From: an uncultured Candidatus Saccharibacteria bacterium
Lineage (GTDB): Bacteria; Patescibacteriota; Saccharimonadia; Saccharimonadales; AWTP1-31
Direction: 5' to 3'
DNA: 46,720 nt
Assembly: GCA_964629815.1 (NCBI GenBank)
Contig: CAZVTA010000003.1
Span: 1-46,720 of the forward strand
The position numbers and the translations under genes were made by a program. How positions within the stretch are numbered: the first letter of the stretch is position 1; the number at the start of each line of letters is the position of its first letter. Positions 1 through 46,720 of the stretch are shown piece after piece. A model generated the notes under the pieces. It ran no database searches, was not told where the DNA came from, and saw nothing but the letters and a program-made list of their open reading frames with translations.

Positions 1-77
1 CGGGGTGTGGCGCAGTTGGCTAGCGCGCGCGGTTTGGGACCGCGAGGTCGAAGGTTCGAGTCCTTTCACCCCGACCA
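1..77 (+). tRNA. tRNA-Pro(UGG), CCA encoded
   Basis: Cloverleaf read by eye: acceptor CGGGGTG/CACCCCG, D arm GCGC-AGTTGGCTA-GCGC, anticodon arm CGCGG-TTTGGGA-CCGCG (anticodon TGG), T arm GAAGG-TTCGAGT-CCTTT, discriminator A plus CCA. Confidence 0.9.
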
Positions 78-85
78 CGAAAGAA

Positions 86-110
86 GTCGAGCATTTTGCT
101 CGGCTTTTTT
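86..110 (+). terminator. Intrinsic terminator after tRNA-Pro
   Basis: Stem GTCGAGC/GCTCGGC (one G:U), 5-nt loop, followed by T6. Confidence 0.7.
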
Positions 111-112
111 CG

Positions 113-253
113 TGCCTGGCTGAAAAGATTAGAACCTGAGACTTGATTGCAAAGCAGGCAATAGTCGAAGGTACGTTCATGACGAACGCGCGCAAAAGCT
201 TGCTTTGAGCACGCGAGGAAATGTGCCGCAGGCAGCCCCTTTCACCCCGACCA
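113..253 (+). repeat. tRNA-3'-end-capped conserved element, copy A (Pro-linked)
   Basis: Lies between two terminators. Ends (238-253) in an exact 16-nt copy of tRNA-Pro positions 62-77 including CCA. The blocks AGAACCT (131-137), CGTTCATGACGAAC (174-187), AGCTTGCT (197-204) and GAGGAAATG (215-223) recur colinearly in the tRNA-Lys-linked copy. Confidence 0.5.
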
Positions 254-262
254 TATGAAATG

Positions 263-285
263 CCCATCCGAAAGGATGGGTTTTT
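263..285 (+). terminator. Intrinsic terminator after element copy A
   Basis: CCCATCC-GAAA-GGATGGG followed by T5. Confidence 0.7.
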
Positions 286-542
286 CATATGGTGAGAAGT
301 TTCGTCGCTTCGACCGAGAAGAATTAGGGGATGAGCACAAGCTGTGTTGTTTATAATTTATAAAAATTTGCAGACTGTTGATAAGCAATTTTTTAGGCAA
401 TGAAAAATAATAATCAATCAACGTAAGTGGTTGAAATACAAAATATTTAGATGTATGATTAGACTATCAATTTAATCCCAGCTATGGCATACAGCATGTT
501 GTAGCGAAAGGAGCACTCATGAGTAAGTATACTTGAAATTTT

Positions 543-565
543 ACAGAGCTTTGCTCTGTTTTTTG
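543..565 (+). terminator. Intrinsic terminator / attenuator-like hairpin about 30 nt upstream of the GHKL ATPase start
   Basis: Perfect stem ACAGAGC-TTT-GCTCTGT followed by T5. It is preceded by an SD-led 5-codon ORF (519-536). Confidence 0.6.
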
Positions 566-596
566 TATATTTTTTTAACAAGTGAAGGAAATATTA

Positions 597-2048
597 ATGA
601 GCTACACAGATAACACACCAAACGCAGAAAAGTTACTAGAAGCATTGAGGAGTTCGGGCTACGATAGCTATTCTGCAATTAGCGATATAGTTGATAATTC
701 ATTAGATGCAAATGCGGATATGATTAAAGTAGAGGTTGGCAAGGCGCATGCTGATGAAATTCTCATTTCGATTGCAGATAATGGCGATGGAATGGATCAT
801 AATACGCTGGATCAAGCGTTGCGATTAGGGTCATTAACTCCAAGAAATAATGAAAATCTTGGAAAATATGGCATGGGTCTAATAACTGCTAGTATCTCGC
901 TTGGAAGAAGGCTAATTGTAATAACAAAAAAGGAAGGAAAATACACAACTGGCGTTCATGATCTTGACGAGGTGGGTCAGGCAAAGAAATTTGTAAAAAC
1001 TATTCGAGAATCTAATGATGTTGAAACGAATTATTTCCTGCAGGCACTAGGTGGCGTAGATAGCGGGACAATAGTTACAATACAAAAGATAGATAATATC
1101 CAAAATAAAAATCTTAGTTCATTTTCGAGCAAGTTAGTTAGAGACTTTGGTGAAATTTTTCGATATTTCCTTGAGGCAAACAAAAAAATACTTGTAAACA
1201 ATAAGGAAGTGAAACCTTATGATCCGCTTATGCTTTCCTATGAAGATACGCAAACCTTTATAGATGATGAGCATGAATTTGAGATGGATGGCGTCAAATC
1301 TTCTGCAAGGCTAAGGATAGTGCATCTACCAAAGTTTGCTCACGCAGAGTCTGACCGGCTAGGCTTAAATATACCCAACCAGGGGTTCTATGTCATGAGA
1401 AATAATCGTCAAATTGCACACGGTGAATCATTGGGTGTGTTCAAGAAGCACGGTGACTTTAACCGATTTAGAGCCGAGCTGTTTATTAATGGGAGTCTTG
1501 ATAGGATTGTAGGTGTTAACTTCAAAAAGGAAGGCATCAGACTTAATGATGAATTACGAAGCTGGATTGAAAGACTTGCTACACCACAAATTGAAGCGGT
1601 ACGAAGGCTTGCAAAAAAAGAGCAGAAAAAAAGAAGTGGATACGTTGATCATTCAAGCAGTAAGAGGCTGATCGGTAACAAGTCTAGTTTACTGAAAAAG
1701 CCTAAACTGAGCGAGAGTGATCTAGAAAAGCCGGGGTTGAGATCTGTAAGGTCTGAAGATTTCGCCAACGTTGAATTTAAAGTAGATAGTAATACACGCT
1801 TAGCACCATTATTTCAGGCTGAATTAGTCGGAAAGAGTCTTGTTATATCTTACAATTCCGATCACCCGTTCTACGAAAAGGTGTTCATGGAAGCACAAGA
1901 CAATCCTGATCTTACTAATGCGTTAGATTCATTAGTTTACTCAACTTCCCTTGCATTGATACAGATTACTAGTCGGCAGAAGCTGTGGCCACTTCAAGAA
2001 GACTTCTATGATTATATGTCAGATAACCTAAGGGCGCTTTTGACGTAG
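597..2048 (+). CDS. GHKL-superfamily ATPase (HATPase_c_3 / MORC-like), stand-alone
   Basis: Bergerat-fold motifs are present: N box DNSLDA, G1 DNGDGM, G2 GKYGMGL. The ATG at 597 has AAGGA about 7 nt upstream; the ORF track starts at GTG 582. The gene is visibly AT-rich compared with its neighbours. Confidence 0.75.
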   Translation: MSYTDNTPNAEKLLEALRSSGYDSYSAISDIVDNSLDANADMIKVEVGKAHADEILISIADNGDGMDHNTLDQALRLGSLTPRNNENLGKYGMGLITASISLGRRLIVITKKEGKYTTGVHDLDEVGQAKKFVKTIRESNDVETNYFLQALGGVDSGTIVTIQKIDNIQNKNLSSFSSKLVRDFGEIFRYFLEANKKILVNNKEVKPYDPLMLSYEDTQTFIDDEHEFEMDGVKSSARLRIVHLPKFAHAESDRLGLNIPNQGFYVMRNNRQIAHGESLGVFKKHGDFNRFRAELFINGSLDRIVGVNFKKEGIRLNDELRSWIERLATPQIEAVRRLAKKEQKKRSGYVDHSSSKRLIGNKSSLLKKPKLSESDLEKPGLRSVRSEDFANVEFKVDSNTRLAPLFQAELVGKSLVISYNSDHPFYEKVFMEAQDNPDLTNALDSLVYSTSLALIQITSRQKLWPLQEDFYDYMSDNLRALLT

Positions 2049-2139
2049 GTCGATCAATGAGTAGCAACAGGGCGATTGACGATGTGGCAACGCCCTAAAT
2101 AATTTACCGGAGCAGGGAAGAGCATAAGATTCGGTATTA

Positions 2140-2841
2140 TTATCGGGCTGAACTTGCAAGCATAACCACGGCCAATGGAAGTATGAATGGAAGCCCGACC
2201 GTAAGGACCACTATGTAGCTGCCTAGATCGTTATTGTGTAGGTTGAGTCTTTTGGCGAGTTTGTTCGAGAAGTCGAGAGACTTCTGTATGTAGTTTGTTT
2301 TAAGTACTGCATAGCTCATGACGTACTGCAACTGAACGCCTATAACCAGTAGAATGTTCTTTTCTGGCGCGCTGGGGTTATGAAAACCTATCGCGGCGAT
2401 GAGCAATATAGCAACCGAGTATAAGACCGTCAGCATGCTGAGAAATGAATATTTTAACGATCGCTTTGCACTAACAAAATTTAATCGAGGCATCAGGTAC
2501 GGCAGTGTGCCCACTAAAACAATCCACCATTTTATGGTTGGAAGGCTTTTGTCTGCACTGTAGGCGCTCGGAGAAACAGATAGTAAAACGCCCGCAATAA
2601 CCAAAAACCAAACAAACGCTACGACGGGCACGCAAAGCAGTTTAAAGCCTTGCCAGTAGTTGCCCTTTAAAATCAGCTTTACGATATGAAGCGATAGTAG
2701 GGTAAAGAGCATTCCAAGCGCAATACAAACGGTAATGAACGCTTCGTATCCACTCTTACTAAACGCATAAGCTAATATGATGTTAAGCCCCGACACCAAT
2801 AACACATATAAGAAATTTGAAGCGTCTTTTTCTTGCCGCAT
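2140..2841 (-). CDS. Polytopic membrane protein, unknown function
   Basis: Multiple hydrophobic segments. The start is moved to the ATG of MRQEKD because a TATAAT (2848-2853, minus strand) lies 6 nt upstream, giving a leaderless layout. Confidence 0.55.
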   Translation of the reverse strand: MRQEKDASNFLYVLLVSGLNIILAYAFSKSGYEAFITVCIALGMLFTLLSLHIVKLILKGNYWQGFKLLCVPVVAFVWFLVIAGVLLSVSPSAYSADKSLPTIKWWIVLVGTLPYLMPRLNFVSAKRSLKYSFLSMLTVLYSVAILLIAAIGFHNPSAPEKNILLVIGVQLQYVMSYAVLKTNYIQKSLDFSNKLAKRLNLHNNDLGSYIVVLTVGLPFILPLAVVMLASSAR

Positions 2842-2901
2842 GGTTAGATTATAGCAGTACAAGTTAGTTGCCTACGCGAAGGGTAATGGTTAGACCCGAT
2901 T

Positions 2902-3582
2902 TTATGAATCGAAGCTTGCGCGCTCGAGTTTAATAGGTGCTGTTGGCACAAAGTCTACAAGGCTCTTCTTAATAATGATGCCTGTCCGTCTATCGTCGGT
3001 TGCGCTCTTAAATTGTACTCTACCAAGAGAAATATGTGGGTGGTTGTTTGGGAACCATGCTGCCGGGTCGTAGTCGCTTGCTGGGTCAATAAAATCCTCT
3101 ATAGCACCGATTATCTCTTGTCGTTCTGTGTGTATATCTTCAGCGCTCTCATCTGACAGGGCAAGACCGATAGACTTATTGGCATCTTTATTGCTACCGA
3201 AGACCCCGACATTTTTAACGGTAATGTACATAGGTCGACGGATTGAGAGGACTTGCTCGTAGATGGCATCAAGTATGTCTTGGTTGGTAATGCCGCGTTT
3301 GTATCTAAAATATGTAGACTCTTTTTTTGCTACGAGGCTCACAGACTTGCCGCGCTGATCGGCTTCATTTCGTACGCGGCGCGTTAAATCGCTCGTTACT
3401 GCATGGAATTCTCTTTCGATATCTGCTAAGGCAAACTCGATGACTGGTCGAAAGACAGAAAAGCGAATGTTTTGTTGCTCTTCTCTGCTTTGCGGTCTTG
3501 CTATTGTCTCTCTCGATTCATGCGCGCCATGTCTTGAAGGTCTTCCGTATGTAGGCTTAACGGGGGCAGAATGTCGTCTCAT
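2902..3582 (-). CDS. Hypothetical protein
   Basis: Long ORF with a basic N-terminus. A TATTAT lies 7 nt upstream of the ATG. No confident motif. Confidence 0.5.
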   Translation of the reverse strand: MRRHSAPVKPTYGRPSRHGAHESRETIARPQSREEQQNIRFSVFRPVIEFALADIEREFHAVTSDLTRRVRNEADQRGKSVSLVAKKESTYFRYKRGITNQDILDAIYEQVLSIRRPMYITVKNVGVFGSNKDANKSIGLALSDESAEDIHTERQEIIGAIEDFIDPASDYDPAAWFPNNHPHISLGRVQFKSATDDRRTGIIIKKSLVDFVPTAPIKLERASFDS

Positions 3583-3655
3583 GGATTAAATAATACAATA
3601 AAAACTATAAAAAAGCAACAATAATCGAACATTATAACCTGCTATAATAATGCTC

Positions 3656-4288
3656 ATGCTTCAAGTAGTGGCCACCATAGTTTTTGGCCTAGCAATTTTG
3701 GTTTATATTGAGCGCAAACATGCCAGTGGTGTGCTTGGCACTGAGCTAACACGTAAAATTGTCCACTTGGTTTCTGGCTTAGCCCTTGCGTCTTGGCCGT
3801 TTTTCGTAAATTGGAGCACGATAGTTGTACTCGAAGTACTGTTTTTAGTGGCGGTAGGGTTGTCTCGTTGGCTCAAGATTTTTGGTAGTCAGAGTGCTGT
3901 TAACCGACTCAGCTGGGGCGAATTCTTCTTTCCGCTCGGTGCTTTGTTGTTGATATTTTTGGGTGCACCACGGTGGTTGTTTGTGTTGGCAATATTACAC
4001 CTAGCGCTTGCTGATGCTGCGGCAGCTCTGGTGGGGGTGCGATACGGTAGTACTAATTCGTACACGGTGCTTGGACACAAAAAATCGCTTGCAGGTAGTG
4101 GTGCGTTTTTGCTGGTGTCTGCAAGCCTTATGGTGGGAGTGTATTTTCTGGCTCCAGAATACGTTTCGAGCTATAGCTTGGGCCTGTTTATCATCACGCC
4201 ATTTATAACGACTATTGCCGAAAACTTTGGTATATACGGTACCGATAACCTGCTGGTGCCGGTTACCGTACTATTGCTGCTCTCGTAG
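3656..4288 (+). CDS. CTP_transf_1-family membrane protein (phosphatidate cytidylyltransferase / dolichol- or phytol-kinase-like)
   Basis: Polytopic. C-terminal signature LADAAAALVGVRYGS...GHKKSLAGSGAF matches the family motif. The second ATG (3656) sits 7 nt after TATAAT 3643-3648. Confidence 0.6.
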   Translation: MLQVVATIVFGLAILVYIERKHASGVLGTELTRKIVHLVSGLALASWPFFVNWSTIVVLEVLFLVAVGLSRWLKIFGSQSAVNRLSWGEFFFPLGALLLIFLGAPRWLFVLAILHLALADAAAALVGVRYGSTNSYTVLGHKKSLAGSGAFLLVSASLMVGVYFLAPEYVSSYSLGLFIITPFITTIAENFGIYGTDNLLVPVTVLLLLS

Positions 4289-6125
4289 ATTTCTTCCAGC
4301 TGCCGTGGGCACGCAGGGCGTTAAAGATAACGACTACGTCGACTATTTCTTGCAGTGCCGCACCGTATACAGGTGCAAATTTACCGCTTGCAAAGACAAA
4401 CATTAGTACTACGCTCAGTGCAATACCGGTCCAGATACTTTGTTTTGCAATAAAAAAGGTTCGTTTAGCAATTTCCATACCCGTAGCCACCTGACTGATG
4501 TTATCGAGCATGATTACTACATCGGCAGATTCGCTGGCAGCGGTCGATCCGCGTGCACCAAGTGCGATGCCTACGTCCGATGCCGTGAGTACTGGTGCAT
4601 CGTTGACACCATCGCCCACAAAACCAACAGGTCGGTCTTTAACCTTCTCGATTGCAATCAGTTTATCTGCTGGTAGTGCTTCGGCAACTACGGTATCGAT
4701 ACCCAGTGATTTTGCAATTGCATTGGCGGTTGTCGTATTGTCGCCTGTTACCATAAGAATGTTTTTGACCTTGAGTTTCTTGATTCGTTCGAGTGTGGCT
4801 TTGACTTCTGGCCGAATCTCGTCTTTAAAGCTAATAATGCCAGCTAGCTGACCGTCGATTGCAACAAGTGCAGAAGTTTGGGCGATAGATTTTTTATCGA
4901 ATGTTTTAGGGAAGGTAATAGACTCCTTTTCGAGTAAGCTCAATCGGCCAACCAAAACATCCTGACCTTTGACTCGCGCAGCTAGACCATTGCCGGCAAT
5001 TTCGCGTACGTGCGGTGCCTTGGCAACTTTTGCTTGCAACTTGTGTGCCTTTTCGACAATAGCGTTTGCGAGTACGTGGTTCGAGTTTTGTTCGAGTGCA
5101 GCGGCCGCGGCAATGACATCTGTTTTAGACCATTTGCCAAATGTAACGATGTTTTCAACGATTGGCTGACCAAGCGTAAGTGTACCTGTTTTGTCGAAGC
5201 CAAGTGTTTTGACATTGGCGAGTCGTTCGAGAGCAGAACCATTTTTGATGATAATACCGTGTTTAGCGGCGCGGCTCATGCCCGATATGAGCGCAATGGG
5301 CGCACCCAAAATTAGAGGGCAGGGCGTAGCCACTACAAGCACTTGCAAGAATCGCAAGCTATCGCCGCTGATAGCCCACGCGCCAAGTGCGATCGTAAAA
5401 GAGAGCAGGGTGAACGGTATGCTGTAGCGATCTGCCATGCGTACAAATGGTGCTTTGCTGTCGGCTGCACTCTTAACAAGTTTAATAATTTGCTCGTATT
5501 GACTTTCGCTTGCTGCGCGCAACGCTTTTGCAGTAACTGAGCCATCGAGGTTTACCGATCCACTTAGTAGTTCAGACTCTGCCTTTTTTGCTACTGGTAA
5601 GCTTTCGCCTGTAAGACTTGCTTCGTCAAAGTTGGCCGTGCCTTCAATGATGATTGCATCTACCGGAACCACCTCTCCTGCTCTGATGATAATTTTGTCG
5701 CCGGCCTGTACATCTCGTGCCGGTATGTCTACGACCTTGCGCCCACGCAAAACATGGGCGAATTTTGGCGCCCGGTCGAGCAGGGCAGTGAGTTCGGTCT
5801 TTGCCCTATTTTCTGCGTAGTCTTCTAGTGTTTCGCCACCAGTCAACATAAGGACAATAACCATACCCGCCCAATATTCGCCGAAGAGTACAGACGCAAT
5901 AATGGCGGTAGCGGCCAAGATGTCTACTCCGTATGTTCCAACACGAAGGTCTTGAATCATTCCCCAAATAAGTGGAACGACATTAATAATTGCGCTTGCC
6001 CCTAAGACAATATGTGCGGCTTTGGTGAATCCAGCTAGCTGTAGGCCAATGGCGATAATGAACGAGGCAACGACAAAGCCAAGTTCTCGGTACTCACTAA
6101 AAAAACGGGCAATCTTTTTTAACAC
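4263..6125 (-). CDS. P1B-type heavy-metal-translocating P-type ATPase (no N-terminal metal-binding domain)
   Basis: Motifs TGES, DKTGTLT and GDGVNDAP are present, with a TM6 motif TPCP. GTG start with AAGGAGA 5 nt upstream. Confidence 0.9.
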   Translation of the reverse strand: MLKKIARFFSEYRELGFVVASFIIAIGLQLAGFTKAAHIVLGASAIINVVPLIWGMIQDLRVGTYGVDILAATAIIASVLFGEYWAGMVIVLMLTGGETLEDYAENRAKTELTALLDRAPKFAHVLRGRKVVDIPARDVQAGDKIIIRAGEVVPVDAIIIEGTANFDEASLTGESLPVAKKAESELLSGSVNLDGSVTAKALRAASESQYEQIIKLVKSAADSKAPFVRMADRYSIPFTLLSFTIALGAWAISGDSLRFLQVLVVATPCPLILGAPIALISGMSRAAKHGIIIKNGSALERLANVKTLGFDKTGTLTLGQPIVENIVTFGKWSKTDVIAAAAALEQNSNHVLANAIVEKAHKLQAKVAKAPHVREIAGNGLAARVKGQDVLVGRLSLLEKESITFPKTFDKKSIAQTSALVAIDGQLAGIISFKDEIRPEVKATLERIKKLKVKNILMVTGDNTTTANAIAKSLGIDTVVAEALPADKLIAIEKVKDRPVGFVGDGVNDAPVLTASDVGIALGARGSTAASESADVVIMLDNISQVATGMEIAKRTFFIAKQSIWTGIALSVVLMFVFASGKFAPVYGAALQEIVDVVVIFNALRAHGSWKKSTRAAIVR

Positions 6126-6178
6126 AGTTTTCTCCTTCTTGGCACTAGTATAACAGATAGGGCAGTGGTACTACACGC

Positions 6179-6208
6179 GAAAATACCACCCGCGGCAAAG
6201 GTGGTATT
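6179..6208 (-). terminator. Intrinsic terminator after the LTXXQ gene
   Basis: 9-bp stem AATACCACC/GGTGGTATT running into TTTTC on the minus strand. Confidence 0.55.
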
Positions 6209-6232
6209 AACGGTAGGGTTTATTGGCAAAGG

Positions 6233-6682
6233 CTACATCATGCCATGATCACGATGACCACGGCCAGGGCCACCCATGGGCATGCCATATTCATCGGGGA
6301 TGTTATTGTCCTTGAGCCATTGCTTAAAATCGTCCATTTGTTTTTTCATGGCTTCGCGATTTTCTTGCTTTGAATCACGGTTTTTTTCGCGGATGTCATG
6401 CATCTCTTTAAGCTTTGCTTTTAGCTTGTCGGCTTGATCTTGCGTGAGCTTGCCATCTTTAACAGCCTGGTCAAGTCGTTCATTCATCTTTTGTTCGTGT
6501 TTGGCTTCTCGCGAGGCGTGTTCTTCGTCGAAGACTTTCTGGACCTCGTCCTTATTTAGGTTAAATTTGCTTGCAATCTTCTCTACGAGTGTTTGTTGTC
6601 CGTTCGAGTTAGTCGCGGCGCTGGCAATACCCGCACCGGCAACGGTTGCCAAGCCAACCGAGGTAATAACGCCTCCCACCAA
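6233..6682 (-). CDS. Secreted LTXXQ-motif protein (CpxP/Spy/ZraP-like) with a His/Met-rich C-terminus
   Basis: Contains GKLTQDQ (LTXXQ), a coiled, charged body, and the C-terminal HRDHGMM. It is adjacent to the metal ATPase. The true start is probably upstream at 6709 (see the finding at 6233-6723). Confidence 0.6.
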   Translation of the reverse strand: MVGGVITSVGLATVAGAGIASAATNSNGQQTLVEKIASKFNLNKDEVQKVFDEEHASREAKHEQKMNERLDQAVKDGKLTQDQADKLKAKLKEMHDIREKNRDSKQENREAMKKQMDDFKQWLKDNNIPDEYGMPMGGPGRGHRDHGMM

Positions 6683-6809
6683 TAATGATTGTTTAAGTGC
6701 TTTTTTAATATGTTTTCCTCCTTATTATATTGTGTGCGCGTCGTCTTCTGGATCCTGCGACAACACTTGTAGCATAGAGTAGCTATATGAAGATTAGCTT
6801 AGAGCTCGC

Positions 6810-7136
6810 TTAAAGTTCGCTGATATCAAGCAGTGGATATATGTCGAGCGCAATCTCTTCGTAGGGGTGCACGGACTTTATGGCATCAACGGCAGCGCGT
6901 GCCTTGCTCTTCGCCACAGTTACTTCTATTCGTTCTTCTTCAACTTGCTCGAGTGTGTCTGCCGAGCCAATATGTGGCTGTGCGTTTTTTGACGGCATAA
7001 ACCTGCCGATTCCTGTACAACTAAAACTGCAAAAACTATATTCACCCAATACTCCTGCGCCAGCATTACCCAGTGCTAAACGAACTTTTTCCGTATTAGT
7101 TTTTGGTACGAATACGACAATTTTCACCTGTTTCAT
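6810..7136 (-). CDS. NIF3/YqfO insert-domain-like small protein (PII-like fold)
   Basis: KIVVFVP...VR.ALG.AGAG..G.YS.CSF...G.G.F.P...A.P.IG......VEE.RIEV......A....I...HPYEE.A.DIYPL matches my recollection of the NIF3 insertion domain. Start taken at the ATG of MKQVK. Confidence 0.6.
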   Translation of the reverse strand: MKQVKIVVFVPKTNTEKVRLALGNAGAGVLGEYSFCSFSCTGIGRFMPSKNAQPHIGSADTLEQVEEERIEVTVAKSKARAAVDAIKSVHPYEEIALDIYPLLDISEL

Positions 7137-7187
7137 ATGTTTAGCATAACAAAAAGAGACCACGTGGGCCTCTTTGATATTCGTTCG

Positions 7188-7265
7188 TGGGGCGAGTGAT
7201 GGGGATCAAACCCACGACCTCCAGAGCCACAATCTGGCGCTCTAATCGACTGAGCTACACCCGCC
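7188..7265 (-). tRNA. tRNA-His(GUG) with encoded G-1 and CCA
   Basis: Reverse complement folds as G-1, GCGGGTG acceptor, D arm GCTC-AGTCGATTA-GAGC, anticodon arm CCAGA-TTGTGGC-TCTGG, T arm GTGGG-TTTGATC-CCCAT, C73, CCA. Confidence 0.85.
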
Positions 7266-7307
7266 GTAAAATGCAATTATATCTGTTACGTGCGTATTTT
7301 TCAACTA

Positions 7308-7796
7308 TTAATCAATAAAACCTACAGCTTCTTGTTTGTCATGGTGAACGAGATAATGGCAATTGTGGCATAGCCATAGTAAATTCGACGGCTGATTATT
7401 TGTATGGTCTTTATCTTTATGATGTACAGCTAACACTCTGTTGTCGTCTTGGCCGCAGCGTGCACATGCGCAGGGCCTATTTTCTCTAAGGAGAATTTTT
7501 CTATAAGAAGCATTGCCATTAACCCAGTTTGAATGTTTATTGCCAATGTATATCGTTGAATTGCGCCAAACCGTTTGACACGACTTGTTACAGAAAAAAT
7601 AACCACTTTTCGATCGACTAATGTCGGTCCGAGACTTATAGATTGTGTTGTTGCAGGTGGCACATGTAGTTATCGTGCCGGTGTTGAATGCTTTGTGTTT
7701 ACAGGTATTCGAACAATATTTGCCCCAGCCTTTCTGAATCCGGTTTGGTTTGCAGTAGAAGTCTTTACCACAACTCTGGCAGGCTATTTCTGGCAT
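7308..7796 (-). CDS. HNH endonuclease with N-terminal CxxC zinc ribbons
   Basis: C-terminal CARCG...HHKD...N...NL..LCHNCH..VHH is an HNH motif. There are several CxxC pairs N-terminally. Confidence 0.8.
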   Translation of the reverse strand: MPEIACQSCGKDFYCKPNRIQKGWGKYCSNTCKHKAFNTGTITTCATCNNTIYKSRTDISRSKSGYFFCNKSCQTVWRNSTIYIGNKHSNWVNGNASYRKILLRENRPCACARCGQDDNRVLAVHHKDKDHTNNQPSNLLWLCHNCHYLVHHDKQEAVGFID

Positions 7797-7833
7797 AAGT
7801 TAAGTTTACCAAAAACAAACCTTATAACCTAGA

Positions 7834-8358
7834 TTAGCTGACGACGTCTATACCAAGCTTGTGTTCTAGATAGAGCACAGTCGGTAAGCTTAAAAGGTGG
7901 AATTTAACAGAGTATTCACCTAGTTTGAGGCCTATTTCGGGGTTGGTGCCTCGTTGGGCAGCGTCTAAATTAAAGGGTTTGTCGGGGTATTTTGCGAGGA
8001 AGGTCTCTATATCGTCAAATATAACAAATTCTACATGCTCCAGCCCGTCTGCGTGTGGGCTATGCGGTTTTGGTGCAGGCAACTCGATGGCATCGATACG
8101 CCAAGCGTTGTGTTGTACGGGTTCGTGCAGGCGAAACGTCGATATTGGCCGGCCACTAACAATTGTTTCGCCAAGTAGGTGTGCTATACCGCTGAGTTGT
8201 TGCTTCATGTCGGCGTATGCTTCGTTAGAGCTGGTTCGGTAACACATGTGATCGAGCTGCGAAAAATCGTCTAAATCGAACCCTTCATTGACAACACGCA
8301 GCAGTATATCGTCTAGAAACTCATGATAATTGCCTACGACCGTCTCAAGCTTATCCAT
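7834..8358 (-). CDS. VOC-family / YecM-like protein
   Basis: Length and pattern (DH.CYR......Y.......G......I.GRPI..F.L......GLEH.EFV) resemble YecM as I recall it. Confidence 0.55.
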   Translation of the reverse strand: MDKLETVVGNYHEFLDDILLRVVNEGFDLDDFSQLDHMCYRTSSNEAYADMKQQLSGIAHLLGETIVSGRPISTFRLHEPVQHNAWRIDAIELPAPKPHSPHADGLEHVEFVIFDDIETFLAKYPDKPFNLDAAQRGTNPEIGLKLGEYSVKFHLLSLPTVLYLEHKLGIDVVS

Positions 8359-8405
8359 ACATGCACAATATCAAAAACAGATACCCTATTCAAAATTTAT
8401 CAATA

Positions 8406-8696
8406 TCAAGGAAAGATAATTGTGTTTTTGGATTTATGCTTTCTGCCAAGAACTAGCCATCGTAGAAACATGATTACGTACATAGCATCAATTACAAAAA
8501 GCATTAATAATCCAGCAAGAATATAAATAGATCCGCCAAAGAGATTGAGCCAACCGGATACTTCGGATTCTAGGAATTCACGCGACAATGCGAAGGCGCT
8601 GTAGTTGATTATTACTAAAGCCCCTCCAAGGGCAAGCCACAGTGCGAGTGTTAGAAGGTTTTTATTCTTTTGCGGTTGCTGATTCATTATGTTCAA
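8406..8696 (-). CDS. Small membrane protein
   Basis: Three hydrophobic segments; no motif. Confidence 0.45.
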   Translation of the reverse strand: MNIMNQQPQKNKNLLTLALWLALGGALVIINYSAFALSREFLESEVSGWLNLFGGSIYILAGLLMLFVIDAMYVIMFLRWLVLGRKHKSKNTIIFP

Positions 8697-8706
8697 GGTT
8701 AAATTG

Positions 8707-8783
8707 TGGTACTCCGGGAGGGACTCGAACCCCCAACCTAATGGTTAGAACCCACTTGCTCTATCCAATTGAGCTACCGGAGC
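8707..8783 (-). tRNA. tRNA-Arg(UCU), CCA encoded
   Basis: Reverse complement: GCTCCGG acceptor, GCTC-AATTGGATA-GAGC, AGTGG-GTTCTAA-CCATT (anticodon TCT), GGGGG-TTCGAGT-CCCTC, A, CCA. Confidence 0.85.
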
Positions 8784-8875
8784 AGGCAATACCGAGCCTA
8801 TTATACCGTATTTACCCCAGTTATGTTGCAAAAACAACACATTAATCGCATACTGGGCGTATAAGGATAAGAACT

Positions 8876-10201
8876 ATGGAAGATGACAATACACCGCAAA
8901 ATAATATAAAACCAACAACAGAAGATCAAAAAATTGAAGAGGCGACCAAGAATCTAGACCTTGAGCAGCCATCAACAAATGCGTCTAAAATAACGGCTCC
9001 CCAACCAGTAAAAACGAAACAGACCCGCAAAAAAGTGCTCATTATCGGTGTCGTATTGCTGCTATTGGTTGGTGGGATTATCGGATGGCTCTTTATGAAA
9101 GGATCTAACAAAACAACCACAGGTAACACGACAATCACCGAATCAACAACGCAAGAAACCACCGAAACACAAGCCAAGACATATATTCCAAATACAGTGG
9201 TATATGCATACCAGCAAAGCACTGGTTCGCCGTATAGCCTGTACTGGCGACCCGCAGCGGGTGGCGAACGAAAAGAAGCGCTCAAACTCGGCAGTAATAA
9301 GTTTATTATGTCGCGAGATGTTCGGGGTGCAAATGTGGCGTTCGCGAGTGATGACGGCGTATTTATGAGTACCGATTCTGGTGCAAGCTATAAGCAAGTC
9401 GTAACGGTGCAGGCGGGCGAACAGATAACATCGGTTCGGTTTGCAACGAGTGGCAAAAAACTTGCCTATGCGTTGTTGAGTGAGTCGCGCAAGAACACCG
9501 TTAAAACTATTGGCGTAGACGGCAAAGCTAGTACAGACCTCTTTACTTCTGACGAAGCGGGTGTTTTTATGTATGGCTGGAACGATTCGACGAACCAAGT
9601 ATTTTACAGCAAAGGTTGCTACAACTGCGACGGCAGCCCCAGTACGTATACGCTATACGATGTAAAAGCCAAGCAGGGCAAAGAAATAAAGCTTAAAACC
9701 GACGCGCAAAAGAGCTACTACATTGCAGGTGTAGCTATAAGCGATGACATGACTAAGGTAGTCAATGTAACGGCGGCTCCCGATACTGGTTCTGATGTAG
9801 CTTTGTCGGCAGGTGTGGCGCCATACACCGTACAAACTTACGATGTAAAGGCTGGCAAACTGTCTACTGCGGCAACAATTGGATCCAAGGGCGAAAAGAA
9901 TTCAAACGGAACACTCAAAACATACGATGTAATGACTGGCTTTATGGCACACAGCAATACGCCGTATTATGCAGTGGGCTCTAATGTATACAAAATAGCC
10001 GGAGACAAACCAACCATACTGTACCAGGCAGATTCACCAATCTTTAATGTATCGTATGTGAGCGACACAAATGTGTTCGCAGGTTCTGGCAAGAGTGGTA
10101 GCGATTATACGCTATACAACTACGTCGTTGCAGATAAAAAAGCGACCAACATTTTTAATGGCGACAATCAGACAATAGTCATCGGTGTCACTGAAAAATA
10201 A
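8876..10201 (+). CDS. N-terminally membrane-anchored extracytoplasmic protein, unknown function (repetitive beta-rich body)
   Basis: AAGGA SD upstream; one TM segment (KKVLIIGVVLLLLVGGIIGWLF) followed by a Thr-rich linker. No motif recognised. Confidence 0.55.
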   Translation: MEDDNTPQNNIKPTTEDQKIEEATKNLDLEQPSTNASKITAPQPVKTKQTRKKVLIIGVVLLLLVGGIIGWLFMKGSNKTTTGNTTITESTTQETTETQAKTYIPNTVVYAYQQSTGSPYSLYWRPAAGGERKEALKLGSNKFIMSRDVRGANVAFASDDGVFMSTDSGASYKQVVTVQAGEQITSVRFATSGKKLAYALLSESRKNTVKTIGVDGKASTDLFTSDEAGVFMYGWNDSTNQVFYSKGCYNCDGSPSTYTLYDVKAKQGKEIKLKTDAQKSYYIAGVAISDDMTKVVNVTAAPDTGSDVALSAGVAPYTVQTYDVKAGKLSTAATIGSKGEKNSNGTLKTYDVMTGFMAHSNTPYYAVGSNVYKIAGDKPTILYQADSPIFNVSYVSDTNVFAGSGKSGSDYTLYNYVVADKKATNIFNGDNQTIVIGVTEK

Positions 10202-10206
10202 CCTAG

Positions 10207-10620
10207 TTAGATTGAGAATTCATCAATTAATTTAATTAACTCTGTGCGTATGCGTTTAATTGATGGTTTTTCTTTAACGACCCCCATGACCAATTCTTCG
10301 AACTTTTTGTTCATATGTAGGTCGTATGAGAGCCTTTGTTTTTTGTCGCTATTTAAATTGTATACCATTAGCATCGATATTAACGCAGTACGTTTATTCC
10401 CATCTGCGAAAGCATGGTTTCTGGCGATTCCTTCGAGTATCAGTGCGGCAACGAGGTGAATGTCACAATTGCTTTCGAGGGCCATATAATTTTGCGGACG
10501 ATAAAGAGCGCTTTCTATATATTCGGGGTGCGGCATTCCCTTGAGTCCGCCAAATTCTTCAAGTACAATCTCGTGAATGATACAAACTGTATCAAAACTA
10601 GGCAGCAAATAAGGGTGCAC
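10207..10620 (-). CDS. doc: Doc (death-on-curing) / Fic-family toxin
   Basis: Contains the Fic motif HAFADGNKRTA (HxFx[DE]GNxR). About 137 aa, which is typical of Doc. Confidence 0.8.
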   Translation of the reverse strand: MHPYLLPSFDTVCIIHEIVLEEFGGLKGMPHPEYIESALYRPQNYMALESNCDIHLVAALILEGIARNHAFADGNKRTALISMLMVYNLNSDKKQRLSYDLHMNKKFEELVMGVVKEKPSIKRIRTELIKLIDEFSI

Positions 10621-10718
10621 TATTTTTTAGCAAGCGAAGACATAGCTGGCGACATTTCTTTCACCAGTTTCTTTATTGTTTGCTTACTACCTTTTACGTA
10701 TATGAACTTTTTTACCAT
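10620..10718 (-). CDS. 32-aa ORF translationally coupled to doc (candidate mini-antitoxin)
   Basis: Encodes MVKKFIYVKGSKQTIKKLVKEMSPAMSSLAKK. Its TAG stop shares one base with the doc GTG start (TAGTG). GATAAT lies 8 nt upstream of its ATG. It is below the ORF-track length cut-off. Confidence 0.4.
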   Translation of the reverse strand: MVKKFIYVKGSKQTIKKLVKEMSPAMSSLAKK

Positions 10719-10827
10719 ATAGAGATATTATCATAAATGTGTATATAAAGCATAAGCTTAAAGATTGTCATATTGTTTAAGAAAAACTTGAGCGAACTAT
10801 GCCTAAATAGTTCGAAAGTTACTAAAC

Positions 10828-11373
10828 CTACTGTTCATTAGCGAATATTTGCCCGCGGACATAGTCTAGCCCGCTTGTAATTGCCTCGTGGTCTACTGTG
10901 CGAACGAGTGACGCAAAGCCAAGCCTACTTACAATAAAGTGCTTCTCTGGGCCCTGTTCTACTATGCTTGCTGCAACTTCGGGTATTTTATCTTCGGTTC
11001 TGAGCCACAAGTCGGATACATCGAGCCCAGTTATTTGGCTGGTTTGTCGTGATACTAACGCATTAGATCCTTCAATACGAAGTAGAAAACCAGCTATGTT
11101 TGGCACCTTCCACATTGCCATAACGCCGTCGCCATACAAAGTCGATTGTTTGTCGTGAAGCGCAGCCCCATATACCTGTAAATAGTTTGGTCTTCCGTTA
11201 GGGCGGATTGACACGGAGGCAAGCCCCCTGCTTTTAACTGCTTCTGCAACAAAGCGCCTGTCAATACCAACAGTATCCTCAGCAAAGTCCAATAACGATT
11301 CAAACTCAGCAGCAGCCCGCATAGGAGCTTCGCGTTCGAGTCGTTTTCGTATTCTTTCTGCACGATGAGCCAT
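10828..11373 (-). CDS. Hypothetical protein
   Basis: Long ORF; no motif recognised. A hairpin (10790-10815) follows its stop. Confidence 0.5.
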   Translation of the reverse strand: MAHRAERIRKRLEREAPMRAAAEFESLLDFAEDTVGIDRRFVAEAVKSRGLASVSIRPNGRPNYLQVYGAALHDKQSTLYGDGVMAMWKVPNIAGFLLRIEGSNALVSRQTSQITGLDVSDLWLRTEDKIPEVAASIVEQGPEKHFIVSRLGFASLVRTVDHEAITSGLDYVRGQIFANEQ

Positions 11374-11478
11374 GGAAATGTTTTATACACTGTAAGCGAA
11401 TAGAAAGCAACTCCTTCAGTGGCTCTGTCTCTGATAATGTATTTATCAATTGAACAAAAATAATGTAGTAGGCCTAAT

Positions 11479-12594
11479 CTACAGACCGTAGTGAGCAACT
11501 GATTTAGCTAAATGCTTTCGCCCGTTCTCAATTTTTTCTTTTACCTCATTAGTGGGAGACCAACTGTAACGACGTAAGCGTAGTGTCATTTTTGAGATTG
11601 TATAACGCAAACGCAGAAGTTCAAAGCGCTCATCAAAATCCGCTGGTTTATTGGCGACACTCCAGTAACCCTTTAGGAATTCTTCGAGTCGTTCTGGTTC
11701 AAAGAATGTGCTCCAGCATGCAATGTCGCTTACAGGATCACCTCCTGCACATTCGTCAAAGTCTAATATACCCGTTACGTCTGTGCCGTCAGTTAGAAGG
11801 TTCCAGTCGGCAAAGTCATTGTGTACAAGAACCGATCTGGCGGCTTGCAGATACGGGTTGTTTGCATCAAAAAGTTCCATAAGTGCACTACGTTGGCTTT
11901 CATTGAATATGCCTTCCTTTACCAGCACATTCAAATTAAATGGTAGAGCAGCCCGTACTGCATCTGTATATGTAGAGTGTAATCCTGTTAATTCGCCGTT
12001 TCTGGCAGCCTCATTGTCGAATGGACCAAAGCCGTTAACTTCTATTTTGTGGAGTCTAGCCATCATCGCACCTGCATTGTGAACAATTTTAGCTTCGTCT
12101 TCAGGATGTTGTCTCAGCCATATCTGTATTGCAGCATCGGGCAATTTTTCAAGTACATGGAAAGCAAAGTCATCACCACCTTCAAAATCGTGAATACCAA
12201 ACGTTCGATATGTTGGCAAGCCAGCTTCCCTTACTCTATCTGCCGCAGCTGCTTCAACGTGGAAATAGCCATTCTTAATACCCCTAGGGAAAGCTCGAAT
12301 TATGACCTCCTGACCTGACTGAAGTATCCCGCTCCTTACAGAACTAACGTTGCCAAGGTTTGTTTGCGCTTCTGCATCAAAAGCCACGACAGAAGCTAAC
12401 TTGTCATCGTCGAGCGTAGCGTTTACATGCTCCACAAGTTGTTCGTCCGTAAAGTAACGATGTCGATCAGCCCAAATATGGCCCGCTTCTTCGGGATTAA
12501 CGGCACGATCGGTCTGCCAATAAAAAACGTTGCTTCTGTCGGCGATTCCTTGGTTGATACGGTTTAGGTCGATATTTATCATCTGTTCAGACAT
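11479..12594 (-). CDS. Phosphotransferase (APH / choline-kinase-like) family protein
   Basis: Brenner-type catalytic loop VHNDFADWNLL and the Mg-binding region ILDFDECAGGDPVSD. Confidence 0.75.
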   Translation of the reverse strand: MSEQMINIDLNRINQGIADRSNVFYWQTDRAVNPEEAGHIWADRHRYFTDEQLVEHVNATLDDDKLASVVAFDAEAQTNLGNVSSVRSGILQSGQEVIIRAFPRGIKNGYFHVEAAAADRVREAGLPTYRTFGIHDFEGGDDFAFHVLEKLPDAAIQIWLRQHPEDEAKIVHNAGAMMARLHKIEVNGFGPFDNEAARNGELTGLHSTYTDAVRAALPFNLNVLVKEGIFNESQRSALMELFDANNPYLQAARSVLVHNDFADWNLLTDGTDVTGILDFDECAGGDPVSDIACWSTFFEPERLEEFLKGYWSVANKPADFDERFELLRLRYTISKMTLRLRRYSWSPTNEVKEKIENGRKHLAKSVAHYGL

Positions 12595-12620
12595 GAATTA
12601 ATAGTTATTGTACCATAATT

Positions 12621-12649
12621 AAAAGTAAAAACCCCTGGTTCTACAGGGG
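12621..12649 (-). terminator. Intrinsic terminator after tRNA-Gly
   Basis: On the minus strand: CCCCTG-TAGAAC-CAGGGG followed by TTTTTACTTTT. Confidence 0.6.
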
Positions 12650-12652
12650 TCG

Positions 12653-12727
12653 TGGTGCGGGTGGCGGGAGTCTAACCCGCGTCGCCTGCTTGGAAGGCAG
12701 GAATAATAAACGTTATACCACACCCGC
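12653..12727 (-). tRNA. tRNA-Gly(UCC), CCA encoded, with non-canonical D and T loops
   Basis: Reverse complement: GCGGGTG acceptor, D arm GTAT-AACGTTTA-TTAT, anticodon arm CCTGC-CTTCCAA-GCAGG, variable CGAC, T arm GCGGG-TTAGACT-CCCGC, CACCCGC, A, CCA. Confidence 0.75.
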
Positions 12728-12837
12728 TCGGTGACTACTTGTTTGGCCAGACAAGGCATACAAGCAGTTATTTCTCTGTTTGGATTCCCAAACGACAGGG
12801 GTGATTATAGCATGTATACGCCGAGCAGTAAAACGCT

Positions 12838-14103
12838 CTAGCTAGCGCTCGGTTGCTGGATGCCTTTACGGGTAGGGGATACCCAGGCACCATTGTAGGC
12901 TTGCTTGCGAAGCATTTTCTTTGGATTAATTAAGCAGCGGAAGATGGCTGCAATTTGCACGAGATCCATAATATAAAACACAAAATACATGATAGGAGCA
13001 TAGAAGGTGAGGCTTAGCTTGTGTTTGAGTGGGCTATGTTCGTCTGGCCAGATGGTCCACAAAATATACAGGGTAATGGTCATGTATGCACCAACAAAGA
13101 GTCCAAAAGTCTGGTAGCGGATAGATAAGAATGCAATGTACCCAAGCACAAAAGGCTGCGCAATGAGCATAAGCTCACTTAAGAAAGCCATGGGTATGCG
13201 ATACAGTGTAAGGCTATGGTTGTATTGTTTGCCAACGCGTCCGAAGAGGGAACGATACTTTAAGAGGTTTTGGATCATGCCCATCTTCCAGCGGTAGCGT
13301 TGCTTCAGTAGTCCTCTAAATGATTCGACGCCTTCGGTCATGGCGACCACATCTGCAGCATAGATAATGCGTTTGTTGCGATCGCTGTTTGCAATGATCT
13401 TCATACTGAGACCGATATCTTCGGTTTCGGTGTCGGTGTCATAATACTTAACTTGTTTAATAATTTCGCTACGGTACGTTGATGCAACACCACCAACAAT
13501 AAATTCCGAATTGGTAAGGGTGTAGAATTTTTTTGCCCGGTAGCCGATCATATGCTCGAATTTTTGCAGCAAGCTTAGTATTGACGGACTGTCCATAATA
13601 CGTACGTTTGCGGCAACGCCAATAACGTTTTCGTCGGCAAAGTAATCGACAGCCTTTTTGATCGCGCGTTTGTCGAGTACGCAGTCTGCATCGAGCGTCA
13701 TAATAAGGCTGCCGGCGGCATGGTGTTTAATGCAATAATTCAGTCCTCCGCCCTTGCCTACTTGTTTACGGCGGTTCACTAGCCGGATGTCCATGTACGG
13801 GTATTGCCGTTTAAAAGTATTTACCAATGATGCGGTTTTGTCTGTACTACGGTCATTATGTACGATGACCTGAACTTTGCGGTATGTGTTGCGGCGTATA
13901 GAATCTAGGCAGCGGGTAATGACAAGCTCTTCGTTGTGAGCTGGAACTACAATGGTTACAAGGGGTTGTTTGCCTCGTATGCGGGCGGGTTTGCGGCGGA
14001 ATGCGCGCATGTCGTATAGGTTAGCGCCGCCGATGTAGAGCCCAATATGGATAAAATTAATGAGCCCTAATATAACGAATAAGTAAAACAAGAATAGGTA
14101 CAT
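12838..14103 (-). CDS. Processive family-2 glycosyltransferase (PgaC/IcaA/cellulose-synthase-like)
   Basis: VVPAHNEE, DAD, and the Q(R)xRW motif QRYRW. One N-terminal TM plus a C-terminal TM bundle. Its ATG overlaps the sortase stop (TAATG). Confidence 0.85.
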   Translation of the reverse strand: MYLFLFYLFVILGLINFIHIGLYIGGANLYDMRAFRRKPARIRGKQPLVTIVVPAHNEELVITRCLDSIRRNTYRKVQVIVHNDRSTDKTASLVNTFKRQYPYMDIRLVNRRKQVGKGGGLNYCIKHHAAGSLIMTLDADCVLDKRAIKKAVDYFADENVIGVAANVRIMDSPSILSLLQKFEHMIGYRAKKFYTLTNSEFIVGGVASTYRSEIIKQVKYYDTDTETEDIGLSMKIIANSDRNKRIIYAADVVAMTEGVESFRGLLKQRYRWKMGMIQNLLKYRSLFGRVGKQYNHSLTLYRIPMAFLSELMLIAQPFVLGYIAFLSIRYQTFGLFVGAYMTITLYILWTIWPDEHSPLKHKLSLTFYAPIMYFVFYIMDLVQIAAIFRCLINPKKMLRKQAYNGAWVSPTRKGIQQPSAS

Positions 14104-14723
14104 TACTGCACCTCCGCAAGGTCAAATGTAAAGAGCTGCCGATTTTGATACCATAATCCGCTACACGTTTGAATGGTTAGGATAGGACTGCCTTTATAGC
14201 TGAATAACGAATCGTCATACGGATTTGTTTCGAGGCTGTTTCGAAAAATGTAGGTAAACGTATGACCGTTGTCGGTTGTAATGATCGCATTATCGCCCGT
14301 CTTTATTTTATTGAGATTTTTAAACACTTCGCGACGGTTGTGGCCGTAAATGAAGGTGTTGCCACCTTCGTTGTTCGCAAGGGGGGTTATGAGTGCGTAA
14401 TGTGCTTTGTTGTTGCTGAGCGACCATGTCTTCGACTGTTTGTAATAAATGCCGTCGGCGACAGGAAGGTCGAGCGTTAGTGAGGGTATCTGTAATCGAG
14501 TGGGTTTGCCTTCGATTCGTGTTGACGCTGTTTGCGCGCTTGCAACTGCAGGTGTCTGCTGTACACTTTGCGTGAACGTCGTTGTGACCGGCTCTTGTTT
14601 ATGAAACGCGCGCAAAATCTGCTGATGAAAGAGTAGTCCACCAGCGAGTATGAAAAGGGCAAGTATAGTAAGTCGAAAGCGTAGTATCATAATAAAAATA
14701 AAGAGGGTAGCGCATGCGCGCAC
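14103..14723 (-). CDS. Sortase-family transpeptidase
   Basis: N-terminal TM anchor, catalytic His (IYGHN), the TLxTC-type motif TIQTC, and a downstream conserved Arg (NRQ). The exact start is uncertain (GTG 14723 or an internal ATG). Confidence 0.8.
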   Translation of the reverse strand: MRACATLFIFIMILRFRLTILALFILAGGLLFHQQILRAFHKQEPVTTTFTQSVQQTPAVASAQTASTRIEGKPTRLQIPSLTLDLPVADGIYYKQSKTWSLSNNKAHYALITPLANNEGGNTFIYGHNRREVFKNLNKIKTGDNAIITTDNGHTFTYIFRNSLETNPYDDSLFSYKGSPILTIQTCSGLWYQNRQLFTFDLAEVQ

Positions 14724-14746
14724 CCCTCCGTTATTTGTTGTGCTAA

Positions 14747-14902
14747 TTAGCCCTTAAGAGCGTTCTTAGCGATTACACGTGCAAGTGTGCTAACTACTGC
14801 TACTACTGCTACTGCGATAGTTGCTGCGCCAACAATGCTTGCTACGGTGTTACTACCAGTGTTTGGTAGCACGATTTGTGAGGGTAGTACGTATTGGTAC
14901 AT
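14747..14902 (-). CDS. 51-aa ORF consisting of a 15-aa head plus a complete LPNTG / TM / basic-tail sorting signal
   Basis: Encodes MYQYVLPSQIVLPNTGSNTVASIVGAATIAVAVVAVVSTLARVIAKNALKG. GGGAGA lies just upstream of the ATG, and an in-frame TAA lies 7 codons upstream. It ends 24 nt before the sortase gene. Confidence 0.5.
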   Translation of the reverse strand: MYQYVLPSQIVLPNTGSNTVASIVGAATIAVAVVAVVSTLARVIAKNALKG

Positions 14903-15096
14903 GGTTCTCCCAAATGTTAGTTAATAGTCCTAGTTCGTCTCCCAAAAGATAAGAACAAAAGGCCATCACTAATTATCCATAAAAATGACAAAATGTAAAG
15001 TGTATTATAAAACATGCTTATGCTTTGATAACCATGAGCAATTTTCTTTTTGTTTACAAGGTGCTAGAGTTATGGGGAAATATATCAGGAGAATAC

Positions 15097-16869
15097 ATGA
15101 ATCGTTTCAAGACCTTTTTGGCAACCTCAGCACTTTCTATTGGAGTATTTATTGGCGTAGGCGCATTGCAGCCCGGCCGAGTTGAGGCTCTTGCCGCTAA
15201 TCCTGTAGCAGCGCCACAGGTGTCGTTTACGTTTGACGATGGTCCGGTATCGAATATTACTAACGTTGCTCCTGTGCTTGCACAGTACGGTTATACGGGT
15301 ACCGCTTACATCACGACGAGTTGCGTTGGCAAAACGACCGTACCAAATACCTGTGCCGCTGACAACAACGTAAAATATATGACGTGGGCACAAATTAAGG
15401 CGCTTCAGAATACGTACGGTTGGGAAATTGGTTCACATAGCGTGACTCACCCACTTATGTCTACGATTAATGCTTCTAAACTGGAAAACGAAGTTGCAAA
15501 AAGCAAGGCAGCTCTACAAGCGCAAGGTTTTAACCCTACTTCATTTGCCACCCCGTACGGTGACTATAATGATAAAGTTATTGCAGCAATTGCAAAATAC
15601 TATACAAATCATCGACCTTTTCACGATACTGGTTACAACACATGGCCGTACAACAATTACCTGCTACGTGTACAACAAGTGCAGTATGGAGTAAGTGTTG
15701 ATACGATAAAAAGTTATATCGATGCCGCCAAAGCAAACAATACATGGCTTGTGTTGGTGTTTCATGATGTACAGCCAAACCCTAGCACTGACCCAGAGGA
15801 CTATCAGTATTCTGCAGCTGACCTTTCGGCAATTGCAGCGTACGTGAAGTCTCAAAATATTAAAGTAACAAATGTATCGAATGGGCTGGTTAATGCGCCT
15901 GCAGCCGACAATCTACTTTCTGCACCAGATCAAACAGCAGGTTCCACGCTATCTGGTGGCTGGACAACCGATACGACGACCAACGTCACGGTTGACGCTA
16001 CTTCAAAGGGTAGCGCACCCGAAGCGGTAAAATCGGTCGCAGTGACTGCATCGACAACTAAGCCGGTACATGTGTTTTCTTCAAAAGTTACTGTTAACCC
16101 AACCAGCACCTATGTGGTAAAAGGCTATATTAATATTGCGAGCAAAACAGCGGGCGAAGTTGGTTTTTATATCGACGAGTACGACGCAGCTGGCAATTGG
16201 ATTAGCGGCCAGTATAAGCAGACCGTAGCGGAGTTATACATAAAAGACATTTCATTTGTATATACCGCTTCCTCGCTTGCTGTTGCACAGGCGCGCTTGC
16301 AGATTATTGTCTCTCAAGCATCGGGCATAAAAATGTATATCGATAATATAAACTGGTTTGTTACAACTGCTGGTTCAGGAAATCCAACTCCCCCGCCAAC
16401 ACCAACCACAACTAATGTGTTAACGAATAGTCAGTTCGACCAAGGCTTGACGGGGTGGCGAACCGATAATGCCAGCGCAATTGTGGTAGATAACACGGGC
16501 ATGGGTAGCGGTACTTCGACTTCGACGTCAGTCAAACTTGTATCTCCTGCAAGTGGTTTGCGCAACGCACACCTATTTTCAGACCTGGTGAGTGTCAGTA
16601 GTGCAAAACAATACACAGGTTCCGCCTATGTAAATATCGCACAATTAGGCACAGGCGAAGTTGGTTTTTATATCGACGAGTACGACGCAGCAGGCAATTG
16701 GATTAGCGGTAAGTATGTTTATGGTAAACGAACGGCAGGTGCAGAAAATATAACCTTTAGCTACACCCCAAGTTCTACTAGTGTCGCGAAAGCCAGTGTG
16801 CAAATTATCATCACTGCTGGAACGAATACAACGGCATACGTTGATAATGTTCAGCTCACCACCTCTTAG
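15097..16869 (+). CDS. Secreted polysaccharide deacetylase (NodB domain) with two C-terminal CBM-like repeats
   Basis: AGGAGA SD, signal peptide, NodB motifs FTFDDGP and GSHSVTHP. Two roughly 165-aa repeats each contain GEVGFYIDEYDAAGNWISG. Confidence 0.8.
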   Translation: MNRFKTFLATSALSIGVFIGVGALQPGRVEALAANPVAAPQVSFTFDDGPVSNITNVAPVLAQYGYTGTAYITTSCVGKTTVPNTCAADNNVKYMTWAQIKALQNTYGWEIGSHSVTHPLMSTINASKLENEVAKSKAALQAQGFNPTSFATPYGDYNDKVIAAIAKYYTNHRPFHDTGYNTWPYNNYLLRVQQVQYGVSVDTIKSYIDAAKANNTWLVLVFHDVQPNPSTDPEDYQYSAADLSAIAAYVKSQNIKVTNVSNGLVNAPAADNLLSAPDQTAGSTLSGGWTTDTTTNVTVDATSKGSAPEAVKSVAVTASTTKPVHVFSSKVTVNPTSTYVVKGYINIASKTAGEVGFYIDEYDAAGNWISGQYKQTVAELYIKDISFVYTASSLAVAQARLQIIVSQASGIKMYIDNINWFVTTAGSGNPTPPPTPTTTNVLTNSQFDQGLTGWRTDNASAIVVDNTGMGSGTSTSTSVKLVSPASGLRNAHLFSDLVSVSSAKQYTGSAYVNIAQLGTGEVGFYIDEYDAAGNWISGKYVYGKRTAGAENITFSYTPSSTSVAKASVQIIITAGTNTTAYVDNVQLTTS

Positions 16870-16876
16870 TTACTGA

Positions 16877-18397
16877 CTATACTTCGTGCAAAATTGAGAT
16901 CTTGGCGCCAAGACTATTAAGACGTTCGGCGAGATCTTCGTACCCACGGTTGATGGTGTATACATTACGCAGCATGCTTATGCCGGGTGCAGCAAGCATG
17001 CCGAGCAGAATGATGACTGCTGGCCGAATGCCACTTGGTGCGACAATGTCGGCAGCTTTAAACTTGGTTGGTCCATTGATAAAAACGCGGTGAGGATCTG
17101 CTAACTCGAGATTCACACCAATCTTTTTCATTTCGGTAAACATAAGTGCACGGTCTTCGTAAACCCAGTCGTGTATTAGGGTTCGGCCTTTAGCAAGTGC
17201 GGCAATAGGAACAAAATAAGGCAAATGATCGATATTGAGACCTGGGAAGACGCTTGGGTGTAGCTTTTCTGCGGGCGCAACTAATTTGCCGTTATGTTTC
17301 ATGATAGTAATGTCTACAAGGTCGGTCTGGCCGTTATCGGCTTTGTATGGTTTTGTTTGCTTGTATGACAGTCCCATTTTTTCAAGTTTAAGAAGCTCTA
17401 GTTCTAAAAAGTCGATAGGTGCGCGTTTAACCGTAATGCTTGAGTTCGTCACGACCGCCGCAGTAATAAACGTCATGGCTTCAACTGGATCTTCGCTTGG
17501 GTTATACGAAATGTTTTTCTTAATATTTTTTATGCCACGAACCCGCAAAGTACTTGTGCCGATACCTTCGATTTTTACACCAAGCTTCTTTAGGAAAAAG
17601 CATAGGTCTTGCACCATGTAGTTTGCACTTGCCATTTTTATGACCGTCTCGCCTTCAAAGCCGGCTGCCGCCATCAGGATATTTTCGGTTGTTGTATCGC
17701 CTGATTCGTAGAGTACAACAGGTCGATCAGGCAGTTGTTTTTTGACCATAACGTCATAATGGCCAGACTTTGTGCGTACTTGTACGCCAAACTCCTCAAG
17801 ACCGTACAGGTGTGGAAGCACGGTTCGTTTGCCCAGCTCGCATCCACCCGCATACGGAATAGGGAAGTGTTTGAGGTGATGCATCAAAGGGCCAATAAAC
17901 ATAATGACACTGCGTGTTTTTTTTGCAGCTTCTTTGTCCATAAAGGCAAGGTCAAGTGTTGCAGGCGGTTTTATTTCTAGGTCGTTACCAATCCAGCGAA
18001 CTGCTACGCCAATACTACGGAGTACTTCGATGAGTCGTTTAACTTCTTCAATATTTGGAGCATTTTTTATCCGTGTCGTTCCTTTGTTGAGAAGGCTTGC
18101 ACACAAAATGGCAACGGTAGCGTTCTTAGAGCTTTTAAGAGTAATACTGCCAGAAAGCGTATGACCGCCTTCAATGCGTAAGTTGACGGCTCCACTTGAA
18201 ATACTGATGAGTGGTTTATTGAGCACATCGCTAATTCTTGCTAGGGTATCAAGGCTGAGGTTTTGCTTGCCGTGCTCAATACGATTAACTGCAGATTGGC
18301 TGGTGCCAAGCTGTTTAGCGAAGGCAGATTGTGTAAGACCACGTTCTTGTCGTATCTGGTAAATTAGTTGCCCAATTTTTTCATTTGTGGTGGACAT
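16877..18397 (-). CDS. murA: XRE-type HTH domain fused to UDP-N-acetylglucosamine 1-carboxyvinyltransferase
   Basis: Residues 1-65 are a Cro/C1 HTH (LTQSAFAKQLGTSQSAVNRIEHG). The rest aligns with MurA, including the catalytic loop GGCELGKR and the C-terminal INRGYEDLAERLNSLGAKI. Confidence 0.85.
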   Translation of the reverse strand: MSTTNEKIGQLIYQIRQERGLTQSAFAKQLGTSQSAVNRIEHGKQNLSLDTLARISDVLNKPLISISSGAVNLRIEGGHTLSGSITLKSSKNATVAILCASLLNKGTTRIKNAPNIEEVKRLIEVLRSIGVAVRWIGNDLEIKPPATLDLAFMDKEAAKKTRSVIMFIGPLMHHLKHFPIPYAGGCELGKRTVLPHLYGLEEFGVQVRTKSGHYDVMVKKQLPDRPVVLYESGDTTTENILMAAAGFEGETVIKMASANYMVQDLCFFLKKLGVKIEGIGTSTLRVRGIKNIKKNISYNPSEDPVEAMTFITAAVVTNSSITVKRAPIDFLELELLKLEKMGLSYKQTKPYKADNGQTDLVDITIMKHNGKLVAPAEKLHPSVFPGLNIDHLPYFVPIAALAKGRTLIHDWVYEDRALMFTEMKKIGVNLELADPHRVFINGPTKFKAADIVAPSGIRPAVIILLGMLAAPGISMLRNVYTINRGYEDLAERLNSLGAKISILHEV

Positions 18398-18447
18398 ATC
18401 AAAGAATATATATCAAAGGTGGTAATAAATCAAACACTAAATGCGGA

Positions 18448-18768
18448 TTATATAATCTGTAGAGCGTCGTAAACAGCGCCAATAACAGCTGCTTCTGCTT
18501 TTGCAATGTCTGGACAGTTTTTGTAGTTACATACTGCACGAAGCGCTGTTGCGCTAATTGCATTTGGCCACGTATCTTCTTCTCGCAAGGGTCGTGGAAC
18601 CGCCAATACGTGCAGAGCGCATTCGCCAATACATCTCTGCCGATGTAGCATAGATTCGTTACGAGCGATTCCGAGGCTGTCTGTTCCCAGTAGGTCGCAG
18701 AGCTGTGCATCGGTCTCGGTAGTAATGGTTATTGAGTGTCTCCTGTGCATAAGTTGTTGATTGTACAA
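18448..18768 (-). CDS. Hypothetical Cys-containing small protein (frame choice uncertain)
   Basis: Two overlapping minus-strand ORFs exist here. This frame has the more protein-like composition. No motif. Confidence 0.35.
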   Translation of the reverse strand: MYNQQLMHRRHSITITTETDAQLCDLLGTDSLGIARNESMLHRQRCIGECALHVLAVPRPLREEDTWPNAISATALRAVCNYKNCPDIAKAEAAVIGAVYDALQII

Positions 18769-18829
18769 TAAAGTATCAGATATGTAAAGTAGCCGTGTGC
18801 TACACTAGTTGTAGAAAAGTGAGGGTTTT

Positions 18830-20113
18830 ATGAGCGACAATAGTGTTAAGAAATTGATACAGGCAGAAGAAAAACGACAGCGCGAAGGCCTCGAGCTTAT
18901 TCCGAGCGAAAACTATGTTAGCCGGGAAGTACTCGATGCCTTAGGAAGTGTCTTTACTAATAAATATTCCGAAGGTTACCCCGGAAAGCGCTATTATGGC
19001 GGACAGCAATACACCGATAAACTCGAGCAGCTGGCGATTGATCGCGCAAAGGCGTTGTTTGGTTCGGATCATGCAAATGTACAGCCACATTCGGGAGCGC
19101 CGGCCAATATCGCAGTGTATCAAGCGTGGCTAGAACCGGGCGATAAAGTTATGGCCATGAAGCTAGACCATGGTGGACATTTGACACATGGTCATCCAAT
19201 TACCAGTAGTGCAAAACTCTACAACTTTGTTCGCTACGGAATTAAAGACGTAGAGACAGGCGAAATAGATTACGACGAAATGTATGCCGTTGCAAAGAAA
19301 GAGAAACCGCGGATCATTCTCGCTGGTTTTAGTGGTTACCCAAGAAATCTAGACTATAAGAAATTTGCCGACATAGCTAAAGAAGTGGATGCAGTGCTTA
19401 TGGCAGATATGGCACACATAGCGGGGCTTATTGCTGGCAAAGCGTTGCCAAACCCCCTCGATTTTGGTTTTCATATTATGACTACAACCACACACAAAAC
19501 ACTTCGTGGTCCGCGCGGCGGCCTCATTCTGACCCGTGGAACAGTAGGCAACCCCCTTAAGACGCCAGAAAAAACGCGGGATAATTTGCCAACGCTTATT
19601 GATCGAGAGATTTTTCCTGGTTTTCAGGGTGGTCCACATATGCATACCATTGCTGCCAAAGCGGTTGCATTCCATGAGGCTGCGCAGCCCGCGTTTCAAG
19701 CGTATGCTCAACAGGTTATTGTTAATGCAAAGGCACTTGCCGATGAACTCATGAAGCGTGGCTTTAAACTTGTTACAAATGGTACTTCGAACCATATGAT
19801 AATGATTGATATTCCAAAAAGTATAGATGGTATGAATGGACGCCAAGCACAAGAAATTTTGGACGAAGTTGGTCTTAACGCTAATTGCAATGCTATACCA
19901 AATGACACATTGCCACCATTCTCGCCAAGTGGTCTTAGAATTGGAACGCCGGCAATTACAACACGTGGCCTTATCGAGAAAGATATGTCACGCATTGCTG
20001 ATTGGATGGAAAGAACACTCCGCAGTGCAAAAGATTCTGCACAACTGAAAGTAATTGCAAAAGAAGTGCAAGAATTTGCAATTACATTTCCGCTTCCCAG
20101 CGACCACTCCTAA
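18830..20113 (+). CDS. glyA: Serine hydroxymethyltransferase
   Basis: LELIPSENY, YSEGYPGKRYYGG, and the PLP-lysine region TTTTHKTLRGPRGG. GAGGG SD. Confidence 0.95.
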   Translation: MSDNSVKKLIQAEEKRQREGLELIPSENYVSREVLDALGSVFTNKYSEGYPGKRYYGGQQYTDKLEQLAIDRAKALFGSDHANVQPHSGAPANIAVYQAWLEPGDKVMAMKLDHGGHLTHGHPITSSAKLYNFVRYGIKDVETGEIDYDEMYAVAKKEKPRIILAGFSGYPRNLDYKKFADIAKEVDAVLMADMAHIAGLIAGKALPNPLDFGFHIMTTTTHKTLRGPRGGLILTRGTVGNPLKTPEKTRDNLPTLIDREIFPGFQGGPHMHTIAAKAVAFHEAAQPAFQAYAQQVIVNAKALADELMKRGFKLVTNGTSNHMIMIDIPKSIDGMNGRQAQEILDEVGLNANCNAIPNDTLPPFSPSGLRIGTPAITTRGLIEKDMSRIADWMERTLRSAKDSAQLKVIAKEVQEFAITFPLPSDHS

Positions 20114-20622
20114 GCTCCGGTTACATGCAGATTTTTATATCCGAGTCGTGTGAGCCGGTGGTTTAGTTCAGGAATACTATTTATATCCATCTGAAGAGAA
20201 GCAAGAAAAAGACAGTACATTCTGTCTGGCTGTGTTGTGTTGCGTCTGTCTGGGTGATACCGATTCTCGATTGTTGATGCAACAAGATGAATTGGTGGGT
20301 CTCCCGCAAGACGACGAGAACCCTGTGCGGCTGATCGCAGCCGAACGTGTCTTTGGGTGTCTAGCTCATACAGATACGTACACATTGCATAGTTGCGTCT
20401 GGTGGCCTTATACGGCAGTTCCTCAATTGTATTAATCGTATCTTGTACGACATGTGTCGCCTCGATAGTCTGTCTTCCGATTGCTATCACTACCCTATCT
20501 GAGGGCTGTTCAAAGAACGATTCCATATAACCTACGAGTGCATCGTGTGTTTCTTGTGTGCGTACAAGACATGGTTCGATATCAGCTGGCATCAGCGAGA
20601 TTACGTTGGATGAGTTGCGCAT
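20110..20622 (-). CDS. Hypothetical protein
   Basis: ORF 41 nt downstream of murB on the same strand; no motif. Confidence 0.45.
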   Translation of the reverse strand: MRNSSNVISLMPADIEPCLVRTQETHDALVGYMESFFEQPSDRVVIAIGRQTIEATHVVQDTINTIEELPYKATRRNYAMCTYLYELDTQRHVRLRSAAQGSRRLAGDPPIHLVASTIENRYHPDRRNTTQPDRMYCLFLASLQMDINSIPELNHRLTRLGYKNLHVTGA

Positions 20623-20663
20623 GGAATGTTATTGTAAAATATCTTGTAGCCAATCGCAAGTAT

Positions 20664-21689
20664 CTATATAATGGCAGGTTCTTGTTTGAGTTCGATACCA
20701 AATTTTCGTCGTACATCGTGAATGATTCTATTTCGAAACGCAAGTAAATCAGCCGTTGTTTTTGCGGAAACGTTTACAAGTACAAGCGCCTGGTGTTTCC
20801 ATGTACCCATGCCAGTATCGGTATCGACGATACCTTTTGTGTAGCCCACCTGTTCCATGAGCCATGCCGCCGATAGCTTTATGCCTTTTTTCGCGTCCCA
20901 GTGGGGCATGTCAGGAAATTTTTGCAAAAGTTTTGTCGCGCTTTCGGTATCGATAATTGGGTTAGCAAAGAACGAACCATTGTTGGCAACATGTTTTGGA
21001 TCCGGCAATTTTGACGCACGTATAGCTACAACAGCATCGCGAAGATTTTGTGGAGAAAAATCGCTTATATTGTGTTGTTGTAGGTATGTATCGAGACTTG
21101 CATAGAAGGGAGGAGCAAGCCATTGGTAATTCAGGCGGAGTGTAATCGAAATAATTGCAAACCTTCCCTGCTTTGCGCCGTTAAAGATGCTGGTGCGGTA
21201 TCCAAACTGGCAATCGCTATCTGGAATGTTAACAACCGTATCATTTTCGCTGTCGTAAGCCTCTACGTTTATAAGAACATGAGAAATATCTTGCCCATAC
21301 GCACCAACATTTTGCACGGGGGTTGCTCCTGCGGTGCCGGGAATAAGCGACAAGCATTCAATACCAGATAGTCCTGCTGCGACCGTTCGCGCGACGCAAT
21401 CATCCCAGTTCTCGCCCGCTGCCATTTTTACGTATGCATGTTCATCATCTTCCTTGGTAATCGAAAAACCTGAAATACGATTGACGATAACAAGGCCGTT
21501 GTAGCCGTCGTCTGCCCAGATGATATTACTTCCTTCGCCGATGACAATCCATTTATGTTTGTGTTGTTTTGCCCAGCGAATTGCATCGATTAGTTCATGG
21601 GCGCTGTAAACGGTAGCGAGTTTTTTTGCTGCTCCGCCTAGGCGCATTGTCGAATACAGACGAAGATCGACATTATTTTTAGTCCGCAT
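20664..21689 (-). CDS. murB: UDP-N-acetylenolpyruvoylglucosamine reductase
   Basis: N-terminal FAD-binding region (STMRLGGAA...GEGSN) and a C-terminal MurB domain pattern. Confidence 0.9.
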   Translation of the reverse strand: MRTKNNVDLRLYSTMRLGGAAKKLATVYSAHELIDAIRWAKQHKHKWIVIGEGSNIIWADDGYNGLVIVNRISGFSITKEDDEHAYVKMAAGENWDDCVARTVAAGLSGIECLSLIPGTAGATPVQNVGAYGQDISHVLINVEAYDSENDTVVNIPDSDCQFGYRTSIFNGAKQGRFAIISITLRLNYQWLAPPFYASLDTYLQQHNISDFSPQNLRDAVVAIRASKLPDPKHVANNGSFFANPIIDTESATKLLQKFPDMPHWDAKKGIKLSAAWLMEQVGYTKGIVDTDTGMGTWKHQALVLVNVSAKTTADLLAFRNRIIHDVRRKFGIELKQEPAII

Positions 21690-21755
21690 GTATGTAGTAT
21701 ACCCGATAACGGCTTATGCTTGCCTGTACTTGCCCAGACCTAGTACCATATAATC

Positions 21756-22298
21756 ATGCAGGGAAAGTCACCACGCACACCATTTAATCATCTTGGCCGA
21801 ACTTTGCGGATTTTACGCGAGGAACATAAACAGAGTGTTGCCGAAGTTTCGGGGGCAGTTGAGGTTGATGAGCATGTATTACAGCGAATAGAAAGTGGTG
21901 AAGAAAAGCCAAGCGAAGACATACTACTGCTTCTGATTAGTTATTTCGACGTTCAGGACGACGAAGCGACGCGGCTTATGGAAATGGCGGGGTACCTTAC
22001 GGGTGATACGGGCGATCGAAGCATTCAAGACGCTACGAATATAGCGTTCGTGATGCCTATGGATATGCGCGTTGTATACACAGACAACGTCCATGTTTCG
22101 GTCAATAATTTCGGTGTTATGATGAACTTTATGCAAGGGGGTGGCCCCAACAATCAGCCACTGGCTGTTGCGCGTATTGGGATGAGCAAAGAGCATGCGC
22201 GAAGTGTTATTTCTGTATTGCAAGATGCACTTGATAGAAGCGAGCAACCTCCAAAACAACTAAAGCCACCACGTCGTGCAAAGTCTAATGATGTTTAG
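21756..22298 (+). CDS. XRE-type HTH protein with a DUF3467-like C-terminal domain
   Basis: HTH (LREEHKQSVAEVSGAVEVDEHVLQRIESGE). The C-terminal V.VN.FGVMMNF......VARIGMS.EHA..V...L resembles DUF3467. Confidence 0.55.
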   Translation: MQGKSPRTPFNHLGRTLRILREEHKQSVAEVSGAVEVDEHVLQRIESGEEKPSEDILLLLISYFDVQDDEATRLMEMAGYLTGDTGDRSIQDATNIAFVMPMDMRVVYTDNVHVSVNNFGVMMNFMQGGGPNNQPLAVARIGMSKEHARSVISVLQDALDRSEQPPKQLKPPRRAKSNDV

Positions 22299-22716
22299 GT
22301 TACGTAGTACTCAGCGAACTGAAACACATGCCCAGCCGATTGATGCACGCGCCGAGAAACCGCGGTGGCATGCTTCGCGGTGGGCGTACCTGGGTGCAGT
22401 GCTCGTTGGTCAGTTGGTGGTTGTTGGTGTTGCCTATACTGCAGCGAAAGACGTGGTTACAGATGGTAAAGATTCATTCGAACAAAGTACCGATAAAGCA
22501 ATTCAGTCTGCAGAAGAATTCTATGACAGTAAGATCGGTAAAGTTGATGAGGCAGTGATTCGGTTCGATCAAGCAAAGAAAGCCTGCATGGTCATTACCG
22601 AGTACAAGCCGGTGATGGATGCACTAAGGGCCTTAGCTACTACTACAACTGTAGTAGCTGTGCCGCAATCTGAAACAGCAAACACTGCGGGCTCAACAGC
22701 TACAACTACTCCATAA
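22276..22716 (+). CDS. Membrane-anchored hypothetical protein
   Basis: One TM segment (WAYLGAVLVGQLVVVGVAY). The start probably lies at ATG 22288, overlapping the upstream stop. Confidence 0.5.
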   Translation: MQSLMMFRLRSTQRTETHAQPIDARAEKPRWHASRWAYLGAVLVGQLVVVGVAYTAAKDVVTDGKDSFEQSTDKAIQSAEEFYDSKIGKVDEAVIRFDQAKKACMVITEYKPVMDALRALATTTTVVAVPQSETANTAGSTATTTP

Positions 22717-23965
22717 ACTGTAGTTCTGGGTTAGCTTCTTCGATACGCAGCAGTTCATTGTATTTTGCGGTTCGCTCGCCACGACACGGTGATCCTGACT
22801 TAATAAATTTACAGCCGAGCCCAACAGCTAGATGTGCAATCACTGTGTCTTCTGTTTCGCCTGAACGATGAGACATGATTGTCGTCCAGCCAGCGTCGTG
22901 AGCGGCTTTAACTGCAGCAATAGTTTCGGTAAGCGTACCAATTTGGTTTGGTTTTATGAGTGCCGTATTGCATGCGCTCGTGTCGATGGCTTTTTGAATG
23001 CGGGTAACATTGGTGGTAAGTAAGTCATCGCCTACAATTCGAAGATTTTTGGTACTTGCAGTAAATGCGGTCCAGCTTGACCAGTCTTCTTCTGCAAACG
23101 GATCTTCGATAGATGCAATAGCGTAGTGTTTGATAATTTTTTTATACCAGCGCGATAGCTGCTCGGCAGTGAGTTTTTTGTGCTCGCTTTTTAGTTCATA
23201 GGTAGGGTTAAAGTATAGTTCGCTTGCTGCTACGTCGAGTGCGAGCTGAACGTCGCTGCCCAAATGTAGCTTTAATGTCGTACAGGTTTGGGCAAGTAGC
23301 TCGAGGGGTTGTTCATTACTTTGAACGTGCATTGCATAACCACCTTCATCGCCTACGCTTGTGGCTTGCCCAATGTCAACCAAGGCGTCTTGTAAGGCGT
23401 GGAAGATGCTGCTACCAAGCTCAATAGCGTGAGCAATCGAGTCCGGACGAGCAGGTACAACCATGTATTCCTGTATATCGGCTCCATTCGTCGTATGACG
23501 ACCACCGTTTATAACATTCATCATAGGAATTGGCAGGCAGGCGGCTGGTTTTTCTGCAAGCTCATTGACGTGCTGCCACAGTTCGACGTTCTTTGACGCT
23601 GCTGCTGCTTTGCATACTGCAAGCGAAACCGCGAGAATCGCATTCGCACCGAGTATGCTTTTATTGGTCGAGCCATCAAGCTCGATAAGTGTCTGGTCGA
23701 TGTTGTTTTGGTCGAGCGCATCCATGCTGATCAGTTTTTTTGCGATAATCGTACGCACGTTTCGTACTGCATGCAGTACGCCTTTGCCTTGGTAGTGGTC
23801 GGTATTATGGTCTCGTAATTCGTGAGCTTCAAAGCTACCGGTCGATGCACCACTTGGTACGCTTGCGCGCCCAACCGAACCGTCTTCAAGTAATACATCT
23901 GCTTCGACAGTTGGGTTTCCGCGTGAGTCTAGAATTTGGCGAGCTGTAATATGTGTAATCTTCAT
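22706..23965 (-). CDS. eno: Enolase
   Basis: MKITHITARQILDSRGNPTVEADV plus full-length enolase similarity. Start set at the ATG of MKITHI. Confidence 0.95.
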   Translation of the reverse strand: MKITHITARQILDSRGNPTVEADVLLEDGSVGRASVPSGASTGSFEAHELRDHNTDHYQGKGVLHAVRNVRTIIAKKLISMDALDQNNIDQTLIELDGSTNKSILGANAILAVSLAVCKAAAASKNVELWQHVNELAEKPAACLPIPMMNVINGGRHTTNGADIQEYMVVPARPDSIAHAIELGSSIFHALQDALVDIGQATSVGDEGGYAMHVQSNEQPLELLAQTCTTLKLHLGSDVQLALDVAASELYFNPTYELKSEHKKLTAEQLSRWYKKIIKHYAIASIEDPFAEEDWSSWTAFTASTKNLRIVGDDLLTTNVTRIQKAIDTSACNTALIKPNQIGTLTETIAAVKAAHDAGWTTIMSHRSGETEDTVIAHLAVGLGCKFIKSGSPCRGERTAKYNELLRIEEANPELQFME

Positions 23966-24001
23966 GGATATAACCGTAAGCATATTCTATAATACAAAGT
24001 C

Positions 24002-25657
24002 GTGGCTCGTATAATATTTTATGATTGTTCGGATTTAGATGTTGCACAACTCAAGGCAAGTGCCAAAGAGCTGGGGCATCAGTTGGTGTTTAAATCAGAA
24101 CAGCTTACCCCTGAAACGGTCGACAAAAAAGCCGATGTTGTGAGTGTTTTTGTTTCGAGCAATATAAATGAGGCGTTGTTCGATCTTATGCCGAACGTTC
24201 GGCATATTGCTTGTCGCTCGACTGGCTTCGACAATGTAGATATTGCTGCGGCCGATAAGCGGGGAATTGTCGTAACCAATGTTCCTTCGTACGGCGAACA
24301 CACAGTTGCCGAGTATGTTTTTACATTGCTTCTGGCGCTGAGTCGAAAGTTACCTGCAAGTTTGGCTGGCGTAAAATCGGGCAAGATTGTTCAAACGGAA
24401 TACACTGGATTTGATCTGAATAGTAAGGTAATGGGTATTGTGGGGGCGGGTAAAATCGGACGTCGTGTTGCCGAAATTGCCAATGGTTTTGGCATGCATG
24501 TGTTGGCGTATGATCCTTTTGCAGATCCGGCATTGGCCGAAGCGTCGCACTTTACCTATGTTTCACTCGATGAACTGCTGAAAAACAGCGATGTTATATC
24601 GTTGCACGTCCCACAGACACCAGACAATGTGCACCTTATTAATAAAGCAGCATTATCAAAAATGAAAAAGTCCGCAGTGCTTGTTAATACGGCCAGGGGC
24701 GGCATTGTAGATACCGAAGCGCTCATTAATGCGCTGGATAAACAGCAGATTGCCGGTGCCGCACTCGATGTACTAGAAGGTGAACAGTTGCTGAAAGTTC
24801 AAGAAGAGCTGTTGTTGCTCAGACAAGCGCATGTCGACGCCAAGATGCTTAAACTCAGTGCAGAACTTAAAGTGCTCGAAGCTATGCCAAATGTAATTAT
24901 TACGCCGCATAGTGCATTTAACACCGTAGAGGCTATCGGACGTATCAACAAAACCGCGATCGATAACATTAGCGCCGTCTTAATTGGCAAGCCCATTAAT
25001 GTTGTTAAGACTATTACCGCTCATCCAGGAAAGTTGATTATTATGCGGCATGGCGAAAGTGAATGGAATGCGCTTGGAGTTTGGACGGGTTCGAGGGATG
25101 TGCATTTAAGCGAGAAGGGTTTTAAAGAAGCGGCTTTACTTGGAAGACAAGTTACCGACATATCGTTCGATATTTCGTTTACCAGCCAGCAAATACGGGC
25201 GCTCGAAACGCTCGAAGGTGTACTCGATTCTTCGCAACAGTTTGACGTGCCTATCGAGCGTTCGCCGGCGCTGAATGAGCGTGATTACGGTGACTATACC
25301 GGCAAGAACAAGTGGCAGGTTAAAGAGCAACTCGGCGAAGAAGAATTTGATAAACTGCGCAGAGACTGGGATTATCCGGTGCCAAATGGCGAAACGCTCA
25401 AGGACGTTTACGATCGCGCTGTGCCTTTTTATCAGCAGCGGGTGGTGCCGCAATTGATGGCAGGGAAAGACGTGTTGATTGTATCTCATGGTAATGCCAT
25501 CCGTGCACTCATGAAATATATTGAATCTATTTCCGATCAAGATATTGCCAACACTGAAATGATTTTTGGAAAAATTCTCATCTACGATGTGGATGCTCAA
25601 GGTAAAACGACCAAAAAAGAAGAGCGGGCGATCGAAACTGAACTGCCACCGGCCTAG
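24002..25657 (+). CDS. Fusion protein: D-isomer-specific 2-hydroxyacid dehydrogenase (SerA/LdhA-like) with 2,3-BPG-dependent phosphoglycerate mutase (GpmA-like)
   Basis: N-terminal part: GIVGAGKIGRRVA (GxGxxG), NTARGG, ITPHSAF. C-terminal part from about aa 340: LIIMRHGESEWN, ERDYGDYTG, SHGNAIRAL. It is one uninterrupted ORF. GTG start 8 nt after TATAAT 23988-23993. Confidence 0.85.
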   Translation: MARIIFYDCSDLDVAQLKASAKELGHQLVFKSEQLTPETVDKKADVVSVFVSSNINEALFDLMPNVRHIACRSTGFDNVDIAAADKRGIVVTNVPSYGEHTVAEYVFTLLLALSRKLPASLAGVKSGKIVQTEYTGFDLNSKVMGIVGAGKIGRRVAEIANGFGMHVLAYDPFADPALAEASHFTYVSLDELLKNSDVISLHVPQTPDNVHLINKAALSKMKKSAVLVNTARGGIVDTEALINALDKQQIAGAALDVLEGEQLLKVQEELLLLRQAHVDAKMLKLSAELKVLEAMPNVIITPHSAFNTVEAIGRINKTAIDNISAVLIGKPINVVKTITAHPGKLIIMRHGESEWNALGVWTGSRDVHLSEKGFKEAALLGRQVTDISFDISFTSQQIRALETLEGVLDSSQQFDVPIERSPALNERDYGDYTGKNKWQVKEQLGEEEFDKLRRDWDYPVPNGETLKDVYDRAVPFYQQRVVPQLMAGKDVLIVSHGNAIRALMKYIESISDQDIANTEMIFGKILIYDVDAQGKTTKKEERAIETELPPA

Positions 25658-25706
25658 CAAGCAGCATTTGTTGCGTTGAGACAGACATGCTGCTACAGTT
25701 GGTTGA

Positions 25707-26096
25707 ATGAACGATGTCTTTAGAAGAATTTCTCAGAGGGTAGCACTCGTTGTCGGTAGTGCGCGTGCGTTTATCGTAGCGCTTATTATTGTTATCGTGT
25801 GGGCGCTTGCGGGGCCTATTTTTCACTATTCAGATACATGGCAGTTGGTCATTAATACCGGAACAACTATTGGCACATTTCTTATCGTATTTCTTATTCA
25901 GAATACACAAAACAGAGATACGCGTGCCATACACTTAAAACTCGATGAGCTTATCAACGTTAATAAACGGGCGTCGGATCGATACGTTGACCTCGAGGAT
26001 TTAAGCGACGAAGAATTGGATCGTTTACACAAACATTTCAAACAGATGCATGATAGGGTCGAAGCCCATAGACATAGTCGTCGAGCTAAGCAATAA
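25707..26096 (+). CDS. Low-affinity iron permease family protein
   Basis: SDTWQLVINTGTTIGTFLIVFLIQNTQNRDTRAIHLKLDELI matches my recollection of the family signature. Confidence 0.7.
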   Translation: MNDVFRRISQRVALVVGSARAFIVALIIVIVWALAGPIFHYSDTWQLVINTGTTIGTFLIVFLIQNTQNRDTRAIHLKLDELINVNKRASDRYVDLEDLSDEELDRLHKHFKQMHDRVEAHRHSRRAKQ

Positions 26097-26137
26097 TTGG
26101 TGGCACATCGGCCCTAGCAATAGCTGCTTATATCTGT

Positions 26138-26143
26138 TATAAT
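26138..26143 (+). promoter_or_regulatory. -10 element (TATAAT) upstream of the tRNA-Arg locus
   Basis: TATAAT lies 11 nt before the first tRNA-like sequence, with a weak -35 (TAGCAA) at 17-nt spacing. Confidence 0.4.
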
Positions 26144-26154
26144 TTGCCGGTCGC

Positions 26155-26200
26155 GCACCGGTAGCTCAGTGGATACTGGTCTCTGTCTTCGGAACAGAGG
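26155..26200 (+). pseudogene. Partial 5' copy (46 nt) of tRNA-Arg(UCG) with a disrupted D stem
   Basis: Identical to 26329-26374 except for an 8-nt substitution (ACTGGTCT versus TAGAGCAT). No T arm or acceptor 3' strand follows. Confidence 0.6.
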
Positions 26201-26328
26201 TGAGAACAATCAGTGATTGTTCGCAAGGCAACCTTCACTTGCAAACTTGTTTGCATAGCAGAAGTTGCGGGGTCGCCAAAGGTGACCGGGCCGACCCGAT
26301 TAAAATATAGGTTCGTTTGTAGAAATAA

Positions 26329-26405
26329 GCACCGGTAGCTCAGTGGATTAGAGCATCTGTCTTCGGAACAGAGGGTCGGGGGTTCGAATCCCTCCCGGTG
26401 TACCA
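26329..26405 (+). tRNA. tRNA-Arg(UCG), CCA encoded
   Basis: GCACCGG acceptor, GCTC-AGTGGATTA-GAGC, TCTGT-CTTCGGA-ACAGA (anticodon TCG), GGGGG-TTCGAAT-CCCTC, CCGGTGT, A, CCA. Confidence 0.9.
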
Positions 26406-26419
26406 GGTAAAATATCAAG

Positions 26420-26439
26420 CCATCCATTCGGATGGTTTT
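26420..26439 (+). terminator. Intrinsic terminator after tRNA-Arg(UCG)
   Basis: CCATCC-ATTC-GGATGG followed by TTTT. Confidence 0.6.
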
Positions 26440-26574
26440 ATATTTTAGCTCGATGTATCGAGCACGGATTTGAACCCCCTATGTTCGGCGTAGCAATACC
26501 ACGCGCAGATACTTGTATCGAGCATGGTAGAGCGGAGGAGCCGCGAAGGCGGCGATATCCCTCCCGGTGTACCA
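26440..26574 (+). repeat. tRNA-3'-end-capped element, copy B (Arg-linked, divergent)
   Basis: Ends (26557-26574) in an exact 18-nt copy of tRNA positions 26388-26405 including CCA. Shares GAGCA.G..GAGGA and a GCCGC..GGC.GC hairpin with copy A. Confidence 0.45.
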
Positions 26575-26582
26575 CGAAAATG

Positions 26583-26607
26583 CCTCGACTTCTTGTCGGG
26601 GATTTTT
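26583..26607 (+). terminator. Intrinsic terminator after element copy B
   Basis: CCTCGAC-TTCTT-GTCGGGG followed by ATTTTT. Confidence 0.6.
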
Positions 26608-26647
26608 CGTACTTGCGAAAGAACTATGTATCGTTAATACTGGGGCT

Positions 26648-26989
26648 ATGTTTAGAAGAAGCAAGCCGCGTGTGCCAATATATAAACAAGCAGCATGCCT
26701 CGGAGAACAGTGTCCCGCTTATAACGGAACCGGTTGTGAATCAAGGCTAGAGCTACTTGAGGCTACTGGAAGATCTGGTGGCACTGACCGTGGTCCAGAA
26801 GTAGAAGACTGCTCGTTTGCACTCTATGGCCGTGTTTGTATGGGTGGAGCCGAACAGGTCGTTGTTGAAAGAATCGCAGAATCTCCCAATGGCCACGCAA
26901 GCGCCATGGAAATGGTGGGCCGTATGGCTCGAACCGACGGCACTAGAATTGTTCTAACGACACCACCAGAAGCGGTTAAATTTGATTAG
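26648..26989 (+). CDS. Hypothetical Cys-containing small protein
   Basis: ORF trimmed to the first ATG downstream of the terminator. No motif. Confidence 0.4.
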   Translation: MFRRSKPRVPIYKQAACLGEQCPAYNGTGCESRLELLEATGRSGGTDRGPEVEDCSFALYGRVCMGGAEQVVVERIAESPNGHASAMEMVGRMARTDGTRIVLTTPPEAVKFD

Positions 26990-27020
26990 TTTTGATATTA
27001 TGACTATATGTTACTAAGCG

Positions 27021-27443
27021 ATGGGCCCCATGATTAATTCAATGCCACTACCAAACAGACAGGAGATATGGGGTCGACTAAGCCCAGAGCGTATAGCTCG
27101 TGCCCAGGAAACTATGGCGCGTTTTGCAACACAACGCGCGCAGGTCGAAGTGCCTATGCCTGAAAATTTTGATCTCGTAATATCGGGCATACCAGATTTT
27201 GTTGGTAAGACGCGTGCCGATGGCACGGTGGCGCTTCGACGTGTTTGGCTGCCTCGGCGACATCTGCTTGTAGAGCAAGTAGTGGAGCCACTAGATACAA
27301 AACTGTTGTATGGTTCGTTAGACGGCCCTACCGCAGACGATAGAAGTGTGGCGCTTTTTAAATTAATTACCCAAGCCCCGCGGATAATTGGCATTTTCGA
27401 AGACAGGCTACCCAAAACCACACCTCGCTCTATGCGCATATAA
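27021..27443 (+). CDS. Hypothetical protein
   Basis: A mirror ORF exists on the minus strand. The plus strand is preferred because it is co-oriented with both neighbours. Confidence 0.4.
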   Translation: MGPMINSMPLPNRQEIWGRLSPERIARAQETMARFATQRAQVEVPMPENFDLVISGIPDFVGKTRADGTVALRRVWLPRRHLLVEQVVEPLDTKLLYGSLDGPTADDRSVALFKLITQAPRIIGIFEDRLPKTTPRSMRI

Positions 27444-27472
27444 ACTGCTTACGCATATGGTACTATGAACAC

Positions 27473-28030
27473 GTGAAAAGACCGTACAGACAAAACAATA
27501 ATAAAGTTCCGCTTAGAGATCATATTTTTATTATCACGGTTCTTGTTATTGTCGTCGCTCCTCTGGTGTATTTGTTCTACGCTGCAACGCTTCAGCTACA
27601 GATAGAGGCGTGGCAAAACGCACGATATCTGAGCGGCATTACTATCGTGCAAGGTCAGAAAACAAAAGCAACTGCGCAGCCCGATGGAGACTTTTTAACG
27701 GGATCGAGCTCTCCGGCTTACGCAGAGTTTAAAGTTAACGGCATGCTTGAAGATGTACATAGGCAGACGGCCGCTAATCTTACGCCACTTGGTTATAGAA
27801 CTGACGGATACGCGGATACATCGGATACCGACAGTGGCAGTGTTCGTAAGGTAGCAATAAAGATGACAAAAGGCACAAAGAGTATTGTACTTGAATATAA
27901 TTTCGAAAAGTCAATCATATGTGAATACAATCAAAAGCCATGCAATTTTGACGGATACGTAGACATAAACTCGAGCGGTCTAAAAGACACAAAAATAAAT
28001 ATGATTAAGGTTTTTTACGACAATAACTAG
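27473..28030 (+). CDS. N-terminally membrane-anchored hypothetical protein
   Basis: TM segment IFIITVLVIVVAPLVYLFY. GTG start 6 nt after TGgTACTAT (extended -10). Confidence 0.5.
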   Translation: MKRPYRQNNNKVPLRDHIFIITVLVIVVAPLVYLFYAATLQLQIEAWQNARYLSGITIVQGQKTKATAQPDGDFLTGSSSPAYAEFKVNGMLEDVHRQTAANLTPLGYRTDGYADTSDTDSGSVRKVAIKMTKGTKSIVLEYNFEKSIICEYNQKPCNFDGYVDINSSGLKDTKINMIKVFYDNN

Positions 28031-28051
28031 GGGAACAAGTTTCGCTTTCGT

Positions 28052-28609
28052 TTATTCGGACTGCAAATATGTACGTAGTTTATTGAATGCTTCGGTTCGC
28101 ATACTGAACTGGGGCTTAAAGTCATCGCCCATTTCTGCAAAGGTTTCATTGAGACCGTCTGGTTGAAAGATTTCGTCCCATCCAAAGCCGTCGTTGCCTT
28201 GCGGTAGGACGATTTTACCCTCTTGAGTTCCTTCAAAATACACTGGTTTATTTTTCCCATCTGCATAGCCAATAACGGTCTTGGCTACGGCTCGAGTATT
28301 TTCTAATCGCTGAGCAAGCTCGTATATGCCTTTATTGCCAAGCGATTTTCTTAACCATTTTACGAGTGGTCCAGGGAATCCATTCATACCTTCGAGGTAT
28401 AGTGAAGTATCCTCTACGATATATCGACCCGGTGCATGTTTTGCTGCCGCTTCTAGCTTTTTCGCGATAATGAATTCAGGATCGAGTGATTGTTCTTCGG
28501 GAAGAATAATATTTATTTGTTCTATTTCAGGAATTAGGTTTTTTGCTTCTTTAAATTTTCCGGGGTTGCCGGTTACAAAATATAGTGTGTTCATAGGGGT
28601 ATTATACAT
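28052..28609 (-). CDS. Non-canonical purine NTP pyrophosphatase (HAM1/ITPA/RdgB family)
   Basis: FVTGNPGKF.EA, VEDTSL, FPGP, GFGWD.IF.P and FAEM are present. Confidence 0.85.
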   Translation of the reverse strand: MYNTPMNTLYFVTGNPGKFKEAKNLIPEIEQINIILPEEQSLDPEFIIAKKLEAAAKHAPGRYIVEDTSLYLEGMNGFPGPLVKWLRKSLGNKGIYELAQRLENTRAVAKTVIGYADGKNKPVYFEGTQEGKIVLPQGNDGFGWDEIFQPDGLNETFAEMGDDFKPQFSMRTEAFNKLRTYLQSE

Positions 28610-29174
28610 CCGTTAGTGAGCTTATAAGGTGAATTATGTGGGAAGCGATGGGCTGTAGATCTTGTAGGGAACTTTTGACGGTAAATTTTCCAATAAAATG
28701 TTCGGGGTGCATTGCGTAAATATGTTGATATCTCTGCCGGTATTGCTCTAAAGATTCTGCCTGAAGCCATGCGGCAGTGTAGCCACGCTGGGCAATTCTT
28801 TGTGCATGAGTTGGAGGTGAGGTAAAAAGTATGGTCGGTACAAAATTATTGCCCCACAGTTCATTGATATTCGGGACGCGGTACGCTTGGGTGAATGCTG
28901 TTGGCCAATGTCTGTCAAAGATCAAGACGTCGGTCTTGTTGTCGCGTGCTTGTGCTGTTGCCTCGTCGATAGTGTCATGCAGCAGCGAAACCGCCTCTGC
29001 AGGATTGCTTTCCCAAAGCGGGTAGATATCTTCGAGGGTTAACTTCTTGCGTACCATATGATACGGTGCGACGGTTTGTACGTTTAGCTCCTCCTGAGTA
29101 AGTTCAGTAACGACACGGTCTATACACGGTGTTTTGCCGGATCCATTTATGCCGTCTATTGCGAGTATTTTCAT
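28602..29174 (-). CDS. Thymidylate-kinase-like P-loop kinase, paralog 1
   Basis: IAIDGINGSGKT P-loop and FDRHWPTAF (DRx region). Clearly paralogous to 30058..30624. Confidence 0.65.
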   Translation of the reverse strand: MKILAIDGINGSGKTPCIDRVVTELTQEELNVQTVAPYHMVRKKLTLEDIYPLWESNPAEAVSLLHDTIDEATAQARDNKTDVLIFDRHWPTAFTQAYRVPNINELWGNNFVPTILFTSPPTHAQRIAQRGYTAAWLQAESLEQYRQRYQHIYAMHPEHFIGKFTVKSSLQDLQPIASHIIHLISSLTDV

Positions 29175-29179
29175 AGTAT

Positions 29180-30082
29180 TTATCCGTTTGTCTTAGGTAA
29201 TGAAGCTGGTTCGCCAACAATTTGTACAAATTCTTGCCACTTTTGTAGTACTCGATCAGAAGAGCCCCCTTGCCTCCAAACGTCTTTGTCGAGCGATGAT
29301 CCATCGTGGGCACGTACTCGCATACAGTCTGGGCTGATTTCGCCAAACAGTAGCTCGCCGTCTTCGCTAATAAAGAAGCACATATCGACGAGTTCGAGCT
29401 GCTTCGTTTCTAGAAAACTGCGAAGTCCTTCAAAAGCGATTGTGGCGGTATGTTTTGCTCGTCCGGTATCGATAAACCAGTTTGCGATTGTTTCGGGGAG
29501 TATCTCGTCTGCCAATCGCTCGCCAGTTTGGGGGTGATTCATGGGGTTACGCCAATCAAAGCGAATTACGGTTTGAGGGTAGGCTTCCTCTGCTGCTATA
29601 GATTGTCCGTGTCTCGTTGGGTAGGCTCCAAAGTTGTAGTAACGGTGTTTTGAGGTCCCGGTGTGACGGGCTTTGGCAATTACTTCAATTGGCGGTGCTT
29701 TGGGCAGTGCGTTAATTTGTTCGCGGGTTAGATCAGGCGGGAGAAACTGATAACCCTGTTCTGTCGGTGGCTGAAGTACAAGCTTAGACAATATCCATTT
29801 GTTGGTTACATCTATATATGAATGCTTGAGCCCAAGCGCTTCGATACATGGTAAGAGCTGTTGGATTGCTTTTAGGCGGAGTGTATCGCTACCGGCTATA
29901 GTGCCGGTGCGGTTATGGGTGTAGCTGTAAATGGTTGGCTTGAGTCTAATGACGACATTACCGTTGCCGGCATAGCGCACCTCTTTGCTTTCGCCTTCAA
30001 CAACCAATGGGAGCTGTTCAAAATCTTGGGCTTCTAGTGTGTGAATATCCATAGTTTTTACCGAGTTATGTTCATGTCCCAT
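29180..30082 (-). CDS. SAICAR-synthetase (PurC)-like ligase, divergent
   Basis: EGESKEVR (cf. GKAKTVY), IEVIAKARHTGTS (cf. VECVVRNRAAGS), LELVDMCFFISEDGELLFGEISPDCMRV and LDKDVWRQ (cf. LVDFKLEFG...GDEFSPDGSRLW, DKDRFRQ). The start could instead be ATG 30052. Confidence 0.6.
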   Translation of the reverse strand: MGHEHNSVKTMDIHTLEAQDFEQLPLVVEGESKEVRYAGNGNVVIRLKPTIYSYTHNRTGTIAGSDTLRLKAIQQLLPCIEALGLKHSYIDVTNKWILSKLVLQPPTEQGYQFLPPDLTREQINALPKAPPIEVIAKARHTGTSKHRYYNFGAYPTRHGQSIAAEEAYPQTVIRFDWRNPMNHPQTGERLADEILPETIANWFIDTGRAKHTATIAFEGLRSFLETKQLELVDMCFFISEDGELLFGEISPDCMRVRAHDGSSLDKDVWRQGGSSDRVLQKWQEFVQIVGEPASLPKTNG

Positions 30083-30624
30083 GCAATATTTCGAGCAATA
30101 CTTCCCGGAGTTACATCTGTGTCATTTCGATAAACGCCGAGTAGATGTTGTCCGTATTTACTGCATAGTTGTTCGTACTTTTCGGCGTACCCCCGAAGTC
30201 CTTCTGGGCTCATCCACGCCTCGTGACAATCATTTCGCGCACGTTGCTGTGCGAGAGTGGGGTTGGCTCGTAGAAGGGCAGTCGGAACAAAGGTGGCGCC
30301 CCATTCTGATACGAGTGCAGGCCTGTCGGCAATTTCTGTAAATGCTGTCATCCAGTGTCTGTCGTAAATTAGCACGTCAAGCCCGGCTTTTTCTGCGCAA
30401 ACTTCAGTGAGCTCAAGTACATTTTTCAGCACGCCAATCGCTCGTTTTGCACCAATCTCGTTTTGCCAAAGAGGGTACAAATCGCCTCCGTACTCTTTGC
30501 TCGCAAGTCTGTATGGCGAAACCACGCCGACACAAAGCCCTTGGCCCCTGAGTTCGTCTTTTAAGGCTTCGGCTACGGTAGTCTTGCCGCTCCCATCAAT
30601 ACCCTCAATTGCTATGCTTCTCAT
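30058..30624 (-). CDS. Thymidylate-kinase-like P-loop kinase, paralog 2
   Basis: MRSIAIEGIDGSGKTT and YDRHWMTAF. AAAGGAGA SD 4 nt upstream of ATG 30624. The longer ORF-track N-terminus is rejected. Confidence 0.7.
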   Translation of the reverse strand: MRSIAIEGIDGSGKTTVAEALKDELRGQGLCVGVVSPYRLASKEYGGDLYPLWQNEIGAKRAIGVLKNVLELTEVCAEKAGLDVLIYDRHWMTAFTEIADRPALVSEWGATFVPTALLRANPTLAQQRARNDCHEAWMSPEGLRGYAEKYEQLCSKYGQHLLGVYRNDTDVTPGSIARNIAWDMNITR

Positions 30625-30789
30625 ACGTTCTCCTTTCGGGTTAGATAGCACGATGAATATAGAGCAAAAAGCAATAAAACAAAATGTAAATAAGTCAACA
30701 ACTACCCCTGTTAGGAAACCGTAAGTAGGGAAGTTAACAGGGGTGCATGTTGTAGATAAGTCAATGACGTAGTGTGTCATAATGGGGGA

Positions 30790-31230
30790 ATGAAACATAT
30801 GGTAGCTCCCTCTGTAAATGTGTATGTGGTTAATGACGGGAAAGTTTTACTCAGTAGACGAGCAAATACCGGCTGGAAGGATGGTTTTTTGTGCGCTCCG
30901 GGCGGACACGTGGAACAGGATGAAACGCCTACACGAGCAATGATTCGAGAAATACATGAAGAATTGGGCGTAACAGTGCGACCAGACGATCTGGAATTCT
31001 TGTGTGTCGCAGTGCGCAACACATCACCAACCGAATATGTTGCTTACGAATTTGTGTTGCGAGACTCGGCATATACTTTTAGTAATAACGAACCAGATAA
31101 ATGCTCTGAACTCGTATGGGTAGATCCGGCGCGGCTGCCAGATGATATTATTGAAGATTTTAAGAGTATTATCGAAGGTTCATTAGTAGGTGATGCAAAA
31201 TACCTAGAATTGGGTTACACAGAACAGTAG
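30790..31230 (+). CDS. NUDIX hydrolase
   Basis: Complete Nudix box GGHVEQDETPTRAMIREIHEELGV. The start is ATG 30790 or 30799. Confidence 0.8.
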   Translation: MKHMVAPSVNVYVVNDGKVLLSRRANTGWKDGFLCAPGGHVEQDETPTRAMIREIHEELGVTVRPDDLEFLCVAVRNTSPTEYVAYEFVLRDSAYTFSNNEPDKCSELVWVDPARLPDDIIEDFKSIIEGSLVGDAKYLELGYTEQ

Positions 31231-31270
31231 CTTGTTGCGGTAGACGCAATAATGTCGTAGAGTATAGTTT

Positions 31271-31990
31271 ATGTCTCGGTTAGAATCGCTTATTGCTCAG
31301 CTTGAAGCTGGCCAAGCTTCGTATGTGCCCAATGACGAGGAGCTGGCAAAACTTGGCAGTGTTACTTTTATCCCTATTGTAGGTCCTGCATCTGTAGGAA
31401 AAAACACTGTTATGGACTATGTAAGTGAGCACGACGAAGCGTTTGCGCGTGTAGTTGGTTTTACGACTCGTACGAAGAGACAGGGCGAGCCAGACGGGCA
31501 GTATTTATTCTTGCCTCACGACGAGCCTACGCTCGCTTCATTAGAAGACATGCGTCAGCAACGAGTCTTTGCACAATATGCGGTACACCCGACCACTAAA
31601 AGGGTTTATGGCTCTATGGCGCAAGAGTATGCCAGACCATACATGATGATGGATACACTGTATAACGCTATACCTGCTATGCAGCGGTTGCCATTTAAAA
31701 ACTTCGTGATCGTCAGCCTGGTGTGCGAACCCGAGGTGCTCGAGCAAAGATTTGCCCAGCGATCCGATGAAGCAGAAAAGGCAAAACGCTGGCTCGAGGC
31801 AGAGCAAAGTTTGGCGTGGTCGCTCGAACAGGGCGATGCGGTTGCGTGGGTTGACAATAGCCAGGAGGGAGCGGCGACCGCAGCAGAAGCAGTTATCGCT
31901 GCAGCGCATGGCGAACGTCTATCGACAGATGCACGAAGCATAGGCGAGCGGTTGCACAAATATATCAGTAAAAGAAGAGAACAGGAGTAA
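31271..31990 (+). CDS. Guanylate-kinase-like P-loop kinase
   Basis: IVGPASVGKNT P-loop, FTTRTKRQGEPDGQYLF (cf. Gmk S.TTR.pR.gE.dG.dY.F), and YGS. Confidence 0.65.
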   Translation: MSRLESLIAQLEAGQASYVPNDEELAKLGSVTFIPIVGPASVGKNTVMDYVSEHDEAFARVVGFTTRTKRQGEPDGQYLFLPHDEPTLASLEDMRQQRVFAQYAVHPTTKRVYGSMAQEYARPYMMMDTLYNAIPAMQRLPFKNFVIVSLVCEPEVLEQRFAQRSDEAEKAKRWLEAEQSLAWSLEQGDAVAWVDNSQEGAATAAEAVIAAAHGERLSTDARSIGERLHKYISKRREQE

Positions 31991-31994
31991 TTTT

Positions 31995-32540
31995 ATGGCA
32001 ATATCACGAATGGTGCGCAATACGGTAGCAGGAGGTGTAGTGGGCTTTGGTGCGATGACAGGAATATCATATGGGATGAGTAGCTTTTTGAATGAGAGTC
32101 CAGAAACACTGCGTAGTAATATCGATGACATCGAGAAAGAAGGGGATAGGCTTGATACACGCAAGAAAGAAATTGCGGAAGAAATCGGAGCAGCGTGCTT
32201 TGCCCTGCTCGAACCGATTTACGAACAGGGTATGCAATTCGACGCGGCAGTTGTACGTTTAGCACGAAATCCAGATGGTGCGGTGTGTGGAGAAACCGAA
32301 GAACAAGTGACTACAGCGGTTGGAAAAGTATCTGGCATTATCGCCGATATAGGAGCGAACAATATAGCCTTAACTGCTGAACAGAACGATCTTAATCGAG
32401 TTATTAAGGATCGTAATATACACTGGGCATTTGGGGGATTCGGTGGGTTGTTTGGTGTGTTGCATATGGCTCTCGAAACCAGGAGAAGCATTCGTAGAGA
32501 AGAGCGCGAGCAACAGACAGAAATAGCTAACCAGCAATAG
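31995..32540 (+). CDS. Hypothetical protein with N- and C-terminal hydrophobic segments
   Basis: AGGAG SD 7 nt upstream; no motif. Confidence 0.5.
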   Translation: MAISRMVRNTVAGGVVGFGAMTGISYGMSSFLNESPETLRSNIDDIEKEGDRLDTRKKEIAEEIGAACFALLEPIYEQGMQFDAAVVRLARNPDGAVCGETEEQVTTAVGKVSGIIADIGANNIALTAEQNDLNRVIKDRNIHWAFGGFGGLFGVLHMALETRRSIRREEREQQTEIANQQ

Positions 32541-32569
32541 TTGACACGCAATTACAAAAGTAGTATAAT
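32541..32569 (+). promoter_or_regulatory. Consensus sigma70-type promoter abutting the start codon (leaderless)
   Basis: TTGACA (32541-46), 17-nt spacer, TATAAT (32564-69), then 9 nt to ATG 32579. No SD. Confidence 0.65.
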
Positions 32570-32578
32570 ATAGCTCTT

Positions 32579-34600
32579 ATGACACCAAGTAGCCCTACCC
32601 CAGAGCAGGATGTGCTCGCACGTTATTTTGAAGTAGCTGGCGAAAGAGATAATCTTTCGACATTGCTCGATAGTGCAACAGAGCTTGTACGACCCGTTAT
32701 TGAAACAGCATTACAGGCGGCTGATGCCGAGTTAACGAGTTTAGAATCGCAAAAGCGCGTTCGGCAGGAGCTAACTGCTGTTGGTGAGCAAGTTGCAGCT
32801 TCGTTATCACAGATTGATGCACTAGCAAGCGCGGTGGAGCTAGGTCTTATTAAACCAGAAGTTGTAGAAGCACAGAGAGAAGCAATTATAAGCGACGAAA
32901 GAAGTGCTCGTGCCTTAGACTTTATGAAGCGCGCAGGTCTACTCGAGGGAGCTGGAGTTTCCGTAGAGAAGGTGCCAGAACCTAAGACTTCAAAAGTTCC
33001 TGCGGAGCAAAAAGAACAAAAAACTTCAAACCCCGAGATTGTAATTTCTATCCACGGCAATGGCGTGCGGATTGGTACTCGTGGCAAGTTCGTTCGACTT
33101 GCAGGTGCTGGTGTTGAATTGCGTGATCAGCGTGACTATAGCGAAGAACGCAAAAAAGTTCTGAAAGTTCTTGTAGAAAATGCAGGCACAGAACTTAGTG
33201 CAACCGAGCTATGGGAAGCGGCTTTTCCTGGCGAAGAACTTGATAGAAATGTTATTCGACAAATAAAAAACTGGTTTGAAGGATTAACATATCGTGGCGT
33301 TCCAATTATTGTACATAATGGTAAGCGCGGACCAGGATCAGCCTATAGTATTCCTAACCCGAATGTTCGGGTTGCAGAAGTTGTTACGACCAAGTCTGCG
33401 AAACAAGCAATTGACCAAGAGTCGGTAGCAGTTACTTCGCCTGCCGAGATTGTGTCCACCCAGACAGCGGCAGTTGATGCGCAACTACCAGTGGTTGAAT
33501 CTCCTGTGGAGGTTAAGAAGGCCCCTGTGTTTCCTGTTAAATTCCCGCTGAGCCAGGCCGAATCAGCCATCCTGGCCGAATTCTTAGATCTAAAACGAGA
33601 CTTACTCGAGGCTTTTGACATACCGGTTATTGACCCGGGCATTTCAGATAAAATCCATGAAGGCCTTAAGACTACAAAGATTGCCGAAACAATGGCAGAG
33701 TATGGCGGCGATGTTAGTCGGGCACGTAAGAGTATTATTTCGAAAGTTCATGAATACTTTATGGATGAAGACATGGTTATGGATGATATTACTAACATGT
33801 CTGAACGGGACTATCGATACGGGTTGTTCGAGTATCTCTTTACTTTTGATTACGAAGACCGAGTTGTATTGCTTGAAAAACTTGCCACATCGGTGCCAGT
33901 CACAGAGATAAGCATGCAAAACCAGGGTGGTGTATTTTCATCAGGAGTTGTTATTACAGGCACTGAAATGAAGCACGTGGATGATCAGGGTAATCTGCTG
34001 CTTGGCGATGAGGATGTATCGGATGATGAAAGCCATGCCAAGTCCTTAAGTGTTGATGACCAGGCTTCTGATACTCCGATTTACTTCGACCTTTCACTTG
34101 ATGCATCTGTCGCTACATCAGAGACCGACGGACTTGCCGCAGAAGATGCAATATCTGCTGATGACGTATCTGAGATAGATGAAGACGATGCATCGGCGAC
34201 AGAGGAGTCTGGGCACGCACGTTCTGAGAGCACAAAACCGGAATGGTTAGTTGATTTCATCGCAGAAGTTCATGATCAGATTTCGTTGTTTGAAGAAGAT
34301 GGTCTTATGACAAGCGCAGATGGTGTAACTCGAAAAGTTATGAACGTTATGTCATCATCTACAATAATGGGTACCGATGAAAATCTAAGGCGTGGTGTTG
34401 CAAATGGAATTATTAAGCAAAGTAAAACAGGCCGTCGAAACGAAGAAAGCATTTCAATGAGCAGATGGATCTGTTTAGCTCTTCAGAACGCAAATCCACA
34501 AATTTTTACAAACAGGACACGTCGTCGACAGGCAATTGCTGCAGTTGAAGAAATCGTAGCCGGCTATTTTGCTGCACGCGAACGAAAAGCTGCTGAGTAA
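32579..34600 (+). CDS. Large (673 aa) acidic hypothetical protein
   Basis: Long ORF with a coiled-coil-like N-terminus, a possible winged-helix-like middle region, and a D/E-rich segment. No motif recognised. Confidence 0.6.
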   Translation: MTPSSPTPEQDVLARYFEVAGERDNLSTLLDSATELVRPVIETALQAADAELTSLESQKRVRQELTAVGEQVAASLSQIDALASAVELGLIKPEVVEAQREAIISDERSARALDFMKRAGLLEGAGVSVEKVPEPKTSKVPAEQKEQKTSNPEIVISIHGNGVRIGTRGKFVRLAGAGVELRDQRDYSEERKKVLKVLVENAGTELSATELWEAAFPGEELDRNVIRQIKNWFEGLTYRGVPIIVHNGKRGPGSAYSIPNPNVRVAEVVTTKSAKQAIDQESVAVTSPAEIVSTQTAAVDAQLPVVESPVEVKKAPVFPVKFPLSQAESAILAEFLDLKRDLLEAFDIPVIDPGISDKIHEGLKTTKIAETMAEYGGDVSRARKSIISKVHEYFMDEDMVMDDITNMSERDYRYGLFEYLFTFDYEDRVVLLEKLATSVPVTEISMQNQGGVFSSGVVITGTEMKHVDDQGNLLLGDEDVSDDESHAKSLSVDDQASDTPIYFDLSLDASVATSETDGLAAEDAISADDVSEIDEDDASATEESGHARSESTKPEWLVDFIAEVHDQISLFEEDGLMTSADGVTRKVMNVMSSSTIMGTDENLRRGVANGIIKQSKTGRRNEESISMSRWICLALQNANPQIFTNRTRRRQAIAAVEEIVAGYFAARERKAAE

Positions 34601-34638
34601 CATGGTTTCGCGTTCGCGAAGCGTGTATAATTTTACCG

Positions 34639-35040
34639 ATGGCAGAAACGAATAAACAAACCAATCCTTTTGCCGAGCATGGCTACCCGCCAGAACTATT
34701 AGATATTGCAGCACGTGCATTGAAGCGAGGTCCTCGCGGCCAGGGAGTGGATCAGACGGTAGTCTATGAAGGCGAGCAAGCAATTCTTCCAAAAGGAACA
34801 ACGGTGCATTTTGGCGAGCGACAGCGAGAAATTATAACAGCGTTGGTAGATAACGCTCGTGGCGAAGAATCGGCCCGTAGCGTTGGTTTTGGCGTAATGT
34901 CGGTCATGATTCGATCGGCGTATGAACTACCAGAGAGTCATGGCTATTATCCAGAGGGCTGGGGCTATTATGCCGTTGAGGGTAGCGGATACTTCGATAA
35001 GCTGGCTGCATTGCGAGATATAGCAAAAAAAGACCAGTAG
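34639..35040 (+). CDS. Hypothetical protein
   Basis: TATAAT (34626-31) lies 7 nt upstream of the ATG. No motif. Confidence 0.5.
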   Translation: MAETNKQTNPFAEHGYPPELLDIAARALKRGPRGQGVDQTVVYEGEQAILPKGTTVHFGERQREIITALVDNARGEESARSVGFGVMSVMIRSAYELPESHGYYPEGWGYYAVEGSGYFDKLAALRDIAKKDQ

Positions 35041-35047
35041 GTAGATA

Positions 35048-35076
35048 TTGACACTTTACCATAAGTATAATATAAT
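35048..35076 (+). promoter_or_regulatory. Consensus sigma70-type promoter abutting the start codon (leaderless)
   Basis: TTGACA (35048-53), 17-nt spacer, TATAAT (35071-76), then 8 nt to ATG 35085. No SD. Confidence 0.65.
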
Positions 35077-35084
35077 ATTTTCTT

Positions 35085-35579
35085 ATGTCTTCGTATTTAT
35101 CAAATTCTGAAACAGATGTATTTTTGGCTGCCGCACAGTCTATGCAATATCGTGGTTTTGACCAAATGCCGTTAACAACACCGGTACATGCAGCGGGTGA
35201 TGTTTTGCATCCTATTGTAGGATCACTCAACTTACAATGCTTTGATAAGAGTGAACTTATGTATCGTTTCGAGGAATTGTCACAACGGCGGTATCGACTA
35301 GGCATAACTCCGACTGAGCCAGGTACTGAAATTGGCGAACCAATGTATTCCCCCGATGAGCATTTGTCAGATATTGGGAAGGTATATTCCTATCGTGGTG
35401 TTGGCTATACAGCACTCTGTTTCGAGGTTGCGCTTAGCCCGGTGCATAGTGCAGAGATAACGGCGAGCGGCATTACACAAGATGGCACCGAAGTGCTACT
35501 GCCAAATACGCAACCAAACGCTCACTCTTTGCTGTACGTTGCCATGAGCCAGTTGTATTATCGTATTCGTCAGCGCTAA
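35085..35579 (+). CDS. Hypothetical protein
   Basis: ORF directly downstream of a consensus promoter. No motif. Confidence 0.5.
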   Translation: MSSYLSNSETDVFLAAAQSMQYRGFDQMPLTTPVHAAGDVLHPIVGSLNLQCFDKSELMYRFEELSQRRYRLGITPTEPGTEIGEPMYSPDEHLSDIGKVYSYRGVGYTALCFEVALSPVHSAEITASGITQDGTEVLLPNTQPNAHSLLYVAMSQLYYRIRQR

Positions 35580-35673
35580 AACGTAAAGAGTGTTGTAACG
35601 TTTGTCTTGTCTGTGCAGGCAAGGCAAAACGATGGTATACTAGCATTTGCGTAGATAAAAAAGAGGGAAATAC

Positions 35674-35859
35674 ATGCATCAATTTGCATATTTAGACCCG
35701 GGTTCCGGGAGTCTGTTTATACAAGTGGTCTTAGGAGTATTGCTGGCTGGTGCTGTTGTTGTTCGTGCATTCTTTGGTGGGATTGTTAGCAGAATAAAAT
35801 CATTATTCTCGCGGAAGGACAGTTCAAAAAAGAATGAAAAAGACAAAGAAACCAAGTAG
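35674..35859 (+). CDS. Small single-TM protein with a Lys-rich tail
   Basis: AGAGGGA SD and a TM segment LFIQVVLGVLLAGAVVV. Confidence 0.4.
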   Translation: MHQFAYLDPGSGSLFIQVVLGVLLAGAVVVRAFFGGIVSRIKSLFSRKDSSKKNEKDKETK

Positions 35860-37240
35860 GCATAGTACACAAGCACAACATGTTTCTGGTTCATTTCGTG
35901 ATCCGGCGGGGTTTGTTTTTCGTGCCTCTAATGGAAAAGTTTATCGCCAGGTAAATAAAGTAGCCCAAGCTGATTACGACACTTTAATGACGAGTGGACT
36001 TTATACTGAACTTGTTAAGTATTCTTTAATAGTTCCTCACAAAAAAGCCAACATGAGCTTGGCGCAATCAAAAGACGCATATACGATTATAAGCCCCGAA
36101 CAGATCCCGTTTGTAAGCTTTCCGTTTGAATGGTCATTTTCTCAGCTAAAAGATGCTGCGCTTACTACGCTACGAATTCAGAAGATTGCCCTTCGTTATG
36201 GCATGAGCTTGAAAGACGCATCTGCATATAATATTCAGTTCTACAAAGACAAGCCTGTCTTTATTGACACTTTGTCATTTGAATTAAAAAAACCCGGCAA
36301 GCCATGGCAGGCCTATCGGCAGTTTTGCCAACACTTCCTTGCCCCGTTAGCATTAATGTCCTTTACAGACGTTAATTTATCTCAGCTACTGCGTGTTCAT
36401 ATCGACGGTATACCCTTGCAACTTGCGAGCAAGTTGCTGCCGGCCAAAGCAAAAGTGCGACCAGGAACTGCAATGCATATTGTTATGCATGCACGTGCAC
36501 AAAATGCAAAACAAGCCGAACACAAAAAAACTGAGGGGGCGGTTTCCGATAACGCGCTGAAGGGTATATTGGAAAGTCTAGAGCGCACAATAGCAGGCAT
36601 GTATCAACCGAAAAGCTACAGCGAATGGGGCGATTACTATAGCAATACCAATTACACCGCAAACGCTACGAACAGTAAAACGCGGCAGGTTGTCGATATG
36701 ATCGCAAAGACTGGGGCTAACTCGGTTCTTGATTTTGGCGGCAATAATGGAAAGTTTAGTCGAGCTTTGCACAAGCAAGCGATATTCACTGTATGTACGG
36801 ATATCGACCCCAATGCTGTAGAAGCAAACTACATTTACAGCAAAGAGCATAACGAAGAATTGATGTTGCCGTTGCTGGTTGATGTTACGAATCCGGGTGG
36901 TGCGCTTGGCTGGCAGAACACCGAGCGTGAACCAATACACGAACGACTAAAATGTGACACCGTAATGGCGCTCGCAATTATTCATCACTTAGCTATTTCG
37001 AATAATTTACCACTGGTGCGCATTGCCGAGTATCTGGCAAAATTTGCGTCATATTTATTAATTGAGTTTGTTCCCAAATCTGATAGCCAAGTTAAAAAAA
37101 TGTTATCGACCAGAGAAGATATATTTCCAGATTACGATGAAGAAGGATTTAAAAAAGCCTTTGGCGTGCATTATCGACTGATTGACGAGCAAAAAGTAAA
37201 GGGCACAAAACGAACGCTCTATTTGTTCAAGAAAAGATAA
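35834..37240 (+). CDS. Class I SAM-dependent methyltransferase (NoeA-like, two-domain)
   Basis: SAM motif VLDFGGNNG with acidic loop CTDID. The N-terminal domain pattern FRDP.GFVF resembles NoeA-like proteins as I recall them. Confidence 0.65.
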   Translation: MKKTKKPSRHSTQAQHVSGSFRDPAGFVFRASNGKVYRQVNKVAQADYDTLMTSGLYTELVKYSLIVPHKKANMSLAQSKDAYTIISPEQIPFVSFPFEWSFSQLKDAALTTLRIQKIALRYGMSLKDASAYNIQFYKDKPVFIDTLSFELKKPGKPWQAYRQFCQHFLAPLALMSFTDVNLSQLLRVHIDGIPLQLASKLLPAKAKVRPGTAMHIVMHARAQNAKQAEHKKTEGAVSDNALKGILESLERTIAGMYQPKSYSEWGDYYSNTNYTANATNSKTRQVVDMIAKTGANSVLDFGGNNGKFSRALHKQAIFTVCTDIDPNAVEANYIYSKEHNEELMLPLLVDVTNPGGALGWQNTEREPIHERLKCDTVMALAIIHHLAISNNLPLVRIAEYLAKFASYLLIEFVPKSDSQVKKMLSTREDIFPDYDEEGFKKAFGVHYRLIDEQKVKGTKRTLYLFKKR

Positions 37241-39039
37241 TGGCGAACCCCATAGACTTTGACGCACCCGAATTGCAGCAACGTGAGTTTGTTATCAATC
37301 TTCGTGAAATTGTTTCATCTAAAATAGTTCGTTTTCTGATGTTGTTCTTGACTTCATGGTTGGTGCTTCTCGGCTTTTTTATGCGTGCTTTTCTAGAAAA
37401 CATGAATTATGTAGAAGTATTCCCGCATGAAATTTTGTTTCCTGTACTGCTCAATGCCGCCACGGCGTTTGTGGTTGCAGCAATAATTTCGGTTTTCAAA
37501 AAAAGGTCATTGTTTGCAAAAAGTGTTGCCGTCGTTTTGCTATCACTATTTATGGTCAATTATGACACACGACTTGGGTCTGTAGCAGAGCTTCTTAAGG
37601 CCATCTTCCCGTTCTTATCATCGGGCGATGCTTTGGGTTATGTTAGTATCGTTTTTATTATTACGCTGGCGTGTGGAACTATATTTCTGGCAGGCAAGGT
37701 AGAGCAGCTCGTTGCACGGCAGAGTCGAATCAAAAGAAAAGATTTTTCTTTAGCGCTTGCTGTTTTGGTACTGTATTTATTTGTTGTTCCGCTTATTACG
37801 TTCACGCAAATTATGAGCGAAGTAACAAAGCAAGCACGTGCGCAGTCACCAGCTCTAGGTAGATCATCGAATCAGGCGGAAAAGCCAGATATTTATTACA
37901 TCGTGCTCGATCGTTATACAAATAATCATGTTTTGGCTACGCAGTTTAATTTTGATAACGCTGCGTTTACAAGCTACCTCGAACAGAATAAATTCTATGT
38001 AAACAAAAATGCGTATGGAAATTACCCATATACGGCCATGTCGATCGCCTCCACCTTAAGCGCTGATTATCTTGACCGCGTAGTTGAACCACATAAAGAC
38101 GATACTGTGCAGAGTCGAACACTGTATCATAATCTCATTTGGAATTCCCAAGTAATCAACGCCTTGCAAGAAGCAGGGTACGAGTATCATTCCATTGGCT
38201 CTCGCTATGGAACAACGTATAAGGCGCCAAAAGCGAGCATAGAATATATCTGGAACGCCAAGATCGCGGGCCTTGGAACTGCCAAGCGACTACGCGGAAT
38301 TGAGATGTATGAGTTTCTTAAGTCGCCGTTTCGTAGGTTGTTTGAGCTTCGATGGTCGCCTTTGAAGCTTACTCAACAAGACGACATAGCGCAGGCGCGT
38401 GAGCAAATAAAAGCATTACGTGATATATCGGAAAAGCCTTCTGGTGGGAGGTTTGTGTTTGCTCATATATTAGTGCCGCACGATCCGTTTATATTTAATG
38501 CTGACGGATCGTACAGTACCCGATCTGGCGTGGACAGCCTCGGTAGGCCAATAAAGGATAAGTATGTTGGACAGGTGCAGTTTATTAACAACCAAATGCA
38601 GCAAATTATAGATACGATACAGAAGCGGAGCAACGGGCAGGCAGTTATACTACTGAACTCAGACGAAGGGCCATACCCCCAATCAATGAATGATTCGTTT
38701 CTTAATCCACAGTCTCATTATAAGGTCAATGAAGCGATTGCCAACGACGAAGACATGCGTACATGGAGCGATGATTGGCTGAAGATGAAATTTGGCATAC
38801 AGCAAGCGGTTCATATCCCTCGAGCAACTGCAGAAGATCTGCAAAATCTTTCGAGCGTGAATTTGTTTAGAGTAGTGCTTAACCGCTACGCAGGGCAAAG
38901 TCTAACCTATTTGCCCCAATGTCACTATGGCATAAGTAATGGAACAAAGCGTGAGTTTAATTTCGTAGATATAACGCGTACATTTGAGTCACTCATAGAT
39001 GAATCGTGCAGCCAAAAGCAAAGCTTGCCGTCTCGGTAG
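37240..39039 (+). CDS. Polytopic membrane protein with a C-terminal sulfatase/LtaS-like (alkaline-phosphatase superfamily) domain
   Basis: About 5 N-terminal TM segments, then IYYIVLDRYTN, HILVPHDPF and LNSDEGP. Its start overlaps the upstream stop (TAATG). Confidence 0.6.
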   Translation: MANPIDFDAPELQQREFVINLREIVSSKIVRFLMLFLTSWLVLLGFFMRAFLENMNYVEVFPHEILFPVLLNAATAFVVAAIISVFKKRSLFAKSVAVVLLSLFMVNYDTRLGSVAELLKAIFPFLSSGDALGYVSIVFIITLACGTIFLAGKVEQLVARQSRIKRKDFSLALAVLVLYLFVVPLITFTQIMSEVTKQARAQSPALGRSSNQAEKPDIYYIVLDRYTNNHVLATQFNFDNAAFTSYLEQNKFYVNKNAYGNYPYTAMSIASTLSADYLDRVVEPHKDDTVQSRTLYHNLIWNSQVINALQEAGYEYHSIGSRYGTTYKAPKASIEYIWNAKIAGLGTAKRLRGIEMYEFLKSPFRRLFELRWSPLKLTQQDDIAQAREQIKALRDISEKPSGGRFVFAHILVPHDPFIFNADGSYSTRSGVDSLGRPIKDKYVGQVQFINNQMQQIIDTIQKRSNGQAVILLNSDEGPYPQSMNDSFLNPQSHYKVNEAIANDEDMRTWSDDWLKMKFGIQQAVHIPRATAEDLQNLSSVNLFRVVLNRYAGQSLTYLPQCHYGISNGTKREFNFVDITRTFESLIDESCSQKQSLPSR

Positions 39040-39042
39040 CTA

Positions 39043-40032
39043 TTATTTGAGGTTGAGTATTTTTGGCAATTTAAAAGTAAAGCGTGCTCCTTTAGCAGTA
39101 TTTTCGGCATAAATACTACCATGATGCGATGCGACAATTTGCTGTGCGATCGAAAGACCGAGTCCGTACCCGCCGTGGGTAGACTTGTTCCTGCTGCTGT
39201 CGCCTCGATAAAATCTTTCAAAAATAAATGGTAAGTCTTTGGTATGAATACCGGGGCCTTGGTCATCTACGCTGACCACAATATGACGTGTGGATTTGTG
39301 CATAGAAACATGAATGCTGCTTTTTTCTGGCGCATACTTTATTGCATTGTCGAGAAGTATTTTCATAAGTTCTGCAATGTTATCTGCATCGCCGTGTACT
39401 TTAGTATTAAGCAAGCTGGAAGTAACAATAATATTTTTTTGCTTGGCATTTTTTTTTGCGCTGCCCACAGCAGACTCAACAATCTCGTCGAGCTGTATAA
39501 TTTCGTTTGTTTTATCGTTGTCTTTGCGCGCTAAACGGAGCAGCCCGTCGATGAGTGCCCGCAGTTTGCCGACTTCTTCAAGATTACTCTCAAGTTGTGC
39601 TCGTAGCTCAGTAGGTTTTGCCTGGGTGTCGCGTAGGGCAACTTGTGTTTCGGTCTGGATGGTAGTGAGTGGGGTACGCAGCTCATGGGAAGCATCGGCG
39701 GTAAAACGACTTTGCGCTTCGAGTGCTTCTTCGATTGGTCGAATGGTTCGTCGTGCAGCAAAATAGCTTATCGTAGCGCCTGCTCCGAGTACTACGAGGT
39801 TAAATAAAATAAGGCTTGTTTGTAATCGGTCTTCTGCTTCGCTAAGTCTTGTAATGCGCAACCGTTCGTAGCCGCTGTCTTCTATGGTGATGGTAAAAGG
39901 TGGGCGGCGCAATCCACGACGAAGTTCGGCGTCGGCGACTCTATATAGGACAAAGCTAAAGATTACTGACAGAAACATTATAAATGACACATACCATAGA
40001 CTGAGCCGTAGTGATGGTGATAATCTCGTCAT
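39043..40032 (-). CDS. Sensor histidine kinase (two TM segments, short extracytoplasmic loop)
   Basis: H box SHELRTPLT, N box LLDNAIKY, G1 DQGPGI, G2 GGYGLGL. Confidence 0.85.
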   Translation of the reverse strand: MTRLSPSLRLSLWYVSFIMFLSVIFSFVLYRVADAELRRGLRRPPFTITIEDSGYERLRITRLSEAEDRLQTSLILFNLVVLGAGATISYFAARRTIRPIEEALEAQSRFTADASHELRTPLTTIQTETQVALRDTQAKPTELRAQLESNLEEVGKLRALIDGLLRLARKDNDKTNEIIQLDEIVESAVGSAKKNAKQKNIIVTSSLLNTKVHGDADNIAELMKILLDNAIKYAPEKSSIHVSMHKSTRHIVVSVDDQGPGIHTKDLPFIFERFYRGDSSRNKSTHGGYGLGLSIAQQIVASHHGSIYAENTAKGARFTFKLPKILNLK

Positions 40033-40700
40033 TATTCTATTTTATATCCAAATCCACGAATGGTATGAAGAAGGGGTTTTCCTTTAAATGGTTTTTCGAT
40101 CTTGTTGCGCAGATAACCCATAAAAACTTCGACTGTATTTGGCAGTACATCCGAATCGTATTCCCATACATGATTTATGATTTTGTCTTTACTGAGTGTA
40201 ACGCCTTTATTGCGCATAAGGTACTCGAGCAGAGCAAACTCTTTACTTGTTAAGTGTAATGTTTTGTCTTTTCGTGTAACAATGAATTTCGCTGGGTCGA
40301 GCGATAGGTCTTTTACGCGGAGTATTGTTGTTTCGCTCTGTTTTGGCCGCCGTAATAATGCACGAATCCGTGCTAATAATTCATCAAAATCGAATGGCTT
40401 AATGAGGTAGTCGTCTGCGCCAATGTTTAGTCCGTCGACCCGATCTTCTACGGTGTCTTTTGCAGTGAGCATTAGTATAGGCGTCATGTCATGTTGTTCT
40501 CGTAACGACCTGCATATCTCCATGCCATCCATGCCAGGTAGCATACGGTCGAGAATAATCACATCATAATCGTCGTTTTCAGCAGCTGCCAAACCCGACT
40601 CGCCATCGTGGCAGACTTCAACGCTGAATCGTTCGAGTTCTAGACCGCGTTTGAGCGCGGTAGCAATCTTTACTTCATCTTCAACAAGTAATAAACGCAT
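40032..40700 (-). CDS. OmpR/PhoB-family response regulator
   Basis: Receiver domain (LLVEDE, ILDRMLPGMDG, LTAKD) plus a winged-helix Trans_reg_C domain. Its stop overlaps the HK start (TAATG). Confidence 0.9.
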   Translation of the reverse strand: MRLLLVEDEVKIATALKRGLELERFSVEVCHDGESGLAAAENDDYDVIILDRMLPGMDGMEICRSLREQHDMTPILMLTAKDTVEDRVDGLNIGADDYLIKPFDFDELLARIRALLRRPKQSETTILRVKDLSLDPAKFIVTRKDKTLHLTSKEFALLEYLMRNKGVTLSKDKIINHVWEYDSDVLPNTVEVFMGYLRNKIEKPFKGKPLLHTIRGFGYKIE

Positions 40701-40734
40701 ATGTCGTAGTGTATCTTTTTAGTGTCTATTTATC

Positions 40735-40770
40735 AAAAGCGACCAGATGCGGCAACTATCTGGTCGCTTT
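40735..40770 (-). terminator. Hairpin terminator between 40863..41222 and the two-component operon
   Basis: Perfect 13-bp stem AAAGCGACCAGAT/ATCTGGTCGCTTT with a 9-nt loop. Short U run on the minus strand. Confidence 0.5.
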
Positions 40771-40862
40771 ACCTATTTGCTAATGTCTATCCGATACCCT
40801 CTCCTTTCTACCGCGCGTTTGCCCAGTAGTAGTATGGTGACATAGCAACCTGAGAAATTGCT

Positions 40863-41222
40863 TTAATCGAGCCCAAAGCTTAAATACGCCGGCACTACAG
40901 TAGAGGTACAGTAATTGACGCTGAGTTTTCCGATTTCAACGTGGGTCGGTCGTTGGCAGTTTTTGGCAATTTCTGCGGACCTATCTACGATTGCCAGTAA
41001 TGCTTCGTGTGCATCTGTCATATCGGACATGCGTGCACTGGCATAGCTTTCTGGTGTGTCGGTTTCCGGTACAGCACGATAGTCGCTGTCTAGAACATGA
41101 GCAACTCCTGCGGCATTGAGGGCATGACCAACGGCAGCCCGGCGAGCTTTGTCGGCTAATCTTCGTTGCACTGGGCAGCCCGGGCAGTTGTTTTCGCAGT
41201 TGGTATCTACAGAACCAAGCAT
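40863..41222 (-). CDS. Hypothetical Cys-containing protein (CENNCPGCP)
   Basis: ORF only; no motif recognised. Confidence 0.45.
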   Translation of the reverse strand: MLGSVDTNCENNCPGCPVQRRLADKARRAAVGHALNAAGVAHVLDSDYRAVPETDTPESYASARMSDMTDAHEALLAIVDRSAEIAKNCQRPTHVEIGKLSVNYCTSTVVPAYLSFGLD

Positions 41223-41406
41223 ACTAGAGTCCTTTCGATTATGTACTAATCGACAATCAATAAAGAGGGTTGATTGTCCGGTTACGCTACTGGCTCCTAT
41301 TTGCTCAAGCGTCCATGTACAAGCAAATACTCATAGCCTACAACCATGTGAATGGTTATATAAACAATAACACTAATGTAATAAAAAGTCAATTTCTCGG
41401 AGTTGA

Positions 41407-41889
41407 TTATGCTTTGCGTTTTGCCGGTTTGCTAACGAACCGGTGATAGCCCAAATACAATACTGTCGCTAGACCAAGCGAGATAACAACAAACACATAT
41501 CGAGTGTTTTGCGATGCAAAACCGCGCCCGATGCCATAAATTAGTGAAAACAACCCACCAAGCATGATGCCGTCTGATAGTAGCTGGATTTTCTTCTCGA
41601 GCAGTATGCTTGCTACAAGCAACATAACGGCCGCAATTAGTACAATGACAGAAACATTGCGGTTATATGGTTTCATTCTTTCGTTGTAGGCTTCTCGTTC
41701 TGTATCCAGTGCCCGCAGTTTTTCTTCCTGCTCGGCTGTGAGTTCTTTTCCGTAAGAATTAATTTCTACGGGATATTTGGGACTGGCAGGTTCAGCATAA
41801 AAGGTACTAATGCCAACACCAATAAATAACGCGATAAGTATACCTACAAAGAACGTGTACACGAGCTGAAGTGTTTTATTGTCTTCCAT
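41407..41889 (-). CDS. Membrane protein, unknown function
   Basis: Four hydrophobic segments with a charged loop. Confidence 0.5.
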   Translation of the reverse strand: MEDNKTLQLVYTFFVGILIALFIGVGISTFYAEPASPKYPVEINSYGKELTAEQEEKLRALDTEREAYNERMKPYNRNVSVIVLIAAVMLLVASILLEKKIQLLSDGIMLGGLFSLIYGIGRGFASQNTRYVFVVISLGLATVLYLGYHRFVSKPAKRKA

Positions 41890-41928
41890 GCTTATAGTGT
41901 ATGCCTATTCAGCGTTAACCACAACGTA

Positions 41929-42186
41929 TTACAGAAAACGTGCTTCTACCTGCTCTTTGTTTATGCCATTGGTTATGTCCGTATAGCCTAGCTGAGATAG
42001 TAGCTGCATGGCCACATTGGAGCGTGCACCTGTTCGGCAGTAGACGATTAACGGAGTATCCTTCGCTAGGTTTGCTAGTTGTTTTGCGCCCTGCATGAGT
42101 TCGGTGGGCGGGATATTCAGTGCTCCGTCAACGTGCCCGCTAACAAATTCTTCGGGTTCTCGTACGTCGATGATTACTTTATTCAT
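41929..42186 (-). CDS. Single-domain rhodanese (sulfurtransferase)
   Basis: Active-site loop CRTGARS and the typical 85-aa size. Confidence 0.8.
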   Translation of the reverse strand: MNKVIIDVREPEEFVSGHVDGALNIPPTELMQGAKQLANLAKDTPLIVYCRTGARSNVAMQLLSQLGYTDITNGINKEQVEARFL

Positions 42187-42204
42187 AGTTTAAGTATACT
42201 AGAA

Positions 42205-43548
42205 TCACACAACAAGACGTTCTATATATGTTTTGTCGCCGACGTCGCGACGGAATGCTAGTGGCGTACTATTACCGAGGCCTTGATTTATAGCGGAAAT
42301 AATATGTTCGCGAGCTTTCCAAGGAGTGCTTGCAAGGGCGGAAATACCGACGCTTCGCGATGAACCGACGGTTTTGTAGCGGCGAGGTGATATGCGTGTG
42401 CTGGCTGCAAAACGAACGTTACAACCCAGCGAGTCTGCAATATCGGTGTCGAGTTCATACTCGTACTGTGGCCCAATTTCGTAGCCGTATTCTGGTGCTA
42501 CTAAGTAAATCATGGCAGATGCAAGATCTTTATAGCGGATGTCGTTATGGCGAAGTTCGCCCATTGCAATGCTAGTAAGTGCAGCACCAAGGTCAATATC
42601 ATCGTCCAGTAGTTCGGCTATGTTGATGAGCTCTGGGTCGCCACCGCGAGCATTTATCTCGACTATTTTGAGTCCCTGCTTTGTTTTAAAGAATGTTGGG
42701 TAGAGAATTCCTTTGTATGGTGTATCTCGCTCATCTAGTTCTTGCAACACACGTTTCATAAGGTTCATTGCTTCGTCGTAGTCTGTTTGGTCGACAAATG
42801 GCAAATGTTCGCTCGGTTTTACGCTAAAGACTCCCATGCCACCGGTGCCGGGGCCCGTATCGCCATCTTCGCGGTAAGGGTAATCGTATGTTTCGGGCGG
42901 TCGAACGAGTGTCCGTCCGTCGGTAAAAATTTGCAGCGTAAATTCATGGCCGGCTAGTTTTTCTTGAACTTCTATGCCTGATTGCGTAGGGTCTGTTAAG
43001 ACCTGGCGTGCATAGGCTCGCGCCTCATCAAACGTATCAAAATGCTTACCCATAACCTTCACGCCTTTTCCGCCGGCAAGGTTTCGTGGTTTTAGTGCAA
43101 TTTCTTGCCCAAATGTTTCAAAATAGTCAATTGCTTCAAGCGCACTTCGCAGCGATGCGGCCATAAAGTTTACTGGATTATACTTTGGGCCGATTTCATC
43201 GATAATGTCGCGAAGGTAAAATTTATCCCATTCAATCCGGGCGGCTTCTTTGGTGGGGCAGGGAATGAGGATATTCGGTAGCCGGTCCTGTACGGCGTCG
43301 ACTACGCCAGCAGCAAGTGCATCGTCGAAGTTGGTCAAAAACATATCGGGTTGAACATGTTCGACCCAGTCTGCGATGGTTTTGGTGTCTGTAATGCTGC
43401 CGATAGTACTAATACTGCCGTTGGATACAGTAGCATGGTCGAGCAGACCAGGATTCTCCCATTGCCCAAGAACATGCAGTCGATGCCCTTCAAGCCTATC
43501 GGCAAGAGCATGGTCGCGACCCATATGTCCTAGCAGCGCTATATCCAT
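42205..43548 (-). CDS. purD: Phosphoribosylamine--glycine ligase (PurD)-like ATP-grasp enzyme
   Basis: GRDHALADRL (cf. GREHALAWKL), GDTGPGTGGMG (cf. DTGPNTGGMG), EINARGGDPE (cf. EFNCRFGDPE), GSSRSVGISAL (cf. NGGRVL.VTAL). Confidence 0.7.
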   Translation of the reverse strand: MDIALLGHMGRDHALADRLEGHRLHVLGQWENPGLLDHATVSNGSISTIGSITDTKTIADWVEHVQPDMFLTNFDDALAAGVVDAVQDRLPNILIPCPTKEAARIEWDKFYLRDIIDEIGPKYNPVNFMAASLRSALEAIDYFETFGQEIALKPRNLAGGKGVKVMGKHFDTFDEARAYARQVLTDPTQSGIEVQEKLAGHEFTLQIFTDGRTLVRPPETYDYPYREDGDTGPGTGGMGVFSVKPSEHLPFVDQTDYDEAMNLMKRVLQELDERDTPYKGILYPTFFKTKQGLKIVEINARGGDPELINIAELLDDDIDLGAALTSIAMGELRHNDIRYKDLASAMIYLVAPEYGYEIGPQYEYELDTDIADSLGCNVRFAASTRISPRRYKTVGSSRSVGISALASTPWKAREHIISAINQGLGNSTPLAFRRDVGDKTYIERLVV

Positions 43549-43598
43549 ACTATCAGCATAGCAGATTAGTATATCTATCTAATCGGTACAACGCGCGA

Positions 43599-43862
43599 TT
43601 ACTTTTCTCTTGGGCGTGCAATGTGGTCGATTATAACTCCAGCTAGACAGGCAACGATGCCAGTATTACGGCTAAATATAGCGACATTTGCGAGTAGCGT
43701 ACTGGTTTTAAGCGATTGCTCACTATTACTGTTGAACGTATCTCCAGCTTGTTCATACGCGTTTAGTAGAGAAATTATGGCTAGAACTATGCTGAGGGCA
43801 ACTAATAGTCCACCAACAATAATAAGTTTTTTTGCCAGGTTTTTGTTTATATATTTTTTCAC
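43599..43862 (-). CDS. Small two-TM membrane protein
   Basis: ORF with two hydrophobic segments. Confidence 0.45.
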   Translation of the reverse strand: MKKYINKNLAKKLIIVGGLLVALSIVLAIISLLNAYEQAGDTFNSNSEQSLKTSTLLANVAIFSRNTGIVACLAGVIIDHIARPREK

Positions 43863-43940
43863 TAGGCTAATTTTATCATCAAAACCCGTTAAGTGGATTA
43901 GTTTAAGGTGCGTCAGCCAGGATATGCTATTATTGGATTT

Positions 43941-44141
43941 ATGGCATATATACGATCTAACGAAGACTATTACCGAAGCCTTGGGTATGGTCCAGAAACG
44001 GCAGAGGCTATGGGGCGCGCAGCAGATGCGGGTGAGTCACTTGACGAGGGGTTTTGTAACCCCATGAAACAAAGATTCGCAGATGAGGTGGTTAAGTCAT
44101 ATATTCAAGATCCAGAGCGTGGCTTAGATATTATTGATTAA
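43941..44141 (+). CDS. Small hypothetical protein
   Basis: Start set at ATG 43941, 7 nt after the extended -10 TGcTATTAT (43925-43933). The ORF track starts at GTG 43908. Confidence 0.4.
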   Translation: MAYIRSNEDYYRSLGYGPETAEAMGRAADAGESLDEGFCNPMKQRFADEVVKSYIQDPERGLDIID

Positions 44142-44204
44142 ATAAATACGTCATTCTGTCTAACTACATGTTGATTGGAGTGCCCACCGTGGAATATGTG
44201 GTGA

Positions 44205-44555
44205 CTACTCTTCAGGTAGAATTTGATCCCATTTTTCTGGATTTGAGTAGGTATCTAGAACCTCAACATCTCTAGCACCTTCACAAAAGTCTTCTGACAT
44301 CTTACTCCAATGTCGTCCACTAAAGTGTGCGATTCCTGCTATAGCCAACCAGCTACCGCCATTCATAATATATGGCGATAAAGTTTGTGAATGATAATCA
44401 ACGCCAGCTAAGTCTACCACACCGATTATCGTCTCAGTTATAGCACCCAATCCAAGTAAAATATTTCGAGAAGTAACACACAGACGAGAGTCAACTTCAC
44501 AGCTAGCTGCAATTGAACGAAGACCATGTGAAGCTCTATCAAACTCATTTGCCAT
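44205..44555 (-). CDS. Hypothetical protein
   Basis: ORF whose ATG lies 44 nt downstream of element copy C. TAGTAT sits 6 nt upstream of the ATG. Confidence 0.45.
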   Translation of the reverse strand: MANEFDRASHGLRSIAASCEVDSRLCVTSRNILLGLGAITETIIGVVDLAGVDYHSQTLSPYIMNGGSWLAIAGIAHFSGRHWSKMSEDFCEGARDVEVLDTYSNPEKWDQILPEE

Positions 44556-44599
44556 ACGTTCATACTAACCCAAAGCACTGGTATAGCCATAACCGGGAT

Positions 44600-44721
44600 T
44601 GGAGAGCCCACGGGGGCGTTCTATCGAACCATTTCCTCACTTACTCGGAGCAAGCTCCTGCGTAAGTTCGTCATGAACGAACCCAAGATTCCTAGGTTCT
44701 CGAGCCTGGTAGCCCCCAAAT
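44600..44721 (-). repeat. tRNA-3'-end-capped conserved element, copy C (Lys-linked)
   Basis: On the minus strand: AGAACCT (44694-44700), CGTTCATGACGAAC (44666-44679), AGCTTGCT (44649-44656), GAGGAAATG (44630-44638), then a 14/16 copy of the tRNA-Lys 3' end including CCA (44600-44615). Confidence 0.5.
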
Positions 44722-44747
44722 GAAAAGACCCCACCGTTGGTGAGGTC
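44722..44747 (-). terminator. Intrinsic terminator after tRNA-Lys
   Basis: On the minus strand: GACCTCACC-AAC-GGTGGGGTC (one U:G) followed by TTTTC. Confidence 0.65.
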
Positions 44748-44754
44748 ATTTCAC

Positions 44755-44831
44755 TGGAGGGCCCACTGGGACTCGAACCCAGGACACGTGGCTTAAGAGG
44801 CCACTGCTCTAACCAACTGAGCTATGGGCCC
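44755..44831 (-). tRNA. tRNA-Lys(CUU), CCA encoded
   Basis: Reverse complement: GGGCCCA acceptor, GCTC-AGTTGGTTA-GAGC, GTGGC-CTCTTAA-GCCAC (anticodon CTT), CTGGG-TTCGAGT-CCCAG, TGGGCCC, T, CCA. Confidence 0.9.
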
Positions 44832-44903
44832 ATAAAGGGACCGGGTTATTTTAACAGATTAGAAGCGCTGGGTAAAGAGGCCGGGGCGTGGTAAGATAGG
44901 ACC

Positions 44904-45710
44904 ATGAAATTACTAAATGGTAAAGAACTGGCCGATTTTATTAAGGAACGTCAGGCAAAGCAGGTGCGTGCACTGCGTCAGGCTAATGGCATACAGCCAA
45001 AACTGGCTATTGTCTTAACGATAGACCACCCTGTTATAGACGTGTATATTCGCATGAAACAACAATACGGTGCTGATATTTTGGTTGACGTGGACGTGCA
45101 CCGTGTCAAACAAAGCGAAGCAGGGCAGGTTATTCAAGAGTTAAATAGTGACGAATCTGTGCACGGTATAATCGTGCAATTGCCACTAGAAGACCCGAGT
45201 CAAACTGACGAAATTGTGAATGTGGTAGCGCCGAAAAAAGATGTTGATGCATTGGGTATAAAAGCAATCTTTACTCCGGCAACACCTATGGCGATTTTGT
45301 GGCTACTAGCAGGCTACAACATAGACCTTCTTGGCAAAAAAGTACTACTCATTGGTCGTGGCAAGCTGGTCGGTGCGCCGCTTGAAAAAATGCTACTGCA
45401 GCAAGGCGTCGATGTAAGCGTGGCAGACCGTTCTACAGAAGACCTCGCTGCCAAGACACTCGAATCGGACATTATTATTACCGCAACGGGCAGCCCAAGC
45501 ATTCTGTTCCCCGATATGATCAAGCAGGGTGCTGTGGTGGTGGATGCGGGTGTAGCAAGCGAAGATGGCAAAACCGTTGGCGACGTCGCAGAAAGTGTCT
45601 ACGAGCGCGATGATCTAACCATTACACCGGCCAAGGGTGGTGTGGGCCCACTCACTGTTTCGGCATTGTTCGATAATGTTATTCGTGCCGCTCGCGAAAG
45701 CGAAGAATAA
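44904..45710 (+). CDS. folD: Bifunctional methylenetetrahydrofolate dehydrogenase/cyclohydrolase
   Basis: Full-length FolD pattern (LNGKELA, HGIIVQLPL, PATP.A, GRG..VG.P, PGGVGP-like KGGVGPLT). ATG lies 6 nt after TGgTAAGAT. Confidence 0.9.
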   Translation: MKLLNGKELADFIKERQAKQVRALRQANGIQPKLAIVLTIDHPVIDVYIRMKQQYGADILVDVDVHRVKQSEAGQVIQELNSDESVHGIIVQLPLEDPSQTDEIVNVVAPKKDVDALGIKAIFTPATPMAILWLLAGYNIDLLGKKVLLIGRGKLVGAPLEKMLLQQGVDVSVADRSTEDLAAKTLESDIIITATGSPSILFPDMIKQGAVVVDAGVASEDGKTVGDVAESVYERDDLTITPAKGGVGPLTVSALFDNVIRAARESEE

Positions 45711-45718
45711 AGAGTCAA

Positions 45719-46720
45719 CTACAGTGCGTTTAAGAGTAGGTTGTAAATTTTTTCTGGCATAGCGTGGGGAGCAAGTGCTAAATAGTCGTAGTTGCTGGGG
45801 ATTTCGAAGCTATACTGTGTTAGTTCGGGATACTTTTTGCCGGCCATGCGCATTGCAGTACGAGATTCTTTTATTTCGCCTACACAATCGAGTGGTTTCT
45901 CGCCTGAAATACCGAGTAAGTTCTTGTACATTTCTTCTAGGTTTTGATCAGTGAGCAGGTTCTTTCCCCATATACGAGTGAGTGTAGACTCTTCGCAGAA
46001 AGGTGCCAGGGCCAAGCATGTAAAAGCGCATTTTGCACAGGAGCCACACCACCATATTGAGTTGCTATTATGGGTAAAAGCACGGTTGCACGAGCTAAAT
46101 ACATCTATATATTTACTGATTGCTAATTCACAAAACAGCTGAGCGATATGTATTTCACTAAGGGGCCGCAAAAATGAGTAATAGTTCGGTCCAGACTCGC
46201 CAAATGTTTGGTGCAAGTTTTTTTGATATGCTTTTTCAAAGTCTAATGACTTGGAATATTGATGGTTGATTTCGGTATTTTTGTAGACGAGCGTTGCTTC
46301 GTTGGCTGAGTTTTCGTTAGAAACGATTACATCTTTATAGCCTGCAAGTATGGCAACGACAGTGCCCACGCAGGCAATAATTGCCGATATGGGTATATGA
46401 CCGTTGTACGCATCTGCTTTATTGAGATCAACAAGCTGTTTATCCCAGTCGCGCTCTACCCAGAAATGCTGCAAGCCGATTTTTTCTACCAGCGGTGCGA
46501 GTTGATTACGGTGGTTAAGGCTCCACGTGGCAACCTTTGGTTGGTCTTTAAGAATCTCGGCTGTCACGAGCGAGTCTTTGCCGCCGCCGATACCTATGAG
46601 TAGGCCAGAGCCATGATATGTCGAGGCAATAGGGTTAGACACGTGCTGAGAGTGTGGAAAGGATATGTTTGTGTTTGGGTCGAGTTTATTGACGTAAAAG
46701 AATTCACCCAAACCTTTTTG
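45719..46720 (-). CDS. PP-loop (adenine-nucleotide alpha-hydrolase superfamily) protein with a C-terminal Cys cluster; N-terminus may lie outside the window
   Basis: GIGGGKDS (SGGxDS-like PP-loop) and the CGSCAKCAFTC cluster. The frame stays open to the window edge upstream of the TTG chosen by the ORF track. Confidence 0.6.
   Translation of the reverse strand, partial: QKGLGEFFYVNKLDPNTNISFPHSQHVSNPIASTYHGSGLLIGIGGGKDSLVTAEILKDQPKVATWSLNHRNQLAPLVEKIGLQHFWVERDWDKQLVDLNKADAYNGHIPISAIIACVGTVVAILAGYKDVIVSNENSANEATLVYKNTEINHQYSKSLDFEKAYQKNLHQTFGESGPNYYSFLRPLSEIHIAQLFCELAISKYIDVFSSCNRAFTHNSNSIWWCGSCAKCAFTCLALAPFCEESTLTRIWGKNLLTDQNLEEMYKNLLGISGEKPLDCVGEIKESRTAMRMAGKKYPELTQYSFEIPSNYDYLALAPHAMPEKIYNLLLNAL

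Follow-up and report, generated by a model that had tools for sequence, protein, structure and literature searches.

The 3' ends of tRNA genes are classic docking sites for genomic islands. To our knowledge, the elements described there are large, carry an integrase and are specific for a single site, and the mobile elements of Saccharibacteria are barely known. Casposon insertion at tRNA 3' ends duplicates about 14-16 bp of target, consisting of that end. The integron attC site works as a folded single strand. The IVS of bacterial 23S rRNA is an extended hairpin that replaces the terminal loop of a helix, occurs sporadically and has variants exchanged between alleles or strains, and variants of Neurospora retroplasmids capture tRNA sequences by a template-switching reverse transcriptase. 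CIMEs and IMEs are known to accrete at the 3' ends of tRNA genes (PMC5704250), and attP(+) of the CTX phage is a folded single-strand recombination site (PMC3442271).

We analyzed a stretch of 46,720 nucleotides from an uncultured Candidatus Saccharibacteria bacterium (the window), in which the feature at positions 1-290 belongs to a family of composite inserts, each about 150-200 bp long, from one Saccharibacteria clade. The family is an undescribed small DNA insert directly 3' of several tRNA genes of these CPR bacteria. Three copies were present in the window, one each immediately downstream of tRNA-Pro, tRNA-Arg(UCG) and tRNA-Lys, and six further loci were found, all on other Saccharibacteria-type contigs, with Phe, Arg-CCU, Asp, Trp, Met and Lys-UUU as the cognate tRNAs. 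The nine tRNA genes represent eight isoacceptors, tRNA-Lys being occupied twice at orthologous loci. The total sample is thus nine copies, and several lines of evidence come from the single orthologous pair formed by the window tRNA-Lys locus and L046. Over the whole window, a covariance search run without filters yielded nothing beyond the three copies, the next match scoring 11.5 bits. The sequence-only reading had described an element after tRNA-Pro that ends in an exact copy of the tRNA 3' end and is part of a conserved three-copy family; the count of three in the window was correct. The tail of the Lys copy is inexact (14/16). Across the family, all nine true copies recovered with the core lie directly behind a tRNA and on its strand, with tails that are exact in three copies and degenerate, through substitutions or deletions, in six.

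The distribution is patchy. No element was found at the His, Arg-UCU and Gly tRNAs of the window, at a near-identical tRNA-Pro in the syntenic distant relative L023, or in five other Saccharibacteria lineages (L023, L025, L026, L032 and L033), and about two thirds of the sampled tRNAs lack one. A candidate at tRNA-Gly in L004 was rejected as a chance match. Exact-pattern scans gave two true and one chance match in GTDB genomes, and two true and 15 chance matches in JGI metagenomes. In IMG/VR, pattern scans gave chance coding-sequence matches only, with no tRNA and no covariance-model match, and blastn against phage and plasmid collections detected no element. Rfam 15 at the gathering threshold identified the tRNAs and one c-di-GMP-II riboswitch in the window but no element, and nothing credible over 111-253 at E <= 10. 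Subfamilies cut across genomes and tRNAs: the window Pro copy and the tRNA-Met copy in L022 are identical at 56 of 62 positions over the core and P4. A search for close strains by exact protein brought up only short contigs of the same population, which stop at or within the element-bearing tRNAs.

The general layout is a tRNA, a terminator (T1), an inverted copy of the 3' third of the tRNA, a loop (L), a short direct segment (S1), a core of 50-70 nt, a tail and usually a second terminator (T2), which was found after two of the three window copies. S1 is a direct copy of cognate tRNA nt ~47-57, and the tail, 16-18 nt long, is a direct copy of nt 58/61-77, so that the core occupies exactly the position of the T-loop. 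The element is a pseudo-tRNA 3' fragment, its T-loop interrupted by the core, partly folded back on its own inverted copy. The features of the window copies are listed in Table 1.

Table 1. Features of the three window copies, in the order of the tRNA-sense strand within each copy.
Copy	Feature	Position	Strand	Evidence
1	tRNA-Pro(UGG), cognate gene	1..77	+	ARAGORN; Rfam tRNA model, 65.5 bits
1	T1, hairpin then T-run directly after tRNA-Pro	86..110	+	read from sequence
1	Inverted copy of tRNA-Pro nt 71->52, GGCTGAAAAGATTAGAACCT, 16/20	118..137	+	local alignment
1	L, variable apical hairpin of P1	138..163	+	not conserved between copies
1	S1, direct copy of tRNA-Pro nt 47-58, GTCGAAGGTaCG, 11/12; pairs with inverted copy (P1)	164..175	+
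1	Type A core, TTCATGACGAAC-N27-GAGGAAATG	176..223	+	R1, 89.4 bits
1	P4 hairpin TGCC-GCA-GGCA and joiner GCC; common to tRNA-Met copy of L022	224..237	+
1	Tail, exact tRNA-Pro nt 62-77 (T-stem 3' strand, acceptor 3' strand, ACCA)	238..253	+
1	T2, second intrinsic terminator; extended stem ACCATATGAAA x TTTCATATGGT	262..286	+	terminator scan
2	tRNA-Arg(UCG), cognate gene	26329..26405	+	ARAGORN; Rfam tRNA model
2	T1, CCATCC..GGATGG hairpin family	26417..26438	+
2	5' hairpin GCTCGATGTATCGAGC and inverted tRNA-Arg T-arm	26448..26479	+	local alignment
2	S1 remnant GTTCG, then type B core with GCCGC-GAAG-GCGGC hairpin	26482..26556	+	R2, 83.3 bits; R1, 59.6 bits
2	Tail, exact 18-nt copy of tRNA-Arg(UCG) 3' end	26557..26574	+
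2	T2	26583..26607	+	terminator scan
3	tRNA-Lys(CUU), cognate gene	44755..44831	-	ARAGORN; Rfam tRNA model
3	T1, CCTCACC..GGTGGGG hairpin family; same family as T1 of L022 Met copy	44727..44747	-
3	Inverted tRNA-Lys 3' third (44690-44718), 1-nt loop, S1 TCTTGGGTTCG (44678-44688)	44678..44718	-
3	Type A core (44630-44677), then GTTCGATAGAAC and joiner	44616..44677	-	R1, 85.7 bits
3	Degenerate tail CCCCGTGGGCTCTCCA, 14/16 to tRNA-Lys	44600..44615	-
3	Third, older direct repeat of tRNA-Lys 3' end, CACGGTGGGCACTCCA	44176..44191	-

At tRNA-Pro, the coordinates given by the sequence-only reading for the tRNA (1-77), the terminator (86-110), the exact 16-nt copy (238-253) and the second terminator were all confirmed, and AGAACCT (131-137), CGTTCATGACGAAC (174-187), AGCTTGCT (197-204) and GAGGAAATG (215-223) were present where it had placed them. 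The same blocks occur in the Lys copy (minus strand, 44600-44718), and its count of 40 identical positions out of 50 between the Pro and Lys cores was exact. The 16-nt sequence CCTTTCACCCCGACCA had two matches in the window vs 0.16 expected even with three mismatches allowed, and the 31-nt pattern CGTTCATGACGAAC-N9-AGCTTGCT occurred twice vs 0.00 in 100 shuffles. T1 of this copy reads as bidirectional; its extended stem begins at the CA of CCA, and the scan flags a minus-strand stem at 88-102. The inverted arm shows, by eye, a weak extension that reaches TGG (anti-CCA) near position 115. A small ORF that would begin with the ATG in GAGGAAATG was rejected, as it meets a stop after three codons in the Lys copy (by eye). 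The proposed third copy, linked to tRNA-Arg(UCG), carries the exact 18-nt tail (26557-26574) preceded by CGAT, a T-loop remnant, and judged by the covariance model it is a true but divergent homologue (R1, 59.6 bits, E ~1e-13). Its inverted T-arm is GGATTTGAACCCCC (13/14) at 26466-26479, and its 5' hairpin is common to the tRNA-Arg(CCU) copy in L003.

Three features had been missed by the sequence-only reading: the copy of the tRNA in inverted orientation, a second segment copied directly from it, and the T-loop position of the core. Local alignment, with the reverse-complemented tRNA against the downstream sequence, placed the core between copies of its cognate tRNA in both orientations. The tRNA-copy alignment scores exceeded those at 20 element-free tRNAs (p = 4e-5 to 7e-5; for the inverted copy, p = 7e-5). 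The arms end exactly at CCA and begin at tRNA nt 45-50, and in the Phe copy they form a palindrome, CGAACTGG followed by CCAGTTCG, with zero spacer. GGTTCG, itself T-loop sequence, is repeated on both sides of the type A core in four of six copies. In young copies divergence is clearly greater in the inverted arm than in the tail. P1, formed by the inverted copy and S1 on the T-stem side, pairs in seven of eight copies, while its apical hairpin, loop L, varies from 0 to about 30 nt and is not conserved. P0, formed by the 5' inverted acceptor part and the tail, is significantly complementary in only two of eight copies, indicating that the element does not maintain a complete duplex mimicking the target; the idea of a tRNA minihelix or RNase P substrate formed through P0 is weakened by the same count.

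Two core types, A and B, were distinguished. They are homologous; each covariance model (R1, R2) recognizes the other type at 30-60 bits, and both occur within one genome in the window and in L003. The type A core of copy 1 is an irregular hairpin whose stem is capped by CUUG, whose lower helix has a C.A mismatch that is conserved, and whose internal loops are rich in G and A. Among the 13 pairs of type A, 93% of cells were paired and seven pairs were compensatory, a result obtained in 0 of 500 shuffles; the AAAG/CTTT vs GGAG/CTCC change noted by the sequence-only reading is real and part of this wider signal. For type B, 100% of cells were paired over 11 pairs, seven of them compensatory. These compensatory changes support a core that is probably a folded single strand. 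P1 of the Lys copy has 10 bp, with two G.U pairs that exist on the tRNA-sense strand only, and together with the G(CUUG)C loop these favor the tRNA-sense strand as the folded one. Thermodynamic z-scores of the cores were unremarkable (+0.2 to -3.1), and stability was set aside as structural evidence because these scores are not decisive. Hammerhead and other small ribozymes, group II domain V, SRP, sarcin-ricin, box C/D and K-turn likenesses are no more than remarks, since the conserved positions do not fit (by eye) and Rfam is silent. The core is highly conserved even where the tail has decayed, which would also fit a host function in situ.

The orthologous tRNA-Lys locus of a close relative, L046, is 92% identical to that of the window. 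Identity was 96% in the tRNA, 93% for T1 together with the inverted copy, and 90-95% from the cassette ORF onward, vs 54% aligned identity with 20 gap columns in the interval from S1 to the tail. This interval is of type A in the window and of type B in L046, with the flanks kept. The core has been exchanged as a unit between close relatives. A close relative with an empty site was not seen; the polymorphism found was this type swap rather than presence or absence. Tail identity between the two loci was 81% vs 82% over the 44 nt of spacer that follow, and the L046 tail matches tRNA-Lys at 15 of 16 positions with its mismatch at a different position from those of the window tail. As it diverges like the adjacent spacer, the tail is a duplication or recombination scar drifting at the neutral rate. 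The data give no support to a tail acting as guide or acceptor mimic.

The tRNA 3' ends that carry elements also hold older repeats bounding ORF cassettes. At tRNA-Lys in the window and at tRNA-Phe in L004, small ORF cassettes are bounded by a third tRNA-end repeat that is more degenerate. The window repeat (44176..44191) bounds a cassette with one 116-aa ORF (44205-44555), has the post-CCA ATC in common with the Lys tail and is unchanged in L046. Two copies lie next to defence islands, with an MzaB-like gene in the window and PDC-S11 and restriction-modification genes in L022. Pfam scans of about 50 window ORFs and 20 ORFs beside other copies detected no integrase, recombinase or transposase; no reverse transcriptase or HUH enzyme was detected in the 46.7-kb window or beside any copy, and no TnpB, IscB or Cas-like ORF in the window or near the copies. 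No sigma-70-like promoter was detected between T1 and the body in the three window copies, with the proviso that CPR promoters are poorly known; the same scan does find a sigma-70-like promoter upstream of tRNA-Lys.

Compared with the described systems, the family shares with CTX attP(+) and attC inverted target-like copies predicted to fold to a hairpin, a variable apical part, structure conserved rather than sequence, and probably strand-specific folding. It differs in that its target is the tRNA T-arm and not dif or attI, no Xer or IntI sites or genes are known from the window, the outer half of the predicted duplex (P0) is poorly maintained, and its conserved branched core has no counterpart in those sites. 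Like MITEs, REPINs and other non-autonomous hairpin repeats, the copies are short, multi-copy, intergenic, hairpin-forming and ORF-free, with subfamilies spread across genomes. Unlike in these repeats, the inverted repeats are copies of the neighboring gene, located inside the insert and not element-specific termini, and every copy is tied to a tRNA 3' end; element ends are not conserved between copies, and neither hallmark of a MITE is seen, be it terminal inverted repeats proper to the element or a target-site duplication of short, fixed length. As in the 23S rRNA IVS, a hairpin stands in place of the terminal loop of a stable-RNA helix and has a sporadic occurrence and exchanged variants, but the host helix is a non-functional tRNA fragment instead of a working gene. 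A duplication made of the tRNA 3' end is also common to the casposons; the family, however, is tiny, lacks terminal inverted repeats, Cas1 and PolB, and carries extra tRNA-derived segments inside the insert.

Taken together, we consider the best explanation, which we would trust about halfway, to be that a recombination scar of the tRNA 3' end houses a hairpin cassette that is non-autonomous and replaceable and that needs a folded single strand to spread. The core would be a non-autonomous mobile cassette aimed at T-arm/T-loop DNA and would survive only in non-essential copies of tRNA ends. Its propagation would need the folded tRNA-sense single strand, as a ssDNA or RNA intermediate, and the fold may be read by a trans-acting recombinase or transposase encoded elsewhere, comparable to integron attC and CTX attP(+). 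The match of the tRNA-specific arms to eight isoacceptors is not accounted for by this cassette. The proposal by the sequence-only reading of a miniature integrase-type element or att scar was right in essence, given the neutral tail, the degenerate tails in six of nine copies, the older repeats and the core-type swap. It is incomplete in that no integrase, transposase or reverse transcriptase was detected in the window or beside any copy, that a single core family is found at eight isoacceptors, and that neither the inverted copy nor the covarying T-loop hairpin is explained by a plain att scar.

The main rival, somewhat unlikely in our judgment, is a structured small RNA that benefits the host. 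It would be transcribed by read-through of T1, its G/A-rich core would bind a protein or RNA, and the tRNA arms would form a tRNA-like helix for processing or stability, kept similar by gene conversion with the neighboring tRNA. Strong covariation in both core types, conservation of the core beside decayed tails and the coexistence of types A and B in one genome fit such an RNA, as do the constant tRNA orientation, the terminators on both sides, and, on the tRNA-sense strand, the strand-specific G.U pairs and stable G(CUUG)C tetraloop. Against it are the strong terminator upstream with no promoter detected, the neutral drift of the tail, the presence of types A and B at the same orthologous site in close relatives, and the lack of the element at about two thirds of the sampled tRNAs and in five other sampled Saccharibacteria lineages; nor does it account for both orientations of its own tRNA in each copy. 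Of the structured RNA with an acceptor-like tail put forward by the sequence-only reading, the folded strand was borne out by the covariation, whereas the functional tail was not supported and no promoter was found. A guide RNA, to which we give little credence, would use the scaffold and the target-matching segments to program a nuclease or recombinase guided by RNA to the tRNA 3' end, where it would steer the accretion of cassettes; possible analogues are TnpB omega RNA with its 16-nt 3' guide, IS110 bridge RNA, CAST homing crRNA and TIGR-Tas-like systems. As in omega RNA and other scaffold-plus-3'-guide RNAs, a structured scaffold (~100-150 nt; about 125 nt here) precedes a segment of about 16 nt (16-18 nt here) identical to the adjacent target; both target strands are represented, sense and antisense, as in bridge RNA; the elements adjoin the target, where cassettes accumulate; and RNA-guided Nop-domain systems occur in CPR bacteria (PMC12045711). 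Unlike a guide, however, the tail is not under selection and has suffered drift and deletions, the two kinds of segment, sense and antisense, pair with one another and not with adjacent target halves, and neither an effector gene nearby nor a promoter was found.

Decayed tyrosine-integrase islands (CIMEs) that have lost cargo and integrase, their blocks being double-stranded arm-type protein-binding sites, are very unlikely to explain the family. The resemblance is clear in the direct repeat from T-loop to CCA, the classical tRNA att-core pattern, which bounds the insert and leaves the proximal tRNA intact, and in the units with cargo ORFs that pile up in tandem 3' of the gene, older repeats being more degenerate; two copies adjoin defence islands, and accretion at tRNA 3' ends is documented (PMC5704250). 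Yet the insert has only 150-200 bp and no integrase, and the same architecture is not expected from nine independent deletions. Compensatory changes argue for a folded strand and not for double-stranded sites, one core at eight isoacceptors contrasts with site-specific integrase families, and neither the core that covaries inside the distal T-loop nor the inverted tRNA copy is explained. The least probable reading is a retro-copy, in which a template-switching reverse transcriptase would have joined a snap-back cDNA of the 3' third of the mature tRNA (CCA to about nt 47) to the core as template RNA. The exact ends at CCA and starts at nt 45-50, the strand order of antisense, turn and sense, and the spacer-free Phe palindrome are in line with it. 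The CCA is genome-encoded, however, and so leaves no mark of RNA origin, the greater divergence of the inverted arm in young copies implies parts of different age, the core lies in one arm only, and no reverse transcriptase was seen in the window or in ORFs beside the copies.

Beyond the replaceable hairpin cassette itself, it is conceivable, if doubtful, that the cores are a new class of mobile hairpins of about 50-70 nt that recognize the T-arm/T-loop by shape, as ssDNA or RNA, so that any tRNA 3' region could be entered, with the inverted and direct tRNA copies as a by-product or requirement of the insertion chemistry (a target-mimicking fold-back). If true, they would be a structure-guided, retargetable insertion system that seeds landing pads for gene cassettes in tiny CPR genomes.

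The family is a short hairpin cassette whose folded core is kept behind eight isoacceptors and swapped between close strains, at sites where ORF and defence cassettes gather. Whether mobile or RNA, the element makes short-read assemblies break at its tRNAs. If the core is an RNA, it would represent a new structured RNA family in one-to-one association with tRNAs. If it is mobile, it would point to an unrecognized enzyme that reads T-arm shape, serve as a practical marker for integration hot spots in CPR genomes and mark a route of gene flux in Saccharibacteria.

Three copies of the element were present in the window, downstream of tRNA-Pro(UGG), tRNA-Arg(UCG) and tRNA-Lys(CUU). The four sequence blocks that the sequence-only reading had placed in the Pro copy were all at the correct coordinates; the same blocks, claimed 3' of tRNA-Lys on the minus strand, were recovered there with 40/50 positions identical, equal to the reader's count, and the claimed tRNA-Arg(UCG)-linked copy was confirmed, its tail (the distal copy of the tRNA 3' end) being an exact 18-nt match. 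The Lys tail was imperfect (14/16). The 16-mer CCTTTCACCCCGACCA, the Pro tail, was matched twice in the window versus 0.16 expected, even with three mismatches allowed, and the 31-nt pattern CGTTCATGACGAAC-N9-AGCTTGCT twice versus 0.00 in shuffles. A covariance search of the whole window with filters off, using the core model R1, yielded nothing beyond the known copies, and no such element was seen at the window's other three tRNAs (His, Arg-UCU and Gly).

Positions of element parts, repeats and cassettes in the window and in related contigs (L003, L004, L022)
Feature	Position	Strand	Remark
tRNA-Pro(UGG)	1-77	+	tRNA gene of the Pro copy
Hairpin and T-run after tRNA-Pro	86-110	+	recurring terminator site
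Tail of the Pro copy, CCTTTCACCCCGACCA	238-253	+	exact 16-mer copy of the tRNA-Pro 3' end
Second intrinsic terminator, Pro copy	262-286	+	recurring terminator site
Further recurring terminator sites	26417-26438, 26583-26607, 44727-44747; L003 668; L004 4595; L022 6721		
Third, more degenerate tRNA-Lys 3'-end repeat	44176-44191	-	shares post-CCA bases with the tail
One-gene cassette	44176-44615	-	420-bp unit between tail and third repeat
Hydrophobic 116-aa ORF	44205-44555	-	in the Lys cassette
Fic/DOC C-terminal fragment ORF	L004 5077-5367		inside the tRNA-Phe unit

Exact-pattern scans located the core 3' of four more tRNA genes, namely tRNA-Phe (L004, a Saccharimonadota MAG), tRNA-Arg(CCU) (L003, another MAG), tRNA-Trp (L013) and tRNA-Met (L022); the remaining matches were chance occurrences inside coding sequence. 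R1 recovered all pattern-found copies and also picked up, at 34 bits, a divergent one behind tRNA-Asp of L003, and a ninth locus (L046/L047) was reached via the homologue of a neighbouring ORF. When tRNA linkage was checked, every copy (9/9) directly followed a tRNA encoded on its own strand; these genes cover eight isoacceptors with tRNA-Lys counted twice at orthologous loci; a family with strict tRNA linkage is established. In ~260 kb of sequence from Saccharibacteria, about 20 further tRNAs lacked the element, among them every one sampled from five other lineages. It was also absent at the near-identical tRNA-Pro of L023, a distant but syntenic relative, where the cargo was different. No Rfam family matched, and the element was not found in IMG/VR or in phage and plasmid collections. 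The window derives from an uncultured Saccharibacteria (CPR) bacterium. The best relatives of the window proteins were Candidatus Saccharibacteria and Saccharimonadales records (35-59% identity), and genes identical to window genes were present on metagenome contigs of run SRR16481182. Three contigs of this run from the same population (L001, L030 and L031) stopped inside or at tRNA-Lys, tRNA-Arg(UCG) and tRNA-Pro, the L031 end corresponding to window position ~48, the start of the segment repeated as S1; short-read assemblies are apparently broken by the element repeats at these tRNAs.

The cores were of two homologous types. Type A (consensus TTCATGACGAAC-N27-GAGGAAATG) was carried by the Pro, Met, Trp, Lys, Phe and Arg(CCU) elements, and type B by Arg(UCG) in the window, Asp in L003 and Lys in L046. 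In a covariance check of seven type A sequences with 13 proposed pairs, 93% of cells were standard pairs and 7 pairs changed on both sides, a covariation score reached by 0/500 shuffles; slid controls were only 26-50% paired. The covariation sat in a CUUG-capped stem and a lower helix in which a C.A mismatch keeps its position, and the outermost pairs and an alternative local hairpin (CGTTC-ATGAC-GAACG) were invariant. Type B showed 100% pairing with 7/11 pairs compensatory. A covarying core is established; core folding energies by themselves were unremarkable. Both types had a central GCA-stem-GAG motif, their models cross-detected each other at 30-60 bits, and they coexisted within the same genomes. 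The Pro (window) and Met (L022) elements were identical at 56/62 positions over the core and P4, a small hairpin 3' of it; their loops and terminators were unrelated. Core subfamilies cut across genomes and tRNAs.

Each tRNA was aligned in both orientations to its own downstream sequence, and every element contained three pieces derived from the cognate tRNA. At the 5' side was a reverse-complement copy of the tRNA 3' third (Pro 16/20, Arg-UCG 13/14, Arg-CCU 14/17, Trp 14/15, Met 17/23); immediately 5' of the core was S1, a direct copy of tRNA nt ~47-57 that spans the variable loop, the 5' strand of the T-stem and GGTTCG (11/12 for both Pro and Met, 10/11 for Lys, 8/8 for both Phe and Arg-CCU); and the tail corresponded to nt 58/61-77. 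Alignment scores exceeded those at element-free tRNAs (p = 4e-5 to 7e-5), and the tRNA-derived composite architecture is established. The order was tRNA, terminator T1, inverted copy, loop L (0-30 nt), S1, core, tail and terminator T2, and from the layout S1-core-tail the core therefore occupies exactly the T-loop place of a second, partial tRNA copy. By eye, a GGTTCG repeat flanked type A cores in 4/6 copies and TTCG ... CGA(T)RT flanked type B cores; the flanks of both are T-loop sequence. The inverted copy and S1 are predicted to pair as a helix, P1, which in the Lys copy keeps 10 pairs via two G.U pairs present on the tRNA-sense strand only. P0, the helix between the tail and the acceptor part of the inverted copy on the 5' side, was significant in only 2/8 copies.

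The 5' parts were also compared. The L003 Arg(CCU) element (690-725, type A) and the window Arg(UCG) element (26448-26479, type B) had a common 5' hairpin, GCTCGAT(GT)ATCGAGCAC, as well as GATTTGAACC and the same T1 family; with common 5' parts beside different core types, 5' modules and cores therefore assort independently. Three terminator-hairpin families (CCATCC..GGATGG, CCTCACC..GGTGGGG and CYCGAC..GTCGGG) recurred in the T1 or T2 position of different elements from different genomes and nowhere else in ~300 kb, one type being T2 at tRNA-Pro and T1 at tRNA-Arg(UCG).

The orthologous tRNA-Lys locus of a close relative, L046, was 92% identical to the window over 741 columns. Identity was 96% in the tRNA, 93% in T1 and the inverted copy, 8/8 in S1, 90% in the cassette ORF and 95% in the remainder including the third repeat. 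L, core and P4 (S1 aside) reached 54% with 20 gap columns, this segment holding a type A core in the window and a type B core with a longer loop in L046. This type swap at an orthologous site is established: the core was replaced whole, with S1 and the tail as the exact limits, faster than these strains diverged. Identity in the 16-nt tail was 81% versus 82% in the next 44 nt of spacer, so the tail evolves like neutral spacer; this neutrality is likewise established and marks the tail as a scar rather than a guide or an acceptor mimic under selection. The window and L046 tails differed from tRNA-Lys at different positions (14/16 and 15/16), and elsewhere tails had a 7-nt deletion (Arg-CCU) or had lost the 3' half (Trp, Asp). 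The tRNA-Lys anticodon has shifted between these close relatives: the two genes (window 44755-44831, L046 1484-1560) differed in the anticodon, CTT versus TTT, and in two D-loop bases.

Element-bearing tRNA ends are recombination hot spots. Older repeats with cassettes are established at two tRNAs. The whole one-gene Lys unit was kept in L046, and its ORF gave no match in Pfam or PADLOC. At tRNA-Phe of L004 a third degenerate repeat, TTCGAGT-tttc-CTTGGTAGAGGCCACCAA, T-loop included, bounded a ~680-bp unit (L004 4739-5436). Repeats were better preserved in proximal units, the expected product of successive insertions at an intact gene, the CIME/IME accretion pattern (PMC5704250). A 74%-identical homologue of the Lys-cassette ORF lay on contigs L044 (1399-1807) and L045 (212-620). 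It has a degenerate repeat of the tRNA-Lys end, CACAGTGGCCCTTCAA, in front of it and belongs to a run of small ORFs, on a contig without tRNA, that resembles a cassette array. The cargo at element-bearing tRNAs looks like defence islands: low-GC (39-41%) cargo after the Pro element (window 290-3600) included an MzaB-like HATPase_c_3 protein/ATPase (582-2048), and PDC-S11 (DUF4268), a restriction-enzyme-like HATPase_c_3 protein and a C-5 cytosine methylase followed the Met element (L022 2578-6456).

Two further features of the window were recorded. A c-di-GMP-II riboswitch aptamer (41267-41350, minus strand) scored 62 bits, which exceeds the gathering score; in this Saccharibacteria genome it is found upstream of a 119-aa ORF without assigned function (40863-41222). 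A 551-aa protein (24002-25657) in which a D-2-hydroxyacid dehydrogenase is fused to a histidine-phosphatase (phosphoglycerate-mutase-like) domain is conserved in >100 Saccharimonadales proteins at 52-59% identity.

That direct repeats occur and accrete at tRNA 3' ends is textbook knowledge. Rfam and a limited literature search revealed no described family combining a covarying hairpin core in a pseudo-tRNA T-loop, an inverted copy of the same tRNA, many tRNAs and core-type exchange; that the elements form a new class of structure-guided mini-element seems quite improbable. For the core as a mobile cassette, we consider the case evenly balanced. The core would then be a non-autonomous, replaceable cassette targeting T-arm/T-loop sequence and surviving only in copies of the tRNA end that are dispensable, and its spread would need a folded single strand of tRNA-sense polarity. 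The nearest mechanistic precedents are integron attC and CTX phage attP(+), which act in recombination as single strands in folded form; the attP(+) hairpin arises by fold-back of two inverted sites that resemble the target (PMC3442271). One strand exchange in the T-loop between such a fold-back and the tRNA gene would yield the exact observed order of tRNA, short element DNA, inverted copy, loop, S1, core, old 3' end and old terminator.

Several points weigh against the simple fold-back version: no enzyme was identified, P0 is poorly kept, and the match of the arms to eight tRNA isoacceptors is without explanation. The core is also conserved in copies with decayed tails, and a host function would account for this too. 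A structured RNA of the host, which accounts for that conservation, is in our estimate unlikely. A consensus scan for sigma-70-like promoters found none in the interval from T1 to the element body, in all window copies alike, and did find one in front of tRNA-Lys; this is weak evidence on element expression because CPR promoters are poorly characterised. Smaller weight is given to a guide RNA, the tail being a scar, and likewise to plain decayed islands and a retro-copied origin.

What the first reader, a model, noticed from the sequence alone, without database searches (positions are those of the whole stretch)
12653..12727. tRNA-Gly(UCC) lacks G18/G19 and C56, with a possible U19:A56 replacement pair
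Seen: the tRNA folds with normal acceptor, anticodon and T stems. Its D loop is AACGTTTA (A14 and A21 kept, positions 18/19 are UU). Its T loop is TTAGACT (position 56 is A rather than C). Its D stem has one U:U and one G:U. U19 and A56 could still pair, so the elbow contact appears to have covaried rather than decayed. The gene has its own terminator and lies immediately downstream of the sortase/GT2 operon. Established knowledge: G18, G19 and C56 are near-universal in elongator tRNAs. As far as I recall, the staphylococcal tRNA-Gly isoacceptors dedicated to peptidoglycan interpeptide-bridge synthesis, rather than translation, are known for lacking the D-loop GG and the canonical T-loop. Inference: this may be a specialised (cell-wall or other non-ribosomal) glycine donor, or simply a lineage-specific elbow variant. 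No Fem-type aminoacyl-transferase is visible in this window.
Basis: partly seen in the sequence, partly recalled or inferred. Interest (0 to 1): 0.6.

Follow-up and report, generated by a model that had tools for sequence, protein, structure and literature searches.

The report
Glycine tRNA with swapped elbow pair
This is the ordinary, essential glycine tRNA of a tiny host-dependent bacterium (Saccharibacteria), in which one near-universal G:C contact at the tRNA's elbow is replaced by a matching U:A pair; it is not a cell-wall-only tRNA, but the sister glycine tRNA carries such a swap in nearly every genome of the class examined.

Summary
Against 30 orthologues G18 is invariant; only G19:C56 changed, to U19:A56. 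That pair covaries perfectly (G:C 16, A:U 11, U:A 4, none unpaired). The U:U and G:U in the D stem are normal for this tRNA. It is the genome's only reader of GGA (17.6% of Gly codons). It keeps U55 and the EF-Tu pair G51-C63, and sits at a conserved Gly-Arg-His tRNA locus; the GT2 gene is absent beside 20 orthologues. The 99.7%-complete genome has no Fem or MprF transferase, so the staphylococcal-type reading is refuted. What remains: all three Gly tRNAs here, plus His and Ala(GGC), carry A:U or U:A at 19:56. In Saccharimonadia tRNA-Gly(GCC) had C56 or G56 in 0 of 101 genomes; other Patescibacteria had G19:C56 in 103 of 105. It flips A:U to U:A without returning to G:C, which hints at selection for a weak elbow, cause unknown. 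A19:U56 also occurs in Bacteroides and phages. The scan noted this same tRNA and other elbow swaps on other DNA; I found no paper on the class-wide pattern.

The parts
12653..12727 (-). tRNA-Gly(UCC) gene with encoded CCA; sole GGA-decoding tRNA of the genome
   Evidence: ARAGORN; Rfam 62.3 bits; genome-wide tRNA set
12707..12714 (-). D loop A14 A15 C16 G18 U19 U20 U20a A21; G18 at 12711 is kept, U19 at 12710 replaces G19
   Evidence: gap-free alignment to 30 orthologues, column 17 invariant G
12669..12675 (-). T loop U54 U55 A56 G57 A58 C59 U60; A56 at 12673 replaces C56 and complements U19
   Evidence: sequence; pair count GC 16, AU 11, UA 4, none unpaired
12692..12694 (-). anticodon UCC in a normal 7-nt loop (C32, A38; no extra pair)
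12666..12678 (-). inner T arm, including the G51-C63 pair (12678:12666) known as a strong EF-Tu determinant
   Evidence: role of 51-63 from PMC9976931 and my own knowledge
12656..12656 (-). discriminator A73 (bacterial tRNA-Gly normally U73)
   Evidence: PMC9976931
12804..12832 (-). sigma-70-like promoter TTTACT-17-TATAAT with extended -10 TG; a related TATAATCACC motif precedes a tRNA-Met and tRNA-Gln elsewhere in the genome
   Evidence: consensus match only
12728..12800 (-). about 70-nt 5' leader folding into two hairpins; not found elsewhere in the genome, longer than in most relatives
   Evidence: prediction only
12620..12651 (-). intrinsic-terminator-like hairpin plus T run
7188..7264 (-). 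tRNA-His(GUG) with the reverse swap A19:U56; part of the conserved Gly-Arg-His tRNA locus
8707..8783 (-). tRNA-Arg(UCU), canonical G19:C56; conserved neighbour of tRNA-Gly(UCC) in 19 of 20 relative loci

Best explanation
A housekeeping elongator tRNA-Gly that decodes GGA (and probably GGG by wobble) on the ribosome. Its elbow is intact: G18 can still contact U55, U54-A58 is kept, and the outer pair is U19:A56, a Watson-Crick pair of the same shape as G19:C56. Shown: sequence, numbering, covariation, sole-decoder status, absence of Fem. Inferred: RNase P, uL5 and the L1 stalk stack on the flat face of the 19:56 pair and so accept any Watson-Crick pair, while a mismatch is purged. The gene is one instance of a Saccharimonadia trait in which Gly tRNAs (nearly always GCC, sometimes UCC and CCC) and some Ala and Pro tRNAs carry a weak A:U or U:A elbow pair. 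For this UCC isoacceptor the swap is optional, since G:C alleles are commoner. For the GCC isoacceptor it looks selected; my preferred but unproven reason is tuning of ribosome binding or translocation.
For: Single UCC gene among 42 tRNAs in a 99.72%-complete genome; one UCC gene per genome is the rule (107 matches in 105 genomes). GGA is 17.6% of 11,335 Gly codons. G18 invariant and 19:56 always paired in 31 orthologues. Class sample of Gly(UCC): 68 G:C, 36 A:U, 3 U:A, no mismatch (counted by hand). The identical or near-identical 75-nt gene occurs in five other families (0-8 differences), which argues for purifying selection and against sequencing error. RNase P class A is full length with its ACAGAAA and GGUGAAA joiners; uL1, the uL5 loop motif, TruB and a Dus are present. 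Elbow contacts are described as stacking on the exposed pair (PMC4810234; PMC5309774). Single changes at 19 or 56 killed a yeast suppressor tRNA (PMC4117946), whereas an A19/U56 double variant of tRNA-Gly was processed normally by a protein-only RNase P (PMC4797305; not the bacterial enzyme). Bacteroides oleiciplenus has A19:U56 in its only detected Gly(UCC) gene.
Against: The genome is in three contigs, so a second UCC gene in a gap is not formally excluded. The 23S L1-stalk segment falls in an assembly gap and could not be inspected. Samples of relatives are not phylogenetically independent, and alignment A1 was chosen to include swapped forms, so its counts are not frequencies. No evidence here identifies why weak pairs are favoured.
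Confidence: 0.9

Rival explanations
1. Dedicated non-ribosomal glycine donor for cell-wall or other synthesis, like staphylococcal NP1-NP3.
For: U19 is shared with the staphylococcal NP tRNAs (PMC4574755); UCC anticodon; Fem-type genes are common in the class (51 of 61 genomes); a sortase and GT2 lie upstream.
Against: Only GGA reader; G18, U55 and G51-C63 kept and no extra anticodon-loop pair, unlike NP tRNAs (PMC13443448); no Fem, GNAT-6 or MprF domain in this genome; GT2 in 0 and sortase in 1 of 20 orthologous loci.
Confidence: 0.02
2. The class-wide swap adapts translational Gly and Ala tRNAs to dual use by Fem transferases.
For: The swapped isotypes are mostly Gly and Ala (70 of 73), the amino acids Fem/MurM enzymes typically use; Fem is widespread in the class.
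Against: No correlation: 8 of the 10 Fem-less class genomes, including this one, still have a swapped Gly(GCC), and 55 of 61 phylum genomes have Fem while Gly(GCC) outside the class is G19:C56 in 103 of 105.
Confidence: 0.05
3. On the cause of the swap: pure drift. Any Watson-Crick pair works, and the class inherited one early change.
For: Gly(UCC) exists as G:C, A:U and U:A in one class; A19:U56 is scattered over many isotypes in phages and bacteria; whole tRNA alleles appear patchy across families, which can mimic repeated origins.
Against: Gly(GCC) flips between A:U and U:A in otherwise identical genes (three pairs with no other difference, in at least two distinct backgrounds). That needs two transversions, yet the two-transition return to G:C is seen in 0 of 101 genomes. 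The bias to Gly and Ala is strong.
Confidence: 0.4
4. On the cause: the weak pair offsets strong G/C-rich codon-anticodon pairing, tuning decoding, translocation or E-site release.
For: Swaps concentrate in Gly, Ala and Pro (72 of 73) and in Gly, Ala and Arg in a GTDB-wide sample (107 of 121; pattern biased to one D-stem type). The elbow is contacted in all three ribosomal sites and affects translocation and frameshifting (PMC4810234).
Against: Pro(GGG) and Arg(GCG), equally G/C-rich, are canonical in this genome; most bacteria manage with G19:C56 in the same tRNA; no kinetic data.
Confidence: 0.3
5. On the cause: escape from a factor that reads G19:C56 on Gly tRNAs (host or phage nuclease or toxin, or an integrating element that uses the TTCGA T-loop site).
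For: The pattern 'any Watson-Crick pair but G:C' fits avoidance; A19:U56 is common in phage tRNAs; tRNA alleles look exchanged between lineages.
Against: No such factor was identified; C19:G56 would also escape but was never seen; no T-box in the genome.
Confidence: 0.15
6. Pseudogene or assembly error.
For: Weak D stem in energy folding.
Against: Identical gene in genomes of other families; compensated change; normal Rfam score; sole decoder.
Confidence: 0.01

Closest known systems
Canonical bacterial elongator tRNA-Gly(UCC) (glyT type)
   Same: G1-C72, C2-G71, C35 C36, U8, A14, G18, A21, U33, G53-C61, U54, U55, G57, A58; G51-C63; U13.U22 and G10.U25 as in many orthologues; single copy.
   Different: U19:A56 instead of G19:C56; A73 instead of U73.
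Staphylococcal non-proteinogenic tRNA-Gly(UCC) NP1, NP2, NP3/NEW (PMC13443448, PMC4574755)
   Same: UCC anticodon, U at 19, alpha2-type GlyRS in the cell.
   Different: They lack G18 and U55, have an extra anticodon-loop pair and weak EF-Tu determinants, are additional to translational isoacceptors and serve FemXAB. None of that holds here.
tRNA-Gly(UCC) of Bacteroidales with A19:U56 (e.g. Bacteroides oleiciplenus, locus L178)
   Same: Compensated weak elbow pair with G18 kept, in an apparently sole GGA reader.
   Different: A:U polarity; confined to a subgroup of Bacteroidia while their Gly(GCC) is canonical. Seen in my scans; I found no paper describing it.
Phage tRNAs with A19:U56 or U19:A56 (IMG/VR sample)
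   Same: Same compensated swap (111 A:U, 9 U:A, 2 A:A of 122).
   Different: Accessory genes, mostly Arg and Thr, not an essential sole decoder.

Membership tests
Non-proteinogenic (Fem-substrate) tRNA-Gly | Additional to a translational tRNA for the same codons | tested here: not met
   one UCC, one CCC, one GCC gene
Non-proteinogenic (Fem-substrate) tRNA-Gly | Lacks both G18 and G19 | tested here: not met
   G18 kept, invariant column
Non-proteinogenic (Fem-substrate) tRNA-Gly | Lacks U55 in the T loop | tested here: not met
   T loop UUAGACU
Non-proteinogenic (Fem-substrate) tRNA-Gly | Weak EF-Tu determinants in the T stem | tested here: not met
   G49-C65, C50-G64, G51-C63 by sequence; binding not measured
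Non-proteinogenic (Fem-substrate) tRNA-Gly | Extra base pair shortening the anticodon loop | tested here: not met
   7-nt loop CUUCCAA
Non-proteinogenic (Fem-substrate) tRNA-Gly | FemXAB/MurM encoded in the genome | tested here: not met
   PF02388, PF13480, PF09924 no match; tblastn and phmmer with class Fem proteins negative
Elongator tRNA-Gly | Cloverleaf with intact acceptor, anticodon and T stems and CCA | tested here: met
Elongator tRNA-Gly | Gly identity set G1-C72, C2-G71, C35, C36, and a cognate GlyRS | tested here: met
   sequence; alpha2 GlyRS at G000 C1:71998-73653
Elongator tRNA-Gly | Bacterial discriminator U73 | tested here: not met
   A73 in all three Gly tRNAs and in class Gly(GCC); A73 is the archaeal/eukaryal state (PMC9976931)
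Elongator tRNA-Gly | G18:U55 and U54:A58 elbow contacts possible | tested here: met
Elongator tRNA-Gly | Watson-Crick pair at 19:56 (canonically G:C) | tested here: met
   U:A; covariation 31 of 31 paired. The pair is met, the G:C identity is not.
Elongator tRNA-Gly | Expressed, charged and used on ribosomes | not testable with these tools

The most novel reading that the evidence does not exclude
Saccharimonadia are under class-wide selection against a G:C elbow pair in their main glycine tRNA, extending in some lineages (this genome most of all, 5 of 42 tRNAs) to the other Gly tRNAs and to Ala, Pro and His. The identity of the 19:56 pair would then be an isoacceptor-specific tuning or evasion element, not merely a conserved structural pair, a use not described in the papers I could search.
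Probability: 0.4. Interest if true: 0.55.

Novelty: new variant of a known kind. Interest (0 to 1): 0.33.

Why it matters
G19:C56 is taught as near-universal and is the face by which RNase P, uL5, the L1 stalk and T-boxes hold a tRNA. Essential sole-decoder tRNAs with U:A or A:U there show that shape, not sequence, is required. A whole bacterial class that apparently avoids G:C in one isoacceptor gives a natural, testable case for asking what the pair's strength does in translation. Practically, a missing D-loop GG or TTC should not be taken as a sign of a cell-wall tRNA or pseudogene in these genomes. The single gene at these coordinates is a modest variant.

Tried and rejected
Non-ribosomal donor: rejected. 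Functional link to sortase/GT2: rejected, not conserved; the conserved neighbours are tRNA-Arg(UCU) and tRNA-His. Fem correlation: rejected. Misfolding avoidance (D-loop GG pairing with the CC anticodon): folding 83 natural Gly tRNAs with G:C, A:U or U:A at 19:56 gave little difference for this gene (cloverleaf gap 3.5 versus 3.4 kcal/mol) or for class Gly(GCC) on average (3.35 versus 3.1), while canonical genes outside the class mispair more and stay G:C; not supported, though the genome's own GCC gene does gain 2 kcal/mol. Loss of elbow readers: uL1, RNase P RNA, uL5 motif, TruB and Dus are present. T-box: none. GlyRS type: alpha2 throughout the phylum sample, and the long insertion 1 is not shared by class relatives, so it does not explain the pattern. 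23S L1 stalk: in an assembly gap; my pattern search in five relatives found nothing and is uninformative. Low-threshold ARAGORN gave only noise, with no second intron-less UCC gene. Literature: no paper held with A19-U56 or U19-A56 terms, or on Saccharibacteria tRNA elbows; two frameshifting papers were not held. The library lacks most subscription papers, so this is not proof of novelty. Type II tRNAs and changes at 18:55 were not surveyed in relatives.

Full report
Observation. The window is the start of contig C3 of an 814-kb, 3-contig genome, 99.72% complete. ARAGORN and Rfam both call tRNA-Gly(UCC) at 12653-12727 on the minus strand, 62.3 bits, an unremarkable score among the genome's tRNAs. 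The D loop is AACGUUUA, the T loop UUAGACU, and CCA is encoded. A promoter-like site lies at 12804-12832 and a terminator-like hairpin at 12630-12651 (consensus matches only).

Numbering. A gap-free alignment of 31 distinct Gly(UCC) genes from relatives shows that the G at 12711 lies in an invariant column, the first G of the canonical loops AACGGCUA and AAUGGCUA. G18 is therefore kept, as are U54, U55, G57 and A58. Only 19 and 56 differ. Counting that pair gives G:C 16, A:U 11, U:A 4 and no mismatch (the set was chosen to include variants). G10.U25 occurs in 25 of 31 and a non-standard 13:22 in 18 of 31, so the weak D stem is normal for this isoacceptor.

It must translate. The genome has 42 tRNA genes with one each of Gly UCC, CCC and GCC. 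By standard wobble rules only U34 reads GGA, which makes up 17.6% of 11,335 Gly codons in long ORFs and occurs three times each in EF-Tu and uL5. The T stem has G51-C63. Staphylococcal non-proteinogenic tRNAs lack G18-G19 and U55, carry an extra anticodon-loop pair, have weak EF-Tu determinants and are extra genes serving FemXAB (PMC13443448; PMC4574755; PMC9976931). None of this applies. FemAB, Acetyltransf_6 and LPG-synthase profiles find nothing, nor do Fem proteins from class relatives. In 20 orthologous loci the gene sits by tRNA-Arg(UCU) (19) and often tRNA-His; GT2 appears in none and sortase in one.

The wider pattern. In this genome five tRNAs are swapped: Gly UCC and GCC (U19:A56), Gly CCC, His and Ala GGC (A19:U56). 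That is the highest count among the genomes sampled (others up to three). In 61 order-level genomes, 73 genuine type I tRNAs lacked C56, all compensated at 19: 44 Gly(GCC), 9 Gly(CCC), 7 Gly(UCC), 10 Ala(GGC), 2 Pro(UGG), 1 His (counted by hand). Across the class, 70 of 76 genomes showed a swapped Gly(GCC) and none was found in the other six. A direct search for Gly(GCC) with C56 or G56 found 0 of 101 class genomes, whereas the same pattern found G19:C56 in 103 of 105 matches outside the class. One canonical GCC gene with an atypical body was seen in G046. Gly(UCC) is mixed: 68 G:C, 36 A:U, 3 U:A. Outside the phylum, A19:U56 is found in Bacteroidales Gly(UCC), some Clostridia Gly(GCC), Ala(CGC) of several groups and many phage tRNAs; U19:A56 is rarer, 18 of 121 GTDB matches (capped, pattern-biased samples).

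How it works. The elbow presents the flat face of the 19:56 Watson-Crick pair, on which ribosomal elements and RNase P stack (PMC4810234; PMC5309774). Single changes at 19 or 56 inactivated a yeast suppressor (PMC4117946), and an A19/U56 tRNA-Gly was processed normally by a protein-only RNase P (PMC4797305). I infer that U19:A56 preserves the surface, which explains the perfect compensation. The readers I could check look ordinary: uL1, class A RNase P RNA, the uL5 loop motif, TruB and Dus. The 23S L1 stalk is in an assembly gap.

Why weak pairs. For Gly(UCC) the swap is optional. For Gly(GCC), genes that are otherwise identical occur as A:U and as U:A, in at least two distinct sequence backgrounds. 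That flip needs two transversions through a mismatch, while return to G:C needs two transitions and can pass through G.U, yet is not seen in 101 genomes. This suggests selection for a weak pair or against G:C. A caveat: tRNA alleles are patchy across families. This gene is identical to those of two other families but differs at 20-25 positions from all 12 own-family genes compared, and tRNA-Arg behaves likewise, so allele exchange may inflate or hide events. Fem use, misfolding, T-box regulation and GlyRS type do not explain the pattern. Translational tuning and evasion of a tRNA-targeting factor remain, both untested, and drift is not excluded.

Novelty and verdict. No held paper describes these swaps, but the library is incomplete. 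Earlier notes of this scan record the same tRNA in other genomes and other elbow swaps; they are leads, not support. The finding as posed is refuted; the gene is an ordinary essential tRNA-Gly with a compensated elbow, a new variant of a known kind. Its interest comes from the class-wide fixation in the sister isoacceptor. Interest 0.33.

Noticed in passing
window 7188-7264 (-): tRNA-His(GUG) has A19:U56; it was the only swapped His tRNA in the order- and class-level samples.
   Followed up: partly
L331:2822-3073 (G000 C2): tRNA-Ala(UGC) and tRNA-Ile(GAU) between 16S and 23S lie on the strand opposite to both rRNA genes.
   Followed up: no
L245:433-1773 and L246:1480-2799: Two histidyl-tRNA synthetase genes, both above the NCBIfam hisS cut-off, in an 814-kb genome.
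   Followed up: no
L242:103-1761: alpha2 GlyRS of 552 aa with an insertion-1 region about 70-120 aa longer than full-length class relatives (434-488 aa open frames); atlas hits are GlyRS insertion 1.
   Followed up: partly
window 12656; L288-L327: tRNA-Gly discriminator is A73 in all class Gly(GCC) genes examined but U73 outside the class; some class genomes have A73 in GCC and U73 in UCC. DTD was not properly searched.
   Followed up: partly
L248-L267: tRNA-Gly(UCC) and tRNA-Arg(UCU) come as discrete alleles about 20 substitutions apart, distributed patchily across families at a conserved locus, suggesting allele replacement.
   Followed up: partly
L328-L330: FemAB-type genes, often in tandem, occur in 51 of 61 class and 55 of 61 phylum genomes but not in this genome.
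   Followed up: partly
window 45719-46711 (-), 16877-18397 (-), 20664-21689 (-): MurL-like epimerase (below cut-off), an HTH-fused EPSP-synthase-fold protein (probably MurA) and MurB.
   Followed up: no
window 41267-41350 (-): Cyclic di-GMP-II riboswitch, 62.1 bits.
   Followed up: no
window 12728-12800 (-): Two-hairpin leader between the promoter and the tRNA, single copy in the genome.
   Followed up: partly
G000 C1:150698-151312 (outside the window): tRNA-Asn(GUU) with a 540-nt intron in the anticodon loop; such introns are reported for Patescibacteria as I recall.
   Followed up: no
G281 C11:4780-4965: A duplicate with a Gly(GCC)-type body but a UCC anticodon next to the GCC gene; G238 has a similar CCC copy, suggesting anticodon switching by duplication.
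   Followed up: no
L178 genome (G341) and G343: tRNA-Arg(ACG) with A19:U56 in Bacteroidia.
   Followed up: no

Follow-up and report, generated by a model that had tools for sequence, protein, structure and literature searches.

The intact tRNA-Arg(UCG) gene at positions 26329-26405 of the window (the whole 46,720-nt stretch of DNA analysed here, from a Saccharibacteria (CPR) bacterium) is flanked by two inserts, and the partial tRNA copies on either side of it are best read as the outer edges of these inserts, not as working pieces of tRNA. We put at roughly 0.5 the probability that the inserts represent two unrelated families of non-autonomous, protein-less structured elements that are gained, lost and multiplied at tRNA-end repeats, by a mechanism that we infer. 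The downstream family is large and strongly conserved, and we found no published description of it and no Rfam match. On the best reading of our comparisons, both mini-elements are typical of Saccharibacteria, which have tiny genomes and apparently single-copy tRNA genes; many of these genes nevertheless carry conserved folded non-coding passengers.

The tRNA-Arg locus and its counterparts in relatives

ARAGORN and Rfam (RF00005, 68.8 bits) placed an intact tRNA-Arg(tcg) gene with an encoded CCA at 26329-26405 on the plus strand, the strand of all the features listed below, in agreement with an earlier note on this DNA. That note had described partial copies of the gene on both sides, and our repeat searches and k-mer scans recovered both. 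Upstream, 26155-26200 corresponds to tRNA positions 1-46, with 40/46 bases matching and all six mismatches confined to an 8-nt substitution at 26175-26182. Downstream, the 3' end of the gene (26388-26405) is duplicated exactly over 18 nt at 26557-26574; the chance expectation for an exact 18-mer is ~1e-6 occurrences in 2 x 46.7 kb. Among the six tRNAs in the window, such copies occur at Arg(tcg) and Pro(tgg) only. A search of Rfam with the whole window at the gathering threshold and with 26050-26700 at E values up to 10 matched the tRNA only. In the latter search, neither an intron nor a known RNA in the upstream spacer, an outcome that the earlier note had allowed for, was identified.

The orthologous locus in related genomes consists of an iron permease gene followed by tRNA-Arg(tcg). 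In L081, L082/L083, L085 and L086, a plain tRNA-Arg directly follows the same promoter, GGTGTTATAAT, with the box 13-30 nt upstream of the gene in L081, L082, L085 and L086; L087 has an unrelated 95-nt leader ahead of the tRNA. The tRNA of L081 runs directly into the counterpart of the window's second terminator, CGAAAACGCCTCGGCCACTCGCCGGGGCTTTTTCG. Because the relatives have a plain tRNA, and that of L081 directly meets the second terminator, both flanks in the window are extra DNA, which supports the proposal that the locus has been targeted. The outcome that the earlier note would have taken as a refutation, relatives with only the plain tRNA, literally holds for the upstream insert at this locus; the downstream unit has an ortholog in L100. 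Plain tRNAs in relatives do not make the feature trivial, since the modules recur at other loci and in other genomes. However, since the distant L100 has the downstream unit and the closer L081 lacks it, "insertion" may here mean retention versus precise loss, and the direction of change at the downstream unit is not polarised.

DNA runs over the locus, inspected for strains with and without the inserts, yielded no joints, and the assembly breaks at the repeat; a Logan contig terminates inside the tRNA-Arg gene. RNA runs covered the tRNA itself only, with reads from other organisms. In practice, repeats of this kind break short-read assemblies and risk being mis-called as tRNA fragments or att sites.

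The upstream insert and its three-hairpin family

The upstream insert (26155-26328) lies behind the host promoter, whose TATAAT at 26138-26143 forms, with the preceding bases, an extended -10 box, TGTTATAAT (26135-26143), also found in the relatives. The 5' pseudo-copy (26155-26200) contains an 8-nt patch, ACTGGTCT, in place of TAGAGCAT (26175-26182), which destroys the D stem. It is followed by an 87-nt module of three hairpins, the U module (26201-26287), with helices P1 (26204-26222), P2 (26228-26268) and P3 (26271-26287) and the joiners UGAG, GCAAG and GGGG. The insert ends in an AT-rich tail (26288-26328) with a -10-like TAAAAT (26301-26306), perhaps an outward promoter.

The earlier note had left the upstream part unexplained; our comparison placed it in a family of three-hairpin modules. 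A covariance model, R1, built from L061, L066 and L050 only, without the window, matched 26197-26290 with 21.9 bits and an E value of 2.2e-4 (filters off, whole window), the next best match having an E value of 2.6; the match in L005 had an E value of 7e-21. The motifs of the U module are common to L001, L005, L050, L061 and L066. Although the sequences of P1, P2 and P3 differ, their pairing is kept in the window, L050 and L061/L066. Family members have P1 to P3 joined by UGAG, CGCAAG and GGGGUCGC...GUGAC, and all of these joiners are present in the window, where P2 is ~20 nt longer than in the family. Of the hairpins first proposed for the spacer, GAACAATC/GATTGTTC and GGTCGCC/GGTGACC are real and belong to the conserved helices of a family; the GCAAG/CTTGC pairing is not conserved and GCAAG is an unpaired joiner in other members. 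Neither the model nor regular expressions found further members in 80 metagenome loci, a motif scan of viral contigs gave no match, and the window's upstream insert has no homology to the region upstream of the tRNA in L100.

The family also occurs at a protein gene. In L050, the beginning of a GH1 gene contains a U module with an exact 32-nt repeat on its two sides, the repeat starting at the ATG, and the end of the module, AGCTAAAATATTGT, immediately precedes the restored ATG. The copies of gene 5' ends beside the U module measure 46 nt in the window, 32 nt in L050 (exact), 25 nt in L061 and 19 nt in L001. In 5/5 cases the duplication starts within 3 nt of the gene start, namely at tRNA +1 in the window, L001, L061 and L073 and at the ATG of a probably leaderless gene in L050, a regularity not predicted by a plain staggered-cut duplication. 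The tails are AT-rich or consist of simple repeats.

In effect, the upstream insert amounts to inserted DNA accompanied by a long duplication of its target's 5' end: the copy of tRNA positions 1-46 keeps the host promoter, and the U module and tail lie between this copy and the intact gene. The host promoter would now drive the pseudo-half, the U module and the tRNA as one precursor, and the tRNA could be produced by RNase P cleavage of the ~180-nt leader or from the -10-like box in the tail. The 8-nt patch may pair with 26157-26163 (ACCGGUA/UACUGGU), although 4.4% of random 8-mers folded as well or better. We rejected the idea that the patch was selected to lock the spare acceptor strand, as this hairpin is marginally above random and the fold of the full precursor is unchanged.

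The downstream unit and its conserved module

The downstream unit (26406-26574) begins with terminator A (26406-26446; stem 26417-26438, then a T run), found by a terminator scan that also located the second terminator-like hairpin, at 26583-26601, close to where both had been proposed. Terminator A is not in the L081 empty site and is homologous to L100 positions 299-343, with compensatory changes in the stem. The next feature is a hairpin, GCTCGAT-GT-ATCGAGC (26448-26465), which is conserved in the first unit of L100. The internal repeat GTATCGAGCA(C/T)GG, described earlier as 13 nt, was confirmed at 26454-26467 and 26514-26527 (13/14 nt); its left copy overlaps this hairpin and repeats the right half of the core of the module described below. 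An antisense copy of the tRNA T arm (26466-26479; the complement of positions 49-62), detected as an inverted repeat and by local alignment, is complementary at 13/14 positions to 26378-26391, and the same feature is present in ~55 metagenome loci. The short GTTCG at 26483-26487 may be what is left of a degenerate sense piece reaching from the T loop to G57; since left flanks in the family end at G57, it would form the left side of the module.

The D module (26488-26556, 69 nt) has a core, ACGCGCAGATACTTGTATCGAGCAT (26501-26525), a closing stem (26497-26500/26526-26529) and a second hairpin (26540-26553). It is followed at the right end of the unit by the exact copy of tRNA positions 59-76 (26557-26574), which comprises the 3' strands of the T stem and the acceptor stem and ACCA and follows the family rule of resuming at N59. 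The native terminator of the tRNA gene (26575-26610), whose ortholog follows the L081 tRNA, lies beyond it. The order is thus tRNA, terminator, antisense T arm, sense positions 49-57 (only GTTCG left), module and sense positions 59-76. The 151 nt between the 18-nt repeats contain no plausible gene, and no promoter could be recognised behind terminator A, ahead of the unit. A tRNA-like minihelix fold of the unit was considered and rejected; the Pro copy does not share the T-stem pairing of the Arg copy.

The earlier note had assigned the downstream part to a family seen behind tRNA-Pro at 1-290. This assignment stands, in that both loci carry the core RCGCGCARA-NNN-TT-NNN-TYGAGCAY. The sister unit behind tRNA-Pro (78-253) consists of a terminator, an antisense piece of positions ~71-47, sense positions 47-58, the module (core 188-212) and a 16-nt 3' copy (238-253). 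The terminator stems at the Arg and Pro loci also show an apparent resemblance, in swapped positions, that may lie within chance.

A total of 1.25 Mb contained the core motif only four times, in every case immediately before a copy of a tRNA 3' end. A strict pattern gave 100 metagenome matches, 80 of which were fetched and yielded 81 cores. A same-strand tRNA lay within 400 nt upstream of 62/81 cores, and 34/81 had an exact 3' copy of at least 15 nt, these covering 22 anticodons. The architecture was constant across the fetched loci, and the module lay exactly between G57 and N59 in 13/30 scorable loci. Downstream copies end at CCA or at the discriminator base, and elements without a tRNA follow a pseudo-3' end finishing in ...NCCA. 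The three matches to the motif in viral contigs were chance matches inside coding sequence.

Both the sequence and the structure of the core are strongly conserved in ~75 loci. The internal loop CGCGCA/GAGCA is invariant, with a putative tandem GA/GA motif, and the tetraloop would be CUUG or UUUA; the core (26501-26525 in the window) is closed by a covarying stem and followed by the second hairpin. Across the module alignment, 90.4% of cells were paired compared with 70.6% in shuffled alignments, and 0/500 shuffles were as high. The covariation score was 0.621 compared with 0.251 in shuffles and at most 0.098 in slid controls. The D module is a new, strongly covarying motif missing from Rfam.

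The more distant contig L100 has three tandem units behind tRNA-Arg(tcg), the first of which is orthologous to the downstream unit in the window (125/155 identical). The 3' copy tracks the T stem of each genome's own tRNA, with CCCTC in the window and CCTAC in L100; it is identical to the local tRNA, while the rest of the orthologous units has diverged to ~81% identity, with compensatory changes between them. In many genomes the local tRNA is matched by each of the three segments derived from tRNA, and simple carry-over by a mobile element does not explain this. L001 contains two units identical over 173 nt on either side of one gene, bounded by CAGCCA. Modules at different tRNAs are at most 89% identical, and therefore nothing shows recent transposition.

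Origin of the elements and competing explanations

In the reading that we prefer, the downstream insert is one tRNA-linked repeat unit: a terminator and an antisense T arm precede a partial T-arm/acceptor copy, and a conserved two-hairpin module of ~65 nt lies between G57 and N59 of the T loop of this copy. Units would be added, lost and multiplied through recombination between the tRNA 3' end and the copy, which could be unequal or site-specific crossing-over by enzymes probably encoded elsewhere, and the tRNA gene would stay intact throughout. Pfam searches found no recombinase, transposase or reverse transcriptase among the nine window ORFs flanking the tRNA loci. Clustering of the ORFs near the 81 downstream elements revealed no enriched mobilisation gene except a large serine recombinase at three loci, and no integron integrase was seen among the ORFs examined.

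The closest known parallel is the E. coli tyrT/tyrV locus, with its tRNA-linked 178-bp repeats and RtT RNA (Rfam RF00391). Like the downstream units, the tyrT repeats are non-coding, ~170-180 nt long and located directly behind a tRNA gene. Each ends in the last ~19 nt of the tRNA, CCA included (the window has a period of 169 nt and a copy of 18 nt), and units can occur in tandem, as do the three in L100 compared with one in the window. However, RF00391 was not matched in the window at the gathering threshold or in 26050-26700 at E values up to 10, the downstream family occurs at no fewer than 22 different tRNAs in many genomes, and its units carry an antisense T arm and a conserved module in the T loop of the copy.

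Integron attC sites, which also occur in CALINs, are imperfect inverted repeats of 60-140 nt that fold as single strands, have R and L boxes, accompany gene cassettes and are conserved in structure, and their recombinase may be elsewhere in the genome. The D family likewise keeps its structure by compensatory change and has a T-arm inverted repeat, and its units can stand between single genes arrayed beside a fixed anchor site, as in L001, where one gene is flanked by two identical units. Here, by contrast, the inverted repeat is the neighbouring tRNA's own T arm, most units have no gene and the ORFs examined included no integron integrase. If the module is a recombination site, it would point to integron-like or tyrT-like building of variable DNA at CPR tRNA ends.

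Small dispersed bacterial repeats include MITEs, Correia/NEMIS elements, Rickettsia palindromic elements and REPINs. Both inserts resemble these in being short, protein-less, hairpin-rich and present in many copies in or beside genes, possibly with promoter-like ends. They differ from MITEs in that neither has terminal inverted repeats and in that the duplications are 16-46 nt long, variable in length and stop at gene ends, instead of being short and of fixed length. IS200/IS605 miniatures and omega RNAs have subterminal hairpins and lie 3' of a fixed short motif without a duplication, in genomes with TnpA/TnpB. The D module consists of two hairpins after the T-loop GTTCG, followed by an 18-19-nt tRNA segment, and neither TnpA nor TnpB was seen near the 81 downstream copies. 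In contrast to tRNAs with group I or bulge-helix-bulge introns, the functional tRNA is uninterrupted, and the modules lie only in truncated copies.

The best reading of the comparative data is that selection maintains the fold of the D module and keeps the 3' copy identical to the local tRNA, and therefore each unit is probably also a folded RNA or a folded single-stranded DNA, serving either its own propagation or the host. The compensatory changes in orthologous units suit a selfish element no better than they suit a host function. A more tentative possibility, which we would not put forward as the likely one, is that the D module, and perhaps the U module too, represents a new element class directed at the tRNA fold and kept in step with its tRNA. 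A conserved ~65-nt fold of RNA or single-stranded DNA is placed to the single nucleotide, at position 58 of a T-loop copy, for any tRNA identity, a targeting rule set by tRNA shape and not by sequence, and the antisense and sense T-arm copies could be guides. Such an element may be a recombination site that is programmable and mobilised in trans, comparable to integron attC but anchored at a tRNA, or it may be a partner RNA for individual tRNAs; if it acts as RNA, the D module would be a new partner of tRNAs.

Equally tentative is the proposal that the downstream unit is a host gene for a small RNA that imitates its tRNA's 3' half (T arm, acceptor 3' strand and CCA), includes a conserved module for protein binding and undergoes maturation of the kind seen at tRNA 3' ends, the U module being a structured leader RNA. 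The partial copies would then be functional and the changes in copy number incidental, as proposed for the E. coli tyrT/RtT repeats. Such a gene is favoured by the strong conservation of the core in ~75 loci, by compensatory changes where orthologous units follow the same tRNA, by a 3' copy that remains identical to the local tRNA despite ~81% identity elsewhere, and by the fixed orientation and position behind the tRNA, with a terminator for each unit. However, the unit occurs at only 2/6 window tRNAs, and close relatives have the corresponding tRNA without it. The DNA from terminator A to the unit shows no evident promoter, a tRNA-like minihelix would require the acceptor 5' strand, which is absent or has decayed, and the RNA runs cover the tRNA only. 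Nor would a leader RNA account for the U module in the start of a protein gene with a 32-nt duplication (L050).

An origin by copying from RNA seems improbable. Here, a reverse transcriptase switching templates, or reverse splicing into an exposed loop, would link module RNA to a piece of a cellular RNA; recombination of the cDNA with the parent gene would then leave a pseudo-copy whose start or finish coincides exactly with the end of that RNA. Upstream duplications do begin within 3 nt of the gene start (5/5), downstream copies stop at CCA or the discriminator base, the insertion points fall in the D, variable and T loops of the tRNA fold (at position 58 in the T loop), and the upstream tails are AT-rich or simple repeats. 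Against this, the tRNA genes of L040 and L066 lack CCA and so do their copies, and the mature tRNA was therefore not the template there; no reverse transcriptase was seen near any copy, and both the antisense T arm and the element's own terminator are left unaccounted for.

Distinctly improbable, in our judgement, is that the copies are attL/attR scars of decayed islands or prophages inserted at the tRNA gene by a tyrosine or serine integrase (CIME-like). Integrases that target tRNA genes classically leave a direct repeat spanning the T loop to the 3' end, as for mycobacteriophage Ms6, with attB in a tRNA-Ala T loop (PMC1762012), and here too such a repeat bounds extra DNA beside an intact tRNA, with empty sites in relatives. 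In the archaeon Caldiarchaeum subterraneum, a 1.8-kb insert encoding a recombinase divides the intact tRNA gene from a 5' fragment of a tRNA (PMC3293823), an arrangement like that of our upstream insert, in which the intervening DNA is instead 128 nt, structured and non-coding. Some related contigs also have large-serine-recombinase elements at tRNA 3' ends, followed in L092 and L127 by the downstream element; however, the recombinase elements have just 6-10 nt in common with the tRNA, and their end motif, GTTCCAG...NCCA, is another one. The putative "island" is ~150 nt long, has no integrase between the repeats or among the nine ORFs, and shows the same scaffold behind tRNAs of all specificities (at least 22 different tRNAs). 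The DNA beside its repeat includes tRNA-derived pieces, and no att model predicts the antisense and second sense pieces of the local T arm or the module at G57/N59. The U module, moreover, also inserts in a protein gene (L050).

Chance similarity, or decay after tandem triplication of the tRNA gene without any special element, is barely credible: the start-to-start spacings of the tRNA and its copies are similar (174 nt and 169 nt), but the copies are exact, the spacers have no likeness to tRNA and are members of families conserved in other genomes, and relatives have empty sites.

Extra DNA on both sides of tRNA-Arg(tcg)

ARAGORN and Rfam placed tRNA-Arg(tcg) at 26329-26405 on the forward strand, and the partial copies that the earlier note had described around it were recovered. 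The 5' pseudo-copy (26155-26200) matches positions 1-46 of the tRNA with 40/46 identity, all six mismatches being confined to 26175-26182, and 26557-26574 is an exact duplicate of its last 18 nt. The TATAAT at 26138-26143, which with the preceding bases reads TGTTATAAT, and the internal 13/14-nt repeat of the downstream unit were likewise found as described, and a terminator scan returned both terminator-like hairpins (26417-26438 and 26583-26601). Chance is excluded as the source of an exact 18-mer repeat within 47 kb; among the window's six tRNAs, end copies of this kind are confined to Arg(tcg) and Pro(tgg). In the Logan short-read assembly of the source sample, one contig (L084) stops inside tRNA-Arg, at window position 26364, and the next begins at 26376; the 46-nt repeat and tRNA k-mers common to other organisms break the assembly here.

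The proteins neighbouring the locus have relatives in Saccharibacteria and other Patescibacteria. The orthologous locus was defined as a low-affinity iron permease gene followed by tRNA-Arg(tcg), and was present in five relatives (permease identity, 66-72%). A plain tRNA-Arg lies 13-30 nt after the same promoter box, GGTGTTATAAT, in L081, L082/L083, L085, and L086, and after an unrelated 95-nt leader in L087. In the two relatives that reach beyond the tRNA (L081 and L082), a terminator stands directly 3' of it; that of L081, CGAAAACGCCTCGGCCACTCGCCGGGGCTTTTTCG, is the counterpart of the second terminator in the window (26575-26610). Compared with these genomes, the window thus carries extra DNA on both flanks (174 nt upstream and 169 nt downstream), in line with the earlier view of the locus as rearranged or targeted. 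A tRNA-derived direct repeat borders the extra DNA on each side, and the partial tRNA copies are its boundaries.

A recurrent downstream unit with a conserved fold

The units behind tRNA-Arg, tRNA-Pro (window 78-253), and tRNA-Gln (contig L001) have in common the core RCGCGCARA-NNN-TT-NNN-TYGAGCAY, and the kinship of the Arg and Pro units proposed in the earlier note is thereby supported. Only four cores occur in the 1.25 Mb of sequence compared, all just 5' of a tRNA 3'-end copy. A stricter core pattern matched 100 metagenome contig stretches, 80 of which were examined and yielded 81 cores. A same-strand tRNA lies within 400 nt upstream of 62 of these, and 34 of the 81, spanning 22 anticodons, have an exact copy (at least 15 nt) of the 3' end of the upstream tRNA located 20-45 nt past the core. 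Seven cores are truncated by a contig end; eleven of the remaining 12 are preceded by a pseudo-3' end terminating in ...NCCA, and the last one (L113) seems to match by chance.

The architecture of the unit is constant: the tRNA is followed by about 45 nt including a terminator hairpin, an antisense T arm (positions ~65 to 49), a spacer of 15-20 nt, a sense copy of positions 49-57, a 56-81-nt module, and a second sense copy running from position 59 to the 3' end. In 13 of the 30 exactly scorable loci, G57 is the last base of the left flank and N59 the first of the right flank, and A58 is attributable to either flank in four more. The Arg unit of the window conforms to this layout, its sense 49-57 piece having decayed to GTTCG. 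A different, longer module lies behind tRNA-Trp and tRNA-Tyr in Nomurabacteria-like and other Patescibacteria contigs (L040:8190-8360 and L063:900-1078); with an antisense T arm on one side and a sense copy from about position 56 on the other, it seems to represent a second type of downstream module.

Covariation was assessed on 52 distinct cores against 500 shuffles and against registers slid by 1-3 columns. Pairing in the two helices was 90.4%, compared with 70.6% after shuffling (0/500 shuffles as high), and the covariation score was 0.621, compared with 0.251 in shuffles and at most 0.098 in slid registers. The search pattern constrains only part of the core, and covariation is just as strong at the positions it leaves free (Watson-Crick in 71-73 of 75). 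At the closing R-Y pair, 74 of 75 cores have A-U or G-C; the CGCGCA/GAGCA internal loop is invariant, the module loop is CUUG or UUUA, and the outer stem is flanked by tandem G-A/G-A positions. The invariant internal loop, the CUUG/UUUA loop, and the tandem G-A positions suggest that the fold is read on the strand of the tRNA, as RNA or single-stranded DNA; G-U versus A-C counts do not discriminate between the strands. A less probable alternative is that the unit is a host small-RNA gene, a view that purifying selection acting on every copy would favour.

The upstream insert

The upstream part, left unexplained in the earlier note, now has a place in a recurrent three-hairpin family. The 46-nt pseudo-copy is followed by UGAG, P1 (26204-26222), GCAAG, the long hairpin P2 (26228-26268), GGGG, P3 (26271-26287), and a 41-nt AT-rich tail containing TAAAAT. 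A matching layout lies 5' of tRNA-Ile in L061, L066, and L005; a more divergent one, recognised by motif only, lies 5' of tRNA-Gln in L001, and in L050 the module lies inside a GH1 glycosidase gene, at its start. A covariance model trained on L061, L066, and L050 only, excluding the window, and run unfiltered across the whole window, hit 26197-26290 with an E value of 2.2e-4 (runner-up, 2.6). P1 and P2 remain paired although their sequences differ considerably among the window, L050, and L061/L066. Each flank insert is a member of a recurrent family with a conserved fold.

In L050, an exact 32-nt repeat starting at the ATG flanks the module and tail; at tRNAs, the left copy spans positions 1-19, 1-20, 1-25, or 1-46. 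The repeat starts within 3 nt of the first base of the gene in all five upstream cases. The insert may have come with a long duplication of the 5' end of its target, and would supply, or tolerate, transcription into the tRNA. Pairing between the acceptor 5' strand and the 8-nt patch of the pseudo-copy is possible; because 4.4% of random 8-mers fold equally well or better, we leave the patch without explanation.

Several other arrangements were seen at tRNAs. In L073 (85-420), a 78-aa GIY-YIG nuclease ORF separates a 20-nt 5' copy of tRNA-Asn from the intact gene, and a second small one lies between two tRNA-Met genes (L073:9920-10114). A copy of tRNA-Ile(GAT) positions 38-75 occurs 69 nt after that tRNA, exact (38 nt) in L066:888-1070 and decayed in L061:1281-1460; in L066, a long inverted repeat of spacers flanks the tRNA and could form a processing stem.

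Unit turnover and the search for a mobilising enzyme

At one and the same tRNA, the downstream unit is single, tandem, or absent. Three tandem units follow tRNA-Arg(tcg) in L100 (299-720), each terminating in ATCCTACCCGGTGTA(CCA); the core of unit 1, ACGTGCAG...CGATAAG, is degenerate, and the CCA is missing from unit 2. An end-to-end alignment of unit 1 with the window unit gives 125/155 identical positions, with compensatory changes in the terminator and core hairpin. The tRNA-Arg T stems differ (GGGGG/CCCTC in the window versus GTAGG/CCTAC in L100), and the 3' copies each track the T stem of their own genome. As the window tRNA-Arg is nearer to that of L081, which has no unit, than to that of L100, these alignments point either to precise loss in L081 across the 18-nt repeat or to units being re-made or transferred. 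Unequal or site-specific recombination at the tRNA-end repeat would change the number of units. In L001 (18360-19866), a 327-aa gene without a Pfam match is flanked by two units that are identical over 173 nt, with CAGCCA bounding the repeat; the unit holding the ORF itself finishes in a diverged tRNA-like 3' end, GGGTTCCAGACCTACATGCTCAGCCA. The best identity between modules at different tRNAs is 89%, and the copies are probably old and maintained, with no recent burst seen. RNA-mediated copying would fit duplications that stop at RNA ends and loop-specific insertion points, but copies without CCA at genes without CCA speak against it.

A Pfam scan of nine window ORFs found no recombinase, transposase, or reverse transcriptase, and the recombination enzymes for the units may be encoded elsewhere. 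When all ORFs around the 81 downstream elements were clustered, the one relevant family was that of a large serine recombinase (Pfam Resolvase, Recombinase, and Zn ribbon), present at three loci (L092:269-7600, L127:60-4621, and L131:1979-3610). Because these genes abut tRNAs, convergent with the 3' ends of tRNA-Arg, tRNA-Glu, and tRNA-Gly, serine-recombinase elements in this clade use tRNA 3' ends. In L092 and L127, the 4-7-kb integrated element finishes in a GTT(A/C)CA...NCCA pseudo-3' end, followed by a downstream element. Their junctions have only 6-10 nt in common with the tRNA and look unlike the downstream unit.

The E. coli tyrT repeat family (RtT RNA) consists of ~178-bp units behind a tRNA, each ending in its last 19 nt. 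It is the nearest described likeness, both kinds of unit lying behind a tRNA and ending in its 3' end; the Rfam RtT model had no match at window 26050-26700. Integrases that target tRNAs, such as that of Ms6, account for a repeat from the T loop to the tRNA 3' end (PMC1762012) but not for the interior of the unit, and the reading of the partial copies as classical att scars is disfavoured by the unit architecture. The upstream insert has a parallel, in outline only, in an archaeal tRNA 5' fragment that a recombinase-bearing element left behind (PMC3293823). Our literature searches found no account of either module in Saccharibacteria or Patescibacteria.

The first gene past the tRNA-Pro unit encodes a HATPase_c_3 (MutL/Hsp90-like) ATPase (582-2048, forward strand) and is followed by ORFs without a Pfam match; these genes may be island cargo. 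A c-di-GMP-II riboswitch aptamer (41267-41350, reverse strand; 62.1 bits, above the gathering score) lies 5' of a small Cys-rich ORF. In a single 551-aa ORF (24002-25657, forward strand), a D-isomer 2-hydroxyacid dehydrogenase is joined with a histidine-phosphatase (phosphoglycerate-mutase-like) domain, and most of its relatives align to one half only.
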